From: a virus
Virus record (IMG/VR): IMGVR_UViG_3300017917_001172
Coordinates: 14,531 to 78,530 of that record
Strand: one strand, 5' to 3'
DNA length: 64,000 bases
Positions within the stretch are counted from its first letter, which is position 1. The number at the start of each line of letters is the position of its first letter. A program made the position numbers and the translations under genes. Below the pieces are notes generated by a model. The model had not been told where the DNA came from, searched no databases, and saw only the letters and a program-made list of their open reading frames with translations. Of this stretch, positions 1-64,000 are shown one piece after another.

Positions 1-1
1 C

Positions 2-574
2 TGTTCTCAGATGTTCTGTATTGTTATCAAAATACGCATCTGATTTTAGCTTGTTCACCATAGCCCTGTCGTTATCAAAAGTACATTCAATCATTCGCAC
101 AAAGTTAAAAGTGATGTATGCCCTGCCTCCTGGTTTTAGTATAGATAGCACCTGTTCCAACGTTGATTTGAATTTAGATACTTTGATGAAATGCAATGAA
201 TTGATTGCAATTATAGATTCGTAGCATTCTTGATTGCACCGAACAAAATTATCATCAAAGGAATCTTTAATGTCAGCCGATTCGTGTTCAGGATCGATTC
301 CAACTATGTTCTTATAAAATGCCTTCCAAACGTTGCTACCGCATCCTATATCATATATCGTAGTAGGATTCTTTTCCAACAAGAAATTGATGTAATAAAA
401 AGGATCAACTGAGAACACTTTCTTCATGAAACGTTCTCTAGGCGTGAAAGGTATTAAATTGTAGGCATCGCCGTTCTGAACAAGCTCATAGCCATCTTCG
501 GCCAATGACTTGCCAATTTCTGTCTTAGAAAATAAGTCCAAGAAATCAGCAGGTATTGGCCTCAGATTTTGCAT
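2..574 (-). CDS. Class I SAM-dependent methyltransferase (runs off the window start; not in ORF track)
   Basis: Hand translation from ATG 574 (CAGGA SD): MQNLRPIP...IYDIGCGS...VGIDP...AINSLHF...LSILKPGGRAYI; open to base 2. Confidence 0.75.
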   Translation of the reverse strand, partial: MQNLRPIPADFLDLFSKTEIGKSLAEDGYELVQNGDAYNLIPFTPRERFMKKVFSVDPFYYINFLLEKNPTTIYDIGCGSNVWKAFYKNIVGIDPEHESADIKDSFDDNFVRCNQECYESIIAINSLHFIKVSKFKSTLEQVLSILKPGGRAYITFNFVRMIECTFDNDRAMVNKLKSDAYFDNNTEHLRT

Positions 575-586
575 TTGCTGGTCCTG

Positions 587-2893
587 TTAGATCACGCAGC
601 TATCGCAGCTCTCATCTTCAACAGCAGCAACCGGCGTGTCGACCTGCACAGGCTTGACCATCTTGTCAACGTCGATCTCACCAGCACCGTCATAGGTGTT
701 AAAGTAATAGAGCTGCTTGAGACCGTACTTGTATGACATGACCAAGTGGCGCAGCATGTCACTCATCGGAATCTTGTCATCCTCGTAGAAGGTTGGGTTG
801 TATGAGGTATTGACAGAGATGCCTTGGTCGATCCACTTCTGCAAGACTGCGCATAGCTTGAGATAACCTTCTGGACTACGCTGATCCCAAAGCAGTTCGT
901 ACTTGTTCTTGAGCTTGCGATACTCTGGAACGACCTGCTTGAGAACGCCATCCTTGCTTTGCTTGACCGAGACATAAGCACGTGGTGGTTCGATGCCGTT
1001 AGTAGCGTTTGCGATCTGCGCTGATGTTTCAGCTGGCATCAATGCCATGACCGTTGCATTGCGAACGCCGGTCTCCTTGAGCTGCTTACGCAGATCAGCC
1101 CATGGCATGCGCTCGACATGTTTCACTAGCTCATCAACGTCCATCTTGCGTGTATCGCAAGGAACAACGCCCTTGGCAGTCTTGAGATCATCATTGAGCC
1201 TGCAAGCGCCCTTCTCCTTGGCAAGATCTGCGCTGGCCTTGATCAAGTAGTAACTCCAAGCTTCTGCGTATTCATCTACTAGACCTAGAGCCTTAGGATC
1301 GCTGTAGCTGACCTCGTTCTTGGCAAGGAAATATGCGAAGTTGATGATGCCAACACCTAGAGGACGGAAGTCCTGCGTAGACTCATAAGCTGCCTTGACT
1401 GGATAGTTCTGATAGCTCAGCAATGCGTCAAGACCGCGAATGGCCAATGTGCAAGGCTTTTCGAAGTCCTTGGGATCCTTGATGTTGCCCCAGTTGATGG
1501 CTGACAAGGTGCAGAGCGCGATACGACCATCTGGATCATTGAAGTCGTTCAGCGGCACGGTAGGAAGATCGATCTCAGCGCAGAGGTTGCTCTGCTTGAT
1601 CGGCCACTTGCTTTCATCAAACGGTGAGTGCGTGTTGGCATGGTCGACGTTCTGCAGATAGATGCGACCTGTGTCCTTGCGCTCTTGCATGAACGCACTA
1701 AAGAGATCGATGGCCTTGACCTTCTTCTTCCTGATGCGAGTGTTGCGTTCTGCTGTCTCATACAGTTCTCTGAACTTGTCTTGATCAGCAAAGAACGCAT
1801 CATAAAGACCGGGTACGTCATTAGGCGAGAACAGAGTGATATCACCTCCCGTCATGAGTCGCTCGTACATGAGCTTGTTGAACTGCACGCCATAGTCCAT
1901 ATGACGTACCCGGGTATCGTCGGTGCCCTTGTTGTTCTTGAGCACCAATAGGTCCTCTACTTCGAGGTGCCAGACAGGATAATAGAGAGTAGCTGCTCCT
2001 CCGCGTACCCCACCCTGGCTGCATGACTTGACTGCGGCTTGAAAAAGCTTATAAAAAGGTATGACACCAGTATGTGCGGTGTCGCCATTACGAATAGGAC
2101 TATTAATAGCGCGGATGCGTCCCGCACCAATTCCAATGCCCGCCTTCTGGCTGACATACTTGACGATTGAACTTGCTGTTGCATTTATCGAATCCAATGA
2201 ATCATCTGTTTCTATGAGAACGCAGGAGCTGAATTGCCTCTGCGGTGTGCGCACACCTGCCATGACAGGTGTTGGCAAGCTGATGTCATGCTTGCTGATT
2301 GCTTCGTAGTAATCCTTGACCCAGTTGAGCCTAGTCTCCTTGGGATAGTCATGGAACAGCGTAGCAGCGATCAACACGTATGCCATCTGTGGTGTTTCGT
2401 AGATCTGCTTGGTCACACGGTTCTGTGCGAGGTACTTGCCACGCAACTGTTCCATGGCCACGTAGGTTAGTTCCATGTCGCGCTCATGCTTGATGAACGA
2501 GTTGATCTTGTCCCATTCCTCGTCGCTGTAATAGCCGATCAGAGCAGGATCGTACAAGCCAAGGTCGATGTTGCGCTTGACTAAGTCCTTGACATGCCAA
2601 GGATGATAGTCACCATAGACTTCCTTGCGCAGATGGTAGTTGATCAACCTGCCAGCAACATGTTGGTAATTGGGATATTCCTCGGAGATGAGATCAGCAG
2701 CAGCCTTGATCAACGTTTCCTGCACGTCTGATGTCTTGATTCCGTTGTAGAACTGTATGTGGCTCTTGAGCTCAACTTCGCTGGCGCTGACGCCACTGAT
2801 TCCCTCAGTAGCCCAGAACATCACTTTATGCATTTTCTCCAAGTCTAGATCTTCTCGCCTGCCGTCTCTCTTCGTAACTTGGATTCTGCTCAT
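587..2893 (-). CDS. nrdA: Ribonucleoside-diphosphate reductase class Ia, large subunit
   Basis: ATP cone VTKRDG, TPVMAG, FSSCVL, SNLCAEI, MPAETS, LKQLYY, C-terminal CDSC. Confidence 0.97.
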   Translation of the reverse strand: MSRIQVTKRDGRREDLDLEKMHKVMFWATEGISGVSASEVELKSHIQFYNGIKTSDVQETLIKAAADLISEEYPNYQHVAGRLINYHLRKEVYGDYHPWHVKDLVKRNIDLGLYDPALIGYYSDEEWDKINSFIKHERDMELTYVAMEQLRGKYLAQNRVTKQIYETPQMAYVLIAATLFHDYPKETRLNWVKDYYEAISKHDISLPTPVMAGVRTPQRQFSSCVLIETDDSLDSINATASSIVKYVSQKAGIGIGAGRIRAINSPIRNGDTAHTGVIPFYKLFQAAVKSCSQGGVRGGAATLYYPVWHLEVEDLLVLKNNKGTDDTRVRHMDYGVQFNKLMYERLMTGGDITLFSPNDVPGLYDAFFADQDKFRELYETAERNTRIRKKKVKAIDLFSAFMQERKDTGRIYLQNVDHANTHSPFDESKWPIKQSNLCAEIDLPTVPLNDFNDPDGRIALCTLSAINWGNIKDPKDFEKPCTLAIRGLDALLSYQNYPVKAAYESTQDFRPLGVGIINFAYFLAKNEVSYSDPKALGLVDEYAEAWSYYLIKASADLAKEKGACRLNDDLKTAKGVVPCDTRKMDVDELVKHVERMPWADLRKQLKETGVRNATVMALMPAETSAQIANATNGIEPPRAYVSVKQSKDGVLKQVVPEYRKLKNKYELLWDQRSPEGYLKLCAVLQKWIDQGISVNTSYNPTFYEDDKIPMSDMLRHLVMSYKYGLKQLYYFNTYDGAGEIDVDKMVKPVQVDTPVAAVEDESCDSCVI

Positions 2894-2929
2894 GATGTGT
2901 CCTCTTTTTTCTCTTTGTTAAACGTAATA

Positions 2930-3376
2930 TTAACCTAGCTTGCTTGCTAGATCAACTTTATTATAGTGGTGGATAATCTCTGTGCCCAGGGGCAACGTGG
3001 GTGTATTTACGATCTTGCCTTCCCACCAATTAAGGATAGATAATCCATGATCCATCCGACATAAATGTATCCAACCTGACGAGTCACGCAAGGTCATCAG
3101 ATCAAATTCATGGTGAGCAGAATGCTTGCTTAGTTGCAGGCTATAGAACATGCCCAGCGCAACTGCTAGGTCACAGTAGATGTTGTCATTGACGAGTTCC
3201 CAAGGATTGGGCCACGTGTCATGTAGATCAGGAGCCAGATAATGGTTTACCCGTGGCACCATCATCCAAGTCTTTGCTACCAGATCTAGAGCCGGTGCTA
3301 TTTCTAGATTATCTAGTTCCTGTCGCCAACTACGCCATTGCAATATGCGATCAGGACAACTGATCGAATACCACAT
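2930..3376 (-). CDS. Hypothetical phage protein
   Basis: 148-aa ORF translationally coupled (TAATG) to the upstream spike gene. Confidence 0.6.
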   Translation of the reverse strand: MWYSISCPDRILQWRSWRQELDNLEIAPALDLVAKTWMMVPRVNHYLAPDLHDTWPNPWELVNDNIYCDLAVALGMFYSLQLSKHSAHHEFDLMTLRDSSGWIHLCRMDHGLSILNWWEGKIVNTPTLPLGTEIIHHYNKVDLASKLG

Positions 3377-4956
3377 TAGGGATTGATTTTTTCAACGCCG
3401 TAAGTAAATGTCACATCATCACCGGTGTTAGTAGTAGAATACTTCAATGAGGTTGTACCGCCAGTTACTTCAACATCAAATGTAAGACCTATGTCCCCGC
3501 CATCGAATTGGTAGCTGTCAGATATTGTTGCACCAGCTGAGCTTGCTGTTATCAACAGCTCACCGTGGCGAGTGTTAGATCCTCTAGTTGCTGTGTAATA
3601 AATCCTAGCAGATTTTTCTGTAGAAGCATCAAAAGTCACACCGGTGTTGCCGCTAGGAGTGTTATCAAACAAGGTAAGTCGGAGAGTCGGTTTCAGTTGC
3701 CTTTTGCCTAGATAAAGTCCACCAATGCCTGTCATAGCAGTGCTAGACTTGTTGCTCAGATTGATCCTTGGCACAGTAACGTCATCTGCATCAGACCTAA
3801 TGAACGTGTCACATATGGATGCACATCCTTCGCCTTCAATGAGGATATTGTTATCGTATGGAGTGACAGTCAACCTATTACCAACGTTATCAAAATAGTT
3901 GAAGCTAGAATAGAAATAGCTGATATCATCGTAGCAGTGTATGCCGTTGCTATAGATGCGATCAAAGTAGCTACCGCTGACATGATAAGCAGTTGGGCCA
4001 TCGACAGAAGCACCAAATCCTGTGGTGCTCTCGCCTAGCTTGAATCCTTTATACAGATCAAGGTACTTGCATGATGTAAAATTGACGCTGTGCGAATCGT
4101 CGTCACACAACACGCCAAAGGTGTTGTTAGTGAATTCGCACTGGGCGAAGGTGATATTATTAGTGTGATTAGCAGCAGTGCTGAATATGGCTAAGCATGC
4201 CAATCCGCTTCCCACAGAGGTTGGGCTTGTTATGCTGCCTTTGAATCCCACGCGATGGAAACGAGTGTTGGTCGTGCTGTTTATTATGAACACGTGGTTG
4301 GAAGTGACCTGCTCAAACGTGAGATCAGCGATATCAATGTAGTGTGGCAATGCTCCGCCGTTGTTGCCTATGTTAGCACCAACCTGCTGCAAGCTGTCAG
4401 CAGTACGTGCGACGCAGATTGGATCTGAATCGATCTGCTTGATTATGCTAGAGTTTAAGCCTTCACCTCTGAGATAAGCATAGGTTGGTATCTTGATCTC
4501 ATCGCTAACTACATAGACGCCAGCTGGAAAGAACAAGCTTCGCCTTATCTCAGCATTGACATCTCTGCAATAGATCTCGTATAGAGCTCTGTTGATAGCT
4601 GCGGTATCATCAGTGACGCCGTCACCCTTGGCACCGAAATCCTTGACTGATGCCATCTCATCCATCTTGTCCTGGATGCTTCGCGCTACAGGGCTGTTAG
4701 CATCTGGACCTGTTTGGACAGTGTATCCGCCTGCTTCTCCCTTATAAGTGTAGCTCTGTGAGAGAGAAAGTATGTCTGAATATTCAGTCAATATTTCAGT
4801 GTTACCTACCTCAGGTGCTCCTTCCGAAGTAGGACCATTACCTATGTAGAGCTTGCGCTGATCTATGACCCAACCTAGCTCAGCAGCTGATAGCTGAGGT
4901 ATGTTTTCTGACAGTCCGTAACGGTGCTGTATCCTAGATATTGATACGATTGGCAT
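3376..4956 (-). CDS. Tail spike/fibre-like protein with pectate-lyase-3 beta-helix
   Basis: N-terminal ISRIQHRYG..LSAAELGW..DQRKLYIGNG anchor; SVKDFGAKGDGVTDDTAAINRA..FFPAGVY; late promoter upstream. Confidence 0.75.
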   Translation of the reverse strand: MPIVSISRIQHRYGLSENIPQLSAAELGWVIDQRKLYIGNGPTSEGAPEVGNTEILTEYSDILSLSQSYTYKGEAGGYTVQTGPDANSPVARSIQDKMDEMASVKDFGAKGDGVTDDTAAINRALYEIYCRDVNAEIRRSLFFPAGVYVVSDEIKIPTYAYLRGEGLNSSIIKQIDSDPICVARTADSLQQVGANIGNNGGALPHYIDIADLTFEQVTSNHVFIINSTTNTRFHRVGFKGSITSPTSVGSGLACLAIFSTAANHTNNITFAQCEFTNNTFGVLCDDDSHSVNFTSCKYLDLYKGFKLGESTTGFGASVDGPTAYHVSGSYFDRIYSNGIHCYDDISYFYSSFNYFDNVGNRLTVTPYDNNILIEGEGCASICDTFIRSDADDVTVPRINLSNKSSTAMTGIGGLYLGKRQLKPTLRLTLFDNTPSGNTGVTFDASTEKSARIYYTATRGSNTRHGELLITASSAGATISDSYQFDGGDIGLTFDVEVTGGTTSLKYSTTNTGDDVTFTYGVEKINP

Positions 4957-4978
4957 TGCGATATCCTATTGCTAGGAA

Positions 4979-4985
4979 TATTTAT
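4979..4985 (-). promoter_or_regulatory. T4-type late promoter core (ATAAATA)
   Basis: Matches the core of TATAAATA, 22 nt upstream of the spike gene. Confidence 0.6.
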
Positions 4986-5665
4986 CGCTCGCGCCAATAC
5001 TGCTCTACGCGATCCCACCAGCCATCCTTAAACTGCTGGAAACGGGGGCCTTCTATGACGAAAAGCTGCCCCTGCAAATCACCCGAGCACATCATGATCA
5101 CGCCCTGATCTATGTCAGTCCCGTAGAGCTTGTCGTGCGCTTGGGCGTAAGCTGCGAGCTGTAGGAAGTAGTCATCGATCCACTCTTCCTTCTTGGGCTT
5201 GTTGGTCTGCTTGAAATCCATGATAGCAGGGCGGCCACGCCACATGCCCACGCAATCAGTGGTTCCTGCATATAGCTCAGGATAGTACAGGTTGGTTTCT
5301 ACGCCCCATACTTCTTGCACGTTAGGTTTAAGCATTTCTTCGATGATGACGCTAGCCATCTTGTGTGCCTGTTGCTGCACTAGATTTGAGCCTGGGGTGA
5401 TGTCCATGCCTACGATGTAGCGTTCTAGGAAGCTGTGCATGGCAGTTCCTCGCCCGGCAGCAGCCTTGGTGATTTCTATGGCTTTCTCTTCGCCTACGCG
5501 CTTGCGCCATTCAGCTAGAGCCTGGCGCTTTTCCTCGGGCTTGGTCTTGTCTAGGATGGTAGTGACCGATGGAACCTTGCTGCCGTCTGGGCATAGGTAT
5601 AGCCTGCCAGTAGCGCCTTCAGTCCTAGAAATGGATTTGTAATCGTAAAGCTCTTTGAACAACAT
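4982..5665 (-). CDS. PD-(D/E)XK exonuclease
   Basis: PSVTTIL, RGTAMH, AGTTDC, MDFKQ, QLAAYA motifs. Confidence 0.85.
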   Translation of the reverse strand: MLFKELYDYKSISRTEGATGRLYLCPDGSKVPSVTTILDKTKPEEKRQALAEWRKRVGEEKAIEITKAAAGRGTAMHSFLERYIVGMDITPGSNLVQQQAHKMASVIIEEMLKPNVQEVWGVETNLYYPELYAGTTDCVGMWRGRPAIMDFKQTNKPKKEEWIDDYFLQLAAYAQAHDKLYGTDIDQGVIMMCSGDLQGQLFVIEGPRFQQFKDGWWDRVEQYWRER

Positions 5666-5671
5666 CTGGCT

Positions 5672-5701
5672 ATGTTAACATGCTAGATGTGTGATTGTCA
5701 A
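5672..5701 (-). promoter_or_regulatory. Sigma70-type promoter, leaderless
   Basis: TTGACA-18-TAACAT with extended TG; ATG 6 nt downstream. Confidence 0.55.
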
Positions 5702-6045
5702 CCAACTGCTTTGTTTGCTGCCCTAGCTGCCATCTTGGTAACGTCCTGCTGCGTACCTGGCACCTGTATTGGATCTTCTGGCTCAGACGACTTTGCTATG
5801 ATAGCCTTGGCAGGGGATAGATTGCGCAATAGCTTCTTAGCAGCGTCGCTCTTGTTCAGTATGTCTTGGAGCTCGTCATATGTTGCTGGCATGCCTGCGT
5901 TCTTCATGACGTTGAGTATCTGAGCAGTCGGGACTTCCATCTTGGGTTCATCGCTCTTGCTTAGCATGTAATTAAGCAAGGCGACCAGGGTATCACCCTG
6001 GTCTGTGTCCTTGTGGAATGGTGATTCTATCTCACTCAGTCTCAT
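5698..6045 (-). CDS. Hypothetical protein, putative virion/internal head protein
   Basis: Start revised to MRLSEIES (6045), just after the upstream stop. Confidence 0.6.
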   Translation of the reverse strand: MRLSEIESPFHKDTDQGDTLVALLNYMLSKSDEPKMEVPTAQILNVMKNAGMPATYDELQDILNKSDAAKKLLRNLSPAKAIIAKSSEPEDPIQVPGTQQDVTKMAARAANKAVG

Positions 6046-6046
6046 A

Positions 6047-7039
6047 TTAGGCGCGCTTCTCGCGTCCCATTGGTAGCTCACCGCCTGTTGCTGCATCGCT
6101 AGCTGCGAATTCGTCACCAGCGAGATCATCCTCAGCGCCTGGTTCTGCACCTAGATCTGCGTCCATGTCTGCGCCAGCGTCTGGCATTGCTATTGGCGCT
6201 GCTTCTCCGCTGAGACCGCGCACTGCGCTATCCATGCTGGTCCTTGCCTGCTGTACTGATCCAAGCAATGTGTTCAATGTTGACATTGCTGCGCTGCTGA
6301 AGGCATCAGCCTTCTCACCGCCCATGTTGCCACGGATGTTGTCAGTCAGTGGAGGAAGCTGCTCGTTCAGCATCCTTGAAACATCTTCAAGCATGCCCTG
6401 GATGCTGTCAACCATGTCCTTAGCGGCCATCATGCTCTCAGCTTGATTAACTTCGTCCTCAGAAAGCATAGACTCCTTGACAGACTTCTTCTTGAGCTGA
6501 AGCACGCCCTTCTTGTCGCGAGCAACGGTTTCCTTGCCCTTGGTCTTCTTCTCGACTTCCTTCTTGAACCAAGCAGTCATGTCCTTGCTGCCCTTTGGTC
6601 CAGCTTCTTCGACGGCCTCTTCGTCAACATGCTTTGGCAAGCCCTTGTGCTTGGTTCCAGCATACTTCTCGAGCTCCTTGGTGCTCATCTTCATCATTTC
6701 TTTTGAAGCACCCTTTAGGCCCTTCTTTGGAGCATCACCGCGCTTGGCTGCAAGAGCTGCGCCAGCTGCCTGCTGCTGTGCCTTGGAAACTGCTGCTTCT
6801 GCGATGAAACTCTCTAGCACCTTGCGGGCTAGCAGCATGCCAGTGTAGGCCTTGTCATTCTGGCTCTCATGCAACCTATTGCTGCGGCGCACTGAATTAA
6901 GCTTGTTATCAATGCTGGCCATCATTTCCTTAGCTTCGCTCACAGTAAGCCTATCGAGCTGAACGCTCCATCCTAGCTTGGCCTGCATCTTGGCGTTTAA
7001 TTCGCTTGCACTCTTGAGATCTATGTCTGTTAGTTTCAT
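6047..7039 (-). CDS. Putative head scaffold/internal protein with embedded DUF3008-like module
   Basis: Acidic coiled coils; AVSKAQQQAAGAALAAKRG...GTKHKGLPKHV; ATAAATA at 7064-7070. Confidence 0.6.
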   Translation of the reverse strand: MKLTDIDLKSASELNAKMQAKLGWSVQLDRLTVSEAKEMMASIDNKLNSVRRSNRLHESQNDKAYTGMLLARKVLESFIAEAAVSKAQQQAAGAALAAKRGDAPKKGLKGASKEMMKMSTKELEKYAGTKHKGLPKHVDEEAVEEAGPKGSKDMTAWFKKEVEKKTKGKETVARDKKGVLQLKKKSVKESMLSEDEVNQAESMMAAKDMVDSIQGMLEDVSRMLNEQLPPLTDNIRGNMGGEKADAFSSAAMSTLNTLLGSVQQARTSMDSAVRGLSGEAAPIAMPDAGADMDADLGAEPGAEDDLAGDEFAASDAATGGELPMGREKRA

Positions 7040-7069
7040 CTGAGTAATCCTGTTTTATGGAAATATTTA

Positions 7070-7504
7070 TCAAAATCGCTGATATAGGACCACTTGCTGG
7101 GTGCTATCCAATATGTCTATTATCTCGGTATCTGTGCGGCTAAGCCTGTCGGATATTATCTTAGCTCGCAGATCATCGTTCTTGCGTTCAGCTGCCAGCA
7201 TGTGATGATCATATATGTGCTTGTCGATCAACAATCTGCTGAGCTTGTGTTCAGAATTAGCTAGGTAATTCTCTAAACCGTTATCCATGGCTAAGCTAGT
7301 AGCGTAGGCTATGGCCCACGATCTATAGCTAAAGGTCTCTAGCACTTTACCATACCTGCAGACAGCATAATAGCTGCCTTTCTTGATAACGTTGATGTCT
7401 TTGATCTGGAATTTGTGTTTAGTGGCATTGATGACGGGTTCGTTAGGAATCTGCTGGTAGATGAAATCCATTATCTTACCAAGCGATGTCTCGTCTAATC
7501 TCAT
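7070..7504 (-). CDS. Hypothetical protein
   Basis: ORF in a coupled operon; start revised to MRLDET. Confidence 0.6.
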   Translation of the reverse strand: MRLDETSLGKIMDFIYQQIPNEPVINATKHKFQIKDINVIKKGSYYAVCRYGKVLETFSYRSWAIAYATSLAMDNGLENYLANSEHKLSRLLIDKHIYDHHMLAAERKNDDLRAKIISDRLSRTDTEIIDILDSTQQVVLYQRF

Positions 7505-7688
7505 AGCTAGCTTGCCCACTTTTCCTCTTGCGCCTCACTACGTCCTTGCGTATCAATGACTGCAATCGTTTGTAACTCTCGTCATCTAATTTATCAGAGT
7601 TGAAATCTTCCTTTACAAGGTCTTGCAATAAAGCAAATTCCTTGTCATCAATCCAAACCGTAACGCCCTGAGCTATCGTTAGTCTCAT
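7476..7688 (-). CDS. Hypothetical protein
   Basis: ATGA overlap with the upstream gene; start MRLTIAQG. Confidence 0.6.
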   Translation of the reverse strand: MRLTIAQGVTVWIDDKEFALLQDLVKEDFNSDKLDDESYKRLQSLIRKDVVRRKRKSGQASYEIRRDIAW

Positions 7689-7981
7689 CTGTTCGTGATT
7701 ATATACCACAGCAAGCCGCCGCTGAGACCTAACAAGGCTGTGATAGCTGAAGCTGCTATAGTCACTAGGGTGCGAAGCGCAGATGTTTCTTTATTAGTCA
7801 GAGTGTTCTTGATTTCTTCGATGCCATTATCGACCTTATCAAGACGTCTGGTCATGTCACTTTCTAGCTTGTCTATACGATCTGACATGCTCTGTATATC
7901 TTCCTGCAAACCTTTATACCTCTCGGCGCAAAGATCAACGTGCGCTTCTAGGCTCTGTTTCTCTATAGAGAGACTGCTCAT
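7685..7981 (-). CDS. Coiled-coil protein with C-terminal transmembrane helix
   Basis: SLEAHVDLCAERY heptads, hydrophobic C-terminus; AAGGA SD; TAAATA at 8040-8045. Confidence 0.65.
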   Translation of the reverse strand: MSSLSIEKQSLEAHVDLCAERYKGLQEDIQSMSDRIDKLESDMTRRLDKVDNGIEEIKNTLTNKETSALRTLVTIAASAITALLGLSGGLLWYIITNR

Positions 7982-8038
7982 GACATCCTTCCTTGTTGAT
8001 TCTTTTTTGCCAAAGATGCCTGAGTGAGCCTAACTGTA

Positions 8039-8446
8039 TTATTTAACAGTATCTGGACAATATATTGTGACGTTTTTAAGAGGACCAGTAATCATGAACT
8101 GTTGCGGGAAGCTAGGAACTGTCTCTGTCAGCCCGGTCATGATGGGAATGCCCTTGATGTCTTCTAGGAACAGTTCTCCATTTGATCCTAACACATCTGT
8201 CCTGTCCACTTCAAAGGACAAGACCCAGAGCTTGCAGGGCTCAAAGTTGACGGGCCATGGTACTAGGCCTGCAGGATACGTGTCTACGCTTATCACATGC
8301 GGCTGGCAACGCAGGCCTATGACCTGCAACAAGGTATCATAGTTTCGCTGTTGGTTGCGCTTGAGATACCAATCCTCATCATTGGTCTTGTTTCTCACGC
8401 CAGTAGGGGTTATGTCTACGGTAGTGATTATGGTATAAACCTGCAT
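8039..8446 (-). CDS. Hypothetical phage protein
   Basis: TTVDITPTG..RNQQRNYDTLLQVIGLR; TGATG coupling. Confidence 0.65.
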   Translation of the reverse strand: MQVYTIITTVDITPTGVRNKTNDEDWYLKRNQQRNYDTLLQVIGLRCQPHVISVDTYPAGLVPWPVNFEPCKLWVLSFEVDRTDVLGSNGELFLEDIKGIPIMTGLTETVPSFPQQFMITGPLKNVTIYCPDTVK

Positions 8447-8883
8447 CAGTTGTACTCCCAAGCACCAGAATATGGCGGACAATCAGCGTTATGTAGAGGA
8501 TCGCAATCTCTGAACCAAACACCTAGCTTAACACAGTCATCGCTGTGATCAAACATTATAGCATCGATGGTATCATACCCTAGATGAACAGCAGCCTCCC
8601 AACGATTGCTGCCCATCTTGACTGCCCAGATCATATCATCATCGTTGATCACAGGAGGCAGCAATGTGCAACCACCATAAGGCCAAGGTGCAAATTTCTC
8701 CGTCCACCATTGCAGTGTTACCTTATAAAGCAAAATGGGATACCATAGTCCTTGCTGTTCTATGCGCGGAACGTCCCTGGTGAGATATCGACGGTCTTCG
8801 TGTAAGCACATAGGGTTGAGCTTGGCTAGCTCATATGCTTGTATGCGAGGATCGCGCCATTTTGATGATAGGTGTCTTGTCAT
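8446..8883 (-). CDS. ParB/Srx-like domain protein
   Basis: YPILL...GSNRWEAAVHLGYDTIDAI resembles the ParB-N pattern PI..G.HR..AA..LG...I. Confidence 0.45.
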   Translation of the reverse strand: MTRHLSSKWRDPRIQAYELAKLNPMCLHEDRRYLTRDVPRIEQQGLWYPILLYKVTLQWWTEKFAPWPYGGCTLLPPVINDDDMIWAVKMGSNRWEAAVHLGYDTIDAIMFDHSDDCVKLGVWFRDCDPLHNADCPPYSGAWEYN

Positions 8884-8945
8884 GATTAGAGGGTCACTAC
8901 GTTATATAGCAACCCTCTAAAACTCTAGCTAAGCTAGCCCTTCAA

Positions 8946-9368
8946 TTATGAAGTAGCAAGCTTGAAGCCAACGTCGGTAACAGTCGTACCAGAAACGTCC
9001 TTGCTGTTGGTGCCAACGGCAGTGCCGAGAGCGCGGATAGCAGCCTGTAGTGTGGTGTAGGTCCAGCTGGTGCGCTCGACCATCACAGAGATCTGCCATG
9101 GGGTGCTAGTCTCGACCTGGTAGTAAGAGATCGTGCCAGCACCGTGATTTGGAGAGGTGCCACCACCGAGGATCGTGCGGAGCACAACGTCGATGGTCTC
9201 ATCAGCCTGACCTTCTGCGTCGATGTTTAGGGTTTCGCCTGATCCGTTCTTGAGTAGGATAGCGAAGCACTTTGGCTGTGGGCCAGCGATGCTGACGAGT
9301 GAGCCAAGATCGGTGTTCTGCTCAACGCCTGAGAAGATGTCACCGGTTGAACGTGCGATAGAAGCCAT
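8946..9368 (-). CDS. Putative virion structural protein
   Basis: S/T/G-rich 140 aa; AAGGA SD; late promoter at 9412-9418 with a 5' hairpin at 9391-9406. Confidence 0.55.
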   Translation of the reverse strand: MASIARSTGDIFSGVEQNTDLGSLVSIAGPQPKCFAILLKNGSGETLNIDAEGQADETIDVVLRTILGGGTSPNHGAGTISYYQVETSTPWQISVMVERTSWTYTTLQAAIRALGTAVGTNSKDVSGTTVTDVGFKLATS

Positions 9369-9414
9369 TTTTAGTTTCCTTTATGTTTCTGCATCCATTT
9401 GGATGCTGATGTAT

Positions 9415-10092
9415 TTATGCTCTGGCAAATTTTTTACCCAGATAGTAGCCACCAATTGCAGCGCCAGCTACTTTTGCAGCAAAAGGTATGATGGATTTCT
9501 TAGGCTCTTCATCCTTGATCAGCAGGTCTTTCTTAGTAACAGCTTTGTTATATGGTGCATACATGTCAGATGCAGCTAACTCACGTTTCATGGTCTGATG
9601 TATCTTAGTTGCTGCAAGCCTGCGATCGTTTGGTTCTGCATAGTCCCAATCTGCTACTAAACGCCTAGCTGCTTTTAACCCAGGGCTTTGTATGCCTAAA
9701 TCCTTCTGCAATCTTAGCAAGAACTTCCTATCATACTCAGAATCTTCTCGTCCTGCTGCTGTATTACGCAGGTAGCCCATTAGCTGTAGATATGGCAAGT
9801 TTATGTGCCTATCAGTTATCATCCTGCCTGCATACCGATCTGGATTCTTGATCATATAAGCCATATTGTGCAGATCGCTACCACTAGAACGCCACCCGTC
9901 TATGCTGCCGCTCTGTAAGGTCTGCTGAGCATACCTCTGAGCAGCTCTAGGATCAGTCTTCTTTAGTGTCTGAATAGCTAACATTGCATTGAAAAAATTA
10001 TCAGCTAGTTCAGAAGTGAATATCTCTGACATCTTGGTTGGATTCTTAAACAACCTAGCTTCACTTAGTTCTTGTAAGAAGTCGAAGCTCAT
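9415..10092 (-). CDS. Hypothetical protein with C-terminal Gly-zipper
   Basis: MSFDFLQELSEARLF N-terminus; ends AGAAIGGYYLGKKFARA. Confidence 0.65.
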   Translation of the reverse strand: MSFDFLQELSEARLFKNPTKMSEIFTSELADNFFNAMLAIQTLKKTDPRAAQRYAQQTLQSGSIDGWRSSGSDLHNMAYMIKNPDRYAGRMITDRHINLPYLQLMGYLRNTAAGREDSEYDRKFLLRLQKDLGIQSPGLKAARRLVADWDYAEPNDRRLAATKIHQTMKRELAASDMYAPYNKAVTKKDLLIKDEEPKKSIIPFAAKVAGAAIGGYYLGKKFARA

Positions 10093-10625
10093 CTCATTTT
10101 CCTAAACTTTTCGGTTGCAGCCTGCGCATCTTTGCCCCTTAATACCTCAGTGCCTGATCTCCAAGCATTGTTAACCCAAGTATATTCCTTGCCCACATAT
10201 GATACCTTGGATTGACCAGGGATTAATCTTTTGGGCTTTATTGTAGTCTGTTTAGGTGCTGTGGTTGCAGGTGCTGTAGCAGATTGACCTGCAGGAGCAA
10301 CAGGCTGAGCAGCACCGCTCTTAGCTATCCTCTGATAGAGGGTCATCATCACTGCTGTTCTCAGTATATCAGCCACTTGCTGATCATTAGTGAGATCTGC
10401 TGCCATTATCTTCTGTTCTAATGGTGCAACGTCGTCGTCCCCTAACTTAGCATAACGAGCTATGATGCCACCTAGTGTTGATTGCTGCACAGCTCGATCT
10501 TCTATGTTAGCACCTTTCTTAGCTTGTATTTGTAGAGCTTGGTGCCATTTAGTAAGGAAAGGCTTTACATAAGCATTTGCTTGTTTTTCTACGGAAGTCG
10601 CTTCTGAAATCTCGCCGAATCTCAT
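10089..10625 (-). CDS. Hypothetical protein, putative internal head protein
   Basis: MRFGEISEA N-terminus; ATGA coupling at both ends. Confidence 0.6.
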   Translation of the reverse strand: MRFGEISEATSVEKQANAYVKPFLTKWHQALQIQAKKGANIEDRAVQQSTLGGIIARYAKLGDDDVAPLEQKIMAADLTNDQQVADILRTAVMMTLYQRIAKSGAAQPVAPAGQSATAPATTAPKQTTIKPKRLIPGQSKVSYVGKEYTWVNNAWRSGTEVLRGKDAQAATEKFRKMR

Positions 10626-10864
10626 TGCCCAACCTTCCTGATACCGCGCATGAACTTGGCAGTATCCTGCCCGCGTATGCTGTTGATCAGCCTGCGCTCT
10701 AGCTCGCCAGCAGTCTCAGGATCGTATGTCTCACGTATGAGGTTCACTAGATTTATTGCTGATGAGATGATGTGGTTAGCCCTAGATTCTATTATGGCTT
10801 CCTTGTCCTGCGGATTATACGCAAAACTAATCTCATCCAATATGCTGCGAGTCTGCTTTTTCAT
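10622..10864 (-). CDS. Hypothetical phage protein
   Basis: 80 aa, directly behind a perfect late promoter. Confidence 0.65.
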   Translation of the reverse strand: MKKQTRSILDEISFAYNPQDKEAIIESRANHIISSAINLVNLIRETYDPETAGELERRLINSIRGQDTAKFMRGIRKVGQ

Positions 10865-10871
10865 GGTCTAA

Positions 10872-10879
10872 TATTTATA
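10872..10879 (-). promoter_or_regulatory. T4 late promoter TATAAATA
   Basis: Exact consensus, 7 nt before ATG. Confidence 0.75.
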
Positions 10880-10916
10880 GCTCTTTTGACGATTATGGAA
10901 GGTTGCAGACCTGTAA

Positions 10917-12320
10917 TTAACTGCTGGTTTTTAGGTTGTTTAGCATCTGCTTGAGCTTTGAGCTCTGCACCTCAGCCGTTATCTTACCTGATTCTGCTGG
11001 TGCATCGCTGCTTGATGTTACCGTTGGTTTGCTCTTGATGCTATCGATGATCGAGCTAGTGGGCTTCTTGAACTGTGGTGATCCTTCATCTTCACCTAGG
11101 TCACGTATGCGCAAGCTGTCCTGATCAAACTCGAGATCAACCTTCTGGCCCACGCCGCTTGAACTACGTGTCTTCATGAGCTGCAACTGATAGCGCCCAT
11201 GTTCCTTCATTGACCTGCTGGTGAAGATACCAAACACGTTGTCTGCTGTATTGATCTTGGAGATACCACCCGAGATGTGGCTGTGATCAAACTCGATCTC
11301 TTCTACCGCGCTTCTGTTAAGCTGAGAAGCGGTGACCAAGACCATGTCTAGTTCTTTGGCCAAGTTACGCAGTTCTTCTGACACATACTTGTCCTTGACG
11401 AACAAGTCTGAGGGACTGACCTTGGCGCTGACTGGCATCAGCAGATCGAGATAGTCAACGCAGATGTAGCTGAGCTTGTGCCCAGTCTGCACTTGCAGTT
11501 CCTTGAGATAACTGCGCAAATCGTTCACGTTGCTCTGTGCTGGCATGTACTTGATCCTCAAGCTGCCTGCTTTCTTGCCTACCATCTTGATCTTCATCTC
11601 AACGGTATCGAGATCCTTGAAGATCTCCTTGCTGGGCACGCTGGTCAGCATGCTATCAATACGCATGGCACAGAGCTCTTCGCTAAGTTCTAGCGTGATG
11701 TAAGCACCATCTAGTCCTGCTGTCATCCAGTTAACTGCTAGGTTCTGCATGAACAGCGATTTACCTGCACCAGATCCGCCTGCGAAGATCTCAAGCTCGC
11801 CCCTGTTGAAACCACCATATAGTTTGTTGTCTAGCACTGGCCAACCAGTTGACATCTGGCCGTTGCTAGACTTGAGCTTCATCAATCGCCCACGCGGGTC
11901 CTCGAAGTAATCCAAGCCTAGATTGCGTGTCAAGCTGATCTGCACTGCATCCTTGACCAGCTTCTCGATGGGATCATACTCGCCCTTCTCGATCAAGTCT
12001 GCGCTTTCTAGGATCACTCGCTTTAGCGTCTCATGCCTCGTGAATGATTCAAACTCATCCATGAACCAATCGATCATGCTGTCTTCAAGCTTGTCAATCT
12101 TGTTCAGCTCTGTGCCTGTTTCAGCCTTGACTTGTTCAGCACTGGGAAGATCGTTGTACTTCTTGCTGTAGTCACGCAAGAACGTTGATGCTGCCTTCAA
12201 GCTGCGATCAAAGTTGATGGGATCAAATATGTTCTGCACACGCACGAAGCTTTGGGCATCAGACAGCATGATCTCCAAGAACAGTTTCTGTAGATCTACT
12301 GAATAATCCTTAGATGCCAT
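10917..12320 (-). CDS. gp41: Replicative DnaB-family helicase (T4 gp41-like)
   Basis: Walker A GGSGAGKS, ITLELSE, VDYLDL, TASQLNR, MKTR. Confidence 0.93.
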   Translation of the reverse strand: MASKDYSVDLQKLFLEIMLSDAQSFVRVQNIFDPINFDRSLKAASTFLRDYSKKYNDLPSAEQVKAETGTELNKIDKLEDSMIDWFMDEFESFTRHETLKRVILESADLIEKGEYDPIEKLVKDAVQISLTRNLGLDYFEDPRGRLMKLKSSNGQMSTGWPVLDNKLYGGFNRGELEIFAGGSGAGKSLFMQNLAVNWMTAGLDGAYITLELSEELCAMRIDSMLTSVPSKEIFKDLDTVEMKIKMVGKKAGSLRIKYMPAQSNVNDLRSYLKELQVQTGHKLSYICVDYLDLLMPVSAKVSPSDLFVKDKYVSEELRNLAKELDMVLVTASQLNRSAVEEIEFDHSHISGGISKINTADNVFGIFTSRSMKEHGRYQLQLMKTRSSSGVGQKVDLEFDQDSLRIRDLGEDEGSPQFKKPTSSIIDSIKSKPTVTSSSDAPAESGKITAEVQSSKLKQMLNNLKTSS

Positions 12321-13305
12321 GCCTCTTCCTCATCAACTCTATCTTTAATTTACTATCTTGTTTAGCTTGAAGTATAGATCTTAATGTGAACAGTTTGCCG
12401 TACCGCTGCATGGCATCAGCAGCATCCTTGATGTCTGCCTGCCACTCTGGAAAGCTAACTGACCATCCATAAGTCAGTGCTGCATCGATCAGCCGGCCGC
12501 CGCTCTTGTCCATGTCTGGAACCACGATGATCTCTCTGCCCAAGCTGTCTATGATCTCTGCTTTCTTATCTGACACTTCATTAGTTAGCGCAGCCAAACC
12601 ATTAACAGCTATGGCATCAAACGGTCCTTCAGTCAGCAATGCAAACTTGCTGTCGCGATGCTGCTGATCTACACCAAACACGTAATCGCTGCCAACGTGC
12701 TGTATGTACTTGCTCATGCCCTTGGTCAGATCAACGCTGCGGGCGGTGTAGCCAACTTCTTTGCCCTGCCAGGTGTAAGGTATCAGCACTCGCCTGCGAT
12801 AACCATCCTCGTGGCTCCAGCGCCAATCCCAATCATCCAGCGAGAACCCTCGGTCAGTGATGTATGCTATTACCGCCGTGAGATCCTCGTCCTCGTAGCC
12901 GTTAGCTAGCCAATCTCTCACGCTGGCATTAGCTGGCAACTCTCGGGGTTCGAACTTTATCTCGGCCTTAGCACGCTCTTGCTGGACTATCTCTACGTCT
13001 AGCTGCCGCATGGCATCAAATACTATGCGCTGTATCTGCCCTTCGTCCATGCCCATCCAAGACATGAGCCTGCGCATCTTATAACCAAAATGCAAGCCAG
13101 GACGCCAGCTAGCTTTGTATCCACAGTTGAAGCAATGATAGCTTGCACCGCCCTCTGGCGTGAACAGCAGGCCGCCACGGCTTCGCTTGTCCTGCGTCTC
13201 GCCATTGTGAGTGCAGCAAGGCGCGTTGAAGCTCAGCCATCCCTTGGCTGCCTTCTTGTGCTTGGGCGGTAACACGCTCGATATGGCCTGCTGAGTCAGA
13301 TTCAT
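12310..13305 (-). CDS. gp61: DNA primase (T4 gp61-like)
   Basis: Zn finger CCTH..YHCFNCG; Toprim EGPFDA and DMD; adjacent to the helicase. Confidence 0.85.
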   Translation of the reverse strand: MNLTQQAISSVLPPKHKKAAKGWLSFNAPCCTHNGETQDKRSRGGLLFTPEGGASYHCFNCGYKASWRPGLHFGYKMRRLMSWMGMDEGQIQRIVFDAMRQLDVEIVQQERAKAEIKFEPRELPANASVRDWLANGYEDEDLTAVIAYITDRGFSLDDWDWRWSHEDGYRRRVLIPYTWQGKEVGYTARSVDLTKGMSKYIQHVGSDYVFGVDQQHRDSKFALLTEGPFDAIAVNGLAALTNEVSDKKAEIIDSLGREIIVVPDMDKSGGRLIDAALTYGWSVSFPEWQADIKDAADAMQRYGKLFTLRSILQAKQDSKLKIELMRKRHGI

Positions 13306-13311
13306 CAGTAT

Positions 13312-13339
13312 ATTATAACACGCTTCTAAAATAAGTCAA
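13312..13339 (-). promoter_or_regulatory. Sigma70-type promoter, leaderless primase transcript
   Basis: TTGACT-16-TATAAT with TG; ATG 6 nt downstream. Confidence 0.75.
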
Positions 13340-13368
13340 AGGATCTATCTGGACTAAGTATCTTGGTT

Positions 13369-13743
13369 ATGGATTTGCATTTACAAGAATTTCTGGACAA
13401 GTATCCTTTTTTTGCTCTAGTCAGATACTCTGATCAAGAGTTTGTTTGCATCATCCAGAACCAAGACACTGATGTCACCACTATATATGACTTCAACAGC
13501 CTTAAGACCGAGGCACACCGAATCACTTTCATAGCATTAGCTGAACAATGGTGGTGGGAATCAAACAGGCAGATACCTATAAACATATTCCTCAAGAACG
13601 ATTGGCATCAGTTCCGTTATGCTAGCAAGACCTTACTGACCAAGGAAGTCAACATAATAGCCGGTCATGCTGTTAGGCTTAATGATCTAGCCAGCAAGCG
13701 CACCAAGCGCAAGATGATACAGCTAGTTCGCCGCCCCACATAG
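13369..13743 (+). CDS. Hypothetical phage protein
   Basis: KYPFF..IIQNQD..WWWESNRQIPINIFL; TAAGTA late-like element upstream. Confidence 0.7.
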   Translation: MDLHLQEFLDKYPFFALVRYSDQEFVCIIQNQDTDVTTIYDFNSLKTEAHRITFIALAEQWWWESNRQIPINIFLKNDWHQFRYASKTLLTKEVNIIAGHAVRLNDLASKRTKRKMIQLVRRPT

Positions 13744-14292
13744 AAGATTCATGTGTACTGCTACCAACTGCGCATAGCTAACCGCATGCGCTTTCTTGAA
13801 GTAATAGCTACCATCTGCAGGTTTAGTCCAGATATCCTCTGAGACTTCCTTCCAAGTCTTGCCTATCAGATGACGCTTAGCTGGACGTATGACCGCTAGG
13901 AACATGGCCATCCTAGGTATGCTGTTGACTGGTTCAGGCATCTTATGCAGGGTATCATAGTGGTTGTTGATGTGTATGATCTGCTCAACGAACTCCCTGT
14001 GATCCAGCATCTCCCACATGGGCTCTGTGTCCATGAGCTTCTGCAAGTGAGATTCATCCTTGACCTGCTCATAGACATGCACGTTGAGGAAGTCTAGCTT
14101 AACGTATGCTAGATCCTCTGCTAGCTGATAATCTATGCTAGCCCATCCTGTCACGGGATCAGTAGGCACGTCAGTCACGAACACACCTGTGTTGTGCTTG
14201 GTCCACTCGCCCTTGCGCTCTATGCTGGCAGGCACATGCTTTATCAGCTGGAGTATCTTTTCTCTGTCTGCGAAATCAATATCGATATCCAT
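13723..14292 (-). CDS. Minimal C-family DNA polymerase (DnaE/Pol III alpha core fragment)
   Basis: DIDIDF, KHNTGV, KLDFL, AVIRPA, YFKKAHAVSYA in DnaE order. Confidence 0.8.
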   Translation of the reverse strand: MDIDIDFADREKILQLIKHVPASIERKGEWTKHNTGVFVTDVPTDPVTGWASIDYQLAEDLAYVKLDFLNVHVYEQVKDESHLQKLMDTEPMWEMLDHREFVEQIIHINNHYDTLHKMPEPVNSIPRMAMFLAVIRPAKRHLIGKTWKEVSEDIWTKPADGSYYFKKAHAVSYAQLVAVHMNLLCGAAN

Positions 14293-15020
14293 CAGAAGCC
14301 TGCCTCTCTAAGCACATGCTTGCACCATTCGGCATCTGCCAGATAATCTTTCAGTTTCTTGTTCCAGAACTCAGGGTCGATCCACGGATAGATCATGGCA
14401 ATTTGTTCGTCGTTTAGCTTGCCCAACGCTTCAATGCCCGTGTCGGAGCAATAGATAACCCACGGTGACACGCGGCCGTTCTTGATCATAGCGCACATCC
14501 TATTGGTAGATGAATACCTAAAGAAGTGATTTACCACGCTGCTGTGCTCGTCTGCCCAGGCCTGCATCTCGACTATGGCACGTTCTAGCGCATCCTGTGG
14601 ATTCTCCCTGCGCAGATACTCTAGCAGATACTGATCATAGAACGCATCTCTGGTCCAGTGATCTAGCTTCTTGTTGTTCTTGATCACCCATTCTGTGTAG
14701 CCAGCAGGATTGATAGCTCTTATGCCATGAAGATGCCTACCAAACTTGACGAAGGCCTTGTAGTAAGGGCTCTCTGAGAAATCCTCGTAGGTCTTGGTCT
14801 TGGCTGAGCCCTGCGTGAGCTCATAGAACTTGATCCATGCGTTGAAGCCTAGCCTCACGCCAACCTCGTCCTTCTGCTGATGCCTACGCTTGCTCTCACA
14901 CAGATGCGCAGCCAAGGTTGATTCTTTCATGAATCCCTTGCCGCAGAACTTGCACTTGTATTCTTGTGCTAGGGGACCAGCTGCAAGTGCATCAGCGATG
15001 ACCTTAGCGAGCTCACTCAT
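14292..15020 (-). CDS. Zinc-finger protein in the replication operon
   Basis: YKCKFCGKGF...AHLC C2HC finger; TGATG coupling to the DnaE fragment. Confidence 0.65.
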   Translation of the reverse strand: MSELAKVIADALAAGPLAQEYKCKFCGKGFMKESTLAAHLCESKRRHQQKDEVGVRLGFNAWIKFYELTQGSAKTKTYEDFSESPYYKAFVKFGRHLHGIRAINPAGYTEWVIKNNKKLDHWTRDAFYDQYLLEYLRRENPQDALERAIVEMQAWADEHSSVVNHFFRYSSTNRMCAMIKNGRVSPWVIYCSDTGIEALGKLNDEQIAMIYPWIDPEFWNKKLKDYLADAEWCKHVLREAGF

Positions 15021-15498
15021 CTGTTCCCTTCATCGCTGCTTTGATCTCTTTCTCGGTCCATCCTCTGTCCTGCAATTCTTTCAGGACGTCATCCTCGTTG
15101 TTCGTGGCTGCTAGGATCTCTAGTTCTGATTCGTTAGCGTTGGGATAGAGCTTGGCGAACAGCTTGAGCTTCTTGTCAGTCTTGCCTCGCTTGCCCGGCG
15201 CGATCCATCCATGCTTCTGTGTGCCCATGCCAGGACTAGCTGCTGTCATCAGCAGATATTGCAGCTTGGGATGATCCTTGATGGAGTTGAAACGCTTGTT
15301 GACAGTCTCGTTCACTGCCATGAGATAGTAGCGAGCAAAGTCGGGATTACCGCTCACGCTAGATGAATAGCGCATGTAGAGCCATGCAGGGAACTTGTCC
15401 TTCTGGGCCTGCTTGAGCTTGTTCCACCAAGCGCGATCCTTGCGATCAACAGCTGGTAGAACGTCTGCTAGCTTGATAGCTGATTCATCATCTGCCAT
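15013..15498 (-). CDS. Putative clamp-loader small subunit (gp62-like)
   Basis: MRYSSS..AVNETVN..HPKLQY..GWI pattern and replication context. Confidence 0.45.
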   Translation of the reverse strand: MADDESAIKLADVLPAVDRKDRAWWNKLKQAQKDKFPAWLYMRYSSSVSGNPDFARYYLMAVNETVNKRFNSIKDHPKLQYLLMTAASPGMGTQKHGWIAPGKRGKTDKKLKLFAKLYPNANESELEILAATNNEDDVLKELQDRGWTEKEIKAAMKGTDE

Positions 15499-15501
15499 GC
15501 A

Positions 15502-16002
15502 TCACCATGCTTTAGTTATATCAATGATCTCAGATTGTTTCGATATTTCTTTCACGAAGAACGCACATCTAGGATTGGGCTTGTCTTCTAGTGGTATCGC
15601 TAAGATGTGGCCTGGCTTGAGCTTGGGGAAGTACCACTTGACGTCTTGGTAGACATCAATGATCTCTATCTGCTCGTAATTGGGCATGATGCCTTTGATG
15701 GGATTGAACGTGAAAGCCTTGAAGCTGCGGTCGTTCAACCTAGTCAAGGGCAGCACTTCTAGATCACCAAAGTCAGGCTCTCCCACTAGCATCTGCCAGT
15801 TGTAGGGCATCTTGATCACGTTCTTACCGATCTTCATCACCAGTGCTGGATCGTTGAACGTTTCCATGAATATGAGTGGAATGAAGAAGTAGTCTGGATC
15901 CTTAGGATCTGAATTGTCTAGCACACAGAACCGCAGATCATCCACGTATTCTGGCAAGTCGTTCATCTCATAAGCTGTGTTTTCTGCGGTCAATATCTTC
16001 AT
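15502..16002 (-). CDS. Hypothetical phage protein
   Basis: 166-aa ORF; promoter TTGATC-17-TATATT ends 6 nt before ATG. Confidence 0.7.
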   Translation of the reverse strand: MKILTAENTAYEMNDLPEYVDDLRFCVLDNSDPKDPDYFFIPLIFMETFNDPALVMKIGKNVIKMPYNWQMLVGEPDFGDLEVLPLTRLNDRSFKAFTFNPIKGIMPNYEQIEIIDVYQDVKWYFPKLKPGHILAIPLEDKPNPRCAFFVKEISKQSEIIDITKAW

Positions 16003-16026
16003 TTAACTAATATAGCACTTTGCTCA

Positions 16027-16536
16027 TTACCGATCAACCTTATATCGCCAAGTCACGACATCATCGATCTGTTCCTGCGTCCAGTTGTCGTAATAGCCCT
16101 GCTTCTTTAGCATCTCGCTGGCCATGTTGAGCTTGGCTGTTTCTTGCAGCAAGACCAGCGCCCACTTGCCTTGATTCATCTTTTCGCCAGCCACGATCTC
16201 GGGATCATCGGGGTGATCTTCCAGCGCGACCAAACCAGAGGGCATCAACCACTTATGGTTGGCCTGCCAAGTCAAGTCTGATAGCTGCAAAGGAGACACC
16301 TGTTCCTTGTTGCAACCTAGCACGATCACTTCCTTAGGCAGACCAAGCTCTGTGATAGCATAGAGATTGTTAGTGAGATGTTCTGCGTTGTCACACAATA
16401 CCCAATGTATCTTGTTCGTGACTAGAGCATTCCTCGCAAATGGGCAAGGCACGTGTCCTAGCTTTTCGTTAGGTACGCTGACCCAGTTCAGTATCCATTC
16501 ACCTACGTCATTGATCAATTCTTGCTCAGAGCTCAT
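16027..16536 (-). CDS. DUF1415-like protein
   Basis: EWILNWV..PCPFAR and LEDHPD motifs; start revised to MSSEQ. Confidence 0.5.
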   Translation of the reverse strand: MSSEQELINDVGEWILNWVSVPNEKLGHVPCPFARNALVTNKIHWVLCDNAEHLTNNLYAITELGLPKEVIVLGCNKEQVSPLQLSDLTWQANHKWLMPSGLVALEDHPDDPEIVAGEKMNQGKWALVLLQETAKLNMASEMLKKQGYYDNWTQEQIDDVVTWRYKVDR

Positions 16537-16858
16537 CTGGCCAATCCCTATATAATGCATGTTGGATGTCATCATCCACGAACTGATTGAAGCTCTGATG
16601 CTTGGCTTCTAGATCACCTTCCAAGGGTGCTACACGCTTGAAGGCTGCATCCATCTGCGCCATGTCCTTGAACTCCATCATGATGTGCCATTCAGGAAGA
16701 TCTGCTATGCTTCGGAACCCCATCTTGCAGCGAGTGATCCTGTAGCTTTGCAGCTTCTTCTCTAGCATAAGCTGGTTTAAGAATGACTTCATGTTAGCGA
16801 CCCACTCCTTGTCAGAGATGTCGCCTTTCTTGTTGGCCCAGATATGATATATGTCCAT
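16526..16858 (-). CDS. DUF6614-like dimeric alpha+beta barrel protein
   Basis: MDIYHIW..YRITRCKMGF..EF..MAQMDAAF..ALYRDWPD. Confidence 0.6.
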   Translation of the reverse strand: MDIYHIWANKKGDISDKEWVANMKSFLNQLMLEKKLQSYRITRCKMGFRSIADLPEWHIMMEFKDMAQMDAAFKRVAPLEGDLEAKHQSFNQFVDDDIQHALYRDWPDEL

Positions 16859-17289
16859 CAGATTGGTCCCATTGTCTCGAAGCCTTGCATCTCTTTCTTG
16901 TATTCGTCAGCGTGACCGAGATAGAGATAGTGGAAGCCTCTGTTCCTGTAGACTGCACATTCATGCTTGAGGCTGCTGATACCTAATCTGAGACTAGGAT
17001 CCTCGTAGTTCCAAGCGAACTGTATGCATTCCGCGTTACGCTTGTCATACCTGCGTATGATGCTGAAGGCGATCAACTGGTCACAGTCGTCATAGTAACC
17101 TATGACGTCATTGCTAGGATCAGTATATTCGCTGTCGAAGATTGGCATGTAGCTGGGAAACTTTTTGTACCTACAATAGGCGAGGTATATGCCCCCTAGC
17201 TGCAAGGGATCAGGGTTGGATAGGTATGTCCATCCACCCTGCATTTGAGTATAGTCAGTCCTGCGTAGGTCTATTCTTGCGTATATCAT
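16858..17289 (-). CDS. ATE_C-like (Arg/Leu-tRNA protein transferase C-terminal) GNAT-fold protein
   Basis: GYY..DQLIAFS...LRLGISSLKHECAVYRNRGFHYLYLG resembles ATE/Bpt SLG....EI..A...G..Y.YLG. Confidence 0.6.
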   Translation of the reverse strand: MIYARIDLRRTDYTQMQGGWTYLSNPDPLQLGGIYLAYCRYKKFPSYMPIFDSEYTDPSNDVIGYYDDCDQLIAFSIIRRYDKRNAECIQFAWNYEDPSLRLGISSLKHECAVYRNRGFHYLYLGHADEYKKEMQGFETMGPI

Positions 17290-17290
17290 C

Positions 17291-18739
17291 TCATATGTTT
17301 ATCTTCTCAATTGAGAACGGGTAATTAGCTTCGCGATAAAATTGCTTGCGCTTGCCAAGATGCCTTTTCGAGAACTTGCAGGCTGATGTGATGTCCCAGA
17401 TCTGAACAAAGTCCTTATCTTCCGCACGCCTAATTCCACGGCCGATAGACTGAATAACACGAACGAAAGACTTGCCAGGCTCAACCAGCACAAGATTGAA
17501 GATGCGAGGTATATTAATGCCAACGGCAGCCACGCCATAAGTCGCAATGAGTACCTTATCATCGACCTCAGCCACTTCATCATATTCTGCCTTGCGATCA
17601 CCAGCCTTGGTTGCACCTGATACGAATACTGCATCCTTGATCCTCGATTCCAGTTCCTTGCCGGTAGTTATGCGATCCACTAGTATGAGAGTATTGCCTG
17701 AGGTTCGCACTGCCTCTGCGACGCCAGCCATCCAATCCAACCTATCTGCGTTGGTCACTAGGTGCTGCATCTCGCTCTGGTAGTTGGCATAGGCTTGCGT
17801 TTCCTGCGTCTGCAGGACCTTGACGTGGCATTGCGCTAACACGCCCCTGTCTTGCAGTTCGCTAGCAGCCACTCGATTGATCACATCGCCCAAGCTGCAC
17901 TTGATAGAGATGAACTCGTACTGTTCCTTGGGGATGGTACCAGTCAATCCCCAACGTATCTGCACCTTGTGTAACACACCTGTCAGCAAGGTCTTGAGAG
18001 CATCAGCCTTGGCTTGATGCACCTCGTCCACGATCACCGCGACCACATCCTCGATGAAGCTGCCAATGTCAGCTTCGCCTTCCTTAGTCTTCTTGAGCAT
18101 GTTATTCAAGCTCTGCCAGGTGCAGATGGTATGTGTGCGGCCTACCTCTTTCCTGTCACCAAAGTAGACGCCAACGTCTAGCTGCATGTTCTTGTAGTCG
18201 GCTTCGGTCTGCGTGACCAAGCTCTTGTTGGGAACGATGACCAGCGTCCTACCATACGGTTCCATCTTGTGGCTCAGCACTGCTGTCATCAGCGTCTTGC
18301 CTGCGCCTGTTGCGATCTCCTGCAAGGCCTGCGGGTTGTGCAAGAAGTTGTTGATGATCTCTACCTGATAGTCGCGCAGCATGATCGGCTGACCAGCAGC
18401 AGGATGACCTTTTGGCCACTTAACGTAGCTGTAGCTGTCCTCTGACACTTCCTCGAATTGGAAGTTCTGCCTAGCTTCACGCTGGTCTACTAGCTCAACG
18501 TGATAGTTGCGCTGATCTAGCTCTGCTAGGATCTCTGGCAGCAGATTGATGTAGGTACTGCCGCCCATCTGGAAGAATGAAACGCAACCATCCCAGCGCC
18601 CGAGACGGACAGCGGGCAGGTGCCTCGCATATGGAATCTCGAACTTGAACTTCTTGACCAGACGCTTGCGCATGTCAAGGTCGAGATCCTCAAACTTGCA
18701 ATTGACCTCGTCCTTGATCACTAATCGGCAACTAGGCAT
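17291..18739 (-). CDS. uvsW: SF2 DNA helicase UvsW
   Basis: LRDYQ, ATGAGKT, DEVH, GLTGT, QSIGRGIR. Confidence 0.92.
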   Translation of the reverse strand: MPSCRLVIKDEVNCKFEDLDLDMRKRLVKKFKFEIPYARHLPAVRLGRWDGCVSFFQMGGSTYINLLPEILAELDQRNYHVELVDQREARQNFQFEEVSEDSYSYVKWPKGHPAAGQPIMLRDYQVEIINNFLHNPQALQEIATGAGKTLMTAVLSHKMEPYGRTLVIVPNKSLVTQTEADYKNMQLDVGVYFGDRKEVGRTHTICTWQSLNNMLKKTKEGEADIGSFIEDVVAVIVDEVHQAKADALKTLLTGVLHKVQIRWGLTGTIPKEQYEFISIKCSLGDVINRVAASELQDRGVLAQCHVKVLQTQETQAYANYQSEMQHLVTNADRLDWMAGVAEAVRTSGNTLILVDRITTGKELESRIKDAVFVSGATKAGDRKAEYDEVAEVDDKVLIATYGVAAVGINIPRIFNLVLVEPGKSFVRVIQSIGRGIRRAEDKDFVQIWDITSACKFSKRHLGKRKQFYREANYPFSIEKINI

Positions 18740-19847
18740 CTACCCTCTCATCATCTGCAATCATATATAGCACCGCTAGATACTGTTGCGCTAGTTCTAA
18801 AGCGGCTTGATTGCCGATCAACACATCAGTGACCAACACCGATTGCTTGGCCTTTGTTGACACTTCTGTTGCGAAGCCTGGTTTGACCGTGATGTATTCC
18901 TTAGAGCAGGCATAGTAATCACTGGTCTTGGCCATGACCCTAGGCATGCTGTTGGTCCTGTACAAGAACACGTAATTGAGATCATTGGCCGTGCGCATTA
19001 GCTCGTTAAACTTCTGCCAGACCATGTTGCTCTGGCCAGGGTATGAATCCTCGGCGGGGAACTGGGCTTCGAGCAGCATGCGCCGCGGATCCGTGACGCC
19101 AAAGTGTTCCAGCAGGGATCTCGTAACGCCCATGCCATGCTTGAAAGCTAGCAAGCCCATCTTGAGCACATCGCCCTGTGGATCAAATCCATGTTGGTGC
19201 ATGCTCTCGATCAAAGCATCCGTGCAGTTAAGCATCTCGAGACCGTTGCTGGTCAGATCAAGCAACGGGTAGACCTTGCTGTATAGCTCAAACGATCCTG
19301 CGATGTCCAATAGCTCTTTCAGCTTAGGATCTATCTTCCATTCAGTGCTGTTGAATATCTTCATCTTGACCAGCTCTGCTATGTTGCATTCTAGCAGATC
19401 CAACGACCAATGCTTGGCAGTAGCATCCCACACCCAATGGCCAGGCATCTCACCAGAAGCTGTGCTGAGCTTGGCAATTACCTTTGGGTCATATGGGAAC
19501 TTGATGTAGATCCTCTTGTCTTCTATCCAAGCCGAGTGGGTCCTGTCTACTTCTCGGATCGGCAGCGAGAGCGGAATGTCTTCGCTTTCGAGATAGCTAG
19601 GGTCGAGTCCAAGCTGTGTCCACTGGCGCTTGTATTTTTGGATTACCTTGACGGCTAACAGGACCTGCCTATCAGTCAACCCAGTGTTATTCCTGATGCT
19701 CGTGCAGACGCTCTCAACAAACCTGATATCGTAGGTCGCTAGCTTGATGGGCTTGTTCCTGCGCCATGGGTCTTTGACAGTCTGTCCATTGATGTCGATC
19801 AAGCCGCCCATGAACAGCAACCAATCTTCTAGGAACTTCAGTGACAA
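18732..19847 (-). CDS. Hypothetical protein
   Basis: 371-aa ORF overlapping the uvsW start. Confidence 0.7.
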   Translation of the reverse strand: MSLKFLEDWLLFMGGLIDINGQTVKDPWRRNKPIKLATYDIRFVESVCTSIRNNTGLTDRQVLLAVKVIQKYKRQWTQLGLDPSYLESEDIPLSLPIREVDRTHSAWIEDKRIYIKFPYDPKVIAKLSTASGEMPGHWVWDATAKHWSLDLLECNIAELVKMKIFNSTEWKIDPKLKELLDIAGSFELYSKVYPLLDLTSNGLEMLNCTDALIESMHQHGFDPQGDVLKMGLLAFKHGMGVTRSLLEHFGVTDPRRMLLEAQFPAEDSYPGQSNMVWQKFNELMRTANDLNYVFLYRTNSMPRVMAKTSDYYACSKEYITVKPGFATEVSTKAKQSVLVTDVLIGNQAALELAQQYLAVLYMIADDERVDA

Positions 19848-19871
19848 AATAATTCTCCCATATCAATCTGC

Positions 19872-19914
19872 AAATAGAAAAGGGAGGATGAAGGCATTGC
19901 TGCCCTCATCCCCC
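19872..19914 (-). terminator. Rho-independent terminator after the AAA ATPase
   Basis: GGGGATGAGGGCA-GCAA-TGCCTTCATCCTCC followed by CTTTTCTATTT. Confidence 0.75.
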
Positions 19915-19956
19915 AAGTTGCCCCGCCCAAGCTAGGAGTCTCGGTGGGGAGTAGGA

Positions 19957-20964
19957 TCATGCATTCTTCATGCATGTGTTCTCTGCGATAGCCTTCCAAC
20001 GGTCCTCGCTCATGCGGCGCAGGTCAGCAAGCTTGATCGCCATGCGCAAGCTGACCTCGCGCAGCCTGGAAGACTTCTCAGTCATGAAGTCCAGGATCTC
20101 AGCTTCCTGCTCGTTGGTCATGCCGTAGGCTGGGAACAGCTGGCCCGTGCGAGCGATCTGCTTGATGCGCAGCAGCTTGTCGCGCATGGTATCGATCGTC
20201 AGGTCCAAGTAGTGGCAGCGTGACATCAGCGCAGCAAGGTGATCCTTGAGCTTGGTGCTCTTGACGCTGTCGAACTTGATGTTGGTGATGAAGATCACCG
20301 CGCCCTTGAAGTCGAACTTGTTGGGCACACCTTCGCGACGCAGCATGGCGCTGTCAGCGTTCCAGTGGATGGTACGCTTCTTGGAACTATCCAACGCAGC
20401 CTTGAGCACGTTGAGCGACACGTCTTCCATCAAGATGCTGTCGCAGTCGTCGAACACCAACACGTTGCCTTCATCGCTGAACTCATGCAGCTTGCAGTAG
20501 AGTCCGATCGGCGTCATCGCGCCCTTGACCACTTCGTACTTGCGGCGTCGACCTGCGAGGTCGTCCAGTAAGCCGCTCTTCTGGAGCTCAGCTTCAACGC
20601 CAAAGCTCTTACCAACACCCGGCGGACCAACCACGATCATCGCACGGACGTCACCGTTAACGGTAGCAGCAGTCATCTCATCGAGGATGGCAAATCGCTC
20701 GCCAATACGCTCCATGACCTGCTCGTCCGTCTCAGCCTGCACTTCCTTGATAGGCGTCAATACCTGCATGTCTTCTCCGTCAACTTCGATATCATTCTCA
20801 TCAACCAACACGCGGATGACGCCGCGCTCGGGCAAGATACCCGTAGCGTCAACAGTCACGTACCCACCCTTGGCACCCTCTTGGTAGCCCTTGACGAGCG
20901 GAAAGGTGCAATTGACAACCGGGGCATTCCGATACATGCCGTTCTTGATTGTGATGTACTGCAT
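19957..20964 (-). CDS. AAA+ P-loop ATPase (early gene)
   Basis: GPPGVGKS, VLVFDDCD, FITN, SRC; AGGAGG SD. Confidence 0.85.
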   Translation of the reverse strand: MQYITIKNGMYRNAPVVNCTFPLVKGYQEGAKGGYVTVDATGILPERGVIRVLVDENDIEVDGEDMQVLTPIKEVQAETDEQVMERIGERFAILDEMTAATVNGDVRAMIVVGPPGVGKSFGVEAELQKSGLLDDLAGRRRKYEVVKGAMTPIGLYCKLHEFSDEGNVLVFDDCDSILMEDVSLNVLKAALDSSKKRTIHWNADSAMLRREGVPNKFDFKGAVIFITNIKFDSVKSTKLKDHLAALMSRCHYLDLTIDTMRDKLLRIKQIARTGQLFPAYGMTNEQEAEILDFMTEKSSRLREVSLRMAIKLADLRRMSEDRWKAIAENTCMKNA

Positions 20965-20998
20965 TAGGACCTCCTAGCTTCCTTGTTGCTGTCTACAC

Positions 20999-21026
20999 AT
21001 ATTAGCACCTGCACTAGGTGCGTCAA
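20999..21026 (-). promoter_or_regulatory. Sigma70-type early promoter
   Basis: TTGACG-16-TAATAT preceded by TGC. Confidence 0.7.
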
Positions 21027-21034
21027 CTGAAAAA

Positions 21035-21277
21035 TCAGTACTGACCCGAAAGAAGTGCTGCCTTGGCTTCGTTCAGCATCTTGGCCTTGGCGCGGAGCGG
21101 AGCGCCACGGAGCTCACCGTCGCAGCAAAGGTTCTCAGGGGAAAGATCACACTCGAGCGAGTCGAGAAGCTCGCGGGCGTCCTTGGGGGAAATGTTTGCG
21201 GGATCAATCTGCGGCTGGTTGAACCACATGCGCTGCATATTACGCTGGGCAATGTACTGGGTGAGGTACTTGTTCAT
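21035..21277 (-). CDS. Hypothetical phage protein
   Basis: LSPENLCCDGEL motif; AAGGAG SD. Confidence 0.75.
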   Translation of the reverse strand: MNKYLTQYIAQRNMQRMWFNQPQIDPANISPKDARELLDSLECDLSPENLCCDGELRGAPLRAKAKMLNEAKAALLSGQY

Positions 21278-21287
21278 CGCTATCTCC

Positions 21288-21434
21288 TTAGCGGTTGAAG
21301 ATCTGGAAGCACGTATCGTAGGAATGCTTTTCCTGGCACTTGGTCATCTCAGCGTTATTGCTGTAGCTGAGAGTCACGAAGCTCATCACACCGTAAACCG
21401 TTGCAGCAACCAGTACCCAAAACATCGTACGCAT
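21288..21434 (-). CDS. Small membrane/secreted protein, 48 aa (not in ORF track)
   Basis: MRTMFWVLVAATVYGVMSFVTLSYSNNAEMTKCQEKHSYDTCFQIFNR; AAGGAG SD and own promoter. Confidence 0.7.
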   Translation of the reverse strand: MRTMFWVLVAATVYGVMSFVTLSYSNNAEMTKCQEKHSYDTCFQIFNR

Positions 21435-21460
21435 CTACTTGCTCCTTGCTCTATACACAC

Positions 21461-21488
21461 ATAATATAGCCAAACACACAGGGGTCAA
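21461..21488 (-). promoter_or_regulatory. Sigma70-type early promoter
   Basis: TTGACC-16-TATTAT. Confidence 0.65.
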
Positions 21489-21518
21489 CCAAAAAGATTG
21501 TGCTTGTTTTTCAATGAC

Positions 21519-22046
21519 TTACGTGTAGGTAGTCAGTAAGTCATTGATATAATTGTCGTCTGCTTCACCCAAATCTTTGTAGAGTTCAACAGTGTGGCTG
21601 TCATGTCCAAATTTGGCAAGCTTGCGACCAGCAGCATCGTTATCGCAAATTGCAACGACTTTGCGAGTAGCTTTAACGATAAAGAGCCATTCGCGAGTGG
21701 TATCGTCCAAATCGTTACTTAACGTAGCAATAGCACTAACACCCTTTGCGGTTAGCCTTGCAGCATCGAAAATACCCTCAGTGACATAAAGGGTATTGGT
21801 CAAGTGCCAGCTTTCCAAGCCCCAAACAGCTAGAGCACGTTCCTTTTTATAGGTGTAATACCTGCTCATTTTTGGGTCATTATCGCGGTGCTTATCCTTG
21901 TCAGGACGATACCTTTGATATCCAGCCAACTTGCCGCTAAGGTTCCAAAGCGGAAACGTAGCAGTCCGCTCGATTTCATCGATCCAAACTGTATGCAATG
22001 CGAGGTCTAAATGTCTCGCTTTCAAATTTTCTAATACAGTGGTCAT
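21519..22046 (-). CDS. Small Toprim-domain (primase-like) protein
   Basis: FPLWNLSGKLAGYQRYRP, VTEGIFDA, CDNDAAG, KDLGE; no Zn finger. Confidence 0.75.
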   Translation of the reverse strand: MTTVLENLKARHLDLALHTVWIDEIERTATFPLWNLSGKLAGYQRYRPDKDKHRDNDPKMSRYYTYKKERALAVWGLESWHLTNTLYVTEGIFDAARLTAKGVSAIATLSNDLDDTTREWLFIVKATRKVVAICDNDAAGRKLAKFGHDSHTVELYKDLGEADDNYINDLLTTYT

Positions 22047-22119
22047 ATTTGCGTCCTGTTATTGTTTATACAATAGCAGAAATTGGATCAAGCACAATCG
22101 AAAAGATTGCCCTGCTAGA

Positions 22120-22446
22120 TCAAGCACTTAGCAGGGCATTCAGCACGGGCTTGTGCTTCTTAACAAGCTCGCGCTCACGCTCGTGGGCCTCAGCCTTGCC
22201 CCGCACGACCTCGATCAGCTCAAGCTTGGGCTCGTGGCGCTCTACACTGCGCAGGGCTTCGTAGATGAACCAGTTCCAACGATCAGGGTCGTTGCGGCGA
22301 TACCAATGCTTGTTATAGCGGCGCTTGATGCTGGTGATCACGCCCCCGTCCACGACGGTGACCCCAATGTAGCTCTGCTTGCCCACTGTGATACGGTAGA
22401 TAGCATGCTTACGGTCTTTGCGGCGCTTGCGCTTCTTCGTTTCCAT
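22120..22446 (-). CDS. GIY-YIG-like protein
   Basis: AIYRI..SYIGVT..RR..KH..ERELV...LN. Confidence 0.6.
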   Translation of the reverse strand: METKKRKRRKDRKHAIYRITVGKQSYIGVTVVDGGVITSIKRRYNKHWYRRNDPDRWNWFIYEALRSVERHEPKLELIEVVRGKAEAHERERELVKKHKPVLNALLSA

Positions 22447-22452
22447 ACTGCT

Positions 22453-22480
22453 ATAATAGCACCGTTTAGGGGTGGGTCAA
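22453..22480 (-). promoter_or_regulatory. Sigma70-type promoter, leaderless
   Basis: TTGACC-16-TATTAT; ATG 6 nt downstream. Confidence 0.7.
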
Positions 22481-22510
22481 CCAGAAAAATGCCCAAAAAT
22501 ACCCCTAAAA

Positions 22511-22550
22511 GATCAATGACTTAGCGAGTCCAATGATTTCAATGACTTAG
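22511..22550. repeat. Direct repeat TCAATGACTTAG x2 (IHF-site-like); third copy at 21509-21521
   Basis: GATCAATGACTTAG (22511) and TTTCAATGACTTAG (22537) resemble WATCAANNNNTTR. Confidence 0.6.
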
Positions 22551-22553
22551 CGG

Positions 22554-22964
22554 TTAGCCCTGCAAGCGCAACTTAATATTGTAGTCTGAGAACTTGTCCT
22601 TCCAGGCCCAAAACGTCTTGCCGTGATCTATGCGGTTTTGGAACTCTACCTGATATTGGTGCACCATCTCATGTGCAAGGACTTCTATGAATTGGCGCTT
22701 GCTCTTGAACTTGAGGTTCATGACTATGCGATCGCAGGTGGGCTTGCTCAGGGGCGGTTTACCATCATCTAGCGTGCCATAGCAGATGCCGTATGCATCA
22801 GACATGTACTTGATCTGCAGGAGTGGGCGCTTGAGCTGATCATCAAACAAGCAATGGTTTATGATGTTGTACGCGCGGCTTAGCTGCCTAGGGGTTGGAC
22901 TAAAGGGTTCAGCTTTTACGCTGGCTCCTGCGAGATACTTCTTGAAATAAGCCCGCTTGCCCAT
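22554..22964 (-). CDS. SprT-like zinc metalloprotease
   Basis: LAHEMVH...HGKTF. Confidence 0.8.
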   Translation of the reverse strand: MGKRAYFKKYLAGASVKAEPFSPTPRQLSRAYNIINHCLFDDQLKRPLLQIKYMSDAYGICYGTLDDGKPPLSKPTCDRIVMNLKFKSKRQFIEVLAHEMVHQYQVEFQNRIDHGKTFWAWKDKFSDYNIKLRLQG

Positions 22965-23022
22965 TTGATCTCCCCATGCAAATACTTATTCGTACAGCCT
23001 GGATCAAAAACAACTGATATTT

Positions 23023-23736
23023 TTAGAGGTGCGTCCAGTTCTTGGTGAGGATCTTTTCGGTGATCTCATGGGGTTTTGGCTTGCCGTGGAATATGACCAT
23101 CTTGCAATCCTTTGGTATCACGCTGGCTGGCTCTTCCCTGTGATATTGGCTAGTGCGTCCATTCTTGTGTCCGCCCCTCCAGATCTCCCAACGATAGCTC
23201 ATGGCCCATTCGTGCGGCCATCTCTGATACTGTTTTACTTCTGATTGTATGAAATCCTGATCACCCCGGTGTTTTGCCATGTTCTCATCACGGGCTGACT
23301 GGAACCGTTCATACAACCAATGCATGTCAGAATCCGACCATGCCATGACAGAACTGTTCAATCCGTCATATCTAGGAATGAAGGCTCGATTAAAATCCTG
23401 GCAGATAACGAAGCTAGGGTTGCTGTAGTTCCACATCTCCGTGCAGTTACCAGTGACGATAACATCTAGATCAACATACAAGTTTCGACCCTGCAGATTG
23501 TGGGCAGCGTTGAATATCTCCATCTTGAACCACCACCCTCGGCTGGATGGTACTCGCCATGAAGGAAGATTATGTATGACCATGCCAGGCATGCGCTGTA
23601 TGTGCGAAGCATCATCAGTGAACACATGGAATGCAAAGTTCTTGTCCATGTGTCTCTTGAATCCACAATAGAGATTGAAGACGTATTCAGGTCCGTAGAG
23701 CTTGCCCCACTTCACGCATATCAGATTACGTTGCAC
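23023..23736 (-). CDS. Glycosyltransferase (GT-A fold)
   Basis: CVKWG..YGPEYV, FTDD, WWFK, DLD, NSSVM, GDQDFI, FHGKPKP. Confidence 0.8.
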   Translation of the reverse strand: MQRNLICVKWGKLYGPEYVFNLYCGFKRHMDKNFAFHVFTDDASHIQRMPGMVIHNLPSWRVPSSRGWWFKMEIFNAAHNLQGRNLYVDLDVIVTGNCTEMWNYSNPSFVICQDFNRAFIPRYDGLNSSVMAWSDSDMHWLYERFQSARDENMAKHRGDQDFIQSEVKQYQRWPHEWAMSYRWEIWRGGHKNGRTSQYHREEPASVIPKDCKMVIFHGKPKPHEITEKILTKNWTHL

Positions 23737-24070
23737 CGCCTACTGAATCCCGTTCTATGTCGTTGTGTGAGAACTCTGCCCAGTAGAGCTCAAAGCATAC
23801 ACAATCTTCCTTGCAGACGAACTTGTGTTTCTCACCAGGTGGAACCTTGGTGTATTCGCCAGCCTTGAGAACCGTGACGTCAACTAGATCATAATCGTTC
23901 TTCCAGACATGTATCTCTAACACACCTGATTCCACGAAGAAACCATTCCACTTGTATTTGTGCAGATGCTTGCTGCATTGATAGCCAGCTTTGATCTCTG
24001 CTCTATGGAATTCTAGGACACCGTTAGCTTCCACCAACTCAGTGCTGCCCCATACCTTGCCTTGCCTCAT
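23726..24070 (-). CDS. Cupin-fold protein (sugar isomerase/epimerase-like)
   Basis: KVWG, CSKHLHKYK..FFVESG, VPPGEKHKF. Confidence 0.75.
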   Translation of the reverse strand: MRQGKVWGSTELVEANGVLEFHRAEIKAGYQCSKHLHKYKWNGFFVESGVLEIHVWKNDYDLVDVTVLKAGEYTKVPPGEKHKFVCKEDCVCFELYWAEFSHNDIERDSVGGAT

Positions 24071-24755
24071 ATATCCTCCTTGCTAATTCTAGATCACTTG
24101 GTGTGTTTACTTCACCTTCAATTTGTTGCACCCTCATGGCACCGATGGTTGAACCATACTCTAACCATCTTATTTGTTCCAGATTTTCGATATACTCGAG
24201 AGTGTTTTCGCTGCCTGCCGTCAAGGCAAATACACGCAAGGTCGGGCGCCTGAAAGCATAGACTCCTGCATGTGCGAATCCATGCTTTAACGGCGACCTC
24301 GTGAACCAATGTGCTCGCATGAGATTGCCTTCCACATAGCTGCATATTGCCTTGACAGTGTGCGGGTTCATCTGTTCGCTTTCACTGATGTCGTAAACTA
24401 TCGTGCCAACATCAAAGCCGTGCTCTAAGGGAAGAGTTGATGTCAATATCTGCATGGGATGGATGAATGGCAAGTCGCCTTGACAGTTTATGAATATGTC
24501 CTCATCAAACAAATCCACGACGGATGCTACTCTATCCGTGCCTGTCAGTGCGTCTTCGGTGATCCTAACATCTACATCAGGTAGTGCTTCTTTGAGTTGT
24601 TTGCTGTCAGTGAGCACCGTTACCGGATAACCAGTTGCCGCTGCCTTGTCATAGACATGCCGTATGAGCGGCCTATCGCCTATCATCTCTAGAGGTTTAC
24701 CGGGCAATCTCTTGCTGGACATCCTGGCAGGTATGAGTATTCGCACTTTCTTCAT
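24039..24755 (-). CDS. kdsB: CMP-Kdo synthetase (Kdo cytidylyltransferase)
   Basis: IPARMSSKRLPGKPL, TGTDRV, NCQGDLP, GVYAFR, LEYIENLEQIRWLE, VNTPSDL. Confidence 0.9.
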   Translation of the reverse strand: MKKVRILIPARMSSKRLPGKPLEMIGDRPLIRHVYDKAAATGYPVTVLTDSKQLKEALPDVDVRITEDALTGTDRVASVVDLFDEDIFINCQGDLPFIHPMQILTSTLPLEHGFDVGTIVYDISESEQMNPHTVKAICSYVEGNLMRAHWFTRSPLKHGFAHAGVYAFRRPTLRVFALTAGSENTLEYIENLEQIRWLEYGSTIGAMRVQQIEGEVNTPSDLELARRIYEARQGMGQH

Positions 24756-25501
24756 CTCATGATCCTTGTCAGAGTCGCTCTCAGATCCTTAATGTCTATC
24801 ATGTTAGGGCCATCGCTTGGTGCATTATCTGGATCATCATGCGTTTCCATGAACAAGCCATCAATGCCTATGGCATAAGCGGCTTTAGCGAGTGGTTCCA
24901 CGAACTCCCTCTGTCCTCCAGAACTGGTTCCATTGCCGCCTGGTTGCTGCACGGCATGAGTAGCGTCGAATATGATAGGCTTGCCAAACTGTTTCATGAT
25001 AGGGATACCTCGGAAGTCTACTACCAAGGTGTTATAACCAAAGCTAGTACCACGCTCAGTGAGCCATACATCGTTGTTTGGAATCTTTGCTATCACGTTC
25101 TTCATGTCCCACGGTGCTAGGAACTGTCCCTTCTTGACGTTGACTATGTCTACAGCTTCTCCTGCTGCCTGTAACAGATCTGTCTGCCTGCAAAGGAAGG
25201 CAGGTATCTGCAATACGTCTACAGAAAAAGCTAGCTTCGGACATTGCCAAGTCTCATGCACGTCTGTCAGAGTCTTGACCTTGAAGCCTTCTCTTATTCC
25301 TTGCAGGATGTCTGCGCCCTCTTCTAATCCAACACCGCGGGCACCTCTTGCGCTGGTCCTGTTAGCTTTGTCGTAGCTTGACTTGTAATAAAAGTCTATA
25401 TCACGAAATGGACTGATCGCATCGAGGATCAATTCGCACATCTTGGTAGCATGCTCTCGAGATTCTATCTGGCAGGGGCCTAGTATGAGCTTAAACGTCA
25501 C
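24752..25501 (-). CDS. kdsA: Kdo-8-phosphate synthase
   Basis: GPCQIES, KSSYDKANRTS, QIPAFLCRQTDLL, KKGQFLAP, ERG.SFGY, DATHAVQ.PG, SDG; GTG start with GAGGAGG. Confidence 0.95.
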   Translation of the reverse strand: MTFKLILGPCQIESREHATKMCELILDAISPFRDIDFYYKSSYDKANRTSARGARGVGLEEGADILQGIREGFKVKTLTDVHETWQCPKLAFSVDVLQIPAFLCRQTDLLQAAGEAVDIVNVKKGQFLAPWDMKNVIAKIPNNDVWLTERGTSFGYNTLVVDFRGIPIMKQFGKPIIFDATHAVQQPGGNGTSSGGQREFVEPLAKAAYAIGIDGLFMETHDDPDNAPSDGPNMIDIKDLRATLTRIMR

Positions 25502-26246
25502 GGATGATGTCCTCCTCGATGCAATTGGTTCCAAACTGTATCTCTACTACTTTCACTGGTTGTTCTGTGATGTTGAACAACCTGTGCCACTCGTTTGGTT
25601 TGATCTCTAGCTTGCCGTGCGTTGGTATCATCATCACATGCTCGGGTGTGCCTAGCCCTACGCTAGCAGTGCCGCCGCTCACTAGCCATATCTCTGATCT
25701 ATGTTCGTGCTTTTGCCTGCTGAGGCTCTTGCCGGGATCTACCACTAGCTCCTTGACCTTGACTGTCTGTCCTTCTGAATGTAGCACTCTGTAATAGCCC
25801 CATGGGCGCACGGTCTTAGGTGCCTTCCATTCTTCCAATATCCAGCTGCTGGAGTTTGCCTTGTTCTCTCCACCTATGCCAAACAGGAACTCAACGCCTG
25901 ATTCTGTCATCTCAGGAATGTTTTCAACAGTCCTGTCACCGCCGTTCATGAAACGTATGTGATGGCTAGCAAACATCTCCTTGACTTTCTGTATGGCATT
26001 ACGTGCTGAGCCATCGCTGTCATCAAAGTCTATGACATAGTTGATGCCTTGTATGGCTTGCAAGACAGCCGCACGTTCTGACCATGGCATGAAGGGCCGT
26101 CCCTTCTTGCGAGTTAACCACCCGTCTGAGTTAAGCCCTACTACCAATATGTCACAGTGCCTAGCCGCTGACTTTATGTAATTTATGTGACCGCTGTGTA
26201 TGGGATCAAACCCACCCGTGATCAAACCAATGTCTAATTTTGCCAT
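25491..26246 (-). CDS. HIGH-family nucleotidyltransferase fused to a mannose-6P-isomerase-type cupin
   Basis: GGFDPIHSGH, GLNSD.WL.RKKG, NGGDR, KANSSS; then RPWGYY, LSRQKH.HRSE.W, EEDIIR. Confidence 0.85.
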   Translation of the reverse strand: MAKLDIGLITGGFDPIHSGHINYIKSAARHCDILVVGLNSDGWLTRKKGRPFMPWSERAAVLQAIQGINYVIDFDDSDGSARNAIQKVKEMFASHHIRFMNGGDRTVENIPEMTESGVEFLFGIGGENKANSSSWILEEWKAPKTVRPWGYYRVLHSEGQTVKVKELVVDPGKSLSRQKHEHRSEIWLVSGGTASVGLGTPEHVMMIPTHGKLEIKPNEWHRLFNITEQPVKVVEIQFGTNCIEEDIIRDV

Positions 26247-26292
26247 CTTAGCCTCACATAAATATGACACTATTATATATCAGGAATCAAAA

Positions 26293-26982
26293 ATGAGCAA
26301 ACGAGTTTACATCGGTTGGGATAGCAGGGAAGACATCGCATATCAAGTAGCAAGGCATAGCATATTGAAGCATGCACACGGTGTTGACGTAGTTCCACTA
26401 AAGCTACATGAGCTCAAGGATCAGGGGTTGGTCACAAGACCAGACGATCCCAAAGCCAGCACGCAGTTCACTTTCACTAGATTCCTGGTGCCACATCTAA
26501 ACAAGTATCGAGGATGGGCGTTGTTCGTAGACTGCGATTTTCTCTTCCGAAGCGATGTCAACGAGCTGTTTGATCTAGCAGATCCCAGCAAGGCAGTGAT
26601 GGTAGCCAAGCACGAATATAACGTCGCAGATGGTTCAGCCAAGATGGACGGTAAGGTACAGCATGCCTATCCTAGGAAGAACTGGTCAAGCTGCATCTTG
26701 TTCAACTGCGCACACCCTAAGAACATACAAGGACTAGATCCTCTAGTGATCAACGAAGCGACCATGAGCCACTTGCATCAGTTCCGCTGGCTAGACGACG
26801 AGGATATCGGCGAGATACCTCACACATGGAACTGGCTAGTTGGGCATTATCACGAGCCCAAGGATGGCATTCCAGATGCTGTTCATTACACGCTAGGTGG
26901 GCCTTGGTTTGATGAATACAAGGATGTTGAATACGGACATCTCTGGGACGAAGCCAAGAACGAATATTACAAGAGCTGGTGA
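26293..26982 (+). CDS. Glycosyltransferase (GT8-like)
   Basis: YIGWDSRE, STQFTFTRF, DCD, YPRKNWSS, HYTLGGPW; ATAAATA at 26258. Confidence 0.85.
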   Translation: MSKRVYIGWDSREDIAYQVARHSILKHAHGVDVVPLKLHELKDQGLVTRPDDPKASTQFTFTRFLVPHLNKYRGWALFVDCDFLFRSDVNELFDLADPSKAVMVAKHEYNVADGSAKMDGKVQHAYPRKNWSSCILFNCAHPKNIQGLDPLVINEATMSHLHQFRWLDDEDIGEIPHTWNWLVGHYHEPKDGIPDAVHYTLGGPWFDEYKDVEYGHLWDEAKNEYYKSW

Positions 26983-27776
26983 AGCACTTCCTGCGCTAAG
27001 CCCGATTGCATCTCTGCTTTAGTGAACTGCCTATAGCTGAGAGTGTTGATCCAGCTTTGCCTTTCTGGCATGCGGGGTTTTTCTATGCTGCTCAATTGAT
27101 CTGTAGATATGGTAGAAGTTGCAGACGACGGGTGTGATATCACAGGTATCCCAGCTATCGCTGCTTCTACTCCAACTATGCTAGCCAGGGTAACTACTGC
27201 CCAGCAGTCTTTTAAGTCTTCTGCTACAGATTTGGTTTCTACCATAGGGCCACTGGTGCCATTCTTTCGCGGCTTGTTCCTGATCACGATTGGCCTGTCT
27301 GTGTGTTTCTTGAGCTCTGCTAGGGTCTCGTTCAACCACTGTTTCGCATATCTCCCTGTCACCCAGCTAGTCATGGTATCGCTGCTGGGTGCTATCAATA
27401 TGTGGCTACCTGATTTGCGCCAGTCTCTGAGGCTTAAACCTAAAGATTTTACTCTATCCTCGGGATAATCGTTTGCTCTAGTCTCATGCAATCCGTTTGG
27501 AATCAAGCGCCAATGGCAAGTCTCAGCAGTGTGTTCTCCCATCCATCTGTTAAAATAAGGCATGTCGGCGAACAGCCATGGAATCTTTTGATTCACGCAA
27601 GCTTTGCTTATGTTGAAATTCTCTGGCCTTAATCCCCATATGCAGACTGGCCTAGAATCTGGTTGCCAGTGATTGTATATGGTAGATCCTGCCCACCCCT
27701 GTTGCAAGGGCGTGAGCACCTGCCAGCATTTGCTGGTGGGTTTATTTTTAGGTCCTATGATGTTTAAGCCAGCCAT
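26967..27776 (-). CDS. KpsS/KpsC (capsule synthesis)-like GT-B protein
   Basis: PIVIRNKP..CWAVVTLASIVGVEAAIAGIPV; paralogue of 31308 and 33605. Confidence 0.6.
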   Translation of the reverse strand: MAGLNIIGPKNKPTSKCWQVLTPLQQGWAGSTIYNHWQPDSRPVCIWGLRPENFNISKACVNQKIPWLFADMPYFNRWMGEHTAETCHWRLIPNGLHETRANDYPEDRVKSLGLSLRDWRKSGSHILIAPSSDTMTSWVTGRYAKQWLNETLAELKKHTDRPIVIRNKPRKNGTSGPMVETKSVAEDLKDCWAVVTLASIVGVEAAIAGIPVISHPSSATSTISTDQLSSIEKPRMPERQSWINTLSYRQFTKAEMQSGLAQEVLHQLL

Positions 27777-27788
27777 TATGTATGTAGT

Positions 27789-27796
27789 TATAAATA
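27789..27796 (+). promoter_or_regulatory. T4 late promoter TATAAATA driving the 27802-32135 operon
   Basis: Exact consensus 5 nt before ATG 27802. Confidence 0.75.
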
Positions 27797-27801
27797 GCTG
27801 C

Positions 27802-28632
27802 ATGATACCTTATCTCTTTGTAACCACATTTAACAAGAACGGTTACCAGCTGTACGGGCAGAAGATGCTGGAATCTTTCCTGAACTTCTGGCCTGCTAAT
27901 CTAAAGATGATGGTTTACATCGAAAATTTTGCTATCGATAAAGATCTAGCGAACAACCTTCGGATATTGACTAGAGATCTCAATGCCGTGCAAGATCTAA
28001 CCATATTCAAGAACCGACACAAGAACAACCAAAAAGCACACGGCTTTTGGCCAGAAGGTAGGACAGCTAAAGAATTCCAGTTTGATGCAGTGAGATTTAG
28101 CCACAAGGTATTTTCCTTGTATGATTGCTTTAAGAATCCTCCGCTAGAATACAAGAGCATGATATGGCTAGATGGCGATACCATAACGTTCAGGCCGGTT
28201 CCTGACAACTTCTTAGAAACAGTTGCACCTAGGAATTTCTGGAACAGCGGTGTAGGAAAACAGAAATATGGTATATCTTATCTCGGCAGATCGAGGCAGC
28301 ATAGTGAATGCGGGTTCATGAGTTTCAACAAGACGCATCCGCTCATGCCTGCGTTTTGGGAGATGTTTGCTGACATGTATCGCACTGATCAGATCTTTGA
28401 TCTAGCAGAGTGGCACGATAGCTTCGTGTTCGATCACGTGAGGAAGATCTTTGAAGCAAAGGGCATGATAAATCTCAATCTCACTCCTAAGATAGCTTCT
28501 GGTCATCCATTCATAAACTGTGATCTTGGATTATACATGGATCACATGAAGGGAGCTAGGAAACGCAACGGTCGTAGCAGAAAGACTGAGCGACACATGA
28601 AAACCGACCAAGATCCAGATTGGTGGAAATAA
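27802..28632 (+). CDS. Glycosyltransferase (GT-A fold)
   Basis: VTTF, DAVRFSHKV, WLDGD, SECGF, EWHDSFVFD, HMKG. Confidence 0.8.
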   Translation: MIPYLFVTTFNKNGYQLYGQKMLESFLNFWPANLKMMVYIENFAIDKDLANNLRILTRDLNAVQDLTIFKNRHKNNQKAHGFWPEGRTAKEFQFDAVRFSHKVFSLYDCFKNPPLEYKSMIWLDGDTITFRPVPDNFLETVAPRNFWNSGVGKQKYGISYLGRSRQHSECGFMSFNKTHPLMPAFWEMFADMYRTDQIFDLAEWHDSFVFDHVRKIFEAKGMINLNLTPKIASGHPFINCDLGLYMDHMKGARKRNGRSRKTERHMKTDQDPDWWK

Positions 28633-28633
28633 C

Positions 28634-29299
28634 ATGATCAGTCTATTATGTCCTACTAGAGGTAGACCCGATCGCGCTGTTCAATTCTTGGACAGCGTGC
28701 TTTCAACACAGACCAACGATAACGAGATCATCTTTGGTCTACAGACAGATGATCCCAAGCTCAACGACTATCCAAAAGAGATAACATCCAGAGCGATGTT
28801 CTTTGAACCTAGTTCAACTGTCTATTACTGGAATGCCATGGCATCTATGGCTACAGGGCATCTGTTGACTCTCATAGCAGATGATGTCATCATGCGCACA
28901 CCTGGATGGGACAATAAATTTGAAACCGCTGCTGCTCAATATCCAGATGGCATATGCTTGATAACCACGCAAGATGGACGCAATCCTGGAGAGCCACCAG
29001 ATCAGCTACCTACACCTCATCCTACCATCACCCGCAGATGGTATGAGACACTAGGCTACTTCACCTTTCCTGGATTGTTCCACTACTATGCAGACACTTG
29101 GAATTCTAGCATCGCTAGGAGACTGGGCAGGCAGATCAATCTTTACGATGTCATGTGGGAACACATCAAGGAGTTTGATGATACTCGCAAGGAGATGCGC
29201 CGTAACAAGTGGGCTGAACTCGACGACATGGTCTTCAAGCAGTGTGTTAGGCACTGGGAAACTGATCTAGAGCTTCTCAGAGACAAGATAGAAAGATAA
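28634..29299 (+). CDS. Glycosyltransferase family 2-like
   Basis: ISLLCPTRGRP, WN, IADD, YADTW. Confidence 0.8.
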   Translation: MISLLCPTRGRPDRAVQFLDSVLSTQTNDNEIIFGLQTDDPKLNDYPKEITSRAMFFEPSSTVYYWNAMASMATGHLLTLIADDVIMRTPGWDNKFETAAAQYPDGICLITTQDGRNPGEPPDQLPTPHPTITRRWYETLGYFTFPGLFHYYADTWNSSIARRLGRQINLYDVMWEHIKEFDDTRKEMRRNKWAELDDMVFKQCVRHWETDLELLRDKIER

Positions 29300-29301
29300 G
29301 C

Positions 29302-30024
29302 ATGCTTACAGTCATAATGCCAGCTGCCGGAAAAGGCACGCGACTAAACCTTCCATATCCCAAGGAGATCTTGCGCCTCGACAAGGAGCAAGCGTTGATC
29401 GACTATAGCTTTGACTTCTTCCGTGACTATGGCAGGAGAGACGTTGAGTTCGTGGTAGTGATCAACGAAGACAAGACCGAGATAGTAAGATATCTCAGCA
29501 AGTACAAGGACAAGTTCAACATCAGCTTTACCTTCCAGAATCCTAACGAGCGCGAGTACACTGGTGCCATCAAGAGCGCCAAGCATCTGTTCGGTGAGCA
29601 CAATGTGGTATTGCTACCTGATACCATCATGACCTTAAAGCCAGGTGTTGACCTAGTAGAAGCTGTGCAAGATTCTGTTACCGAGACTGGCTTCACTTTC
29701 CTCTACAAGCGAGAGTCAGAAGACAAGATGCTACGCACCAAAGGCGCACTATTGATCGATGAGAACGGGCTAGTCAAGAGCTACGAAGACAAACCCGAGG
29801 AAAATGTGAGTACCTATAATGCCTTCTGGTGCAGCTTTGCTTTCCGCAAGAGAGCTTTTGATCCTGCTATTGCTTTCATGGAGAAGAGCACGCTCAGGCA
29901 GCGTGTGTTGCCTAACGAGATAGAATCTACTCCAATATACAGCAGCAAGGGCATAGAAGTCCTAGACTACAAGGATCTAGGCACCTGGGATGAGATCAGG
30001 AGACTGTTGCGTGACACTATCTAA
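29302..30024 (+). CDS. Sugar-1-phosphate nucleotidyltransferase (NTP_transferase)
   Basis: IMPAAGKGTRL..PYPKEI, LLPD, EDKP, YKDLGTW. Confidence 0.85.
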   Translation: MLTVIMPAAGKGTRLNLPYPKEILRLDKEQALIDYSFDFFRDYGRRDVEFVVVINEDKTEIVRYLSKYKDKFNISFTFQNPNEREYTGAIKSAKHLFGEHNVVLLPDTIMTLKPGVDLVEAVQDSVTETGFTFLYKRESEDKMLRTKGALLIDENGLVKSYEDKPEENVSTYNAFWCSFAFRKRAFDPAIAFMEKSTLRQRVLPNEIESTPIYSSKGIEVLDYKDLGTWDEIRRLLRDTI

Positions 30025-30607
30025 GGTCATAGTGACAGACTGCGATGGTGTGCTGCTTGATTGGGAGTTTGCCTTTGACGTCTGGGTAGCCGAGAAAGGT
30101 TACAAGAGGCTGCCTGGTACCGAGCAGATATTCTGGGCAGGCAGCAGATATGGCATACACAATGATGATGTCTTGAAGCTCATATATGAGTTCAACGAAT
30201 CGGCCTGCATAGGCTTTCTTCCTGCGCTGCGAGATGCTCAGCACTATGTCAAGGCACTAGCCGACCAAGGTTATGAGTTTGATTTAGTATCAAGCCTGCA
30301 TGTTGACCGTTATGCACAGATGTTGCGCATCAATAACCTGACGCACATATTTGGTGATGTGTTCCGCAAGATCAATGCGCATCTCAGCATCACAGGTAGC
30401 AAGGAAGATTTCCTGCGAGAGCATTACGAATCTAGCAACTGTTGGTGGATAGAAGATAGGACTGACCACGTGGATGCTGGTATCAGAGTAGGCATGCGCG
30501 GGCTATTGATGGATCATCCGTACAACCAAGATTACGTAGGCAAAGCCACTAGAGTCAAGAACTGGCAAGAGATATATGAGATAGTAACAGGAAATGATTT
30601 TACATGA
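30011..30607 (+). CDS. HAD-family 5'(3')-nucleotidase-like phosphatase
   Basis: DCDGVLLDW, VSS, K, WIED, HPYN. Confidence 0.8.
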   Translation: MTLSKVIVTDCDGVLLDWEFAFDVWVAEKGYKRLPGTEQIFWAGSRYGIHNDDVLKLIYEFNESACIGFLPALRDAQHYVKALADQGYEFDLVSSLHVDRYAQMLRINNLTHIFGDVFRKINAHLSITGSKEDFLREHYESSNCWWIEDRTDHVDAGIRVGMRGLLMDHPYNQDYVGKATRVKNWQEIYEIVTGNDFT

Positions 30608-31311
30608 GCACACCGCATCTAGAAGCTAACCTAGGAGATTATGCCGAGACAGTGTTGCTGCCTGGTGATCCCCTGAGGGCGCAATGGGTAGCAGAAACTT
30701 ATTTCAAGGACATCAAGTGTGTTAACAAAGTACGAAACATGCTTGGCTTCACTGGGCTTTACAATGGCAAGAAGATCAGCGTGCAAGGTTCTGGCATGGG
30801 ACAACCTAGCCTAGGCATATACGTGAACGAGCTATACGATCGTTATAGAGTCAAGAACATCATAAGAATTGGTAGCTGCGGTGCTATCGATCAGGCTCTA
30901 ACAGTAGGCAGCATAGTAGCTGCCATGACAGCTTGCACAGATTCAGGGTTGCCTACTAGCATAGCACAAGGTTGGCATTATAGCCCAGCAGCTAGCTATC
31001 ATCTATTAGAGAACTATGTCAAGCAGCACAGGATGAGAGGTTTGCCTATAACAGTAGGCAGCATAGCAAGCACAGATAACTTCTATCAACCAAATTCGCT
31101 CTGGTGGAGGCCCTTGGCCGATCACGGCGTGATAGCAGTAGAGATGGAAACATACATGCTGTACACGCTAGCACACAGGCATAAGCGTCATGCACTTTCA
31201 ATCAACACAGTCAGCGACAATGTTGTAACCAAGCAGCAGATGAGTAGCAATCAGAGGCAGACTGGACTAGACAACATGGTGACTTTCCTGCTAGACAGCT
31301 TAGTGCTATGA
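30604..31311 (+). CDS. deoD: Purine nucleoside phosphorylase
   Basis: TPH, LLPGDPLRA, VRNMLGFTG, GMGQPS, RIGSCGA, VEME, TVSD. Confidence 0.93.
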   Translation: MSTPHLEANLGDYAETVLLPGDPLRAQWVAETYFKDIKCVNKVRNMLGFTGLYNGKKISVQGSGMGQPSLGIYVNELYDRYRVKNIIRIGSCGAIDQALTVGSIVAAMTACTDSGLPTSIAQGWHYSPAASYHLLENYVKQHRMRGLPITVGSIASTDNFYQPNSLWWRPLADHGVIAVEMETYMLYTLAHRHKRHALSINTVSDNVVTKQQMSSNQRQTGLDNMVTFLLDSLVL

Positions 31312-32135
31312 GAGTCGTAGGGTACGAGACCAAGAAAGCGCACACTACTGAGATAGTGAAAGCTGCATTGCGCCCGTACAATGGCCAATTGCTGCCTATC
31401 GAAGATTTCTTAGACAACGGATTACCTGCGGTTGACCTAGTGATAATATCAGGCATACTCAGAGGCAGCGGGCTAGTCTACAAGGAATGCCTGCGCCAGA
31501 ACAAGGACTTCTTGTTCATCGACCATGCCTACTTCCTCAAGGGCTATGAGGGCGTGAACTGGATGCGTGTTACTAAGAACCGCCATGCATTTGGACCTAA
31601 TCTGATCAACAAGCCCAATGATAGATTCAAGCAATTCTTCGAGCACAAGTATGCGCTAGACTCGTGGAAAGGCAATAGGCAAGGGCATGTGCTTGTCTTG
31701 CCTCCGACCAATGCCATATCTTGGTTGTTTAATGCACATGACTGGGAAAAGAACATCGTTGATAGATTGAAGCAAGTGACTGATAGACCAATCAAGATCA
31801 GAGCAAAGCCAGAAGATCCCATCGTTGACGATCGAGGAAATCTCATGCGCATGCAGATCAACGATACCAAAGACATACCTCTGGCAGAAGATATCGCAAG
31901 AGCGCATGCTGTGGTAGCATACAATAGCAATAGCGTGATCGAAGCAGTGAAGCAAGGTGTGCCTGTCATATGTGAAGATCCTTGTGCTGCTAGCCCTATA
32001 TCATTCAAGCTAGAGGATCTATCACAGCCAGATAAGTTCATGTCAGAGCCGCCAAGGCAGCAGCTATTCAACGATCTAGCTTATTCACAGTTTACCAGAG
32101 CAGAGCTAAAGATCATCAATCTATCAAGTGCGTGA
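31308..32135 (+). CDS. KpsS/KpsC-like GT-B protein
   Basis: IDHAYF, PIKIRAKP, AVVAYNSNSVIEAVKQGVPV, LAYSQFT. Confidence 0.6.
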   Translation: MRVVGYETKKAHTTEIVKAALRPYNGQLLPIEDFLDNGLPAVDLVIISGILRGSGLVYKECLRQNKDFLFIDHAYFLKGYEGVNWMRVTKNRHAFGPNLINKPNDRFKQFFEHKYALDSWKGNRQGHVLVLPPTNAISWLFNAHDWEKNIVDRLKQVTDRPIKIRAKPEDPIVDDRGNLMRMQINDTKDIPLAEDIARAHAVVAYNSNSVIEAVKQGVPVICEDPCAASPISFKLEDLSQPDKFMSEPPRQQLFNDLAYSQFTRAELKIINLSSA

Positions 32136-33576
32136 GATCATGCATCATCTTAGGCTGCATCATCTTCAAACGCCTGAAATAGATCTTTATGTTTGAATCA
32201 TCATACAGCATCTTGCTGATGAAGGCATCGTCTAGCGCAGTCTCATCTTTCCAAGATCCAACCTTGCCCTTGCGGACCTTTAGCTTGTCAGGATCGCCAT
32301 CCCACTTGCGCATGCTCAATCGACCTATACCTGCTGCACTTGGATGTTGATTAGCTTCTATCTCTGCTTTTTGCATTGAATAAAATTGGCTGTCGCTGCT
32401 AGCTCTATCTATGCTAGCTGCGTCTTTCCTGATCTTCATGAAATCAAACATGCGTGTCATCTCTCTAGACATGTTTTCTATCATGTGTTCGTAAGTGATG
32501 AAAAGCACGTTTGGTCGCATGATCAGATAATCTAGCATCTGGTCCATCCAGATGCAATACCTGCCCAATCCATATCTATCATCTAGCATGAATTCCCTGA
32601 TCGATAGGTCGAGATTGTTCTCAGTGCGCTCTCGCTTGACTTTATGGTAGTAATAACTTACCATGGTATCCATTGGGTTCCTAAACAAGAAAATGATAGG
32701 CTTCTTGTCAAACAGCTCTTTGAAATAGACGCAAGGACGTTCGTTATTGTTGAAATTTAGATCAAACCAATCATGCGTGAAATGTATGTTAGGGAAATCT
32801 AGCTCTTGCCTTTCATCCGACCAATAAGGCTGCGGCATGAACTCGAGATCCATGGGCATGTTGTGGCTGATGTTGAGGTATCGTCCTAGGAAATACCTTA
32901 TCCAGGTACGCCCGCTCTTTGGAAAGCTCACGATGGGATAGTCGCATCTAGCAAGATGTTCTGCCTTGCTAAGGTTCCTTAGATTGACCCTGATGCCATT
33001 GAGCCTTTCTTCTAGATCTGGTTTCTGCCAAACGATTAACCTGCCTCGATGTTCTTCATCATTCTCGGTTGGTCGCACTTCATACATCATCTGCCAACCT
33101 GTCAGGATCTTATAGATATCATCCTTGTGTTCTGCCCAAAAGTATTCTGGTACTCTCAGAGCAAAAAACTTGTCAGCTAGTTTCACAGCTTGCTCGAGAC
33201 AAGCTATAGGGTTATTGAGCTTTTGCAATATCGCTAACAGCAACACGATGTCAAAGCTGCCTGATATGCCTGCTTTGTCAAGATGATCAGCATTTCCTCT
33301 TATGAATTCGTACCTACCATCTGCTATCTGATCAGCGTATATCTCACGCGCCGATGCGACTTTGATCTCGTCACCTTCTAGTCCTACTAGCCTAGAAGGT
33401 TTGCCCATGGTTAACCAATCACCTATCAATCCTTCAGCGCAGCCAACATCTAATACTGATACTTCTTCTACGGTTTGCAGTGTCCTAATAGATTTCTGTA
33501 AAGGCTCTAACCCTGCCGTCCTATCGTCCAACGTTCTTATTCCTTGTGTAGTTTCTGTCGTGAACCAATTTGCCAT
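32116..33576 (-). CDS. SAM methyltransferase-sulfotransferase fusion
   Basis: N-terminal VLDVGCAEG; C-terminal SFPKSGRTW, RNPMDTMVSYY, YE, RKGKVGSWK; start revised to MANWF. Confidence 0.85.
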   Translation of the reverse strand: MANWFTTETTQGIRTLDDRTAGLEPLQKSIRTLQTVEEVSVLDVGCAEGLIGDWLTMGKPSRLVGLEGDEIKVASAREIYADQIADGRYEFIRGNADHLDKAGISGSFDIVLLLAILQKLNNPIACLEQAVKLADKFFALRVPEYFWAEHKDDIYKILTGWQMMYEVRPTENDEEHRGRLIVWQKPDLEERLNGIRVNLRNLSKAEHLARCDYPIVSFPKSGRTWIRYFLGRYLNISHNMPMDLEFMPQPYWSDERQELDFPNIHFTHDWFDLNFNNNERPCVYFKELFDKKPIIFLFRNPMDTMVSYYYHKVKRERTENNLDLSIREFMLDDRYGLGRYCIWMDQMLDYLIMRPNVLFITYEHMIENMSREMTRMFDFMKIRKDAASIDRASSDSQFYSMQKAEIEANQHPSAAGIGRLSMRKWDGDPDKLKVRKGKVGSWKDETALDDAFISKMLYDDSNIKIYFRRLKMMQPKMMHDLTHLID

Positions 33577-33604
33577 GCCATATTTAGTAGGGATAAAATA
33601 GTAT

Positions 33605-34471
33605 ATGAAGATTAGCACTTGGGAAAGCTGCCTGCCTGGAAACGCCACTAACGTCTATTCAAAGATATTAGCAGCGATGAAATCAACCAACGATGAACTG
33701 CTGTATCAGAAGCTAGAAGGCGATGCTGGTTTCATCTGGTCAGTCTTATGGTGGGGGCGGATGAGCAGAGCTAAGCCAGTCTGGCAGCACTATCGTTCCA
33801 ATAACAAGCCAGTCATAGTAGCCGAGGTTGGCGGCTTAGTCAGAGACAAGACTTGGCGACTCAGTGCTAACGGGATCAACCGATCAGCTATGTTTCCCAA
33901 GGTTAATCTAGATCCTAACCGTCCTAGCAAGTTAGGACTGAGCTTGCAGCCATGGCATGATGGCAAGTATGTCTTGATATGCGGTCAGCATGAAAGGAGC
34001 GAGCAGTGGCGCAACATGCCCAGCATGGATGATTACTATAAGCAGACCGTGCTAGATGTTCGCAAGCATACCGATCGGCCTATCATCATACGTAGCCATC
34101 CTAGGTACAGAGAAAACTTGTTCTTCAAGATCGATGCTGAGTTTTATTCTAAGCACAACGTGGAATGGAACGCACCTAAGCATATAAAGAACACCAAGGA
34201 TAGCTACGATCTCGAATCATTGCTGCCAGAATGCCACTGCGTGATCAGCCATAGTTCAAACTCAGGACTGAGTGCAATCATGGCTGGCACACCTGCTATC
34301 GTCAGCAAGGAAAGCTTGGCTTACGACATGGCCACAGATGACATATCTAAGATAGAATCTCTACCTAGGCCAGATCGATCTCAGTGGTTGATAGAGCTAG
34401 CCCACAAGGAATGGTATGAAGATGAGCTAGCTTATGCTTGGCAGCACCTAAGGCCTATGATATTACCTTGA
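33605..34471 (+). CDS. KpsS/KpsC-like GT-B protein
   Basis: VLICGQ, PIIIRSHP, CVISHSSNSGLSAIMAGTP. Confidence 0.6.
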   Translation: MKISTWESCLPGNATNVYSKILAAMKSTNDELLYQKLEGDAGFIWSVLWWGRMSRAKPVWQHYRSNNKPVIVAEVGGLVRDKTWRLSANGINRSAMFPKVNLDPNRPSKLGLSLQPWHDGKYVLICGQHERSEQWRNMPSMDDYYKQTVLDVRKHTDRPIIIRSHPRYRENLFFKIDAEFYSKHNVEWNAPKHIKNTKDSYDLESLLPECHCVISHSSNSGLSAIMAGTPAIVSKESLAYDMATDDISKIESLPRPDRSQWLIELAHKEWYEDELAYAWQHLRPMILP

Positions 34472-35924
34472 CGCCGTAGATCTTTTCAAATCGATAAGCA
34501 TCTGCTTTGTTGTTTACCATGGGTTGACCTTTGATGTTTAAGCTGGTATTCAACAGCAACGGGCATCCAGTTGCATCATGCCATGCTTCTAGTATCTTGC
34601 GCATGTTACCTGTTGATACGGTCTGCACTCTGGCTGTTCCGTCAACGTGATGCACAGGCCTGTATTCTAACGCTCGCGTTGCAGGAACCACATATTGCAT
34701 GTAGTCGTAGTCACAAGCAGGATCTAGCTTGAACCATTCGTCGGCGTGTTCAGCTAGTATAGCAGGAGCAAATGGCCTGTATTTCTGCCTCTGCTTTATC
34801 TCGTTGACTGCATCGTTTATCCCTGGTCTGCGAGGATCAGCCAACAAGCTACGATTGCCCAGCGCCCTAGGTCCCCATTCAGCGCGGCCGTTAGCTACGC
34901 CTACTATGCCATTTGATAGCAATTCGTTGATCACCGATTTAACATCTAGCTCACCTGGAATGTCCTCACCTAGGAATGCATCCTTCCAGTCGAGCTTGCT
35001 GCCGTAGCCTAGTGCTGCTGCACCTAGCGCAGATCCGCAGTCGCCTGGATTAGGCGGTATCCATATCTGGCTCCATAGCTTAGGTAGCTGAGCGTTGAAG
35101 GCACAATTGAGTGCAACGCCGCCGCCATAACATACCACATCTTCGCCTGTTAGCTCTCGAGCTCGCTTGTGTATCTCGAACAACACATCTTCTGTGACGG
35201 CCTGCACGTTAGCTGCCAGGTCTTCGTTGTTTAGTTCGCTAGGCCAATCTTCGCAGCCAAGATGCAGGTTATGTCGCAGTGTCACGTCTTCTAAGCTGTT
35301 AAAGAACTCATCCTTGACCACGTTCTTCATGTGATCAGATTTCTTACCGTAAGCAGCCATGCCCATGAAGATGTATTCATCTTCCATGGGTTTGAGACCA
35401 ACATATTGCGTCATGGCAGAATAGAACAAGCCTACTGAGTGAGGATAACGCCTCGTCCAATACCGCTTGTATCGCGCACGACCATCTAGATCATACCAAG
35501 CTGACCAGATGCTGACAGTATCAAATTCACCTATAGCGTCAATCACGACTACAGCAGAATGCTGGAAAGGGCTAGTCTGGAAAGCCACTGCTGCATGGCT
35601 GAGATGATGCCCCCAGCTAGTGTACTTCTGAGGTAGCAACGCATAGCCTAGCTTGATCTTGAACTCGCTCATTGACTTGAGCGATTGCCCTGCAAACAAC
35701 CTGCGTAGATTAGTCAGATAGTTTCGCTCGTAATAATGGACGCTAGACTTTGCTTCAAACTTGCGCCTGATCTGATCAAGCATAGCTAAACTTAATTCAG
35801 GATCATTCTTGATCTTGCTGTAACGTTCACTATGGGCAGCATAGAGTATGTCACCTTGGGGAGACACGACGGCTGCACCTGCATCATGGAAGCCTTGGCT
35901 AAATCCTATGCATTGTTCAGTCAT
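34455..35924 (-). CDS. O-carbamoyltransferase (CmcH/NodU family)
   Basis: HDAGAA, ERYSKIK, HHLSHA, DAIGE, GGVALN, EWGPRALGNRSLL, RPFAP, HVDGTARVQ, NTSLN. Confidence 0.93.
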   Translation of the reverse strand: MTEQCIGFSQGFHDAGAAVVSPQGDILYAAHSERYSKIKNDPELSLAMLDQIRRKFEAKSSVHYYERNYLTNLRRLFAGQSLKSMSEFKIKLGYALLPQKYTSWGHHLSHAAVAFQTSPFQHSAVVVIDAIGEFDTVSIWSAWYDLDGRARYKRYWTRRYPHSVGLFYSAMTQYVGLKPMEDEYIFMGMAAYGKKSDHMKNVVKDEFFNSLEDVTLRHNLHLGCEDWPSELNNEDLAANVQAVTEDVLFEIHKRARELTGEDVVCYGGGVALNCAFNAQLPKLWSQIWIPPNPGDCGSALGAAALGYGSKLDWKDAFLGEDIPGELDVKSVINELLSNGIVGVANGRAEWGPRALGNRSLLADPRRPGINDAVNEIKQRQKYRPFAPAILAEHADEWFKLDPACDYDYMQYVVPATRALEYRPVHHVDGTARVQTVSTGNMRKILEAWHDATGCPLLLNTSLNIKGQPMVNNKADAYRFEKIYGVKVIS

Positions 35925-36018
35925 AGATGAAAGGATCGCGCTTCTTGAGTTCTTTCAATCGCTTGCGATACATCAGTTCTACTCTGATCCTATTGATCAG
36001 TTTCTTTATCCATTTCAT
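35917..36018 (-). CDS. 33-aa basic peptide ending RDPFIYD (not in ORF track)
   Basis: MKWIKKLINRIRVELMYRKRLKELKKRDPFIYD; fills the gap and overlaps both neighbours. Confidence 0.7.
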   Translation of the reverse strand: MKWIKKLINRIRVELMYRKRLKELKKRDPFIYD

Positions 36019-36755
36019 GGCAACATCTCCACTGCTAAATCATGCCTCTGTCTATCTAGCCATTCAAGCACTAGGAATTCCTGCTTGAGATAGCCGTATT
36101 TAAGGACGCAATTGTCAGCCGAAACAGGTAGCAGTTTCTTCTCCATGAGGTCATACCATGTGGTAGAACGCCTATCCATTGGTTCGTGCTTGCTCTTGTA
36201 GACTGCTGCCCAGATGTAAGGGTCATGCCTTCTCTGCCTTAGGAAGCCTTCTCTGCAATCGAATCCGCTAGTAGCCAACATGCGAATCAACGTGACCATG
36301 TTGTAACTATAATAACAATCTGGCTTTAGTTCAACTTGCCAGCGAGAGAGATCGTCTATGTAATTGTTCTGAGGTATGGCTAAGATCAGCATGCCGTTCT
36401 CTTGCATGATGCTATGCCAATGCCTCAGTGTGTTGAATGGGTCTATAGATTGCTGGAAACTGTTATAGCACCAGATGAGATCTACCTTGTTCTTCTGCAC
36501 ACCAGTAGCATCCCAGTCTTTCCTGATCTGCCTTATGTTGGGTAGCCTGTTCTTGTTATCTAGCGCAACCTTGTCGTCGATAGCTAATACCGTGTACTTC
36601 CTGTTCTTGTTTCCTTCAACCACTTCTCTGGTTGCCCACCACTTGCTGTGATGTCCTGCACCGCTGCCCATGTCAGCAATCACGTCAAGCTGGCTCATGA
36701 ACTCGTCATAGTTGACCAGCATATCGAGAACTTGCTGAGCATTCTCGTCGATCAA
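36015..36755 (-). CDS. Class I SAM-dependent methyltransferase
   Basis: IADMGSGAG, AIDD, DLIWC, MQENGMLIL. Confidence 0.8.
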   Translation of the reverse strand: MIDENAQQVLDMLVNYDEFMSQLDVIADMGSGAGHHSKWWATREVVEGNKNRKYTVLAIDDKVALDNKNRLPNIRQIRKDWDATGVQKNKVDLIWCYNSFQQSIDPFNTLRHWHSIMQENGMLILAIPQNNYIDDLSRWQVELKPDCYYSYNMVTLIRMLATSGFDCREGFLRQRRHDPYIWAAVYKSKHEPMDRRSTTWYDLMEKKLLPVSADNCVLKYGYLKQEFLVLEWLDRQRHDLAVEMLP

Positions 36756-37207
36756 ATGGTGATGTCCTCCATGCCAGCAACTCTCAATCGAGTGATGTGT
36801 CCTAGCTGGAAGTTCTTGCTTTCAAGCGCCTTCATGATACCAAGCCACTTGTTACGTACCAATGCGACTTCGTTGATGATGGTTTCAAAGTCAACGACTT
36901 CTTCCTCACCATCGACATACTTCTCAGCTTCTCTAGCACTGAGCGCACGATTGTATCCTTCCAGATACTTCTGGAAATGCTTGCGGCGTATCTTACCTAG
37001 CTGGATGTTAAGGTAGTTGAGCACCGCTTCAATCTCTTGAAGCTGGTTAAAGCGATGCTCTGTTATACCAGGAAGGTCAGCGAGGTTCTTCTCGATCTTG
37101 CCTGCGATCCTAACGTCACGCTTGGCTGATTCTAGTTCATTCTCGTAGTGAGCTATGAAGTCTGGAATGGCAGCTAAGCTTGACGTTACTCTTGAGTACC
37201 AACTCAT
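36752..37207 (-). CDS. uvsY: Recombination mediator UvsY
   Basis: EAEKYVDGE..LESKNFQL..LRVAG; adjacent to uvsX. Confidence 0.8.
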   Translation of the reverse strand: MSWYSRVTSSLAAIPDFIAHYENELESAKRDVRIAGKIEKNLADLPGITEHRFNQLQEIEAVLNYLNIQLGKIRRKHFQKYLEGYNRALSAREAEKYVDGEEEVVDFETIINEVALVRNKWLGIMKALESKNFQLGHITRLRVAGMEDITI

Positions 37208-37422
37208 AGTTCCTCATAATCGTCGTCGTCAGAATCAGTTTCACCGAGATGATCTTCTACTGCCCTGCGCAAGATAGAATTGCCTTTGCACATAGCGAAT
37301 AGGTCTTCATCATCTGTGCCAGCATCAATCAGTTCGTTGACTAGATGATGGGCAGCAGCCTCATGGTCGCGAGCAGGAATGTACTCGCTCAAGATCTTCC
37401 AAAAAATATGGGTATTTTCCAC
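37204..37422 (-). CDS. Hypothetical acidic protein
   Basis: 72-aa GTG-start ORF between uvsX and uvsY. Confidence 0.6.
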   Translation of the reverse strand: MENTHIFWKILSEYIPARDHEAAAHHLVNELIDAGTDDEDLFAMCKGNSILRRAVEDHLGETDSDDDDYEEL

Positions 37423-37445
37423 TTTTCAATCCTTTTTGGAGATAC

Positions 37446-38504
37446 TTATTCCTCTTCCTTGATTTCTGCAATCTCTACAGGAACCTCAGAAGCCTTGGAC
37501 TCATCCCACTCATCCATGATGATCTTGAGCTTGTCTTCAGTCCATTGCTTGCGGAACTCCTTGATGACTTCGCCATCCTTGGTAGTGTAAGCGAGCTTGT
37601 TGCCATCCTTCTTGATCACGCCCTTGGCTTCGAACAGCTCAAGCAAGCCTGATGTTGGGCTCATGCCTGTGTCATAAGGAATCTTTACCTGTACTGATTC
37701 AAATGGCTTGGCATAGCGTGTCTTCATGACCTTGCAAGCTGCACGGATACCACGCACCTCGGAGATCTTGTTGCCATCCTCATCTTCCTTGAGCTTGAGC
37801 TTGCGCATAGCTACCACGATAGATGAGGCATAGATGAAGCCTTGGCCGCCTGAGATCTTGTCGTCTGGATCAAACATGTCTTGGCTTGCATAGGTATGGT
37901 TAGTAGCAACCAGACCAACGTTCATGCTGCCAAACATGTTGACGCAGTTACGAACAAGCGCAGTAAGAGCCTTGGGCTTACGTCCCATGTCACCCTTCAT
38001 GTCACCAGCTTCGAACTGATTGACGTCTGTGGGCGTGAGCAGCATACCTAGCGAGTCAAGCACGAACAGGACTTTGGGACGCTCATCAGCTGCCATGGTC
38101 TTGTAATCCTTCATGAAGGTGCTAATCATCTTAGCAACGTCATCAATCATGGCCATGTTCAGCTTGAGCAGCTTGCTCTCGTCTGTGTCAACGCCAAGTG
38201 CTTTGAGCCAATCCTCGTCGAGAGCGTTCTCAGTATCGATCAGCACGACAAAAATGCCTTGCTGCTGGGCATGCCTCACGATGTTACCAGAGCAGATGTA
38301 GCTCTTGCCTGCACCTGATTCACCAGCGAACACAGTGACCTTGCCCATGGGAATGCCCTTATGGAAGTCACCGCTGATGAGATAGTTCAGCGTGTAGTTG
38401 CCTGTGCTTACCCAGTCAGTAGGATCATTGAATCCGATGCTGAGTCCGTCAATGCTCTTGGTTAGATCCTTGCGGAATTTTGATAAGTCAAATGGTTTAG
38501 CCAT
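37446..38504 (-). CDS. uvsX: RecA-family recombinase UvsX
   Basis: AGESGAGKS, DTENA, LDSLG, TNHTY, SGG, KTR. Confidence 0.93.
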   Translation of the reverse strand: MAKPFDLSKFRKDLTKSIDGLSIGFNDPTDWVSTGNYTLNYLISGDFHKGIPMGKVTVFAGESGAGKSYICSGNIVRHAQQQGIFVVLIDTENALDEDWLKALGVDTDESKLLKLNMAMIDDVAKMISTFMKDYKTMAADERPKVLFVLDSLGMLLTPTDVNQFEAGDMKGDMGRKPKALTALVRNCVNMFGSMNVGLVATNHTYASQDMFDPDDKISGGQGFIYASSIVVAMRKLKLKEDEDGNKISEVRGIRAACKVMKTRYAKPFESVQVKIPYDTGMSPTSGLLELFEAKGVIKKDGNKLAYTTKDGEVIKEFRKQWTEDKLKIIMDEWDESKASEVPVEIAEIKEEE

Positions 38505-39666
38505 GTTGTTGCCTTTCTGTCAATTCATAAAAAGTCTTAAAGATTTGCCTACTGTCTAATCCTCGGCGTGTGTCGAGGTCAGATATATATCTCTTGGTCG
38601 CAGCAAGATCAGATTCAAATGGTTGCTTGATGTGATCCAACAACACCTTGTATCCGTCCTCTAATAGGTAACCGTGCTTCATTGCTATTCGTTCTCTTAG
38701 TAGGCTTTCTAAAGATAATAGCGTGTCTTGCGGCAAATTCCTAATATCCAGTTGGACAGGTCCTTTTATTGCACCTAACGCAAACGAATTCGCTGCAAAT
38801 CCTTGTGACATGAAGTAGTCAATGGTATCAAACAACGAGGTATGATTGAGCACGAACCAAAGCATGTTAAAAGTTATCTTGTGCGGTAGCTGTCTGATGG
38901 TCTGTAGATTATTCAGCAAGTCCTGCCACACGCCGCCATATCGTATGTACTCAAACTCTTTGCCCATGGTTTCTACGCTAACTGTCCAATGCACGTTAGG
39001 AAAAGAACAGATGAGACGGAAGATGCCCGTGCTAGTGTTGCTTAGATTAGTATTGACCCTGAGCTCAACTTCTGGATTGCATTCCTTCAGCTTTGACAGC
39101 AGTTGTTCGTTCTCTGTCATCAGCATAGGTTCGCCGCCTGCTAGATAGATGTTCTTGAGCTTGTGTGCATTGTCCATGACATAAGACTTCATCCGCTCAT
39201 AACGTTCAGCAGGAGGCTTTTCAATGTTGAGTCCTAGCTCTCTTTCCCACTTGCTACTCCATTCTGGTCCACAGTAGATGCATGCAAAATTGCAGGTGTT
39301 TTGCCATCTTAGATCTACGTGGCTAAGATCAAAGTTGTCGATGCTATCGTATGTGCCGAGCGGTACTGACTTGAGTTGTTTTAAGTAGTACAGCCTGCTA
39401 CTCATTATGCCCTGAATGCTTTTCTTGCCCGCTTCTAGAGAATGGCAACCTTTACAACCAGAAGGATATTCATTGTTTAACATAGCACGTCTTATCTTGC
39501 AGTTAGTTTCACTGCCAAGGACGTTTTCTATCGGCGCGTCTTTGATGTTACCTAAGGTTTCTGTAGACTGTGTACAGTTCTTTACCGTGCCATCAATTTG
39601 ATAATAGAACCCAGTCCACGGCAATGGACAAAAGCTACCATTGGTTAGATAACCTTTAGGATCCAT
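38497..39666 (-). CDS. Radical SAM protein with N-terminal twitch/SPASM-like domain
   Basis: FCPLPW..C..CKGC; CNFACIYC; GGEP; NTN. Confidence 0.88.
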   Translation of the reverse strand: MDPKGYLTNGSFCPLPWTGFYYQIDGTVKNCTQSTETLGNIKDAPIENVLGSETNCKIRRAMLNNEYPSGCKGCHSLEAGKKSIQGIMSSRLYYLKQLKSVPLGTYDSIDNFDLSHVDLRWQNTCNFACIYCGPEWSSKWERELGLNIEKPPAERYERMKSYVMDNAHKLKNIYLAGGEPMLMTENEQLLSKLKECNPEVELRVNTNLSNTSTGIFRLICSFPNVHWTVSVETMGKEFEYIRYGGVWQDLLNNLQTIRQLPHKITFNMLWFVLNHTSLFDTIDYFMSQGFAANSFALGAIKGPVQLDIRNLPQDTLLSLESLLRERIAMKHGYLLEDGYKVLLDHIKQPFESDLAATKRYISDLDTRRGLDSRQIFKTFYELTERQQHG

Positions 39667-40210
39667 TTTTATTTGGTCCTAGTGAGATTTCAGGTATCTT
39701 GAAATCGCTTCCGCATATATCCATCAGCGTTAGCAGAGTCTTGGCCCAATCATCAGCATCTGCTGCATTCTCTACGGTCATTCCGTTTCCGGTAGCTACT
39801 GACCCTGGGCGCACTAGCATCATCTTTGGTCCATTTTCATGTTCATGATATAGTTGCCTGTGTGCTTCTTCCAACGCTAATTTCTGCACCCTGTATTGAT
39901 TCATGCCTATGCCTGGCATCGAAGCTACAGGACTGTTAGTCATCATGGTTGATATGTTCATTATGAACTTGTTAGGTTCATCTTTCCATTGTTCATATAC
40001 TGCATACAGCAGCTCAGTCTGGGAGAATCCAGCCTGTGCATTGTTGATGAACCAATCACATTCTGCAATGGGACCTACGATCTTATGGAGGCTCTTGATG
40101 TTATAACCGTTTCGCCTGCTGAGACCAACTATCTCGTGACCTCTGTTAGCTAGCTGATTAGCTAAAGCCAGGCCGATACCAGAACTATGACCAGTGATAG
40201 CAATTTTCAT
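39656..40210 (-). CDS. Short-chain dehydrogenase/reductase
   Basis: ITGHSSGIG, NNA, YRVQK. Confidence 0.85.
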   Translation of the reverse strand: MKIAITGHSSGIGLALANQLANRGHEIVGLSRRNGYNIKSLHKIVGPIAECDWFINNAQAGFSQTELLYAVYEQWKDEPNKFIMNISTMMTNSPVASMPGIGMNQYRVQKLALEEAHRQLYHEHENGPKMMLVRPGSVATGNGMTVENAADADDWAKTLLTLMDICGSDFKIPEISLGPNKNGS

Positions 40211-41168
40211 AATTGGTTCCTCTAAGTTTATCTTGTTCTTTAATGTAGTTTAGCAATTCATCAGAGTTATCAGGTCCTACTGCCACATCTTGTACGTGTG
40301 CAGCTTGCCTAGTCAGAGGGTTGCTATAATAAACATCTAGAGCAGAAGGATGTTTCAATCTTCCCATGCTGACAGGTATGCCAACCTGCTCGCTATACTG
40401 TCTTATCTCATCTAGATTACCTACGGTATAAGCAGATACAGTAGTCCAGAAATCTAGAGACAATTGGCTATCTTTCTCGCTAATCTCCTTGTAACGCATG
40501 ACCGTCTCGTTAAAGACTGGCCAGCGCAAGGGCCATCTCGCATATTCATAGATCTTGTCAGTGCCATCCAAGCTCATGGTTATTATGACCTTGATGCCTT
40601 TGGCAAGGATCTTAGGCAAAGGCTTGATGAACTTGCTAGCGTTTGTGTTAACCCTGACTATCTTAACATTGCTGGGCAAATCATCTAGCAGTGCTAGATA
40701 ATTAGGACTGTTAGATGGTTCGCCCCCGTTGATATCGAGTTCAATGATCCTGTCCTGCGGCAAGGATTTAAAAGCATCAACGTTGTTGACTATCTTATAA
40801 TCAGGCCCACTTAGGCTACCAATCTTAGTGCTTAGGTTAGCACTACAAAACTGGCAAGCTGCGTTGCAGATGTTATCTAATATACCACCTACTATTAAGT
40901 AGTCAGGCCTAACGTGCTTCAATATCTTATCGCGTTGTATAGCATGTTGCCTTATGCTAGTTTGTCCTAGGCTTTCTTCTTGTTGGCATCTAACGCATTC
41001 TTTTGGCCAAGTGCTATTGTTGAAATGATCCTTGATGGATAAAAGAGCTGAGTTGCCTTCGAGGTCCTCTAAGGTTTGTGCTGTTGGGCCATTCATCATG
41101 TGTCCGCAAACACCTATCTTGCCGTCTGGCATTATGCGCCTGAAATGATTTAACCTAGGGCAAAACAT
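40185..41168 (-). CDS. Radical SAM protein
   Basis: FCPR..C..CVRC; CNAACQFC; GGEP; SLDG. Confidence 0.88.
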   Translation of the reverse strand: MFCPRLNHFRRIMPDGKIGVCGHMMNGPTAQTLEDLEGNSALLSIKDHFNNSTWPKECVRCQQEESLGQTSIRQHAIQRDKILKHVRPDYLIVGGILDNICNAACQFCSANLSTKIGSLSGPDYKIVNNVDAFKSLPQDRIIELDINGGEPSNSPNYLALLDDLPSNVKIVRVNTNASKFIKPLPKILAKGIKVIITMSLDGTDKIYEYARWPLRWPVFNETVMRYKEISEKDSQLSLDFWTTVSAYTVGNLDEIRQYSEQVGIPVSMGRLKHPSALDVYYSNPLTRQAAHVQDVAVGPDNSDELLNYIKEQDKLRGTNYENCYHWS

Positions 41169-41766
41169 CTGCTAACCTCTTGGCGTGGCCAAACACATGG
41201 TTGTATAAAGGCCTGTTGGATGCGATTTTGGCCAATATCTCTCCGAGATTCCTATCCTCACCTACCATGCTATACAAGCATTGATCAGCTTCTAGATAGA
41301 ACGACATGTTGTTTATCTTCCAATCTGATCTCTGAGCAGTCTTGTTCTCTGTTAGGTCAGTCAAGCTAGACAAGTGTTCCATTCCCCTAAGCTTGAGCAA
41401 TGCATCTTTAGAACAGTAGGTTCCTAGCCAGATCAACCAGTTTATCTGCGGCAGGTAATGCCTATCTAAGAACGCATAATGCTCTACGAAGTATCGAACA
41501 GTAGCAGGATCTAACTTTTCATCAATGCCTGATGCAAAAGCTTCTATTCCAGCATTAAATCTATCAATAGGATCTCGAAGTATGATCTCGATAGACTCGC
41601 ATTTCTTTATTTGCTGGTTGATCAATATCTTCCGGTTATCTAGCTTAGCCTGTTTACGCAGGCTGCTACTACCATTCTTGAAGATAGGAAAGACGAAACG
41701 CTGTGAGGCAAACTCAATCACCTCACAGCGGTTTGGGTATAAGATCTTATCGATCTCAGTGAACAT
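41155..41766 (-). CDS. Sulfotransferase family 2-like protein
   Basis: PIFKNGSSSL, RDPIDRF, DRHYLPQ. Confidence 0.6.
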   Translation of the reverse strand: MFTEIDKILYPNRCEVIEFASQRFVFPIFKNGSSSLRKQAKLDNRKILINQQIKKCESIEIILRDPIDRFNAGIEAFASGIDEKLDPATVRYFVEHYAFLDRHYLPQINWLIWLGTYCSKDALLKLRGMEHLSSLTDLTENKTAQRSDWKINNMSFYLEADQCLYSMVGEDRNLGEILAKIASNRPLYNHVFGHAKRLADVLP

Positions 41767-42779
41767 TACTTCTGGCGTGAACGGATCATCGCCAAGATGT
41801 CTTCTGCACGGGCACTACCACTGCTAGCCTTGGGAGGCTCAGTGGCTGTAGCAGTGCCGGTCTCAAAAGGGACTTCATCGTCCTCGTTCACAGCAGACTT
41901 AGCAGATACAGGTGCGGGATTCGCTGGCCTTGCCGCAGCTGAGCTACGAGCAGACTTGTCGTCTGCGTCTGCTTCGTTCCTGCTACCACCAGCGATCTGG
42001 AGACCAGCTGGCTTGTAGTATTGGCCCCAACGATCAGGATCATATGCCTGGCCATCAACGCTGGCTTCAAACATATCCATGATCACCTGGAGCTCAGTAG
42101 ACGTTGGCTTCTTGGGCAAGAAGTCCTTGAGGTTGAACAACCCGTGGGCATCGATAGCAGCACGTTCAACATTGCTCAGTGCAGACTCCTTGCGAGCCCA
42201 CTTAGACGTGCTGTAGTCAGCGTAACCACCCTTGCTGGTCTTCGTGATGCTAAAGTCTAGACCACGATCATAGCTGGTCGGAAGCTCTTCGATCTCACTG
42301 TCCATCAGCGCGGCCTTGACCACGTTGAAGATCTGGGGACCGATGATGAACCTACGGATTGGATTCTCAGGCTGCGTTTCTTCGCTCATGGGGCTTTCGC
42401 GAACGAAACCCTGGAACACGTAAGAACGCTTCTTCCAATACTTACGGCCTTGGTCTTCCAGTGACTTGTCCTTGAACCAACCGCGCACTTCGCTAAGAAC
42501 TGGGCAAGTTTCGCCCCACATCTCGACGCAGGGAACCTGTACCTGGGCAGGCTTAGAATCCATCTGCCCTTTGACACCTGCAAACGGCAGCTTGATCATC
42601 GCACGTTCAACCCAGAAGAAATCATTGGTGTTGTCACCATCTGGGAGGAACCTAACTTTTGCTGTTGAACCTTCTGGAATGTTCCAGTGCGGGTAGATGC
42701 CCTTGTCGCCCCCGCCCTGTCCCTGACTGCGGGACTCTTGCTGCTGTAGCCTTGCGCGAATTTCTGCTAGTGTAGCCAT
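41766..42779 (-). CDS. gp32: Single-stranded DNA-binding protein (T4 gp32-like)
   Basis: VRFLP, C..ETCPV, GLDFSITK, YADYSTS, C-terminal DILAMIRSRQ. Confidence 0.88.
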   Translation of the reverse strand: MATLAEIRARLQQQESRSQGQGGGDKGIYPHWNIPEGSTAKVRFLPDGDNTNDFFWVERAMIKLPFAGVKGQMDSKPAQVQVPCVEMWGETCPVLSEVRGWFKDKSLEDQGRKYWKKRSYVFQGFVRESPMSEETQPENPIRRFIIGPQIFNVVKAALMDSEIEELPTSYDRGLDFSITKTSKGGYADYSTSKWARKESALSNVERAAIDAHGLFNLKDFLPKKPTSTELQVIMDMFEASVDGQAYDPDRWGQYYKPAGLQIAGGSRNEADADDKSARSSAAARPANPAPVSAKSAVNEDDEVPFETGTATATEPPKASSGSARAEDILAMIRSRQK

Positions 42780-42797
42780 GATGCATATCTCCTCTGT

Positions 42798-42863
42798 TGC
42801 CTATTCATGCCTTAGTGTTGCCTTAGCACACACTGTTCACACAGTATATGCTAAGGTATTTAT
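42798..42863 (-). promoter_or_regulatory. gp32 leader: late promoter, 16-bp GNRA hairpin and three AGGCA repeats
   Basis: ATAAATA (42857-42863); CCTTAGCATATACTGT-GTGA-ACAGTGTGTGCTAAGG; AGGCA at 10-11 nt spacing before GAGGAG. Confidence 0.65.
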
Positions 42864-42888
42864 GTCTGCAAATTATTTGTTGGTAAAA

Positions 42889-45273
42889 TTAGATTCCAGC
42901 GAGGGTTTTTAGGAGCTGGAGGCTTTCAGCCATCAACTTGTCCTCGTTGATGTCTGCTTCGTTGTATGGCTTGTCTTTGGTAGCTGCGATAGCCTTGTCC
43001 TTGGGCTCACCGCTCTTGACCCTGCGGGCGATCATCACATCTGCGAAATCGCTATCACCATCACCGTCCTGATCGTCCTTGACCCTTAGTTCCTTCTCGA
43101 CAACTACTTCGCTGTCGTTCATCAGCAATTCGCGCACAGCAGCTTCATCAAACTTGCCCTGCACAACCATCTTCTTCATCATCGAAGTAAGTGCAGCAGC
43201 CTTCTTGGGATCGCTAGCTGCGGCCTGCATGATAGTGCTGCCGATACCGCCTAGCATGCCCTTGGTCTGCGTTCCTGGAGCCTTGCCAGCAGCCTGAGCA
43301 GCCATTGCTTGTGCTATCTGGTTTGGAGGCGCCTTGATTCCAGCAGCTTGTGTTACTTTGCTAACGTTCTTAGCTGCCTGTTGCAGCTTGGGATCACGCA
43401 AAGCATCAGCTGGACTAGCTGGTTGCTGCGGTGCTACAGGAGCAGCTTCATTTACATCCAATGATCTGATGATGCTGTTAACCCATGCGCTGACGTCGCT
43501 AGAACCGATCTCATCAACATCGCCTACAAATTCAGCTTCGTCTTGCGCTGCCTGCATGACCTTGTCTAGTCCATACTTCTGAACTAGATCCATGTGGCGC
43601 ATCTGAATCCTGCGCAGGATAGCATTAAACGCAGGAGAATCCTCGTAATCCATGCCATAATCTGCTTCTGATACCTGATCTTCATCCATACCAGTTACAG
43701 CCTTATGAGCAAATCTTTTAGAGATCGCTTTCTGTCGATCTGCGTCTCTTGTCTTCTCCTTGCTATATTCTGGACTGATTCGAGAGACCAGTGATACTTT
43801 AGACTTTGCTTGATCTCTGTAAAATCTTTCATTGTCGGCATATTTCTTAGACCAATCAGCAGCATCTTTTTCATAATCTTCTGGCATTAACTCAGTTGCC
43901 CAAGACTCAAATGCTTCTGCTTCATGGAAGCCGCCTTCACGCTTCTTCTTAGCGCCATATACTTCCCTTGGATCCTTGCGCACCATCTCTCCGTATGCAG
44001 GATCAGTTGCCATCTTCTTGATGTCGTCCATGTAACGCTTGGCTAGCAACATGCCTAGTTGCTTGTCCTTGGGATCTAGTTCTCTGTCGTGTAGCCTCTC
44101 AGCTACATCGCTAGCAAAGTTTGCTAGTGCATCCATGTCGTCACCGATCGCTCTGCTAGCAATGTCGGAAAGGATGAAGCCCATCAAGCCCATTGCATCA
44201 GTGAACTTGGTCTTGCGGATCATCTGATCGGCTGCTGGATCAGCTTTCAGCACTATCAGCTTTTTGGGATCCTTAATCATCTTCTCTACTGAGCCTGAAG
44301 CTTCAGTGATCTCTGCGCTTGCCAATGCGCGACCTACGGCTGGTAATAGCTGTTCCATCTTTTGATCCCATACTTTCCTAGTGAATATTTCCTTGATCTC
44401 GTCCAGCTTGCCGTTTGGGTCAGCATCGCTTGGCTTGTAATTCTCTGCATAGGTCTTGTAACCATTAGGATGGCTCAATGCACCTAGCGTAGCCTTCAGT
44501 CCTTGATATCTTTCCACAATCTTGTTGCGTATCTCAGCAGCATGCTCATCTTCCATAGCGTGGCTGCGAGTCATCCTAGCAAACTTGCTGAGATCGCGCA
44601 TCTCGCCAATCATGCCTAGTATGTGCTTGCCCATGTCATCGTATGGAGTGCCGCCCTCTGAGACGTGGCGTGCCATCGCTCTTGCACCAGTTAGATAATT
44701 GTATGGGAACTTGTAACGCTCACCATCTGAACGCTCTAGATAGATGCCATGTATGCTTCTTGACCTAGCGCCAGGCACTGCTTCATCTACGCTCTTGCTG
44801 TGTTGGACTATTATCTTCACAGACTCGAGAGCTTGATAGCTCCTGCGCTTGCTGCCCCACATGGTGCTTTCGCTGATGCTAACGTCTTTTTCCTTCATAG
44901 TACCGTCTGCCTTGCTTAACCAATCAAAATCTCTTGAGTCTAGCTGATCCTTGGCCATGTCTCTTGCATCAAACGTGAGGAGGTTACGCTTGGCAAATTC
45001 TCGCAGTTCTTTCAAGAATCCGTACCAAGCAGCCTTGTCCTCGACTGCATCGACTATGTTCTCGCCAAAGAACACTTTCATGCCCCTACCATCTACCAAG
45101 CTGATGCTGACTGGGCCAACAGGCTTGTCATTTTCCTTGTAGATTATGTTAAAGAATCTAGCTTCTGAGGGCTCAGTAGTGCTCTCAGATTTCTCGTTAC
45201 CCAGCGTTACTGGGCTGAAACGGCTTCTCAGCTTTTGGAATAGATCATTTGCTGTTTTATCAATCGGGCGCAT
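42889..45273 (-). CDS. Large putative head/internal protein
   Basis: 794 aa; many xxE-A sites; DQDGDGDSDFAD motif; TAAATA 4 nt before ATG. Confidence 0.6.
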   Translation of the reverse strand: MRPIDKTANDLFQKLRSRFSPVTLGNEKSESTTEPSEARFFNIIYKENDKPVGPVSISLVDGRGMKVFFGENIVDAVEDKAAWYGFLKELREFAKRNLLTFDARDMAKDQLDSRDFDWLSKADGTMKEKDVSISESTMWGSKRRSYQALESVKIIVQHSKSVDEAVPGARSRSIHGIYLERSDGERYKFPYNYLTGARAMARHVSEGGTPYDDMGKHILGMIGEMRDLSKFARMTRSHAMEDEHAAEIRNKIVERYQGLKATLGALSHPNGYKTYAENYKPSDADPNGKLDEIKEIFTRKVWDQKMEQLLPAVGRALASAEITEASGSVEKMIKDPKKLIVLKADPAADQMIRKTKFTDAMGLMGFILSDIASRAIGDDMDALANFASDVAERLHDRELDPKDKQLGMLLAKRYMDDIKKMATDPAYGEMVRKDPREVYGAKKKREGGFHEAEAFESWATELMPEDYEKDAADWSKKYADNERFYRDQAKSKVSLVSRISPEYSKEKTRDADRQKAISKRFAHKAVTGMDEDQVSEADYGMDYEDSPAFNAILRRIQMRHMDLVQKYGLDKVMQAAQDEAEFVGDVDEIGSSDVSAWVNSIIRSLDVNEAAPVAPQQPASPADALRDPKLQQAAKNVSKVTQAAGIKAPPNQIAQAMAAQAAGKAPGTQTKGMLGGIGSTIMQAAASDPKKAAALTSMMKKMVVQGKFDEAAVRELLMNDSEVVVEKELRVKDDQDGDGDSDFADVMIARRVKSGEPKDKAIAATKDKPYNEADINEDKLMAESLQLLKTLAGI

Positions 45274-45300
45274 GCGATATTTAGCGCGGATTAGATTTTC

Positions 45301-46863
45301 TTAAAGCACGATGAATGGCATGGGTTCTATCATGTCTGCAGGATTATCCTTCAAGCTTTCAGCTATGCTAGCATCGTAATGCTTGAGGATGTTGGCCATG
45401 TTTACAGCTAGCAGCGTAGCAGAAACTAGATCGTCTTTTTCGCCAGTCTTTGCAGCAAATCCTGCACCGTGTGCAACAAAGGTCTTGAGCTCAGATATCA
45501 AGGGCTTGCTGAATATTCTCATCTTGCCCGTTTCTACCCAATGCTTGAGCTTGGCACAAGCTGCGACCTTCTTGGTATTTGTGGTGTTGAATCCTTTGCG
45601 ATAGCGCCTAGCAGCCCCTGCCTTGTAAGGCTCTGAAAGGAAGGTCCCGTGTATGTTTTCCTCGCCGATCTCAGCTATGACGTTTAGCGCAGCTTCGCCT
45701 ATGGTGTTGTTTTCTACCGTATAATAGATGTTGTTAGCGTCATCAATCTGCTCTGCTAGATACCTGTTGATCTCCTTGAGTATGATGACCTGCCGCGTTA
45801 TAGGGGTCTTGTTATGCATCCATTCTGCGACCTGCTTCATGCCCTGCAATTGGAAGACCTGGATAGCAGCATCATCGCCGCCGGTACCTAGGCTAGGATC
45901 CCAGCTGACTAGATAGGTCATGCCCTTGACGGGCTTCGCATACCAGCGCACCTGTCCTTGGCGTTCTATGGGATCTGATCCTTCCATCTCAGACAGGAAC
46001 AAGCTGGATATCAGCGTCTCGTCATAGATGATGAATTCGCAGTTGTGTTCGCGACGGAAGCGTTCTGTGCCAATGCGGCCTTCTTCCTCTTGCGCCCATG
46101 TCTTGTCTCGGTCAGGGTGTGCATCCCACTTGGCAAGATAGTGTGCAAACCCGTTTATGCCTATCTTGGTAGTGTTACCAAACTCGTCTATGTTCTTCAG
46201 TGCGCCGCGCCAGATGGTGCTGAACTGATCGTCGTCTGAGTTTGGCGTTGAGGTTATGATTGCCTTACCACCAGTTGCTAGAGTAGGAGATATTGAAGCC
46301 CAGAACTCTCTAGCGATTCCTGGTCTCACGAACGCAAACTCGTCAGCGTATAGCATTGATATGGACATACCGCGTCCGGTTGTTTCTGTTGTCGTCGCTG
46401 AAACGATTCTGCTGCCGTTATCAAAGTCGATGCTGCCCTTGTTGTATGATACCACACCGCAGCGTATGTGATCAGGGCAAGCTTCGTAGGCATAGCGTAT
46501 GCGCTGCATGATTTCCTGCGCGCCTGTGTACTTGTGAGCGGCGATCAAGATCGTGCTGTCTGGCACGAACATGGCAAACCAAAGCAGGTATCCTGCTGCA
46601 ACTGTGGTCTTGCCCATCTGCCTTCCCAGCATGTTGATCGAGAACCTGTTCTCGTGATAGACATGTATGAGGTCTACCTGGTAAGGAAAGGGATCAAACT
46701 TCAGCTTGCCCTTGGTAGGATGCTGTATGTAGAAGAAGTTACGCAGGAAGTATTCAGGACCATTGTCAGGATCAGCAGAACTAACAAACTCTGCTATCTG
46801 CTGGTCCGTAAAGTCTTGCTTCTGATGCGCTTTCTTGATTAGTACGTTATCTGTGCTGCTCAT
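45301..46863 (-). CDS. terL: Terminase large subunit (gp17-like)
   Basis: FPYQ, GRQMGKTT, YADEFAF, TSTPN, WDPSLG, KDDLV. Confidence 0.95.
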   Translation of the reverse strand: MSSTDNVLIKKAHQKQDFTDQQIAEFVSSADPDNGPEYFLRNFFYIQHPTKGKLKFDPFPYQVDLIHVYHENRFSINMLGRQMGKTTVAAGYLLWFAMFVPDSTILIAAHKYTGAQEIMQRIRYAYEACPDHIRCGVVSYNKGSIDFDNGSRIVSATTTETTGRGMSISMLYADEFAFVRPGIAREFWASISPTLATGGKAIITSTPNSDDDQFSTIWRGALKNIDEFGNTTKIGINGFAHYLAKWDAHPDRDKTWAQEEEGRIGTERFRREHNCEFIIYDETLISSLFLSEMEGSDPIERQGQVRWYAKPVKGMTYLVSWDPSLGTGGDDAAIQVFQLQGMKQVAEWMHNKTPITRQVIILKEINRYLAEQIDDANNIYYTVENNTIGEAALNVIAEIGEENIHGTFLSEPYKAGAARRYRKGFNTTNTKKVAACAKLKHWVETGKMRIFSKPLISELKTFVAHGAGFAAKTGEKDDLVSATLLAVNMANILKHYDASIAESLKDNPADMIEPMPFIVL

Positions 46864-47108
46864 ATCATGTACTTATGAGTGAAATTGATCCGTTTCATCC
46901 CGCCCCAATAGTCTGCGTGGCTTAAATATATTGCTTGGATACGAGCCTCTATGTTGTTCTTCCAGTGATCCAAAAACTTGTGTATCCTCGGAAAATCTGG
47001 ATTCTGATCCACAGTCTGCCATAAGAATTCTTGGATCAAATGGCTGTGATCAGGCATGTAGTAATATATCTGTACGGTGGTCAACCGTTCTTCGAATAAC
47101 TGACCCAT
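46860..47108 (-). CDS. usg: Usg-family protein
   Basis: LTTVQIYYYMPDH..LIQEFLWQ..D..PDFPRI.KFLDHW. Confidence 0.75.
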   Translation of the reverse strand: MGQLFEERLTTVQIYYYMPDHSHLIQEFLWQTVDQNPDFPRIHKFLDHWKNNIEARIQAIYLSHADYWGGMKRINFTHKYMI

Positions 47109-47199
47109 GCAAATATTTATTATGGTTCTGGTCCAATTTATTGGTTGGCGTATCCTTGCCTTCGTATATAGTAAAGAGAGAGAAAGATGGAAGAAGAAA

Positions 47200-47718
47200 A
47201 TGAGTGATTGCTTGATCTTAAACGCAGATTATCGTCCGCTTTGCTATCTGCCCCTTTCCACGATTCCGTGGCAGCAGGCAGTCAAGCTTAGCTTCTTGGG
47301 TCGAATCAAGATCCTAGAAACATATGATGATTGGGAGGTCCGTAGCCCCAGCACCATAATGAAGGTGCCTGCACTAGCCATCACCCGAGAGTACATGAAG
47401 TACAAGCGAGCAGTTCGCTTCTCTCGCAAGAACCTGTATCTGCGCGACTTGTATCAGTGCCAGTACTGCGGGGAGACTTGTGACACGCATGAGTTAACAA
47501 TCGACCACGTGATCCCGGTTTCCAAAGGCGGCAAGACCACGTGGGACAACTGCGTGACGGCTTGCTATGATTGCAACTTCGAGAAGGGTAACAAGCATCA
47601 GCTGCCCAAGAGGTTGCCTTTCAAGCCCGAGTATTGGCATCTTGTGGGCGCAAACGCTGAAAAGCTAGGTTGGCACATCAAGCATCCTAGCTGGAACGAC
47701 TACATGAACATCAAGTAG
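47200..47718 (+). CDS. HNH endonuclease (McrA-like)
   Basis: LILNADYRPL, RDLYQCQYCG, TIDHVIPVSKGG, CYDCN..KGN; promoter TTGGCG-16-TATAGT. Confidence 0.88.
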   Translation: MSDCLILNADYRPLCYLPLSTIPWQQAVKLSFLGRIKILETYDDWEVRSPSTIMKVPALAITREYMKYKRAVRFSRKNLYLRDLYQCQYCGETCDTHELTIDHVIPVSKGGKTTWDNCVTACYDCNFEKGNKHQLPKRLPFKPEYWHLVGANAEKLGWHIKHPSWNDYMNIK

Positions 47719-48469
47719 ATTTCATTTTACAGTTGTCTTGATGCCAACGTAAATGATTGCCTTTAGTATTTTCCTTGCCGCAATGTTCACACTTGTATAA
47801 GACGGACATTGCGGCAATATAGTTTTTACGTTCCTCTTCGGTTGGCACACGTCCTTTAATTTTAGCTCGTTGTTTTTCAACTGCTTCTCTATTTTTAGGT
47901 TTTCCTTTAAGCGATGCTGATATTTTTTGCTTAAATTCTTCTGATCTTGTGTAAGTTTTACCTAAATTTATTTCTCTTAATTTTTGTTTAGTTTCATTAG
48001 TATGAGGCTTGCGAGGTTTACCTTTTTGTTTTTTTGATTGTAACGCACGGTGTTCGTCGGTTCTAACTTTGCCAACATTTTTTCCCTTCATTGATTCGGA
48101 TAATTTCTTTTTTGCTTCTTCGCTCATTGGTTGTCGCGTTTTTCCTAAATGAGCTTTTGATATTTTTTCTTTTGTTTCATCTGACAACTTACTTCCTTTT
48201 TCTGCACCTTTGCCACCATCGCCGCCATCTGTTTGGTTTCGTAATATTCCAGTTCCCTTATCAATTCTTCCGTACCACCGAATAAGCCAACACTCTAACG
48301 CTAGACTTCCTGTAACTGTAAGATTGTTTTCAACAATAATAATTCTATTAGGATCAGTAGGCTTTCCGACTTCGTATCTGCCCTTGTCCCAAGCTCTTTT
48401 TCCAGAGCCTTTACCAATGTAATACGGAGAACCGTCCTCTCGTAAATATGCGTAAACATAGTATTTCAT
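47711..48469 (-). mobile_element. Free-standing GIY-YIG-type homing endonuclease with NUMOD3 repeats
   Basis: YYVYAY..YYIGKG, NQTDGGDG, repeated S.E.K.K.S motifs, terminal CEHC; markedly AT-rich. Confidence 0.8.
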
Positions 48470-48507
48470 ATGTTTATTTATCACCAGTTAGTTACAGTTA
48501 AGTGAAG

Positions 48508-48708
48508 TTAGATAGGAGTTTCTTTTGTTAATGCTGTTCGTGCAAACCAAAGCCTAAACCAAGCATCTGTGCCAGGCTCTATCTTGCGTTCTTGCTGTAT
48601 AGCAGCCTTCTCAGTGCCAGTCATGCTGATGTTGCTGCCCACTTGCACTGGGCTCATGCTGGCAAGATTCTTTATCCCAGCTAACGCTCTGAGAGTATCG
48701 ATATCCAT
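48508..48708 (-). CDS. Small hypothetical phage protein
   Basis: LRALAGI, NISMTGTEK, IEPGTDAWFRLWF. Confidence 0.7.
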   Translation of the reverse strand: MDIDTLRALAGIKNLASMSPVQVGSNISMTGTEKAAIQQERKIEPGTDAWFRLWFARTALTKETPI

Positions 48709-49085
48709 CAGACGCCGTACTTGTTCTTCTTCTTAGCTGCTACAGGGCTGACAGAATTAGTGTCTTCAGCTTCTTGGCTGCGCATGTCGCCGTGGTTGAG
48801 ATCTTCGTGATCAGCACCTACTGTGTTATAGGCATGCCTTAGCATCTCATGTTCAATGTCACTGTAAGGATGTGCGCTCTTCTTCTTGCCTATCCAGCTC
48901 TTAGCGTCCATCTCTATGGGATTGATGCCATCGGCACAGGCCAGCGCAAGGCTAAGCCTGTACATGGTATAATCGCTGTTCATCTTCTCGTTGTCAGAAT
49001 AGAGATGGAGACCACGTGTAGCACGTTGCTGATCGCTTGGCATCTTGCCTTGCTTAGCTTCGTTTATGAACTCCTTGGCGCGCAT
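48708..49085 (-). CDS. Putative internal head protein
   Basis: Start revised to MRAKEFINEA (TGATG coupling). Confidence 0.6.
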   Translation of the reverse strand: MRAKEFINEAKQGKMPSDQQRATRGLHLYSDNEKMNSDYTMYRLSLALACADGINPIEMDAKSWIGKKKSAHPYSDIEHEMLRHAYNTVGADHEDLNHGDMRSQEAEDTNSVSPVAAKKKNKYGV

Positions 49086-50347
49086 CACACAATCTTTGAG
49101 ACTGGCTTCTTGGACCACATCCTGCATGACCAGTAGCCAGCCTTAGTGCGATCCTTCTTGTCAGAGCAGTTGTGGCGAGCGCGGAAGTTCTTCCTGCGAG
49201 CTGGGTTGTCGCGCTTGATCTCCATGTTCTTGTCACCAAAGTTGACCTTCTTAACGTTACCACTCTTGGGATCACGCACATAGACCTTGTACTTCTTGAC
49301 GTCACCCGACATTGGCTTGCCTAGCTTAACATCGCGACCTTGATATTCTGCTTCATCGACCTTGTTCATCTTTTTTAGCTTAGCGATCTTTGTTCTGATT
49401 GCATCTAGCTCTTGGCTAAGTGGATCATTCAATCCTACTTTACCACCTTGCTTAACAATGCTGTCGATCTTATCGCTGATCTCAAGTGCTCTTGCTTGCA
49501 GCATCTTGATCTTTTCATCTCTGCGAGGTGCCATCAGATCATTACCTGCCATCTTGGCCAGCATCTTCTCTGATGTTTCTGCTAGTCCAGAAAGCTTAAG
49601 AAGGTGGTTGAGATCTTTGCTGTCTTCAAGCGTGTCTGTTACTTTCAATACCTTGTAACCTTTACCTTCGGCCTTCTCTTTGGCTTCGCTTGATGTTACT
49701 GCACTGATCTCTAGTGTTTGCTTGTCGTAAGTCTCAGGATCAACTACCAACACCTTATAGGACACTTCTGCGCCTTCAGTAGCAATAGACTCACCCCAAT
49801 CCTTGCGGTCATCTGTTTCTGAGTAACCTGCATTGTAAGCAGCGATCTCAGCAGGATCGGTCAGAGGAACCAGTTCCATCTCACCTTGCACGCCGCCAGC
49901 TTTTGGTGCTAGCTTGTGTGGCCTACGACTGCGACCATAGTAAGCATCAGCACTACCGCGATCATATGGACTACCATGAGACTTATCATGTTCTTCTTCG
50001 ATCTTGTCACCTTCTTTCCTTCCGGACATACCAGTGACAGCTCGATTGACAGAATCTCTATGCCATCTTTCCCACTTGTCTCTTTCCTTGGTGCCTTTTC
50101 TTGCGCCTGTCTTGATGTAGCCTATCTCGTTGGCATCGCGTGGATCTTCGTAATCTTCCAAGACGCCAAGTTCTTCCAATATGGCCATACCACGATCATC
50201 CATGGCCAGCGTTATACCATCTTCTGTGCTTTCTAATACTTCTGTCTCGAGATTGAGCACCTCGTTGATAGAGATGTCAAACTCATCACCCACTGAGGGC
50301 TGTGTCAATGCTAGCTCGGCTTCAGACAGATAACGCTTGAGATCCAT
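49085..50347 (-). CDS. Multi-module putative internal head protein
   Basis: MDLKRYLSEA; HGSPYDRGSADAYYGR module; C-terminal KKVNFG..RRKNFRARHNC..GYWSCRMW module. Confidence 0.6.
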   Translation of the reverse strand: MDLKRYLSEAELALTQPSVGDEFDISINEVLNLETEVLESTEDGITLAMDDRGMAILEELGVLEDYEDPRDANEIGYIKTGARKGTKERDKWERWHRDSVNRAVTGMSGRKEGDKIEEEHDKSHGSPYDRGSADAYYGRSRRPHKLAPKAGGVQGEMELVPLTDPAEIAAYNAGYSETDDRKDWGESIATEGAEVSYKVLVVDPETYDKQTLEISAVTSSEAKEKAEGKGYKVLKVTDTLEDSKDLNHLLKLSGLAETSEKMLAKMAGNDLMAPRRDEKIKMLQARALEISDKIDSIVKQGGKVGLNDPLSQELDAIRTKIAKLKKMNKVDEAEYQGRDVKLGKPMSGDVKKYKVYVRDPKSGNVKKVNFGDKNMEIKRDNPARRKNFRARHNCSDKKDRTKAGYWSCRMWSKKPVSKIV

Positions 50348-50350
50348 GTC

Positions 50351-50989
50351 TTATTCCTTGCCCATGTTTTCAAACATCTTGGCTAGCTTGCCTTCCATTT
50401 CCTTGACTGCCATTGGGTTGTCTCCACCAGCAGCGGCCTTGTAAGCGCCCTTCTGCTTGTGTAGATCATCACCGGCCGGAACAGCAGCGCCTACTTCACG
50501 CACCTTCTCGTCTGGTGTGTTAGCGTAGGCAGGATCTCTATCAGCTTCAGCAACCTTCTCATCTGCTTGCTTTGGCTCCATGCCAGCTAGCTTGAGGATG
50601 CCTACTAGTGCAGCGGCTTCGTCACCATCAGCTTGGACGACGATTGATTCCTCGACCTTGCCTTCCTTGTCCTTGACCGCCTTCTTCATTGGCTCAGACT
50701 TGTTACCGTCCTTGTCCATGTCGAGGAAGTCTGGCTTAGCAGCTTCAGTTGCCATGCTTTCCCTGACGTTAGCTTCGATGAACAGTATGACTTCCCATAG
50801 GTCGTTCACTAGCCTGTTAGCAAACCCTGGAGGAAATTGACCTGTTGACTCTGCCTGCTTGGACATGCCGCGCAGGTCACTCAGCAGGTTAATAATCTCC
50901 TTAGACGAAACTGCCTCAGTGAGATCAGCTCGGGGCTCTTGTGTTGATTCCATTGCTGATAGCTTCTTCAGCAGACTGTTCATATCCAT
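50351..50989 (-). CDS. Putative prohead core/internal protein
   Basis: Acidic; LTE-A, ATE-A and VAE-A sites; PDFLDMDKDGN motif. Confidence 0.55.
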   Translation of the reverse strand: MDMNSLLKKLSAMESTQEPRADLTEAVSSKEIINLLSDLRGMSKQAESTGQFPPGFANRLVNDLWEVILFIEANVRESMATEAAKPDFLDMDKDGNKSEPMKKAVKDKEGKVEESIVVQADGDEAAALVGILKLAGMEPKQADEKVAEADRDPAYANTPDEKVREVGAAVPAGDDLHKQKGAYKAAAGGDNPMAVKEMEGKLAKMFENMGKE

Positions 50990-51006
50990 TTACATTATCC
51001 TTGTTA

Positions 51007-52344
51007 TTACACGCAATTGTTTGTTCTTTGATCGTAGTAGAACTTACCGTTATTTGGATCAAAATGCTTGTACCAGAGTTCATTGCTTGAATAGCAAGCA
51101 ACTGCACCTGGGCCTGCATAGCATATAGCTGATCTTACTTGTCCTGGGACCTGCTTGACGTATGACTTGCAACCGACGTTGTTTGTACCAACGCTGTTGT
51201 AGTAAGCATAGTCAGGACTATCTGAGTAGATCCTTGGATTAGTTGGCTGTGGAGCTGGTGCTGGTGGGCAAGGAGTTCCAGGAATACCTGGCTCTGGTCT
51301 TGCTGTGTTTGCAAGCTGATTCCTCACTGAACCTATTCCTCTACCTATCTCATCGCACTTGGTATTGATGAAGGTCCTGTTCTTGTTGCTGATCTGATTT
51401 TGCTTCTTGACGAACCTCTCGAGCTCCTTGACATCAGCGATGAGGTTAGCATACTCTACGTCTCTGCTGACTGCGCCCTTTTCTCTAGTGCTAACAAACC
51501 TGAAGGGATCGCTAGCTCTTGCTTGCTCGATGTTTGCGCGGACCAATGCAAGCTCAGCAGCATATCCATTTGAAACGCTGTTGCTTGGCCTATTAGGTAT
51601 GTTACCTAGGCCGTTGCAGGTTGCGCTTCTCTGTGCTTCTGCAGAATCGAGAAGATTGATAGTTCCAGCTGGAACAGGATTTACAGTGACTACAGGTGGC
51701 TGGTATGTGTAGTTGTAATATGTTCCTGGCACAGCATGGTATCCGGTAGTCACGCCACCAGTATAGCTAACTGCTATGCTAGCTGCTGCGTTTGGTGGTG
51801 GATTAACAGTTATGGTGTTACCATTGACACCTACAGTCAATGGCTGGCCAACACGACCTGCTGTCACTACTGGATCTGGTGGAGGAGCTGGCTTCTTCTT
51901 CTTGCCGCTGCCGCCGCCCTTGTTGTGTACCATGATACCGTCAGCGATGAAAGCATGGGTCTTGTCAACTGTGATGTCAAACAGCTTGATCTTACCGCCC
52001 TTGTACTTGCGAACAGTGATGTCCTTGGCAAAGCCGTCGTCTGTCATGATCTGCTTGGCATCAAGTGCAGACTTGAATTCCTTGCTTGGAGTGTAGAACA
52101 GCTGGCTTGCTGCTACGATCATCTGCTTGTCGCCCGTGTCTACTTCTAGCACATCTTGGAATATGTCAGACCAGGTGTTAAGCACCCTTGACTTGGTGTA
52201 CTTGCCTGTGACGGGATCAAAGCTAGCGATCTCTTCGCCCTCTGTGATCTTGCTGATTGGCTTAACTTTTCCGTTAGCCATCAACACTGGTGTCTCTGCG
52301 GTAAATCCGCTGACCCACTCTTCATTTACCCTAGCTTTAGACAT
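51007..52344 (-). CDS. Protein with N-terminal Hint (intein-like) domain and unknown C-terminal cargo
   Basis: GFTAETPVLMANG..KPISKI..G...LFDITVDKTHAFIADGIMVHN (aa 13-141). Confidence 0.8.
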   Translation of the reverse strand: MSKARVNEEWVSGFTAETPVLMANGKVKPISKITEGEEIASFDPVTGKYTKSRVLNTWSDIFQDVLEVDTGDKQMIVAASQLFYTPSKEFKSALDAKQIMTDDGFAKDITVRKYKGGKIKLFDITVDKTHAFIADGIMVHNKGGGSGKKKKPAPPPDPVVTAGRVGQPLTVGVNGNTITVNPPPNAAASIAVSYTGGVTTGYHAVPGTYYNYTYQPPVVTVNPVPAGTINLLDSAEAQRSATCNGLGNIPNRPSNSVSNGYAAELALVRANIEQARASDPFRFVSTREKGAVSRDVEYANLIADVKELERFVKKQNQISNKNRTFINTKCDEIGRGIGSVRNQLANTARPEPGIPGTPCPPAPAPQPTNPRIYSDSPDYAYYNSVGTNNVGCKSYVKQVPGQVRSAICYAGPGAVACYSSNELWYKHFDPNNGKFYYDQRTNNCV

Positions 52345-52348
52345 GACA

Positions 52349-52528
52349 TCATCCTTCTAATTTTAGTACCATGCTTAATCCGCCTTGGCCTGGTATAGCC
52401 CTGACGGTGTATAAATCTTGAGCTTTAACTGTGTGCAAGTTAGCTGCGGCAGCTTTGTTGCCGGTGCTTACCTTGTTAGCAGCAGTCTCTACTTTCCTAG
52501 TATTTACTATAATATTTGCATTTGCCAT
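52349..52528 (-). CDS. Small 59-aa protein between the Hint genes
   Basis: MANANIIVN... starts by TGATG coupling and fills the gap. Confidence 0.45.
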   Translation of the reverse strand: MANANIIVNTRKVETAANKVSTGNKAAAANLHTVKAQDLYTVRAIPGQGGLSMVLKLEG

Positions 52529-53979
52529 CAGTATAGCCCTTCCCACTGATCTGCTGGACCAACCTTGACCCATCCTGAGTTCTTGTTATAGCCGTATAGA
52601 AAACCACGTACCGTGCGATATCTGTAATAAGCTGCACCTAAACCGCCGGTAAGAGCAGGAGTGGTAGTCGTTCCAATGCTGCTGGTAGTAGTGGTCACAT
52701 ATTGACCAGGGGCAGTCTGTACATATAGTGGGGATTGCGGCGTAACTGGTGCTGGAAGATTTATAGGTGCCGGCATGCCTGGCAAGGTATAGTCAATTGT
52801 TGATTTTCCGGTACCGACATACTTTCCTATCACACCTTTGGATCTATCTATTGGTACTCTTACCTGCGAGCATGCATTTATGACCAATGCTGTTGGACCA
52901 CCACTAGTAGTATAGTCTGTGATAGAACTGTATATTGATCTAATGTATGCGATCATCTGTAGTATTTCAGTGTTGTATATTTGCAAGGTGCTTTTATCGA
53001 ACTTCGAAATCTTCTTGCTGGCTGAAACACGGGCATAAGAATCAGCAGTTAGCTGATCTGAATATCTAAGATATTCAAGAGCAGCAGTCCTTATGGTAAA
53101 GTAATTCGTGGAGGTATAGTTGGCCATTATATCGCAGATGTAATCCAAGTTCTGCTGAAGAGCTTGGAATGCTGCATAAGCCATAGCCTCTGGTGTTGGT
53201 GCTGGTTCCTTCTTTGTCTTGCCATCGCCTTTGGTCTTCTTTAGAGATTTCTGCGAATTGTTGTTCTTTAGGTACTGGGAGTTTTGTCCGTTGCCTACCT
53301 TAGAGACACCGTTGTTTTGTCCGCCGGCACCGCCGCCAGCTCGACCAGTGCTGCTACCATTACCTAAGCCGCCACCTCTGTTATTACCAGAGCTTGATCT
53401 TGAACTGTTGCTTGTTCCTGCACCTTTGTTAAGGCCGGCGCCGCCGGGCCCTTTTGCGCTAATACCGCCTGGTCCTGCGGTTACACTCGTACCACCGGGT
53501 CCTTTTACGCTAACACCATCCTTGCCTACGCTTACGTTTCCGCCGCCAAGGTTAATATTGTGAACCCTAAACCCATTAGCAACCAAGCTGTGATGATCAT
53601 CAACCATGATGTCATACACCTTGTATTTGCCTGCTGTGGTCTTTTCCACAGTAAACGCCTTAGCATTGCCTTCTGCATCTGTGACATAAGCAGTATCGAT
53701 CGCATTGTGCCAGTCAGCACTTGGTGTTAGGAACAACTGGCCGCGAGCTACCATCACTGCGCTGTCATCAGTCTTGACTTGGATGATGTCTCGAGTGATA
53801 TAGCTAAACGTGTCAATGACTTCCATAGGCTCGAGCTCGCTAGCAGCGTCCTGCTGATCAAAGCTCATAACCCAATCGCCAGGAACGATCTTCTCGATCG
53901 GCTTCAACTTGCCGTCGGCCATCAGCACGACCGTGCCTTGTACGAATCCTACTTGTGTGTCATTGACTACAGTTTTCAT
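52528..53979 (-). CDS. Protein with N-terminal Hint domain, Gly-rich linker and helical cargo
   Basis: GFVQGTVVLMADG..KPIEKI..GD...VYDIMVDDHHSLVANGFRVHN (aa 11-141). Confidence 0.8.
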   Translation of the reverse strand: MKTVVNDTQVGFVQGTVVLMADGKLKPIEKIVPGDWVMSFDQQDAASELEPMEVIDTFSYITRDIIQVKTDDSAVMVARGQLFLTPSADWHNAIDTAYVTDAEGNAKAFTVEKTTAGKYKVYDIMVDDHHSLVANGFRVHNINLGGGNVSVGKDGVSVKGPGGTSVTAGPGGISAKGPGGAGLNKGAGTSNSSRSSSGNNRGGGLGNGSSTGRAGGGAGGQNNGVSKVGNGQNSQYLKNNNSQKSLKKTKGDGKTKKEPAPTPEAMAYAAFQALQQNLDYICDIMANYTSTNYFTIRTAALEYLRYSDQLTADSYARVSASKKISKFDKSTLQIYNTEILQMIAYIRSIYSSITDYTTSGGPTALVINACSQVRVPIDRSKGVIGKYVGTGKSTIDYTLPGMPAPINLPAPVTPQSPLYVQTAPGQYVTTTTSSIGTTTTPALTGGLGAAYYRYRTVRGFLYGYNKNSGWVKVGPADQWEGLY

Positions 53980-54569
53980 CTTGCTGAGCTCTTTACTGCT
54001 GGCATGTTGGCTTTGTTAGAGCCCACTGGGCTTGACTTGCCTTGTGGTAGATCGTTTGTGGTCTGTGCCTTAGCTGTGTTGCCTCCAGCTGCCTTGGTCT
54101 TAAACACGCTCTTGAGACCCTTGAGGAACTCCTTGTTGTGCTTGTCACCAAATGCCTGCTTCTTGTCTCCTTTTGGATATGGAGCAGTCAGCTGGACCTC
54201 ATATTCCTTTTCTTCTTCTGCTACCTCTTCTTCACGATCAGACTCGTGTGGATCGTTAGCATTGTAAACGCGAACGTTAGCTTCTGGTAGCTTAGCGCAG
54301 GAGCAGATGGTTTCCTTGATCTCACGTGGAGTAGCAGGATAGTTCACTACCACTTCCATGATGTTTACTTCGGAGTTGGTGATGTCTGGAAAGTCCTGCG
54401 GGTGCTCTTGTATTGGGGTTCTCTTGGGCTTAGAAATGCTCTCTAAACCAAACTTTTCCAGGTTGCGCTCCATAGCGTCAACTTGATCCTCAGAAACCTC
54501 GCCGGCGATCTTGACGCGGAATTCGTAGGTTTTCTGGCTCTCAATTAGGAATTCTTTGAATGATCTCAT
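53976..54569 (-). CDS. Putative head protein
   Basis: Start revised to MRSFKEFLIES; TAAATA at 54590-54595; GAGGA SD. Confidence 0.65.
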   Translation of the reverse strand: MRSFKEFLIESQKTYEFRVKIAGEVSEDQVDAMERNLEKFGLESISKPKRTPIQEHPQDFPDITNSEVNIMEVVVNYPATPREIKETICSCAKLPEANVRVYNANDPHESDREEEVAEEEKEYEVQLTAPYPKGDKKQAFGDKHNKEFLKGLKSVFKTKAAGGNTAKAQTTNDLPQGKSSPVGSNKANMPAVKSSAR

Positions 54570-54602
54570 GGTATAATCCTCGCTAAGGATATTTACCAAA
54601 GA

Positions 54603-55043
54603 TCACTGTTGCCCGCGGACTATCTTTAACAGTTCGTTGCGATCTAACACCCTAGCAGTGCCCTCTACGGTGTCATCGTTGCTGGGCACTTGCCCCTGCG
54701 ACTGCATGCGCTGTCGCTTTAGCTCTAGATCTATGGCCTTTAGCTTCTTGTCTAGCTTGGCTGTCTTGGCCATCACAGCATGGCCCAGCATCTTAGCAGC
54801 AGCTTCAAATATAGGCGCTGCGAAACGCTGCTCAACGTTCATGCCCAAGCTCATGAGATCATCAAAAGCAGTGTTTGCCTTGTTGGCTAGCTCATCCATT
54901 TCCTTGTCGCTAGTGGAAAGATCCGTGATGGCAGGTACCTGCTTGTCGATTTCATCTAAGATTTGCATCTCTTGGGATAGCTTCTCAGCATCACCGTTAG
55001 GCATGGGAGGTAGGCCAAATGTGTCTTCTAGCTGCTTTGTCAT
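54603..55043 (-). CDS. Hypothetical protein, possible terminase small subunit
   Basis: Helical 146 aa ending DRNELLK, next to gp4; assignment from size and context only. Confidence 0.35.
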   Translation of the reverse strand: MTKQLEDTFGLPPMPNGDAEKLSQEMQILDEIDKQVPAITDLSTSDKEMDELANKANTAFDDLMSLGMNVEQRFAAPIFEAAAKMLGHAVMAKTAKLDKKLKAIDLELKRQRMQSQGQVPSNDDTVEGTARVLDRNELLKIVRGQQ

Positions 55044-55051
55044 ATAGATAC

Positions 55052-55492
55052 TTAGCGTTTTCGCCCTTGATGGAACATGTCTCGCTCAGTGATCACGCGA
55101 AACGTGATGGAATTCCGCTTGGCCCAAGCAGTAGCAGCCTGCCACTTGGCTGTGTTGACAGCGACCGCTGCGGCGTTCTGCCTGTTCTTGCCTGCTGCTT
55201 CCATGGTAGACTGGCTAGATGGTTTGACTTCCACTAGCTCTGCACGTTGGTTGCCGTTCTTGTCTTGATACATGACAAAGAAGTCAGGCACATAAACGCT
55301 CTGCTTGCCTGTCAAGGGGTTCCTATATGGGATCTTCACTGCTTCGCTAGCCCATTGTATTATGTTGGGATGGTTGTCACAGAAAGTCATGAAACTAAAT
55401 TCCCAGCTTGACCTATAGGTAGGTTGCTTAGTGCCTACATACTTTTCTGGATGCTTGAGAGTGAACTTTCCCTGAGCCCACTTCTTGTTCAT
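55052..55492 (-). CDS. gp4: Head completion nuclease (T4 gp4-like)
   Basis: PEKYVG, YRSSWE..FM..CD, WASE, YVPDF, EVKP, KWQAA, ITE. Confidence 0.9.
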   Translation of the reverse strand: MNKKWAQGKFTLKHPEKYVGTKQPTYRSSWEFSFMTFCDNHPNIIQWASEAVKIPYRNPLTGKQSVYVPDFFVMYQDKNGNQRAELVEVKPSSQSTMEAAGKNRQNAAAVAVNTAKWQAATAWAKRNSITFRVITERDMFHQGRKR

Positions 55493-55860
55493 GAATGTAT
55501 GTTCCTAGTCACGTAGGGATCAGGCTCAGGAATGTTCGCATAACCTAGCTTGCTCGTTGGACGCCTGTCAGAATTGAGCAAGGCTACTAGAGCAGCCTTG
55601 AAGCTCTGATCATCATTGATCTTCTTGAAGTCCTCGATCAACCCTATGGGATCGATGCCTCTGCCTTGTGCTAGCACCATCACGCTAGAAGTCAATGCTT
55701 CTGCGGCCGACCTGTCGTTACGAGTCCTGCCTAGGAAAAAAGCTAGCACCGCATCATAAACTGATCCAGCTACGGTTACGTTCTTGCTATAGAATCCAGC
55801 AAAGTAGTTGTTGACCTTTTCGTCATTGGACGGTTTAGTGGTCAATGGTAGATTAGACAT
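55489..55860 (-). CDS. Hypothetical protein
   Basis: 123-aa ORF coupled within the tail/head operon. Confidence 0.65.
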   Translation of the reverse strand: MSNLPLTTKPSNDEKVNNYFAGFYSKNVTVAGSVYDAVLAFFLGRTRNDRSAAEALTSSVMVLAQGRGIDPIGLIEDFKKINDDQSFKAALVALLNSDRRPTSKLGYANIPEPDPYVTRNIHS

Positions 55861-57064
55861 AAGGTGCGCTCCTGGTCCTTGAATCGGTGCTAGGCAATGG
55901 CGGGTATGATTCTAAGAAAGCTTGCTGCTCTGCAGGAGTTAATCCTGCTGGAATCTTAGGGTCTATTATCAGAGAAGAAGTTATCTCGTTGTTGACCGTG
56001 AACTGGCCTATGGAGCTCTGTTGATTGCTAGATATTGCTGCACCATTGCTAGTCACCTTAGTTGATCTATTGACTATGCCTTGGCTAATCCTCAACTGTG
56101 CATTGATGTCAACTAGGTTGCTGAGATTGTTGATCTCGGTTGCTGTAGGGAAGCTGAAACGCCTGTTCCTCTGTAAGCTATTAGCAGCATTGACCTTGAT
56201 CTGCTGCTGCTGTTGCTTGCTAACCTTGACTGGTGCTATAGGCTGTAGATCGAAATTGCTTATAGGAAGCAATCTTGGCCTAGATACCTGTTCCCGTTCG
56301 GTAAAATCAACTTGCTTGCGAGTCTGCGGTACTGGATTAAATCCTGGTTTCAGATCAGAAAAAGCATTATCGTAATAAGGGCTAGTGACGCCAAATCCAG
56401 GTATAGCCTCAGTGACACCATCAGCGTACAGCACGTTCTCATATTCTAGTCGCATGGTAGCCTGCATGATCTTGCCACCTTCAGCATAATCGTGGGTATC
56501 AAAATCAAAGCTTGATATCATGGGATTGATCAAGGTGTACTTGTTATACACATGGTCGCCCATGCTGTATATTTCCACGCTCTTGAGGAATCTTCCTTGG
56601 GTGTTATTATCAAGGCCATATTTGGTAGCTAATCTTACTGGGCTGTAAGTGTCGTCTATCTCATAAGCTTGTGCCGTGATGTTGCTGTCAGCAAAGTAAT
56701 ACTGATTGTAAGTACGCCACATGTTTCGTATGGTGCCATTCCTGTCATCATGGAACACTATGCTTACTGGTTCGTAAGTGATCTTCTTCTGGAACACTTC
56801 TTTCTTGTTGTACTTGTTGAGCACGTCAGTTTCTATGTTAAACTTAGGTAGATCAACAGACTTGACTAATATGCTTAGCGTGATAGGATCTGCTGCTCCC
56901 TGCTGGTTGAAAACCATGCGCACATGGAAGCTAAAGCCAAACTTTGGCGCATTAGTATAACCAGGGTCGCTTACATAAGCATAGCTAGCATGGCGAAAAT
57001 CTCGCACGTTGCCTAGCTTTTTCTTAGATCCATTGTTTGATTTATCGTCACTAACTTTTGCCAT
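55853..57064 (-). CDS. Tail tube-like baseplate/tube initiator protein
   Basis: VKSVDLPK, YNKK, YEPVSIVFHDD, LINPMI, LEYE resemble the tube fold; TATAAATA at 57072-57079. Confidence 0.6.
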   Translation of the reverse strand: MAKVSDDKSNNGSKKKLGNVRDFRHASYAYVSDPGYTNAPKFGFSFHVRMVFNQQGAADPITLSILVKSVDLPKFNIETDVLNKYNKKEVFQKKITYEPVSIVFHDDRNGTIRNMWRTYNQYYFADSNITAQAYEIDDTYSPVRLATKYGLDNNTQGRFLKSVEIYSMGDHVYNKYTLINPMISSFDFDTHDYAEGGKIMQATMRLEYENVLYADGVTEAIPGFGVTSPYYDNAFSDLKPGFNPVPQTRKQVDFTEREQVSRPRLLPISNFDLQPIAPVKVSKQQQQQIKVNAANSLQRNRRFSFPTATEINNLSNLVDINAQLRISQGIVNRSTKVTSNGAAISSNQQSSIGQFTVNNEITSSLIIDPKIPAGLTPAEQQAFLESYPPLPSTDSRTRSAPYV

Positions 57065-57082
57065 CGTACATTATTTATAGCC

Positions 57083-57112
57083 AAAAAAAAGCCCAGCTTA
57101 TTGCTGGGCTTT
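57083..57112 (-). terminator. Rho-independent terminator after the tail tube gene
   Basis: AAAGCCCAGC-AATAA-GCTGGGC followed by T8. Confidence 0.85.
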
Positions 57113-57130
57113 CTTGATATGTTGTTTCTA

Positions 57131-57751
57131 TTAACCTGTAGCTGTAACGCCAATTTGCCTTGGAACGTTTGGTGAACCAACACCGTCGCCCAGAGGAGTC
57201 TGTAGAGCGTTATCAAACTTGATGGTCATCGAAATCGTTACTGCTTCGCTTGTTCCATAGTTGAGATCGTTATAGTTCACTGTGCTGAGATAAGCACCGT
57301 AGATTTCCCAAGTCTCTAGGACCTGTGGAGCATCTGCGCCGTTACCACCGTCGAGCATCTCGCACCTCAGAGTGAACTTGTAATCAATGCCAGCTGAAGC
57401 TGAGCTCTGCTCGAAGAAGTCAAACTGCTTCTGTAGCTGCTCACCAACTAGCTTAGACACCGTACCAAGTGCATCATCTCTGATATTAACAGTGATGTCG
57501 CTCCAGTTGTGCTTGCCTGCTAGCTTGATCTTTGAGTTATAAACGTCAACTACGATCTCGTCAAACGTTACTTCCGGGCGAGTGAAATCTATCACCTGCT
57601 TAGTGAGCTCCGTCCTTGGAGTAGTGATACCGAAGTTTTCAAACATCACCCTAAAGCGATACTTGAGCTTTGGCATCAGCAGACCCTGGCTAGTAGCTGA
57701 CTGATCGCTAGCTACTGGCACAGTAAATCTTGTTAGGGTTGCGACTGCCAT
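57131..57751 (-). CDS. gp19: Tail tube protein (gp19-like)
   Basis: PKLKYRFRV, AGKHNWSDI..RDD, LDG, WEIYGAY, FDNA; follows the sheath. Confidence 0.85.
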   Translation of the reverse strand: MAVATLTRFTVPVASDQSATSQGLLMPKLKYRFRVMFENFGITTPRTELTKQVIDFTRPEVTFDEIVVDVYNSKIKLAGKHNWSDITVNIRDDALGTVSKLVGEQLQKQFDFFEQSSASAGIDYKFTLRCEMLDGGNGADAPQVLETWEIYGAYLSTVNYNDLNYGTSEAVTISMTIKFDNALQTPLGDGVGSPNVPRQIGVTATG

Positions 57752-57806
57752 CTGTGTCTCCTATTACCTTCTATTTACCTAGTATTTTCTCTGCTTACCT
57801 GTGTCA

Positions 57807-60800
57807 TCATACCGGGCGGCTTGTTGTTACGCTGCCGGATCCAATCTCACCAGTGTTCTTGATTCTGATTGGAATGTAGATGAACTCGATAGCCTTGACT
57901 GGCTCGATAGCGATGTCTATGTAAAGCTCATTGCGATCGATCCTGTCTGGTGTGTTGTTAGTTTCATCGCACACAACCAGGTAGTCATACAAGGCACGCT
58001 TTGTTACCAAGTCATTGCAGAACCTATCGACTACGCCCTTGACTTCATCTCGGGTGATCTTGTCGTTTGGTTCAAACAAGAACGGACGGACAACTCTATC
58101 AAGTTGTGTTCGCATGAAGCAGATCAACCTTGCTACGTTGACTCTGTCTAGTGCGCTATCAGTTGAAGAACGAGTCTTCTGTCCATCAACGTAGATACCA
58201 GTGCTTGGGCTGTATGTCAATGGATTGACGTTGTTCTGATACAGTATGTCACGAACGCCTTGGCGCACGCCTACTGCAAAGAACTCGCCAGTCTCAGTTA
58301 GATAACCAAGCTTGGTCACGTTGTCAAGAGTACCGCGGCGAACACCTGCTGGTGCAAACCACTGTGCGCTCTGCTGATCTGAGCGATGTATCATCCTCAA
58401 CACGCCATAGCTTGCTGGCATGATGTGTGGGATGCCTGCTAGATCTGAACCTAGCACGCTTGGATAGTAGACTGCGCAGTATGGATCCCTAGTGACTAGC
58501 GAATCTTCGTTCTCTACTGAGTTCAGTTCGCTGTTGGTCAACCAGTTCGTTAGTGCAGTACCTTCTGTTGGGATGCGGAATGGTGAGTCACCAATCACGA
58601 ACGCAGTCTGCTTGCGATCGTTGTTTAGCTGCACCATGTTTGGAATCAGCTCAGGATATCCTGGAGCAGCTAAGAGGTTGAACACTCTCTGCTCTTCACG
58701 TATCTCTGTGCTGGTATCGATAGCTGCCTTCATGGCCTGCACGATAACGTTGCGCTGGGCGCGACGTCCAAAGTAAGCATGACCGTTTTCCCTAGATCCG
58801 CTGATTGATACCCAAGCATTCGTCTCGGTTGGAAGAGTTTCTCCTGCAAAGTCAGTAGCATTAAAGTAGTTCTTCCTGTACTCCTTGACGTTAAAGCTTG
58901 AACGCCTTGTGTTGAACAGCAACATACCTCTTGGGAACTGGAGAGGATCAGGAGCATCAAGATCAACATAGTTGTTGCTTAGCATGCTTGATATTGGAGG
59001 AATGGTGTCATTAACGGTGTCTAGTGTTGAGTTGCCCATGAAACGAGCATCTGCGAACAAGATACCATTTTCGCTTGTCTGATCAGTGTTATCGATCTGT
59101 GTCCAAACGTTTTCACCATTGATCAAGCTGTAACGATAGATCACTGGGTAATTTTCTAGATCACCTGTGTCAATCCACAAGTCACCGTAGACCAATGTTG
59201 TGCCATCGCTCTGTGTAGTTGGCTCAGTAACAGAGAAGATAGGACCATTTGGATCAGTGTTAGCTAGGTTGAATCCTCTTGCATCTACTGAGACGTTACG
59301 ATAACCCTTCCAGCTAGTACCGTCATGTACCATGATGTCAGCTTCACCGAGCTCACCCCAATACCACTTGGTCTTGTTAGCTGGATCTTGTCCAGGTGCA
59401 TCAACGCTAGCAGTGTAGACTGAAGGTATCCAGTTTGATACGATGATCTCGCCTGAGTTTGGACCAGCGCGGCAGAAATCGCTACCAGAGCTGATGCCTG
59501 CATCAGCCAACGGTGTACCATCTGTTTCATCAAGAACTAAAACACCACCAGCAGTGTGTATGATGCTGATTGAACCATCAGCATTGACCTGTGCTGAGAC
59601 ATAATCTAAGCCTAGTCCTAGGATGTCTTCTACAAAGTTAGCTGCTGTGGTTCCAGTCAAAGTAACAACTTCAACATCGCTCAAAGCATCGCTGTTAGGT
59701 ACGCTGTACCTGATAGTGAACTCGTCGCCAGCAGTAAAGCTTGGGCTAGTGTCATCACCTGTCACTGCGGTAACGCCTGTCTTGGCCCTGTTAAGCAACT
59801 TATAAGTCACTGTATCATTCTCTGACACGTCAGTCTGGATATAAACTGTTCCGACTGGGATGCCTGAACCACCGCGTAGAGGATCGTAAGCCTTGTTAGC
59901 TTCTACGTCAGTTCCATACAGAGGTGCGCTCAGAAGCTGCCAAGCTTCAGTTAGAGTGTTCCAACGCTTGATAGAAAAGCTAGCACCGAAGTTAGCAGCA
60001 GTGGTCTTGACCCATACTGAGCCAGTTGGCCTTGGGGCTGCATCACCGCTCTTCCAAACTGGAACAGAGGTGTGCTTGCTAAGCTGCACTGTTGGACGAT
60101 AGTATATCTTAGCTTCAATGTCTAGATCGTCTAGAGGTGTACCGCTATCGTTTGAGATAGACAAGCCACCGTCAACCGTGCTGCCATCTGATGCAGCGGT
60201 ATTGTCAACGTAAATCTCTAGCTTCCTTGCTACTACTGCTGCGGTAACACCAGTGATAGATGCAGCATTGATGTCTGCCACGAGATCGTCTACTGTTTCA
60301 CCAGTGATCGTGACTATCTCTCCGTTGATGGAAATCGTATCAGCAATTGAAAGAACAGGATTGCTTGTGCCGCTCTGAACTGTTGGCCAGCTCAGCATCC
60401 AATCAACTGAGCCTACTAGGACCCAATCATTTGCTTTGTTCTTGTAATACACAGGATTGTTTGCATTAGTAGCAACCAAAGCATACTGACCTTGCTGTCC
60501 TATTGAAACCTTAGGCACGCCACCAGATAGATCGTCAGCATCAGTTATGACCAGAGGAATGATCGGAACAAATTCCTGCTCAACAGCATCCCATTCAAAC
60601 AAGCCCAACCTAGTAGGTGTCACGTCTAACCAATAAGTGCCATCTTCTGGCGGAGCCAGTGGACGATCACCCAAGCTAGCTAGCTGTGCTAGGTCAACGT
60701 CAGCCCTGATGACATAGACTTGATTGGTCACGCCAAGCAAGCTGTAAGCTGTCATCAATCCATATTCGTTGAGCTCGTAACCGTTTAGCGGTGAGCTATT

Positions 60801-61034
60801 GTTGTTGGTATAGAACGTTGGCTGACCAAACGTTGTTAAGACATCTCTCTGAGACGTCAGTACGAACAGTGCGCCAGCGTTATCAGCTGTGGTGCCTGCT
60901 GCGATGTTTCCGTTGATCTGCTGCTTGTCTTGCCTGCTAGCAACGATCAAAAGTGGTACTGTAGAAGCTGCTGTGGGAGCGTATTGGCTCTCATCAATAA
61001 CTTGAATTTCTACACCTGGAGAAACAAGTGCCAT
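57807..61034 (-). CDS. gp18: Contractile tail sheath protein (gp18-like), 1075 aa
   Basis: LVSPGVEIQVIDES, WFAPAGVRRG, GQKT, ALDRVNVARL, FEPND, VCDETNNTP, IEFIYI. Confidence 0.93.
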   Translation of the reverse strand: MALVSPGVEIQVIDESQYAPTAASTVPLLIVASRQDKQQINGNIAAGTTADNAGALFVLTSQRDVLTTFGQPTFYTNNNSSPLNGYELNEYGLMTAYSLLGVTNQVYVIRADVDLAQLASLGDRPLAPPEDGTYWLDVTPTRLGLFEWDAVEQEFVPIIPLVITDADDLSGGVPKVSIGQQGQYALVATNANNPVYYKNKANDWVLVGSVDWMLSWPTVQSGTSNPVLSIADTISINGEIVTITGETVDDLVADINAASITGVTAAVVARKLEIYVDNTAASDGSTVDGGLSISNDSGTPLDDLDIEAKIYYRPTVQLSKHTSVPVWKSGDAAPRPTGSVWVKTTAANFGASFSIKRWNTLTEAWQLLSAPLYGTDVEANKAYDPLRGGSGIPVGTVYIQTDVSENDTVTYKLLNRAKTGVTAVTGDDTSPSFTAGDEFTIRYSVPNSDALSDVEVVTLTGTTAANFVEDILGLGLDYVSAQVNADGSISIIHTAGGVLVLDETDGTPLADAGISSGSDFCRAGPNSGEIIVSNWIPSVYTASVDAPGQDPANKTKWYWGELGEADIMVHDGTSWKGYRNVSVDARGFNLANTDPNGPIFSVTEPTTQSDGTTLVYGDLWIDTGDLENYPVIYRYSLINGENVWTQIDNTDQTSENGILFADARFMGNSTLDTVNDTIPPISSMLSNNYVDLDAPDPLQFPRGMLLFNTRRSSFNVKEYRKNYFNATDFAGETLPTETNAWVSISGSRENGHAYFGRRAQRNVIVQAMKAAIDTSTEIREEQRVFNLLAAPGYPELIPNMVQLNNDRKQTAFVIGDSPFRIPTEGTALTNWLTNSELNSVENEDSLVTRDPYCAVYYPSVLGSDLAGIPHIMPASYGVLRMIHRSDQQSAQWFAPAGVRRGTLDNVTKLGYLTETGEFFAVGVRQGVRDILYQNNVNPLTYSPSTGIYVDGQKTRSSTDSALDRVNVARLICFMRTQLDRVVRPFLFEPNDKITRDEVKGVVDRFCNDLVTKRALYDYLVVCDETNNTPDRIDRNELYIDIAIEPVKAIEFIYIPIRIKNTGEIGSGSVTTSRPV

Positions 61035-61127
61035 TGGGTAAATCTCCTATTATGGAATATTTACCAGTACTGGTTAAAAAACGCATGATTAAGCAAGACC
61101 TTTGGAGACCTTTGCCTTAAATACGAC

Positions 61128-61475
61128 ATGACCAGACCTACTTGTTCAAAATGCAATGTCAAGCCATGCGCAGTGAACTACAATCGAAATGGCGTGAGAC
61201 ACTACAGGTCCATGTGCTTGTCATGCATAGATGAGTCTAGGCAGGAGAAAAGCTTAGAGAACCAAAGCTTGCTCAAGAGCGGATACAAGAAGAAACATGA
61301 ATGTGATAGATGCCACTTCCAAGCCAAGCATCACAGCCAGCTCAGCATAGTCTATCTGGACGGTAACAAGCTTAACGTGTCTAGGTTAAACCTACGAACC
61401 TATTGTGCCAATTGCATCACCGAGATCGCGGCATTGCCTGCCAGCAACAAGGGCGGGCTGGTCCCAGATTACTGA
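61128..61475 (+). CDS. Zn-binding, degenerate HNH-like protein
   Basis: Four CxxC pairs; LDGN..N...NLRTYCANC; TAAATA 4 nt before ATG. Confidence 0.6.
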   Translation: MTRPTCSKCNVKPCAVNYNRNGVRHYRSMCLSCIDESRQEKSLENQSLLKSGYKKKHECDRCHFQAKHHSQLSIVYLDGNKLNVSRLNLRTYCANCITEIAALPASNKGGLVPDY

Positions 61476-62140
61476 GCTTGTCCGGTTACCTTACCTAGAA
61501 TCACGTCAATGACGTGCCCGAGATCATCTATGCTACCGTCATTCGGAATGACTGCATCAAAGTCTGTGCCACACCAGCTGTATTCGCTGGCATGCACGTT
61601 AGGCCACTTGCCAGCCATGTACCAAGGAACGTATGCGCCAGCTTGGGTACCAGCACCGTATCGTTTCCAATGGTACAGATCATCGTACCATTCAGGCATG
61701 GGCCCGCGCTTCACCATCCAGATCTTGCCACCCATGCGCTTGATAGCAGCAATCTCATTGGGGAAACGGGTATCAGGGATGACCACGTTGGGCTTGCCAG
61801 CCATTCGCTGCATGCCTGCTAGCACCCAGATATCCTGATGCAGGCTGTTGCGCATGACCTCGGTGCCGATGTGCTGTAGCGCAAAGCGAGGCGTCCAGTG
61901 TGAGCCAAACTTTTCCTTGCTGTTTAGTTCCTCGCTCCAGTACATGTCTACCTGCTCACGCAGGAGCCTATCCTCAGGGGTGGTGCCTTCCAGCATGTCC
62001 CTGTCCCAGCCAAACAGCGTGGCCGTTATATCCTTCAAGGGAGTAGCCCAGCTATAGCGTTCATAGCTGTGATGTTTAACAAGATGGCCCGCTATAGTGT
62101 CCTTGCCAGACCCTATCAAACCACAGATACCGATGATCAT
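61469..62140 (-). CDS. Deoxynucleoside monophosphate kinase (T4 gp1-like)
   Basis: IIGICGLIGSGKDT, TPR..LQ.IGTE, DTRFPNE, HASE; promoter TTGACG-17-TATATT. Confidence 0.9.
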   Translation of the reverse strand: MIIGICGLIGSGKDTIAGHLVKHHSYERYSWATPLKDITATLFGWDRDMLEGTTPEDRLLREQVDMYWSEELNSKEKFGSHWTPRFALQHIGTEVMRNSLHQDIWVLAGMQRMAGKPNVVIPDTRFPNEIAAIKRMGGKIWMVKRGPMPEWYDDLYHWKRYGAGTQAGAYVPWYMAGKWPNVHASEYSWCGTDFDAVIPNDGSIDDLGHVIDVILGKVTGQAQ

Positions 62141-62185
62141 GATGCCTCCCTAATAGGCACAATATAGCTGAAGTTCTAGGTAACG

Positions 62186-62941
62186 TCAACCTATGATGAA
62201 GGAGTAAGGATCGCCACCGTCGACGAACATGTCAATGTCCCTCTCCAGCTTCTCGATGTCTGCTAAGGCTTCTGCTTTGAGGGCAGTACCGTTCAAGGTA
62301 GTGCCACCTTGCGGGCCAGCGATCGTAGCAAACTTCTCGCGGGCTTCTCCCAAGCTGCGCTTAGCAAGGGCCAGGGTGTAATCCTTGAGCCAAGGATATG
62401 CCTTGTAGTCACTCAGCAAGGTAACGTCAGGCTTGTAATTGTAAGTCCAAAGCAGTACGGATTCAGTTTCTGAGCGTGGCCTGCGGATGATCTGAAGTTC
62501 CTTGTTGACCTTGTTGAACTTGAAGTTGATGAAACCACCAAACATGCGCTGGCTCATCTCTTGGAACTGGCTGAACAGTTCGTAGTTGAGGAAGCCGCCC
62601 ACGCGGCCTGCTTGCAGGATATACATGTTTAAAAAGCCAGCTTCAAACGGTTCAAACTGAGTAGCTGAGCTAGTACTGGTCGAACCAATGCTGCGGCGGA
62701 AGATCTGCTTGACTGAGATCACTTCGCTAGGCAAGGTGTACTTGTCCGTGTCCTGCAACAGATCGAGGAACGCATAGCTTTCTTCAACTGAGTTAGAGCT
62801 GCGCTGCCTGTAGCGTTGCAAGGATGCTTTGAGAGCAGTCTCGTAGTGTACAGGGTCTAGTTCAACATCAACCATGCCGTCGCCGAGGCTAAAACGGACA
62901 TAATCAAAGATTTCTTGCTTCAGTTCATTTAAGGTAGCCAT
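62186..62941 (-). CDS. gp13: Neck protein (T4 gp13-like)
   Basis: LG..MVDVELD, WLKDYTLA..K..LGEAREKF, GG..LNG, FIIG. Confidence 0.8.
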   Translation of the reverse strand: MATLNELKQEIFDYVRFSLGDGMVDVELDPVHYETALKASLQRYRQRSSNSVEESYAFLDLLQDTDKYTLPSEVISVKQIFRRSIGSTSTSSATQFEPFEAGFLNMYILQAGRVGGFLNYELFSQFQEMSQRMFGGFINFKFNKVNKELQIIRRPRSETESVLLWTYNYKPDVTLLSDYKAYPWLKDYTLALAKRSLGEAREKFATIAGPQGGTTLNGTALKAEALADIEKLERDIDMFVDGGDPYSFIIG

Positions 62942-62975
62942 GCAAATATTTATGCATGGCTACCAAACTAACTGG

Positions 62976-63230
62976 TTACATTCGTCCAATGCCCCTGCCG
63001 GCAAAGTATCCACCAATGCCTTTAGCAACGGCGCCACCCGGTGCACCTACTACGATCAGCATGATCAATCCTGTCCAAAAATGGTATTCCATGAACTCAT
63101 AGAACGTGCCAGTAGGATAATGTGCATACCATTGGCCAACACATGCTACGAACAAGGACAGCACAAAGATGTGCAACCTAGCCCAGATTAGCAGGAACAT
63201 AAGTGCAGGATAACAAAAATACAACCACAT
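62976..63230 (-). CDS. Small membrane protein
   Basis: Hydrophobic helices; AGGAG SD; ends GGYFAGRGIGRM. Confidence 0.6.
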   Translation of the reverse strand: MWLYFCYPALMFLLIWARLHIFVLSLFVACVGQWYAHYPTGTFYEFMEYHFWTGLIMLIVVGAPGGAVAKGIGGYFAGRGIGRM

Positions 63231-63241
63231 GTTAGTCTCCT

Positions 63242-63592
63242 TTATGCCTTAGCAAACTTTTTACCTGCATAGTAACCACCTACAGTAGCGATAGCAACGT
63301 TACGAACGAACTTGCCTTTACCTTTTCCGCCGCCGCCTTTGTCATTTTTGTCATCATCATCGCTTGAATCAGCAGTCAACGCGCCATAGCCAATAGCTAA
63401 TATCAGCAAGCAATCTATGCCAACTAGCCATCCCATCATGTTCCTGCCGAAGCTTGTTATGAATGCGGCCAGAACAAATGCAATGACATGACACCCTACT
63501 AACAGCCATATGCCAGATTTCCCAAGTTTAGATACTACCACGCACTGAGCTACTACCCAAAGCAGGAAGATTAGTATAGCCAGAACTTCCAT
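63242..63592 (-). CDS. Membrane protein (three TM helices plus Gly-zipper tail)
   Basis: Start revised to MEVLAIL; ends VGGYYAGKKFAKA. Confidence 0.6.
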   Translation of the reverse strand: MEVLAILIFLLWVVAQCVVVSKLGKSGIWLLVGCHVIAFVLAAFITSFGRNMMGWLVGIDCLLILAIGYGALTADSSDDDDKNDKGGGGKGKGKFVRNVAIATVGGYYAGKKFAKA

Positions 63593-63593
63593 G

Positions 63594-64000
63594 TTACTTG
63601 TCCACTCGCAGCAGGATGATCTGCGCATTAGTACGCCCGTTGAGCTTGACCTCGGTGGCTTTGATCTTGTCCAAGAACGTCCTCAGCTGGACCTTGCCGG
63701 ACTCTGCGAACTGCTTGAGCTGCTCCTTGGGCTTGCGGAGCGTCTTGCTCACACTCAGCTTGGGATCCCAGCCGAGGATGGTCGAGCCCTTGACGGTCAG
63801 CGTCTTGTCCAAGTCGCTGGCCACATACTTGCCCAGCTTGCGAGTCTTGGTATTGTAAACCCAAAGCACCGTGGCACCCACGATCTCCTTGGGCTGGACG
63901 CTGGTAAGACCAAGCTCTGCATCGTCCTTTTGGAACTTGACCTTGCGGGCAAGCTTCTCGGGCGGCTGCGGCTTGCGCATGCGCGGCTTACGAGCAGCAA
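63594..64000 (-). CDS. Hypothetical T4-like protein, C-terminal part (continues beyond the window)
   Basis: LWVYNTKTRKLGKYVA, VKGSTILG, KTLRKP, NGR; frame open to the window edge. Confidence 0.65.
   Translation of the reverse strand, partial: AARKPRMRKPQPPEKLARKVKFQKDDAELGLTSVQPKEIVGATVLWVYNTKTRKLGKYVASDLDKTLTVKGSTILGWDPKLSVSKTLRKPKEQLKQFAESGKVQLRTFLDKIKATEVKLNGRTNAQIILLRVDK

Follow-up and report, generated by a model that had tools for sequence, protein, structure and literature searches.

A conserved phage gene cassette as a candidate route from purine nucleotides to a nucleotide-activated pentofuranose

What does a purine nucleoside phosphorylase do among the glycosyltransferase genes of a phage? 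The question is raised by a 64,000-nt stretch of DNA (the window; IMG/VR record IMGVR_UViG_3300017917_001172, positions 14,531 to 78,530) from a large uncultured T4-like phage, in which genes for a probable glycosyltransferase, a nucleotidyltransferase (NTP), a HAD phosphatase (HAD), and a DeoD-type phosphorylase (DeoD) follow one another. The original prediction read these four genes as a chain leading from nucleotides to an NDP-pentose donor. Judging from their sequences, we favor, by a modest measure, the reading that NTP, HAD, and DeoD form a three-enzyme feeder module that converts purine (deoxy)nucleotides to a nucleotide-activated pentofuranose. HAD would take the 5′-phosphate off an NMP or dNMP, DeoD would phosphorolyze the nucleoside to alpha-D-(deoxy)ribose-1-phosphate, and the LipM-like NTP would join this sugar-1-phosphate to a nucleoside triphosphate; the resulting NDP-(deoxy)ribofuranose would be consumed by glycosyltransferases of the surrounding glycan island, for example the GT-A-like protein encoded directly upstream of NTP. 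We infer the sugar substrate and nucleoside triphosphate of NTP, the choice between ribose and deoxyribose, the HAD substrate, the glycosyltransferase that uses the donor, and the acceptor. Purine nucleotides are abundant after host nucleic-acid breakdown, and the broader proposal that phages recycle them into NDP-(deoxy)ribofuranose and use it as the Leloir-type donor in making a phage-directed glycan is one that we advance tentatively, as possible and not quite probable.

A coupled gene unit and its predicted enzymes

All four ORFs are intact on the plus strand in the ORF list of the window (Table 1), and their predicted tight coupling was borne out: a 1-nt gap precedes the glycosyltransferase gene, 2 nt separate it from the NTP gene, and overlaps follow of up to 35 nt (NTP/HAD), 4 nt (HAD/DeoD), and 4 nt (DeoD and the last gene of the unit). 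The NTP, HAD, and DeoD genes are translationally coupled. The true start of the HAD gene may lie a few codons further 3′ than position 29990, and the first gene of the unit, listed as an ORF from 27673, more likely starts at 27802. The operon had also been called late, for which the sole basis is one TATAAATA motif at 27789; the window holds three matches to it where 1.3 are expected by chance, at least three being reached in 10 of 100 shuffles, and the motif is weak evidence for late expression of the unit.

Table 1. Positions and proposed identities of the genes of the unit and of the motif preceding it
Feature	Position	Strand	Remarks
T4-late-promoter-like motif TATAAATA	27789..27796	+	5 nt 5′ of ATG at 27802
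DxD-containing GT-A-like protein, first gene of plus-strand unit	27802..28632	+	Without Pfam family
Probable GT-A-type glycosyltransferase (originally "GT2"), candidate NDP-pentose user	28634..29299	+	phrog_14945, viral Atlas clusters
Putative sugar-1-phosphate nucleotidyltransferase (NTP), small divergent LipM-like family	29302..30024	+	PF00483
NT5C-like HAD phosphatase, proposed (deoxy)nucleoside monophosphate nucleotidase	29990..30607	+	PF06941, phrog_420
Predicted DeoD-type hexameric purine nucleoside phosphorylase	30604..31311	+	NF004489, TIGR00107
Last gene of unit, family-less, possibly GT-B-like	31308..32135	+	One of three paralogues

The gene originally named a GT2 kept the broader part of that name. 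Its product matches phrog_14945 "glycosyltransferase" (E = 6e-28) and viral ESM-Atlas clusters named GT2, in one of which PF00535 occurs on 24% of members, and it carries conserved P(T/S)RGRP and DD/DE motifs. It matched no Pfam family at E ≤ 0.01, PF00535 (GT2) included, and its profile found no match among PDB sequences, so that it is best named a probable GT-A-like glycosyltransferase. The last gene of the unit has paralogues at 26967-27803 (minus strand) and 33605-34471 (plus strand); a likeness of this group to KpsS/KpsC found no confirmation, its PDB matches being limited to weak GT-B hits (E = 0.04).

NTP scores 38.5 bits against PF00483 (gathering cutoff, 21.2), and the GxGTRL loop and the (E/D)KP motif (DKP here) are invariant in the family alignment. 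Its AlphaFold model (pLDDT 88) has GalU (Z = 19.4), a small RmlA (Z = 19.0), and HddC (Z = 16.9) as neighbors, and the predicted fold is that of a Rossmann-like sugar-1-phosphate nucleotidyltransferase nearest to GalU and RmlA. By sequence, the protein appears to stand apart from mainstream hexose-1-phosphate enzymes in a tiny, divergent family: its profile, run against 1.84 billion representatives, found only 433 relatives, and its single PDB sequence match was the N terminus of IspD. No match was found in cultured phages by tblastn of NTP or by megablast of the region. We propose that NTP is a pentose-1-phosphate nucleotidyltransferase.

HAD scores 28.4 bits against PF06941 (NT5C; cutoff, 24.8) and matches phrog_420 with E = 5e-28. 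Aligned phage copies retain all of HAD motifs I to IV, with DxDGV, S/T, K, and ED invariant, and the model (pLDDT 87.6) has its best TM score and RMSD with the deoxyribonucleotidases 3bwv and 1q92 (TM, 0.67 to 0.71; RMSD, 3.5 to 3.7). In gathering score, HAD motifs, helical cap, and a fold nearest to the deoxyribonucleotidase enzymes, the protein thus resembles the NT5C family, whose enzymes are 5′(3′)-nucleotidases; a search of its profile against PDB sequences was uninformative. We judged it less likely that HAD is a phosphomannomutase completing a PMI/PMM/GMP set, because its fold is closer to nucleotidases than to mutases and because members of the family are also present in phages that lack glycan genes.

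The cassette HAD is a member of the T4 gp30.2-like family (phrog_420) and is 25 to 39% identical to copies in DLP_6, phiM12, Phosso, PA5oct, Atu_ph07, and T4-like coliphages. Unlike the cassette copies, those of cultured phages stand alone, often two genes from phoH, with neither NTP nor DeoD adjoining. The family was found without NTP or DeoD in 201 cultured phage records, a further 17 stand-alone viral HAD loci are as similar as cassette copies, and the cassette genomes that we checked hold HAD in one copy only. Because HAD is widespread alone and present once in cassette genomes, it may serve general nucleotide metabolism, and it is uncertain whether it is dedicated to the first step of the route.

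DeoD exceeds the cutoffs of both NF004489 (285.5 bits; cutoff, 230) and TIGR00107 (256.7 bits; cutoff, 232.25). A Bacillus PNP of solved structure is 45% identical to it, with phosphate, ribose, and base contacts retained, and the catalytic positions are invariant in 12 of 12 phage copies. The contacts checked, in E. coli numbering, were His4, Gly20, Arg24, Arg43, Arg87, Ser90, Phe159, Met180, Glu181, Asp204, and Arg217, the phosphate, ribose, and base contacts of E. coli PNP. DeoD is accordingly named here, by homology, as a predicted canonical and catalytically complete PNP that would make (deoxy)ribose-1-phosphate and a purine base. The literature searched yielded no report of a phage PNP acting as an auxiliary gene. 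DeoD matches in a "phages" collection were rejected as phage genes, being bacterial contigs or contaminants.

Conservation of the cassette across viral loci

Full NTP-HAD-DeoD triads in the same order occur in 72 of 109 distinct viral loci in IMG/VR (duplicates removed), a count that overstates the independent evidence because most triads come from one ancestor; the genes overlap in all of them. When IMG/VR was instead scanned with DeoD as seed, 80 loci were recovered, with the same gene order in 76 and a triad in 74 of the 75 that have enough upstream DNA, and viral DeoD was almost never found outside the cassette. This linkage is far beyond chance. Unlinked deoD genes elsewhere had been named as grounds against the predicted chain; since DeoD is linked to NTP and HAD nearly always, that objection fails. 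The pairwise distances of NTP, of HAD, and of DeoD correlate with one another (Mantel r = 0.75 to 0.79, p = 0.001) down to identities of 41 to 52%, and the flanking genes vary widely among loci. The cassette is a conserved unit of inheritance whose three proteins co-diverge.

NTP is the most conserved and most constant partner. DeoD is dispensable in some lineages: it was lost at least twice on the NTP tree, including in the closest relative of the window (L002/L003), and no PNP_UDP_1 gene accompanies NTP and HAD anywhere in one complete phage genome of 230 kb. One clade of the tree has NTP alone, and a single locus (L094) has DeoD alone, with frd and thyA adjoining. We rejected the NTP-HAD pair beside phoH in one complete genome (G001) as the ancestral state, since dyads are nested among triads on the NTP tree.

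Glycan context recurs around the cassette. In the window it comprises Kdo genes, a GT8-like gene, and carbamoyl-, methyl-, and sulfotransferases; in L061, L050, and L073 it includes a GT11 fucosyltransferase gene. In many loci the vicinity of the cassette holds homologues (25 to 60% identity) of the first gene of the unit. Homologues of the GT-A-like glycosyltransferase adjoin it in 12 of about 80 NTP-bearing loci, or about one in seven, directly 3′ of DeoD in 10 loci and directly 5′ of NTP in the window and L002/L003.

Relatives of the nucleotidyltransferase in Lip-type gene clusters

The route had been called undescribed; a biochemical precedent for it exists in LipP/LipM/LipN, in which a phosphorylase gives a ribosyl-1-phosphate that is converted to an NDP-pentose and transferred by a glycosyltransferase (PMC4902027; PMC6384614). 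For the aminoribosyl branch in the biosynthesis of A-90289, caprazamycin, and muraymycin, the NDP-pentose is the product of LipM and the donor for glycosyl transfer by LipN (PMC4902027). The phage NTP has relatives in clusters of this type. Two metagenome loci (L213 and L215) combine such relatives with a class III aminotransferase, a weak GT-B match, a TauD dioxygenase, an SHMT-like protein whose best NCBIfam match is fluorothreonine transaldolase, and a trimeric-type PNP (231 bits against NF006054; cutoff, 218). By content, this is the LipK-P domain set of the three antibiotics. In two Streptomyces genomes, NTP relatives lie three locus tags from an SHMT-like gene; a single-protein scan of genome contigs added one truncated Streptosporangiaceae locus with a family member, and among 401 Actinomycetes genomes surveyed, this was the only one with the family. 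By hhalign, the actinobacterial Lip-cluster members align with the phage NTP at 100% probability (E = 4.6e-38, 30% identity, 238 columns), and pairwise identity to the window NTP is 31.8% over 242 amino acids. The phage NTP is thus a full-length homologue of the nucleotidyltransferases of Lip-type clusters, and at about 30% identity its substrate specificity can differ. Chi and coworkers reportedly found in 2011 that LipM requires a 5-amino group. The phage loci contain neither an aminotransferase nor a dioxygenase, which makes unmodified (deoxy)ribose, and not 5-amino-5-deoxyribose, the probable sugar.

The two systems are alike in taking a nucleotide as sugar source and passing, in the phage case putatively, through ribofuranosyl-1-phosphate and an NDP-pentose to glycosyl transfer. 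They differ in that the phage phosphorylase is of the hexameric DeoD type, whereas the actinobacterial clusters hold a trimeric-type PNP with no BLASTP similarity to phage DeoD, and therefore the pairing of NTP with a phosphorylase arose independently. The phages have a hydrolytic HAD nucleotidase in place of LipL (the HAD of L213 shows no kinship to the phage HAD beyond the superfamily), the adjoining glycosyltransferase is GT-A-like and not GT-B-like, and the setting is a glycan island instead of a secondary-metabolite cluster. NTP-like and deoD genes are joined in a third, bacterial-looking arrangement as well: in L221 and the 734-kb contig L226, a deoD gene with a product 42 to 48% identical to the window DeoD is overlapped by a gene for a more distant NTP-like protein, and the L226 pair lies within an amino-sugar cluster. 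Cassette conservation, the kin of NTP in LipK-P-type clusters, and this third arrangement together make the predicted chain from nucleotides to NDP-pentose the best explanation of the locus; deoD linkage and NTP homology speak for it, and the uncertain role of HAD, the dispensability of DeoD, and the GT-A-like protein, with no Pfam match and a seldom adjoining gene, count against it.

In all cases in the literature searched, ribofuranose enters bacterial glycans from PRPP or polyprenyl-phosphoribose and never from NDP-ribose (PMC11127046, PMC12096443); literature searches returned nothing on UDP-ribose or ribose-1-phosphate pyrophosphorylases. If the proposed route is real, it would be the first use in glycan assembly of a nucleotide-pentofuranose of purine-nucleotide origin, a third, Leloir-type route beside PRPP and lipid-linked pentose. 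Its chemistry, so far shown in antibiotic biosynthesis only, would have a phage version evolutionarily related to the antibiotic LipM enzymes, and the aminoribosylation of MraY-targeting antibiotics would no longer be "unique" in its logic but have a relative that is widespread among environmental phages. Phage nucleotide scavenging would then be tied directly to glycan synthesis, for the virion coat or for host-surface remodeling, and the small, well-conserved enzymes could serve one-pot chemoenzymatic synthesis of NDP-pentoses.

Competing readings and neighboring systems

The genes might instead merely travel together, with NTP activating an ordinary host sugar-1-phosphate (e.g., mannose-1-phosphate for Gmd, Fcl, and GT11 fucose genes), HAD and DeoD acting as nucleotide-salvage auxiliary genes, and the linkage reflecting one ancestral overlapping arrangement. 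Fucose-type genes do accompany the cassette: a GT11 fucosyltransferase gene lies directly 5′ of NTP in L061, L050, and L073 (by Pfam scan in the latter two, by visual reading in L061), Gmd- and Fcl-like ORFs are present in L061 as well, L046 has a Pfam-confirmed GDP-mannose-dehydratase-like epimerase, and a cytidylyltransferase/mannose-6-P-isomerase-cupin fusion often adjoins. The fold of NTP, the many phages with HAD and no NTP, the DeoD-only locus beside frd and thyA, and the genomes with NTP alone or with NTP and HAD also fit. We nevertheless consider simple co-travel unlikely, given the small family of NTP apart from mainstream hexose-1-phosphate enzymes, the Lip-type clusters in which its cellular relatives accompany a phosphorylase, the operons of L226 and L221 in which a distant NTP-like gene again accompanies DeoD, the near absence of viral DeoD outside the cassette, and the persistence of the cassette while all its neighbors change.

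Two further readings assign HAD other work and are less probable still. HAD and DeoD might supply no sugar and instead dispose of adenosine-type compounds that the tailoring enzymes of the island release as inhibitory by-products, namely, 5′-deoxyadenosine from radical SAM enzymes, PAP or AMP from sulfotransferases, and NMP or NDP from glycosyltransferases. The 5′(3′)-nucleotidase activity of NT5C-type enzymes suits this role, as do the sulfo- and methyltransferases and radical SAM genes (at 38497-41168) in the window, a radical SAM/SPASM gene between HAD and DeoD in L046, another fused to an NTP homologue in P0194, and radical SAM genes less than 8 kb away in L006, L015, L020, L033, L072, and L094. 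Yet radical SAM genes accompany the cassette in no more than about 8 of over 100 loci, the window sulfotransferase lacks a homologue in the other loci, and NTP, the most conserved partner, is left unexplained. Phage DeoD moreover keeps His4 and Met64-type contacts, which by the residue roles in E. coli PNP are typical of enzymes that prefer an unmodified 5′-OH, and we regard by-product removal as quite improbable. Least credible to us, at a very low probability, is that HAD trims Ribf-5-P after transfer from PRPP, with a gPRT among the family-less genes and NTP serving another sugar. In known Ribf transferases, a gPRT does work together with a phosphatase of the HAD family (PMC11127046, PMC12096443), by analogy with which HAD would act on the 5-phosphate of a ribofuranoside, and several neighboring genes lack a family. 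However, no gPRT-like protein was identified, the family-less neighbors having no informative PDB sequence match; the nearest folds of HAD are deoxyribonucleotidases, its family occurs in phages without glycan genes, and DeoD and NTP would have no role.

The feeder module that we favor resembles these PRPP-dependent gPRT systems and the three-component polyprenyl-phosphoribose systems in directing a pentofuranose into surface glycans and in including a HAD-family phosphatase; there, however, PRPP or a lipid-linked pentose serves as donor, the phosphatase comes into play after transfer, and neither a nucleoside phosphorylase nor a nucleotidyltransferase takes part (PMC11127046, PMC12096443). 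With bacterial deo-type catabolism (5′-nucleotidase and DeoD) it would share two steps, from NMP to nucleoside to base and ribose-1-phosphate. In that pathway the ribose-1-phosphate enters central metabolism via phosphopentomutase, whereas the phage cassette has no mutase and joins a nucleotidyltransferase to the pair inside glycan islands. GmhB and HddC of GDP-heptose synthesis likewise combine a small NTP_transferase enzyme with a HAD phosphatase that readies the sugar-1-phosphate; the phage loci are without SIS isomerase or kinase, and GmhB belongs to a different HAD subfamily and is capless, whereas the phage HAD is NT5C-like.

Linkage of the three cassette genes

The genes for the sugar-phosphate nucleotidyltransferase (NTP), the NT5C-like HAD phosphatase, and the DeoD purine nucleoside phosphorylase lie in a compact plus-strand unit from about 27802 to 32135, with spacings of +2 to -35 nt between genes. 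DeoD has 45% identity to solved Bacillus purine nucleoside phosphorylases (PNPs), and its catalytic positions are all invariant across 12 phage copies. The HAD protein keeps all four HAD motifs, and its AlphaFold model (pLDDT, 87.6) superposes best on the deoxyribonucleotidases 3bwv and 1q92 (TM, 0.67 to 0.71).

Features of the window and of related loci
Feature	Position	Strand	Basis or remark
KdsA- and KdsB-like ORFs	24039-25534		translations read by eye
Cytidylyltransferase/mannose-6-phosphate isomerase-cupin fusion	25491-26270	-	family search: PF01467, PF01050
Paralog of about 280 aa	26967-27803	-
TATAAATA motif	27789-27796	+
DxD GT-A-like gene	27802-28632	+	no Pfam family
GT-A-like gene	28634-29299	+	no Pfam match; phrog_14945, 6e-28; Atlas viral "GT2" clusters
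NTP	29302-30024	+	PF00483, 38.5 bits
NT5C-like HAD	29990-30607	+	PF06941, 28.4 bits; phrog_420
DeoD	30604-31311	+	NF004489, 285 bits; TIGR00107, 257 bits
Gene of unknown family (about 280 aa)	31308-32135	+	two paralogs nearby
Methyltransferase-sulfotransferase fusion, 510 aa	32116-33648	-	class I methyltransferase domain, Sulfotransfer_1
Paralog of about 280 aa	33605-34471	+
GT8-like gene	glycan island		family search
Carbamoyltransferase	glycan island		family search
Radical SAM genes and short SDR	38497-41168	-
TATAAATA motif	57072-57079	-
HAD near phoH, phage genome G001	L029:8710-10451
NTP-only locus	L033:462-3007; L041:1438-1995		IMG/VR 3300036716_000469
Radical SAM/SPASM gene in cassette	L046:2895-4004		IMG/VR 3300044220_003092
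DeoD without NTP or HAD	L094:3998-7819		IMG/VR 3300027833_001604
NTP-like and DeoD pair	L226:7977-9918; L221:1420-3310		L226, 734-kb metagenome contig Ga0209127_100011

The linkage of these three genes is real. An IMG/VR scan seeded with NTP gave 33 loci and one seeded with DeoD gave 80, 76 of them in the order NTP, HAD, DeoD (74 of 75 when loci with too little upstream DNA are set aside). After duplicates were merged, 109 distinct loci entered the architecture count: 72 carry the triad, 3 NTP and HAD, 5 NTP alone, 17 HAD alone, and 1 DeoD alone, the rest being truncated. On these counts deoD is tied to the NTP and HAD genes elsewhere, in keeping with the original proposal. The three proteins co-diverge (Mantel r, 0.75 to 0.79) down to identities of 41 to 52%, while the genes flanking them turn over completely between loci. 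The triad is widespread across the NTP tree, which shows at least two losses of DeoD, one of them in the window's closest relatives (loci L002 and L003), and one clade in which NTP stands alone. The complete 230-kb genome G001 has NTP and HAD and no PNP-family gene anywhere. No NTP was found in cultured phages, and the "phage" DeoD matches in GenBank are bacterial contamination.

In two atypical loci the neighboring ORFs were read from their translations. The sole DeoD without NTP or HAD adjoins ORFs resembling dihydrofolate reductase, thymidylate synthase, and methyltransferases and another that has a CxxxCxxC radical SAM-type motif, a context of nucleotide metabolism and not of glycans. In one NTP-only locus, the ORFs read after NTP are ThyX-like, a small cupin, and radical SAM-like (508 aa), and a short PNP_UDP_1 protein (54.5 bits) resembling MTA/SAH nucleosidases lies about 8 kb from NTP.

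The HAD family also occurs outside the cassette, in 201 cultured phage records; its Ac42 member is annotated as gene 30.2. Stand-alone IMG/VR copies have the same identity to the window HAD (43 to 47%) as cassette copies do, and each cassette genome checked has only one HAD, that of the cassette. HAD thus probably serves phages as a general nucleotidase, one that the cassette uses but that did not arise for it. In DLP_6 and Phosso the HAD gene is often two genes from phoH. HAD lies within about 1.5 to 2 kb of phoH in G001, a stand-alone IMG/VR HAD locus, DLP_6, and Phosso (L029, L122, L123, L197), which suggests an old T4-like synteny for the gp30.2-like family.

The NTP family and its actinobacterial relatives

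NTP is the most conserved member of the triad (mean pairwise identity, 67%) and has a sugar-1-phosphate nucleotidyltransferase fold (Z, 19.4 for GalU, 19.0 for small RmlA, and 17 for LicC/PntC/HddC). Judged by sequence, the family is isolated: its profile finds only 433 relatives in 1.84 billion representatives, and the sole PDB sequence match is an IspD N-terminus.

The profile recovers actinobacterial proteins (E, 1e-25 to 1e-33) that align with the phage family over their full length (hhalign probability 100%, E = 4.6e-38, 30% identity; 31.8% over 242 aa pairwise). In the metagenome loci L213 and L215, the NTP homolog accompanies a class III aminotransferase, a weak GT-B, a TauD dioxygenase, an SHMT-like protein whose best NCBIfam match is fluorothreonine transaldolase, and a trimeric-type PNP (NF006054, 231 bits versus a cutoff of 218). 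In Streptomyces sp. NPDC002817 and S. uncialis it lies three locus tags from an SHMT-like gene, and four further genomes or contigs carry both genes on one contig. By predicted domains, this gene content is the LipK-P set of A-90289/caprazamycin/muraymycin clusters. A-90289 biosynthesis uses an Fe/2-oxoglutarate UMP dioxygenase (LipL), an SHMT-like transaldolase (LipK), and a transaminase (LipO); LipP uses phosphate to displace uracil from 5'-amino-5'-deoxyuridine, LipM couples the resulting ribosyl-1-phosphate with a nucleoside triphosphate, and LipN transfers the aminoribose (PMC4902027 section 9; PMC6384614).

Because this biochemical precedent (LipP, LipM, LipN) exists, the chemistry is not categorically new, and the route cannot be called undescribed, as it had been. 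The phage cassette nevertheless differs from Lip-type biosynthesis in its purine DeoD-type phosphorylase, its apparently unmodified pentose, its entry through a hydrolytic nucleotidase, and its setting in phage glycan islands; our literature search turned up no paper on this.

The actinobacterial phosphorylase shows no relation to phage DeoD by BLASTP, so nucleoside phosphorylases have joined this NTP family on at least two independent occasions. In a third arrangement (L226 and L221), a distant NTP-like protein (hhalign probability, 89%) of 406 to 414 aa, with an NTP-transferase-like N-terminal half and a C-terminal half of unknown family, overlaps a DeoD with 42 to 48% identity to that of the window. 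The L226 pair neighbors PglD-like acetyltransferases, a DegT aminotransferase, and a Rieske oxygenase.

A candidate route to an NDP-pentose donor

The best-supported reading, which we regard as on balance probable, is a chain from nucleotides through NDP-(deoxy)ribofuranose to glycosyltransferases. HAD would convert a (d)NMP to its nucleoside, DeoD would yield alpha-(deoxy)ribose-1-phosphate, the LipM-like NTP would form NDP-(deoxy)ribofuranose from ribose-1-phosphate, and island glycosyltransferases would carry out the transfer. Homology makes the DeoD step secure, fold and family make the HAD step plausible, and family membership together with three independent gene associations points to the NTP step. 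The glycosyltransferase step is the weakest of the four because, of about 80 NTP-bearing loci, only 12 have a member of the 28634-29299 family directly beside the cassette. The chain as originally proposed now has the Lip precedent; its supposed GT2 matches viral clusters of that name but is better described as GT-A-like.

It is unlikely that the triad unites co-traveling but unrelated functions, with NTP supplying Gmd/Fcl/GT11, whose genes lie beside it in one clade, with an ordinary NDP-hexose (for example, GDP-mannose). A radical SAM/SPASM gene stands between HAD and DeoD in L046, and the 566-aa metagenomic protein P0194 carries an N-terminal radical SAM/SPASM domain fused to an NTP-family domain; both hint that some NTP-family proteins cooperate with radical SAM enzymes. 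They also favor a role for HAD and DeoD in clearing adenosine-type by-products of radical SAM enzymes, sulfotransferases, and methyltransferases, which we nonetheless consider improbable. Least probable of all is the known PRPP route, with HAD as a phosphoribose phosphatase.

Source phage and glycan island

The window covers 64 kb of an IMG/VR record of 78.5 kb (CheckV completeness, about 22%). It has genes for ribonucleotide reductase, helicases resembling DnaB and UvsW, a RecA/UvsX-type recombinase, a 1075-aa tail sheath, and a large terminase with 49 to 54% identity to its counterparts in the jumbo myophages PA5oct, Phosso, and Atu_ph07; these features mark the source as a large, uncultured phage distantly related to T4.

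Its glycan island spans 23 to 36 kb of the window. Homologs of the cytidylyltransferase/isomerase-cupin fusion often lie directly upstream of NTP in other loci, and the 510-aa fusion has no homolog in any related locus. A KpsS/KpsC likeness of the three paralogs of about 280 aa was not confirmed, Pfam and PDB sequence searches giving only a weak GT-B C-terminal motif. Late expression of the unit is no more than hinted at: a TATAAATA precedes the ATG at 27802 by 5 nt, but the window holds 3 such motifs versus 1.3 expected. Two of the three end just 5 to 7 nt before a start codon and, as late promoters, would leave almost no space for a leader or ribosome-binding site. Beyond the island, the radical SAM protein has a SPASM-type cluster N-terminal to its radical SAM core and is followed by a short SDR and a second, weak radical SAM; these genes sit between the recombinase and the remainder of the replication module.

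What the first reader, a model, noticed from the sequence alone, without database searches (positions are those of the whole stretch)
51007..53979. Tandem N-terminal Hint-domain proteins built for C-terminal self-cleavage only
Two paralogous ~130-aa Hint domains start 10-12 residues from the N-terminus. Both have Gly in place of the Cys1 nucleophile (GF) and lack the block-B TxxH (AASQLF, ARGQLF). Both keep the block-F Asp/His and the terminal His-Asn at exactly residue 141. The +1 residues are Lys and Ile, so splicing is not expected, but Asn cyclisation could release ~300-340-aa cargos with new N-termini (KGGGSGKKKK..., INLGGG...). The cargos share a layout of Gly/Lys linker, helical region, Pro-rich stretch and aromatic tip. 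With a 59-aa ORF between them, they sit in the late head operon. Inference: an auto-processing pro-domain system for maturing or triggering virion proteins or effectors, like a pretoxin-HINT without a carrier.
Basis: partly seen in the sequence, partly recalled or inferred. Interest (0 to 1): 0.8.

Follow-up and report, generated by a model that had tools for sequence, protein, structure and literature searches.

The report
Self-cutting intein-like caps on phage proteins
Two neighbouring late genes of an uncultured jumbo T4-like phage each begin with an intein-type (Hint) domain that has lost everything needed to cut at its front but strictly keeps everything needed to cut at its back, so each protein most likely snips off its own 15.7-kDa cap to release a basic four-helix protein of unknown role; nobody has tested this.

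Summary
Window 52528-53979(-) (483 aa, B) and 51007-52344(-) (445 aa, A) share only their first ~145 residues (41% identity, E 5e-30). That part is a Hint fold. Its best solved relatives are Tetrahymena BUBL BIL2 (profile E 4e-16; Z 14.9), the C. thermocellum BIL domain and DnaB mini-inteins.

In 63 family members, Gly replaces Cys1 (63/63) and Gln replaces the block-B His (63/63). The window's two Hint pieces contain no Cys. Block-F Asp (63/63), block-F His (62/63) and the terminal His-Asn (63/63) are kept. Conservation falls sharply after Asn141. The +1 residue takes 13 identities and is never Cys, Ser or Thr.

A translationally coupled 59-aa gene lies between B and A. The B-small-A trio is syntenic in six further phage lineages or contigs. 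It sits in a tightly packed late operon among head-protein genes of a PA5oct/Rak2-related jumbo phage.

The cargos are not detectably homologous. Both models show a disordered linker, a four-helix bundle and a small beta tip, and no function could be assigned. In sister-lineage orthologues, Cys1-bearing Hint domains follow the cargo, which supports a processing role.

Cleavage by Asn cyclisation is inferred, not shown. No cultured phage carries the family. The scan earlier reported similar cleavage-only Hint caps on collagen-like fibre genes of other uncultured T4-like phages.

The parts
52528..53979 (-). Gene B: 483-aa pro-protein (Hint cap, low-complexity linker, four-helix bundle, beta tip)
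   Evidence: ORF. 27 homologues, all from metagenomes. Model m45ee3021a39a.
53557..53949 (-). Hint domain of B, residues 11-141 (Gly11 at the Cys1 position; Gln81; Asp123; His130; His140-Asn141)
   Evidence: pLDDT 75-89. VIA-align Z 14.9 to BIL2 6tmm, 13.8 to the gp41-1 intein, 13.1 to BIL 2lwy. Invariant columns.
53554..53559 (-). Predicted scissile bond of B, Asn141|Ile142
   Evidence: Conservation drops from 1.0 at residues 134-141 to 0.40, 0.04 and 0.08 at residues 142-144. The +1 residue is variable.
53209..53553 (-). B linker, residues 143-257: Gly/Ser/Asn-rich, predicted disordered, hypervariable
   Evidence: pLDDT 23-49. Majority-residue fraction 0.34. Alignment.
52816..53193 (-). B cargo four-helix bundle, residues 263-388 (conserved 'DYICD' and 'DK' motifs)
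   Evidence: Helices 263-286, 290-320, 326-351 and 361-388. Only generic helical-bundle fold matches. Homologous helical domain in P0041-P0073.
52555..52725 (-). B C-terminal beta tip, residues 419-475 (conserved R-x-V-R-G-[FY] ... G-W-x-K-[VI]-G-P-A-D-Q)
   Evidence: Strands. Near-invariant columns. Replaced by Cys1 Hint domains or G/S tails in the sister lineage.
52349..52528 (-). Conserved 59-aa gene between B and A; its start overlaps the stop of B (TGATG)
   Evidence: Sequence. Orthologues of 56-59 aa at the same place in L003, L004, L005, L013, L015, L016 and L017. No family or Atlas match.
51007..52344 (-). Gene A: 445-aa pro-protein (Hint cap, Lys/Pro-rich linker, four-helix bundle, WW-like beta tip)
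   Evidence: ORF. 15 homologues. Model m489ea1ed734d.
51922..52308 (-). Hint domain of A, residues 13-141 (Gly13, Gln81, Asp123, His130, His140-Asn141)
   Evidence: pLDDT 77-90. Foldseek E 2.9e-12 to BIL2 6y75; TM 0.85 and rmsd 1.9 to BIL 2lwy.
51919..51924 (-). Predicted scissile bond of A, Asn141|Lys142
   Evidence: H140 and N141 are invariant; conservation falls after Gly143.
51676..51915 (-). A linker, residues 144-223: Lys/Pro-rich start, then the conserved 'PDPVVTAGKVGQPLTV-VNGN' stretch; predicted disordered
   Evidence: pLDDT 26-46, but majority-residue fraction 0.67. Alignment.
51307..51669 (-). A cargo four-helix bundle, residues 226-346 (invariant Cys243 and Cys330)
   Evidence: Helices 226-247, 255-278, 294-314 and 320-346, pLDDT about 85-94. 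Invariant columns. Only generic fold neighbours.
51025..51231 (-). A C-terminal small beta domain with the WW-like motif 'YKHFD-NG-FY'
   Evidence: Strands 382-438. Pfam WW E 0.012, below the cut-off, in 2 of 15 members.
57072..57079 (-). T4-type late promoter core TATAAATA at the head of the tightly packed gene string that contains B, the 59-aa gene and A
   Evidence: 3 matches in the window, 1.3 expected. It lies 8 nt upstream of the 403-aa gene, which starts at 57064. Gene overlaps and short gaps down to 48508.
53976..54569 (-). Upstream neighbour: internal-head-protein-like gene. The true start is probably ATG at Met11 ('MRSFKEFLIE...'). Its stop region overlaps the start of B.
   Evidence: PHROG virion structural protein E 8e-9 and internal head protein E 1.6e-4. 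The PA5oct homologue EST35_0202 is an MS-verified structural protein. Orthologues start at MRSFKEF or MKSFTEF.

Best explanation
A and B are pro-proteins. Residues about 11/13 to 141 fold as a mini-intein/BIL-type Hint domain that acts once, in cis, as an asparagine lyase. The side-chain amide of Asn141 attacks its own peptide carbonyl, helped by the penultimate His140 and the block-F His130/Asp123. This forms a C-terminal succinimide and breaks the Asn141-X142 bond.

No thioester step is possible. The Cys1 position is Gly, the block-B Thr/His are Ala/Gln, the Hint pieces contain no Cys, and +1 is not a nucleophile. The outcome is therefore cleavage, not splicing.

The products would be an acidic 15.6-15.7-kDa Hint piece and a basic cargo (A: 304 aa, 32.4 kDa, N-terminus KGGGSGKKKK; B: 342 aa, 35.5 kDa, N-terminus INLGGG). 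Each cargo is a long flexible linker carrying a four-helix bundle and a small beta tip.

The two genes and a coupled 59-aa gene form a conserved module in the late structural (head-side) operon of a clade of uncultured PA5oct/Rak2-related jumbo phages. The cargos are therefore most likely virion-associated or morphogenetic proteins. The Hint cap would be a self-removing pro-domain, used for timing, masking or targeting.

Shown here: the fold, the residue pattern, its conservation, the synteny and the late-operon context. Inferred: the cleavage itself, its timing, the virion location and the role of the cargo.
For: - **Fold.** Foldseek of model A gives BIL2 6y75 (E 2.9e-12), BIL 2lwy (TM 0.85, rmsd 1.9) and DnaB mini-inteins. 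VIA-align of model B gives BIL2 Z 14.9, gp41-1 Z 13.8 and 2lwy Z 13.1.
- **Sequence profile.** The profile matches BIL2 at E 4e-16, with residue-by-residue equivalence of GF to C1-F2, AxxQ to TxxH and HN to HN.
- **Residue pattern.** In 63 family members drawn from 1.84 billion representatives, G 63/63, F 63/63, Q 63/63, block-F D 63/63, block-F H 62/63 and terminal HN 63/63. The +1 residue has 13 identities and is never C, S or T.
- **Conservation break.** Conservation falls sharply after N141.
- **No alternative nucleophile.** There is no Cys in either Hint piece of the window.
- **Pfam.** All 15 A-family members and 10 of 25 B-family members hit PT-HINT. The B-type orthologue in L015 passes the PT-HINT cut-off (33.6 against 27.7 bits).
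- **Sister-lineage orthologues.** In the same synteny (L017 5995-7965; P0048, P0056, P0061, P0068) the same helical cargo is followed by Cys1-bearing Hint/Vint-like domains. The cargo there is bracketed by processing domains.
- **Established chemistry.** A-type BIL domains with terminal His-Asn cleave their C-terminus through Asn and do not ligate (PMC7765530). A BIL domain ending WVHN sits directly before CdiA-CT toxins (PMC9086364). HINT autopeptidases sit directly upstream of released toxin domains (PMC3482391).
- **Late structural context.**
- **Trio synteny.**
- **Age of the duplication.** B-type Hint domains of both lineages form one clade (96/97), so the A/B duplication is older than the lineage split.
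Against: - No experiment, proteome or cultured phage exists for this family. tblastn against 50,697 phage records found only true inteins.
- The window's own proteins score below every Pfam Hint-clan gathering threshold.
- Gly13, Phe14 and Gln81 are invariant, and a cleavage-only role does not explain that.
- The Hint piece is the best-conserved part of both proteins (0.74-0.78). That is unusual for a throw-away pro-domain and fits a domain with a lasting job.
- Three of the 63 members have Pro at +1, which may disfavour cleavage.
- The late-promoter evidence is one 8-mer. 10 of 100 shuffles give at least 3 matches in the window.
- The cargo function is unknown. Only generic four-helix-bundle fold matches were found.
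Confidence: 0.6

Rival explanations
1. The Hint fold is a permanent, non-cleaving N-terminal module, for example an assembly or docking domain. The His-Asn and block-F residues would be kept for structural or binding reasons, and the proteins would function at full length.
For: The Hint piece is the most conserved part of both proteins, and its non-catalytic positions (G13, F14, Q81 and the N-terminal 'K-V-N' peptide) are invariant too. The acidic Hint and basic cargo could stay associated. No cleavage data exist.
Against: Exactly the four residues needed for Asn cyclisation are kept in 62-63 of 63 members, while the N-terminal catalytic residues are all replaced. Conservation ends abruptly at Asn141, and a hypervariable linker follows. 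Relatives bracket the cargo with a second, Cys1-bearing Hint, which makes sense only for processing.
Confidence: 0.22
2. The module is a phage-delivered toxin or effector pair with an immunity or chaperone gene. The Hint would be a pretoxin-HINT that releases a harmful C-terminal effector in the infected or a neighbouring cell, and the 59-aa protein would neutralise it.
For: The Hint domains hit PT-HINT, below threshold in the window and above it in the L015 orthologue. The cargos are basic helical bundles. A small conserved gene sits next to both. The C-terminal end of B-type proteins varies between lineages.
Against: No toxin family or fold matches either cargo. The module has a fixed place in the structural operon, and its cargos are conserved over deep divergence rather than swapped as cassettes. 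There is no carrier or trafficking domain. One small gene would have to serve two unrelated cargos.
Confidence: 0.1
3. The Hint domains are decaying remnants of selfish inteins inserted near the 5' ends of two host genes, with no function of their own.
For: Inteins are common in phage genes of this group, for example in the terminases of Rak2 and K64-1 (PMC5259590). A free-standing GIY-YIG homing endonuclease gene lies nearby at 47711-48484.
Against: No Hint-less allele of either cargo was found. The domains have no endonuclease insert. The Hint part is under stronger conservation than the cargo and is retained in both paralogues across lineages. A dead intein that cannot splice would not leave a working host protein unless it cleaves.
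Confidence: 0.03

Closest known systems
A-type bacterial intein-like (BIL) domains (Amitai 2003 and Dassa 2004, as summarised in PMC7765530); solved examples are C. thermocellum BIL (2lwy) and Tetrahymena BUBL BIL2 (6tmm, 6y75)
   Same: Same Hint fold, and these are the best sequence and structure matches. They share the terminal His-Asn, the lack of a nucleophile at +1, and cleavage at the C-terminal junction by Asn cyclisation rather than ligation. Both sit next to variable, non-housekeeping sequence.
   Different: BIL domains keep Cys1 and the block-B TxxH and can also cut or transfer at their N-terminal junction. Here those residues are Gly and AxxQ in 63/63 members, and the domain has no Cys. 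The domain sits at the extreme N-terminus (10-12-residue leader) of phage late proteins rather than inside secreted bacterial proteins.
Pretoxin-HINT (Pfam PF07591) releasing peptidases of polymorphic toxins (Zhang et al. 2012, PMC3482391); BIL domain ending WVHN before CdiA-CT (PMC9086364)
   Same: The Hint domain lies immediately upstream of the part to be released. The predicted autoproteolysis is at the Hint C-terminus. Weak to significant PF07591 matches occur across the family.
   Different: There is no N-terminal carrier, trafficking or repeat region. The cargo is not a recognised toxin and is not polymorphic. There is no demonstrated immunity gene. The window's own scores (19.4 and 16.4 bits) are below the 27.7-bit cut-off.
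Engineered cleavage-only intein tags (Cys1-to-Ala mini-inteins such as Ssp DnaB or Mtu RecA variants used for tag removal; my own knowledge, with structures among the fold hits)
   Same: The nucleophile at position 1 is removed, the terminal Asn with penultimate and block-F His is kept, and the domain is placed N-terminal to the protein to be released. The outcome is C-terminal cleavage only.
   Different: Those are laboratory constructs derived from splicing inteins. This would be a natural, anciently fixed version, and block B is also replaced.
T4-type capsid-targeting propeptides removed by the prohead protease (T4 IPI-III; my own knowledge; CTS-like N-termini in the neighbouring genes)
   Same: An N-terminal piece is removed from basic proteins encoded in the head-gene region of a T4-like phage.
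   Different: Those are 10-residue peptides cut in trans at L/I-x-E by the prohead protease. Here a 141-residue domain would cut itself. Packaging of A and B into heads is not shown.
Cleavage-only N-terminal Hint caps on tandem collagen-like fibre genes of other uncultured T4-like phages
   Same: Paired neighbouring phage genes each start with a Hint domain that has lost the front-end residues and kept the back-end ones.
   Different: The cargos here are not collagen-like. The shared-word look-up found no look-alike stretch in earlier windows. Here a conserved small gene lies between the pair, and the host is a jumbo PA5oct-related phage.

Membership tests
Hint (Hedgehog/intein) superfamily fold | Horseshoe-like all-beta Hint fold of about 130-150 residues | tested here: met
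   Foldseek E 2.9e-12 to 4e-9, target TM 0.72-0.85. VIA-align Z 13-15. PDB profile search E 4e-16.
Hint (Hedgehog/intein) superfamily fold | Match to a Pfam Hint-clan model above its gathering score | tested here: inconclusive
   The window's A and B are below the cut-offs (best 20.5-21.3 bits). Family members pass: the L015 B-type orthologue scores 33.6 bits on PT-HINT, and P0048 passes several models.
Canonical (class 1) intein | Cys, Ser or Thr nucleophile at intein position 1 | tested here: not met
   Gly in 63/63 members. It aligns to C1 of BIL2.
Canonical (class 1) intein | Block-B T-x-x-H | tested here: not met
   A/G-x-x-Q, with Gln in 63/63 members.
Canonical (class 1) intein | Terminal (His-)Asn with block-F Asp and His | tested here: met
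   HN 63/63, Asp 63/63, His 62/63.
Canonical (class 1) intein | Cys, Ser or Thr at +1 of the C-extein | tested here: not met
   The +1 residue is K, G, I, M, V, P, A, L, D, F, W, N or E and is never C, S or T.
Canonical (class 1) intein | Insertion in a conserved host protein that also exists as intein-less alleles | tested here: not met
   No Hint-less relatives of either cargo were found. The 'N-extein' is only 10-12 residues long.
Class 2 / class 3 inteins (no position-1 nucleophile) | Class 2 needs a +1 Cys that attacks the N-junction directly. Class 3 needs the block-F Cys of the W-C-T triplet. | tested here: not met
   The +1 residue is never Cys, the block-F:4 position is Asp in 63/63 members, and there is no Cys in either Hint piece of the window.
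A-type BIL domain | N-terminal Cys and block-B motif | tested here: not met
   Gly and AxxQ.
A-type BIL domain | C-terminal His-Asn without a +1 nucleophile | tested here: met
A-type BIL domain | Demonstrated autocleavage | not testable with these tools
   This needs expression of wild type against N141A.
Pretoxin-HINT module of polymorphic toxins | Hint directly upstream of a C-terminal toxin domain, with N-terminal trafficking or carrier region and an adjacent immunity gene | tested here: not met
   The Hint starts at residue 11 or 13, so there is no carrier. The cargos match no toxin family. The 59-aa gene has no family. The cargos are conserved in fixed synteny.
Virion (structural) protein | Detected in purified particles | not testable with these tools
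   There is no cultured member. Only context is available: the PA5oct homologue of the upstream neighbour is MS-verified as structural.

The most novel reading that the evidence does not exclude
The Hint cap is a protease-independent, self-timed pro-domain that first docks the basic cargo into the assembling head or neck through its conserved acidic surface and N-terminal 'K-V-N' peptide. It then frees the cargo by Asn cyclisation. In sister-lineage orthologues, the extra Cys1 Hint behind the cargo would leave the cargo's C-terminus as a thioester. The cargo would then be covalently attached to a virion or host target, a phage counterpart of the ATP-independent BUBL/Hedgehog conjugation chemistry.
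Probability: 0.15. Interest if true: 0.85.

Novelty: new variant of a known kind. Interest (0 to 1): 0.6.

Why it matters
If cleavage is confirmed, this would be a natural, anciently fixed version of the cleavage-only intein tag that biotechnology had to engineer. It would sit at the very N-terminus of phage late proteins. It would add a third way of maturing T4-type phage proteins, alongside the prohead protease and C-terminal chaperone domains.

It would define a conserved three-gene module in a clade of uncultured jumbo phages whose products are otherwise unexplained.

It would also supply new small, Cys-free self-cleaving domains. Relatives with a Hint-cargo-Hint layout would make Hint-mediated protein conjugation in viruses directly testable.

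Tried and rejected
- **Cultured phages.** tblastn of A, B and two distant orthologues against 50,697 phage records found nothing except true inteins in helicase and terminase genes.
- **PHROGs.** No family for A, B or the small ORF.
- **Cargo function.**
  - Pfam scans of every family member gave only Hint-clan hits plus a sub-threshold WW match.
  - ESM Atlas on the A cargo gave only generic helical rows with TM below 0.5.
  - VIA-align wide search on model B gave designed helical bundles, talin, TIP47 and IpaD at Z 11-15, within the stated noise range for helical bundles.
  - The beta tips and linkers were barely tested.
- **Homology between the cargos.** hhalign found none beyond residue 148.
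- **Hint-less cargo relatives.** A cargo-only search returned only Hint-bearing proteins.
- **The 59-aa protein.** The Atlas gave no usable hit.
- **PA5oct.** It has no Hint gene at the equivalent place. Its gene there (EST35_0203) is an unrelated acidic structural protein.
- **Rooting the Hint tree.** The outgroup, the gpJ-associated Hint, has a branch length of 4.5, so I draw no order of events beyond monophyly of the B-type clade.


Full report
**What is there**

The window is part of a 78.5-kb IMG/VR virus record that CheckV estimates to be 22% complete. Its large terminase is 54% identical to that of the jumbo Pseudomonas phage PA5oct. The next best matches are Sinorhizobium phage Phosso, Agrobacterium phage Atu_ph07 and a 349-kb Vibrio phage. 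The window also carries a T4-type gp32, UvsX, tail sheath and tail tube. It is therefore a fragment of an uncultured jumbo T4-like myovirus.

On the minus strand a string of overlapping or nearly abutting genes runs from 57064 down to 48508. It is headed by an exact T4 late-promoter core, TATAAATA, at 57072-57079. This is weak evidence on its own: 3 matches occur in the window against 1.3 expected. The genes, in order, are:

- a tube-like 403-aa protein;
- a 123-aa protein;
- a gp4-like head-completion protein (PHROG 218, E 2e-43);
- a 146-aa protein;
- an internal-head-protein-like gene;
- B (52528-53979, 483 aa);
- a 59-aa gene (52349-52528);
- A (51007-52344, 445 aa);
- four more small or acidic proteins.

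A GIY-YIG homing endonuclease gene and the terminase follow. The PA5oct homologue of the gene just upstream of B is an MS-verified structural protein.

A and B share only their first ~147 residues: 41% identity, E 5e-30, and profile-profile E 4.9e-37 confined to residues 4-148. AlphaFold models built on 15 and 25 homologues give a confident beta-rich domain at residues about 10-143 in both (pLDDT 75-90).

- Foldseek matches this domain to the BIL2 domain of the Tetrahymena BUBL1 locus (E 2.9e-12), the C. thermocellum bacterial intein-like domain (TM 0.85, rmsd 1.9 Å) and DnaB mini-inteins.
- An independent aligner gives Z 14.9, 13.8 and 13.1 to BIL2, the gp41-1 intein and the C. thermocellum BIL.
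- A sequence profile of six window and locus Hint domains finds BIL2 at E 4e-16.
- The printed alignment puts the phage G-F on Cys1-Phe2, A-x-x-Q on the block-B T-x-x-H, and V-H-N on the terminal His-Asn.

**Conservation**

The two families have 15 and 27 close homologues, all from metagenomes and none named. A profile search of 1.84 billion representative proteins found 11,393 Hint-containing proteins. Together with the close homologues, this gave a coherent set of 63 proteins that start with this domain. In these 63:

| Position | Residue | Count |
|---|---|---|
| Cys1 position | Gly | 63/63 |
| Next residue | Phe | 63/63 |
| Block-B His position | Gln | 63/63 |
| Block-F Asp | Asp | 63/63 |
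| Block-F His | His | 62/63 |
| Terminal dipeptide | His-Asn | 63/63 |
| +1 residue | 13 different residues, never Cys, Ser or Thr | – |

In the B family the majority-residue fraction is 1.0 for residues 134-141 (0.92 at residue 137). It drops to 0.40, 0.04 and 0.08 at residues 142-144. Neither Hint piece of the window contains a Cys. No class 2 or class 3 route (a +1 Cys or a block-F Cys) is therefore available.

The Asn-cyclisation residues are selectively kept, the N-terminal chemistry is completely lost, and conservation breaks at the predicted scissile bond. This is the main argument for self-cleavage. Established knowledge supports the chemistry:

- A-type BIL domains with terminal His-Asn cleave their C-terminus through Asn without ligating (PMC7765530).
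- A BIL domain ending WVHN precedes CdiA-CT toxins (PMC9086364).
- HINT autopeptidases sit just upstream of released toxin domains (PMC3482391).

**The cargos**

After Asn141, A has a Lys/Pro-rich stretch followed by a conserved but low-confidence segment (PDPVVTAGKVGQPLTV...). A four-helix bundle follows (226-346, pLDDT about 90, invariant Cys243 and Cys330), and then a small beta domain with a WW-like motif (Pfam WW E 0.012, below threshold).

B has a 115-residue hypervariable Gly/Ser/Asn-rich linker, a four-helix bundle (263-388) and a conserved beta tip.

The layouts are alike, but no sequence homology is detectable. Fold searches return only generic helical bundles. No Pfam or PHROG family matches either cargo in any member. 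The cargos are basic (pI 9.3 and 9.7) and the Hint pieces acidic (pI 6.1 and 4.7). I could not assign a function.

**The module is conserved**

The 59-aa gene between B and A starts on the last base of B's stop codon and ends 4 nt before A. The same B, small gene, A order, in the same neighbourhood, occurs in two groups of contigs:

- three related contigs, L003, L004 and L005;
- a more distant lineage, L013, L015, L016 and L017. Their B-type genes match window B at only 31% identity over most of the protein (L013) or at 43-52% over the Hint region alone. The small protein there is 56 aa.

B-type Hint domains of both lineages form one well-supported clade (96/97). The A/B duplication therefore predates the split of these lineages. 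This fixed, deep synteny argues against a swappable toxin cassette. It favours a standing role in virion formation or early infection. PA5oct itself lacks the module, and no cultured phage has it.

**Relatives that strengthen the processing reading**

In the sister lineage the B-type gene at the same position can be 656 aa (L017 5995-7965). It ends in a Cys1-bearing Vint/Hint-like domain without His-Asn. Representatives P0061 and P0068 have the same layout. P0048 and P0056 carry one or two complete Cys1...His-Asn Hint domains behind the same helical cargo (P0048 scores PT-HINT 66 bits and Vint 47 bits).

In these proteins the helical domain is bracketed by a back-cutting Hint in front and a front-cutting Hint behind. 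This is the logic of Hedgehog and of the BUBL loci, where BIL2 transfers the upstream ubiquitin-like domain to a lysine (PMC8616854). It makes a purely structural role for the N-terminal Hint less likely. It also raises the possibility that in those relatives the cargo leaves with a reactive C-terminal thioester.

**What remains unexplained or argues for caution**

- The window's own proteins are below all Pfam Hint thresholds.
- Gly13, Phe14, Gln81 and the short N-terminal 'K-V-N' peptide are invariant without a role in Asn cyclisation.
- The Hint piece is better conserved than the cargos. This suggests it does more than cut, perhaps docking or masking the basic cargo.
- Three of the 63 members have Pro at +1.
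- Cleavage, its timing, virion location and cargo function are all untested.

I put 0.6 on self-cleavage as described. The rivals score 0.22 for a non-cleaving structural Hint domain, 0.1 for an effector or toxin module and 0.03 for intein remnants.

**Comparison and novelty**

Mechanistically this works like an A-type BIL or pretoxin-HINT domain and like the engineered Cys1-to-Ala cleavage tags. It is not a member of the intein classes or of A-type BIL as defined, because the position-1 nucleophile and block B were tested and not met. It is not a polymorphic-toxin module either, because it has no carrier, toxin or immunity evidence. I class it as a new variant of a known kind.

Earlier notes of this scan describe comparable cleavage-only N-terminal Hint caps on paired collagen-like fibre genes of other uncultured T4-like phages. 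The scan has therefore seen the principle before on other DNA. This window shares no detectable look-alike sequence with those findings, has non-collagen cargos, and adds the conserved small gene and the jumbo-phage head-side context. I did not check those notes.

Noticed in passing
L006 7899-11657 (also L007, L008): In a lambda-like siphovirus tail module (tape measure, gpM, gpL, gpK, gpI), the 1252-aa gpJ-like central fibre protein starts with a 20-residue leader. A complete Hint domain follows, with Cys1 ('GGGGCFIGKT') and ending 'IRVHN|AGLG' (+1 Ala). This is another N-terminal Hint cap on a phage virion protein, here with the front-end nucleophile kept.
   Followed up: partly
proteins P0074, P0075, P0079, P0084, P0136, P0141, P0159, P0160 and others: Many signal-peptide proteins consist of 3-6 Hint domains placed back to back with almost nothing between them ('...FARGGGGCFLPGT ... 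FAVHNKGGCFLPGT ...'). I did not look into what these tandem Hint arrays are.
   Followed up: no
window 53976-54569, 48708-49085, 49085-50347; L003, L004, L013, L015: Neighbours of the Hint genes start with T4 internal-protein-like capsid-targeting sequences ending in L/I-x-E ('MRSFKEFLIE', 'MRAKEFINE', 'MDLKRYLSE'). The listed 207-aa and 139-aa ORFs probably start at these internal ATGs. The second ATG overlaps the stop of the upstream gene by one base.
   Followed up: partly
window 48508-48708, 50351-50989, 49085-50347; PA5oct EST35_0203 (L009 11322-12818): A short motif 'L-[KR]-L-[AS]-G-[IVLM]' recurs in these head-region proteins (MDIDTLRALAGI, GILKLAGM, LLKLSGL; PA5oct MFNINDILRLAGV, ISKLAGI). 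It could be a protease or assembly signal of this phage group.
   Followed up: no
L005 6204-7315: In one contig the A-type gene is broken into a 249-aa piece (Hint plus linker) and a 115-aa piece (C-terminal part). The middle of the helical bundle is missing, while B and the small gene are intact. This is either a deletion variant or an assembly error.
   Followed up: no
window 47711-48484: A free-standing GIY-YIG-type homing endonuclease gene (PHROG 314, E 2.7e-18) sits between the head-protein operon and the large terminase. In L017 a similar gene sits at a different place in the same operon (11594-12217).
   Followed up: no
window 49085-50347 (C-terminal 90 residues): The 420-aa protein ends in a conserved basic, Cys-containing tail ('KYKVYVRDPKSGNVKKVNFGD...RRKNFRARHNC...YWSCRMW'). 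It matches DUF5754 (E 6e-4, below cut-off) and PHROG 7595 (E 4.5e-12). The tail is kept in all related loci, while the rest of the protein varies greatly in length (313-524 aa).
   Followed up: no
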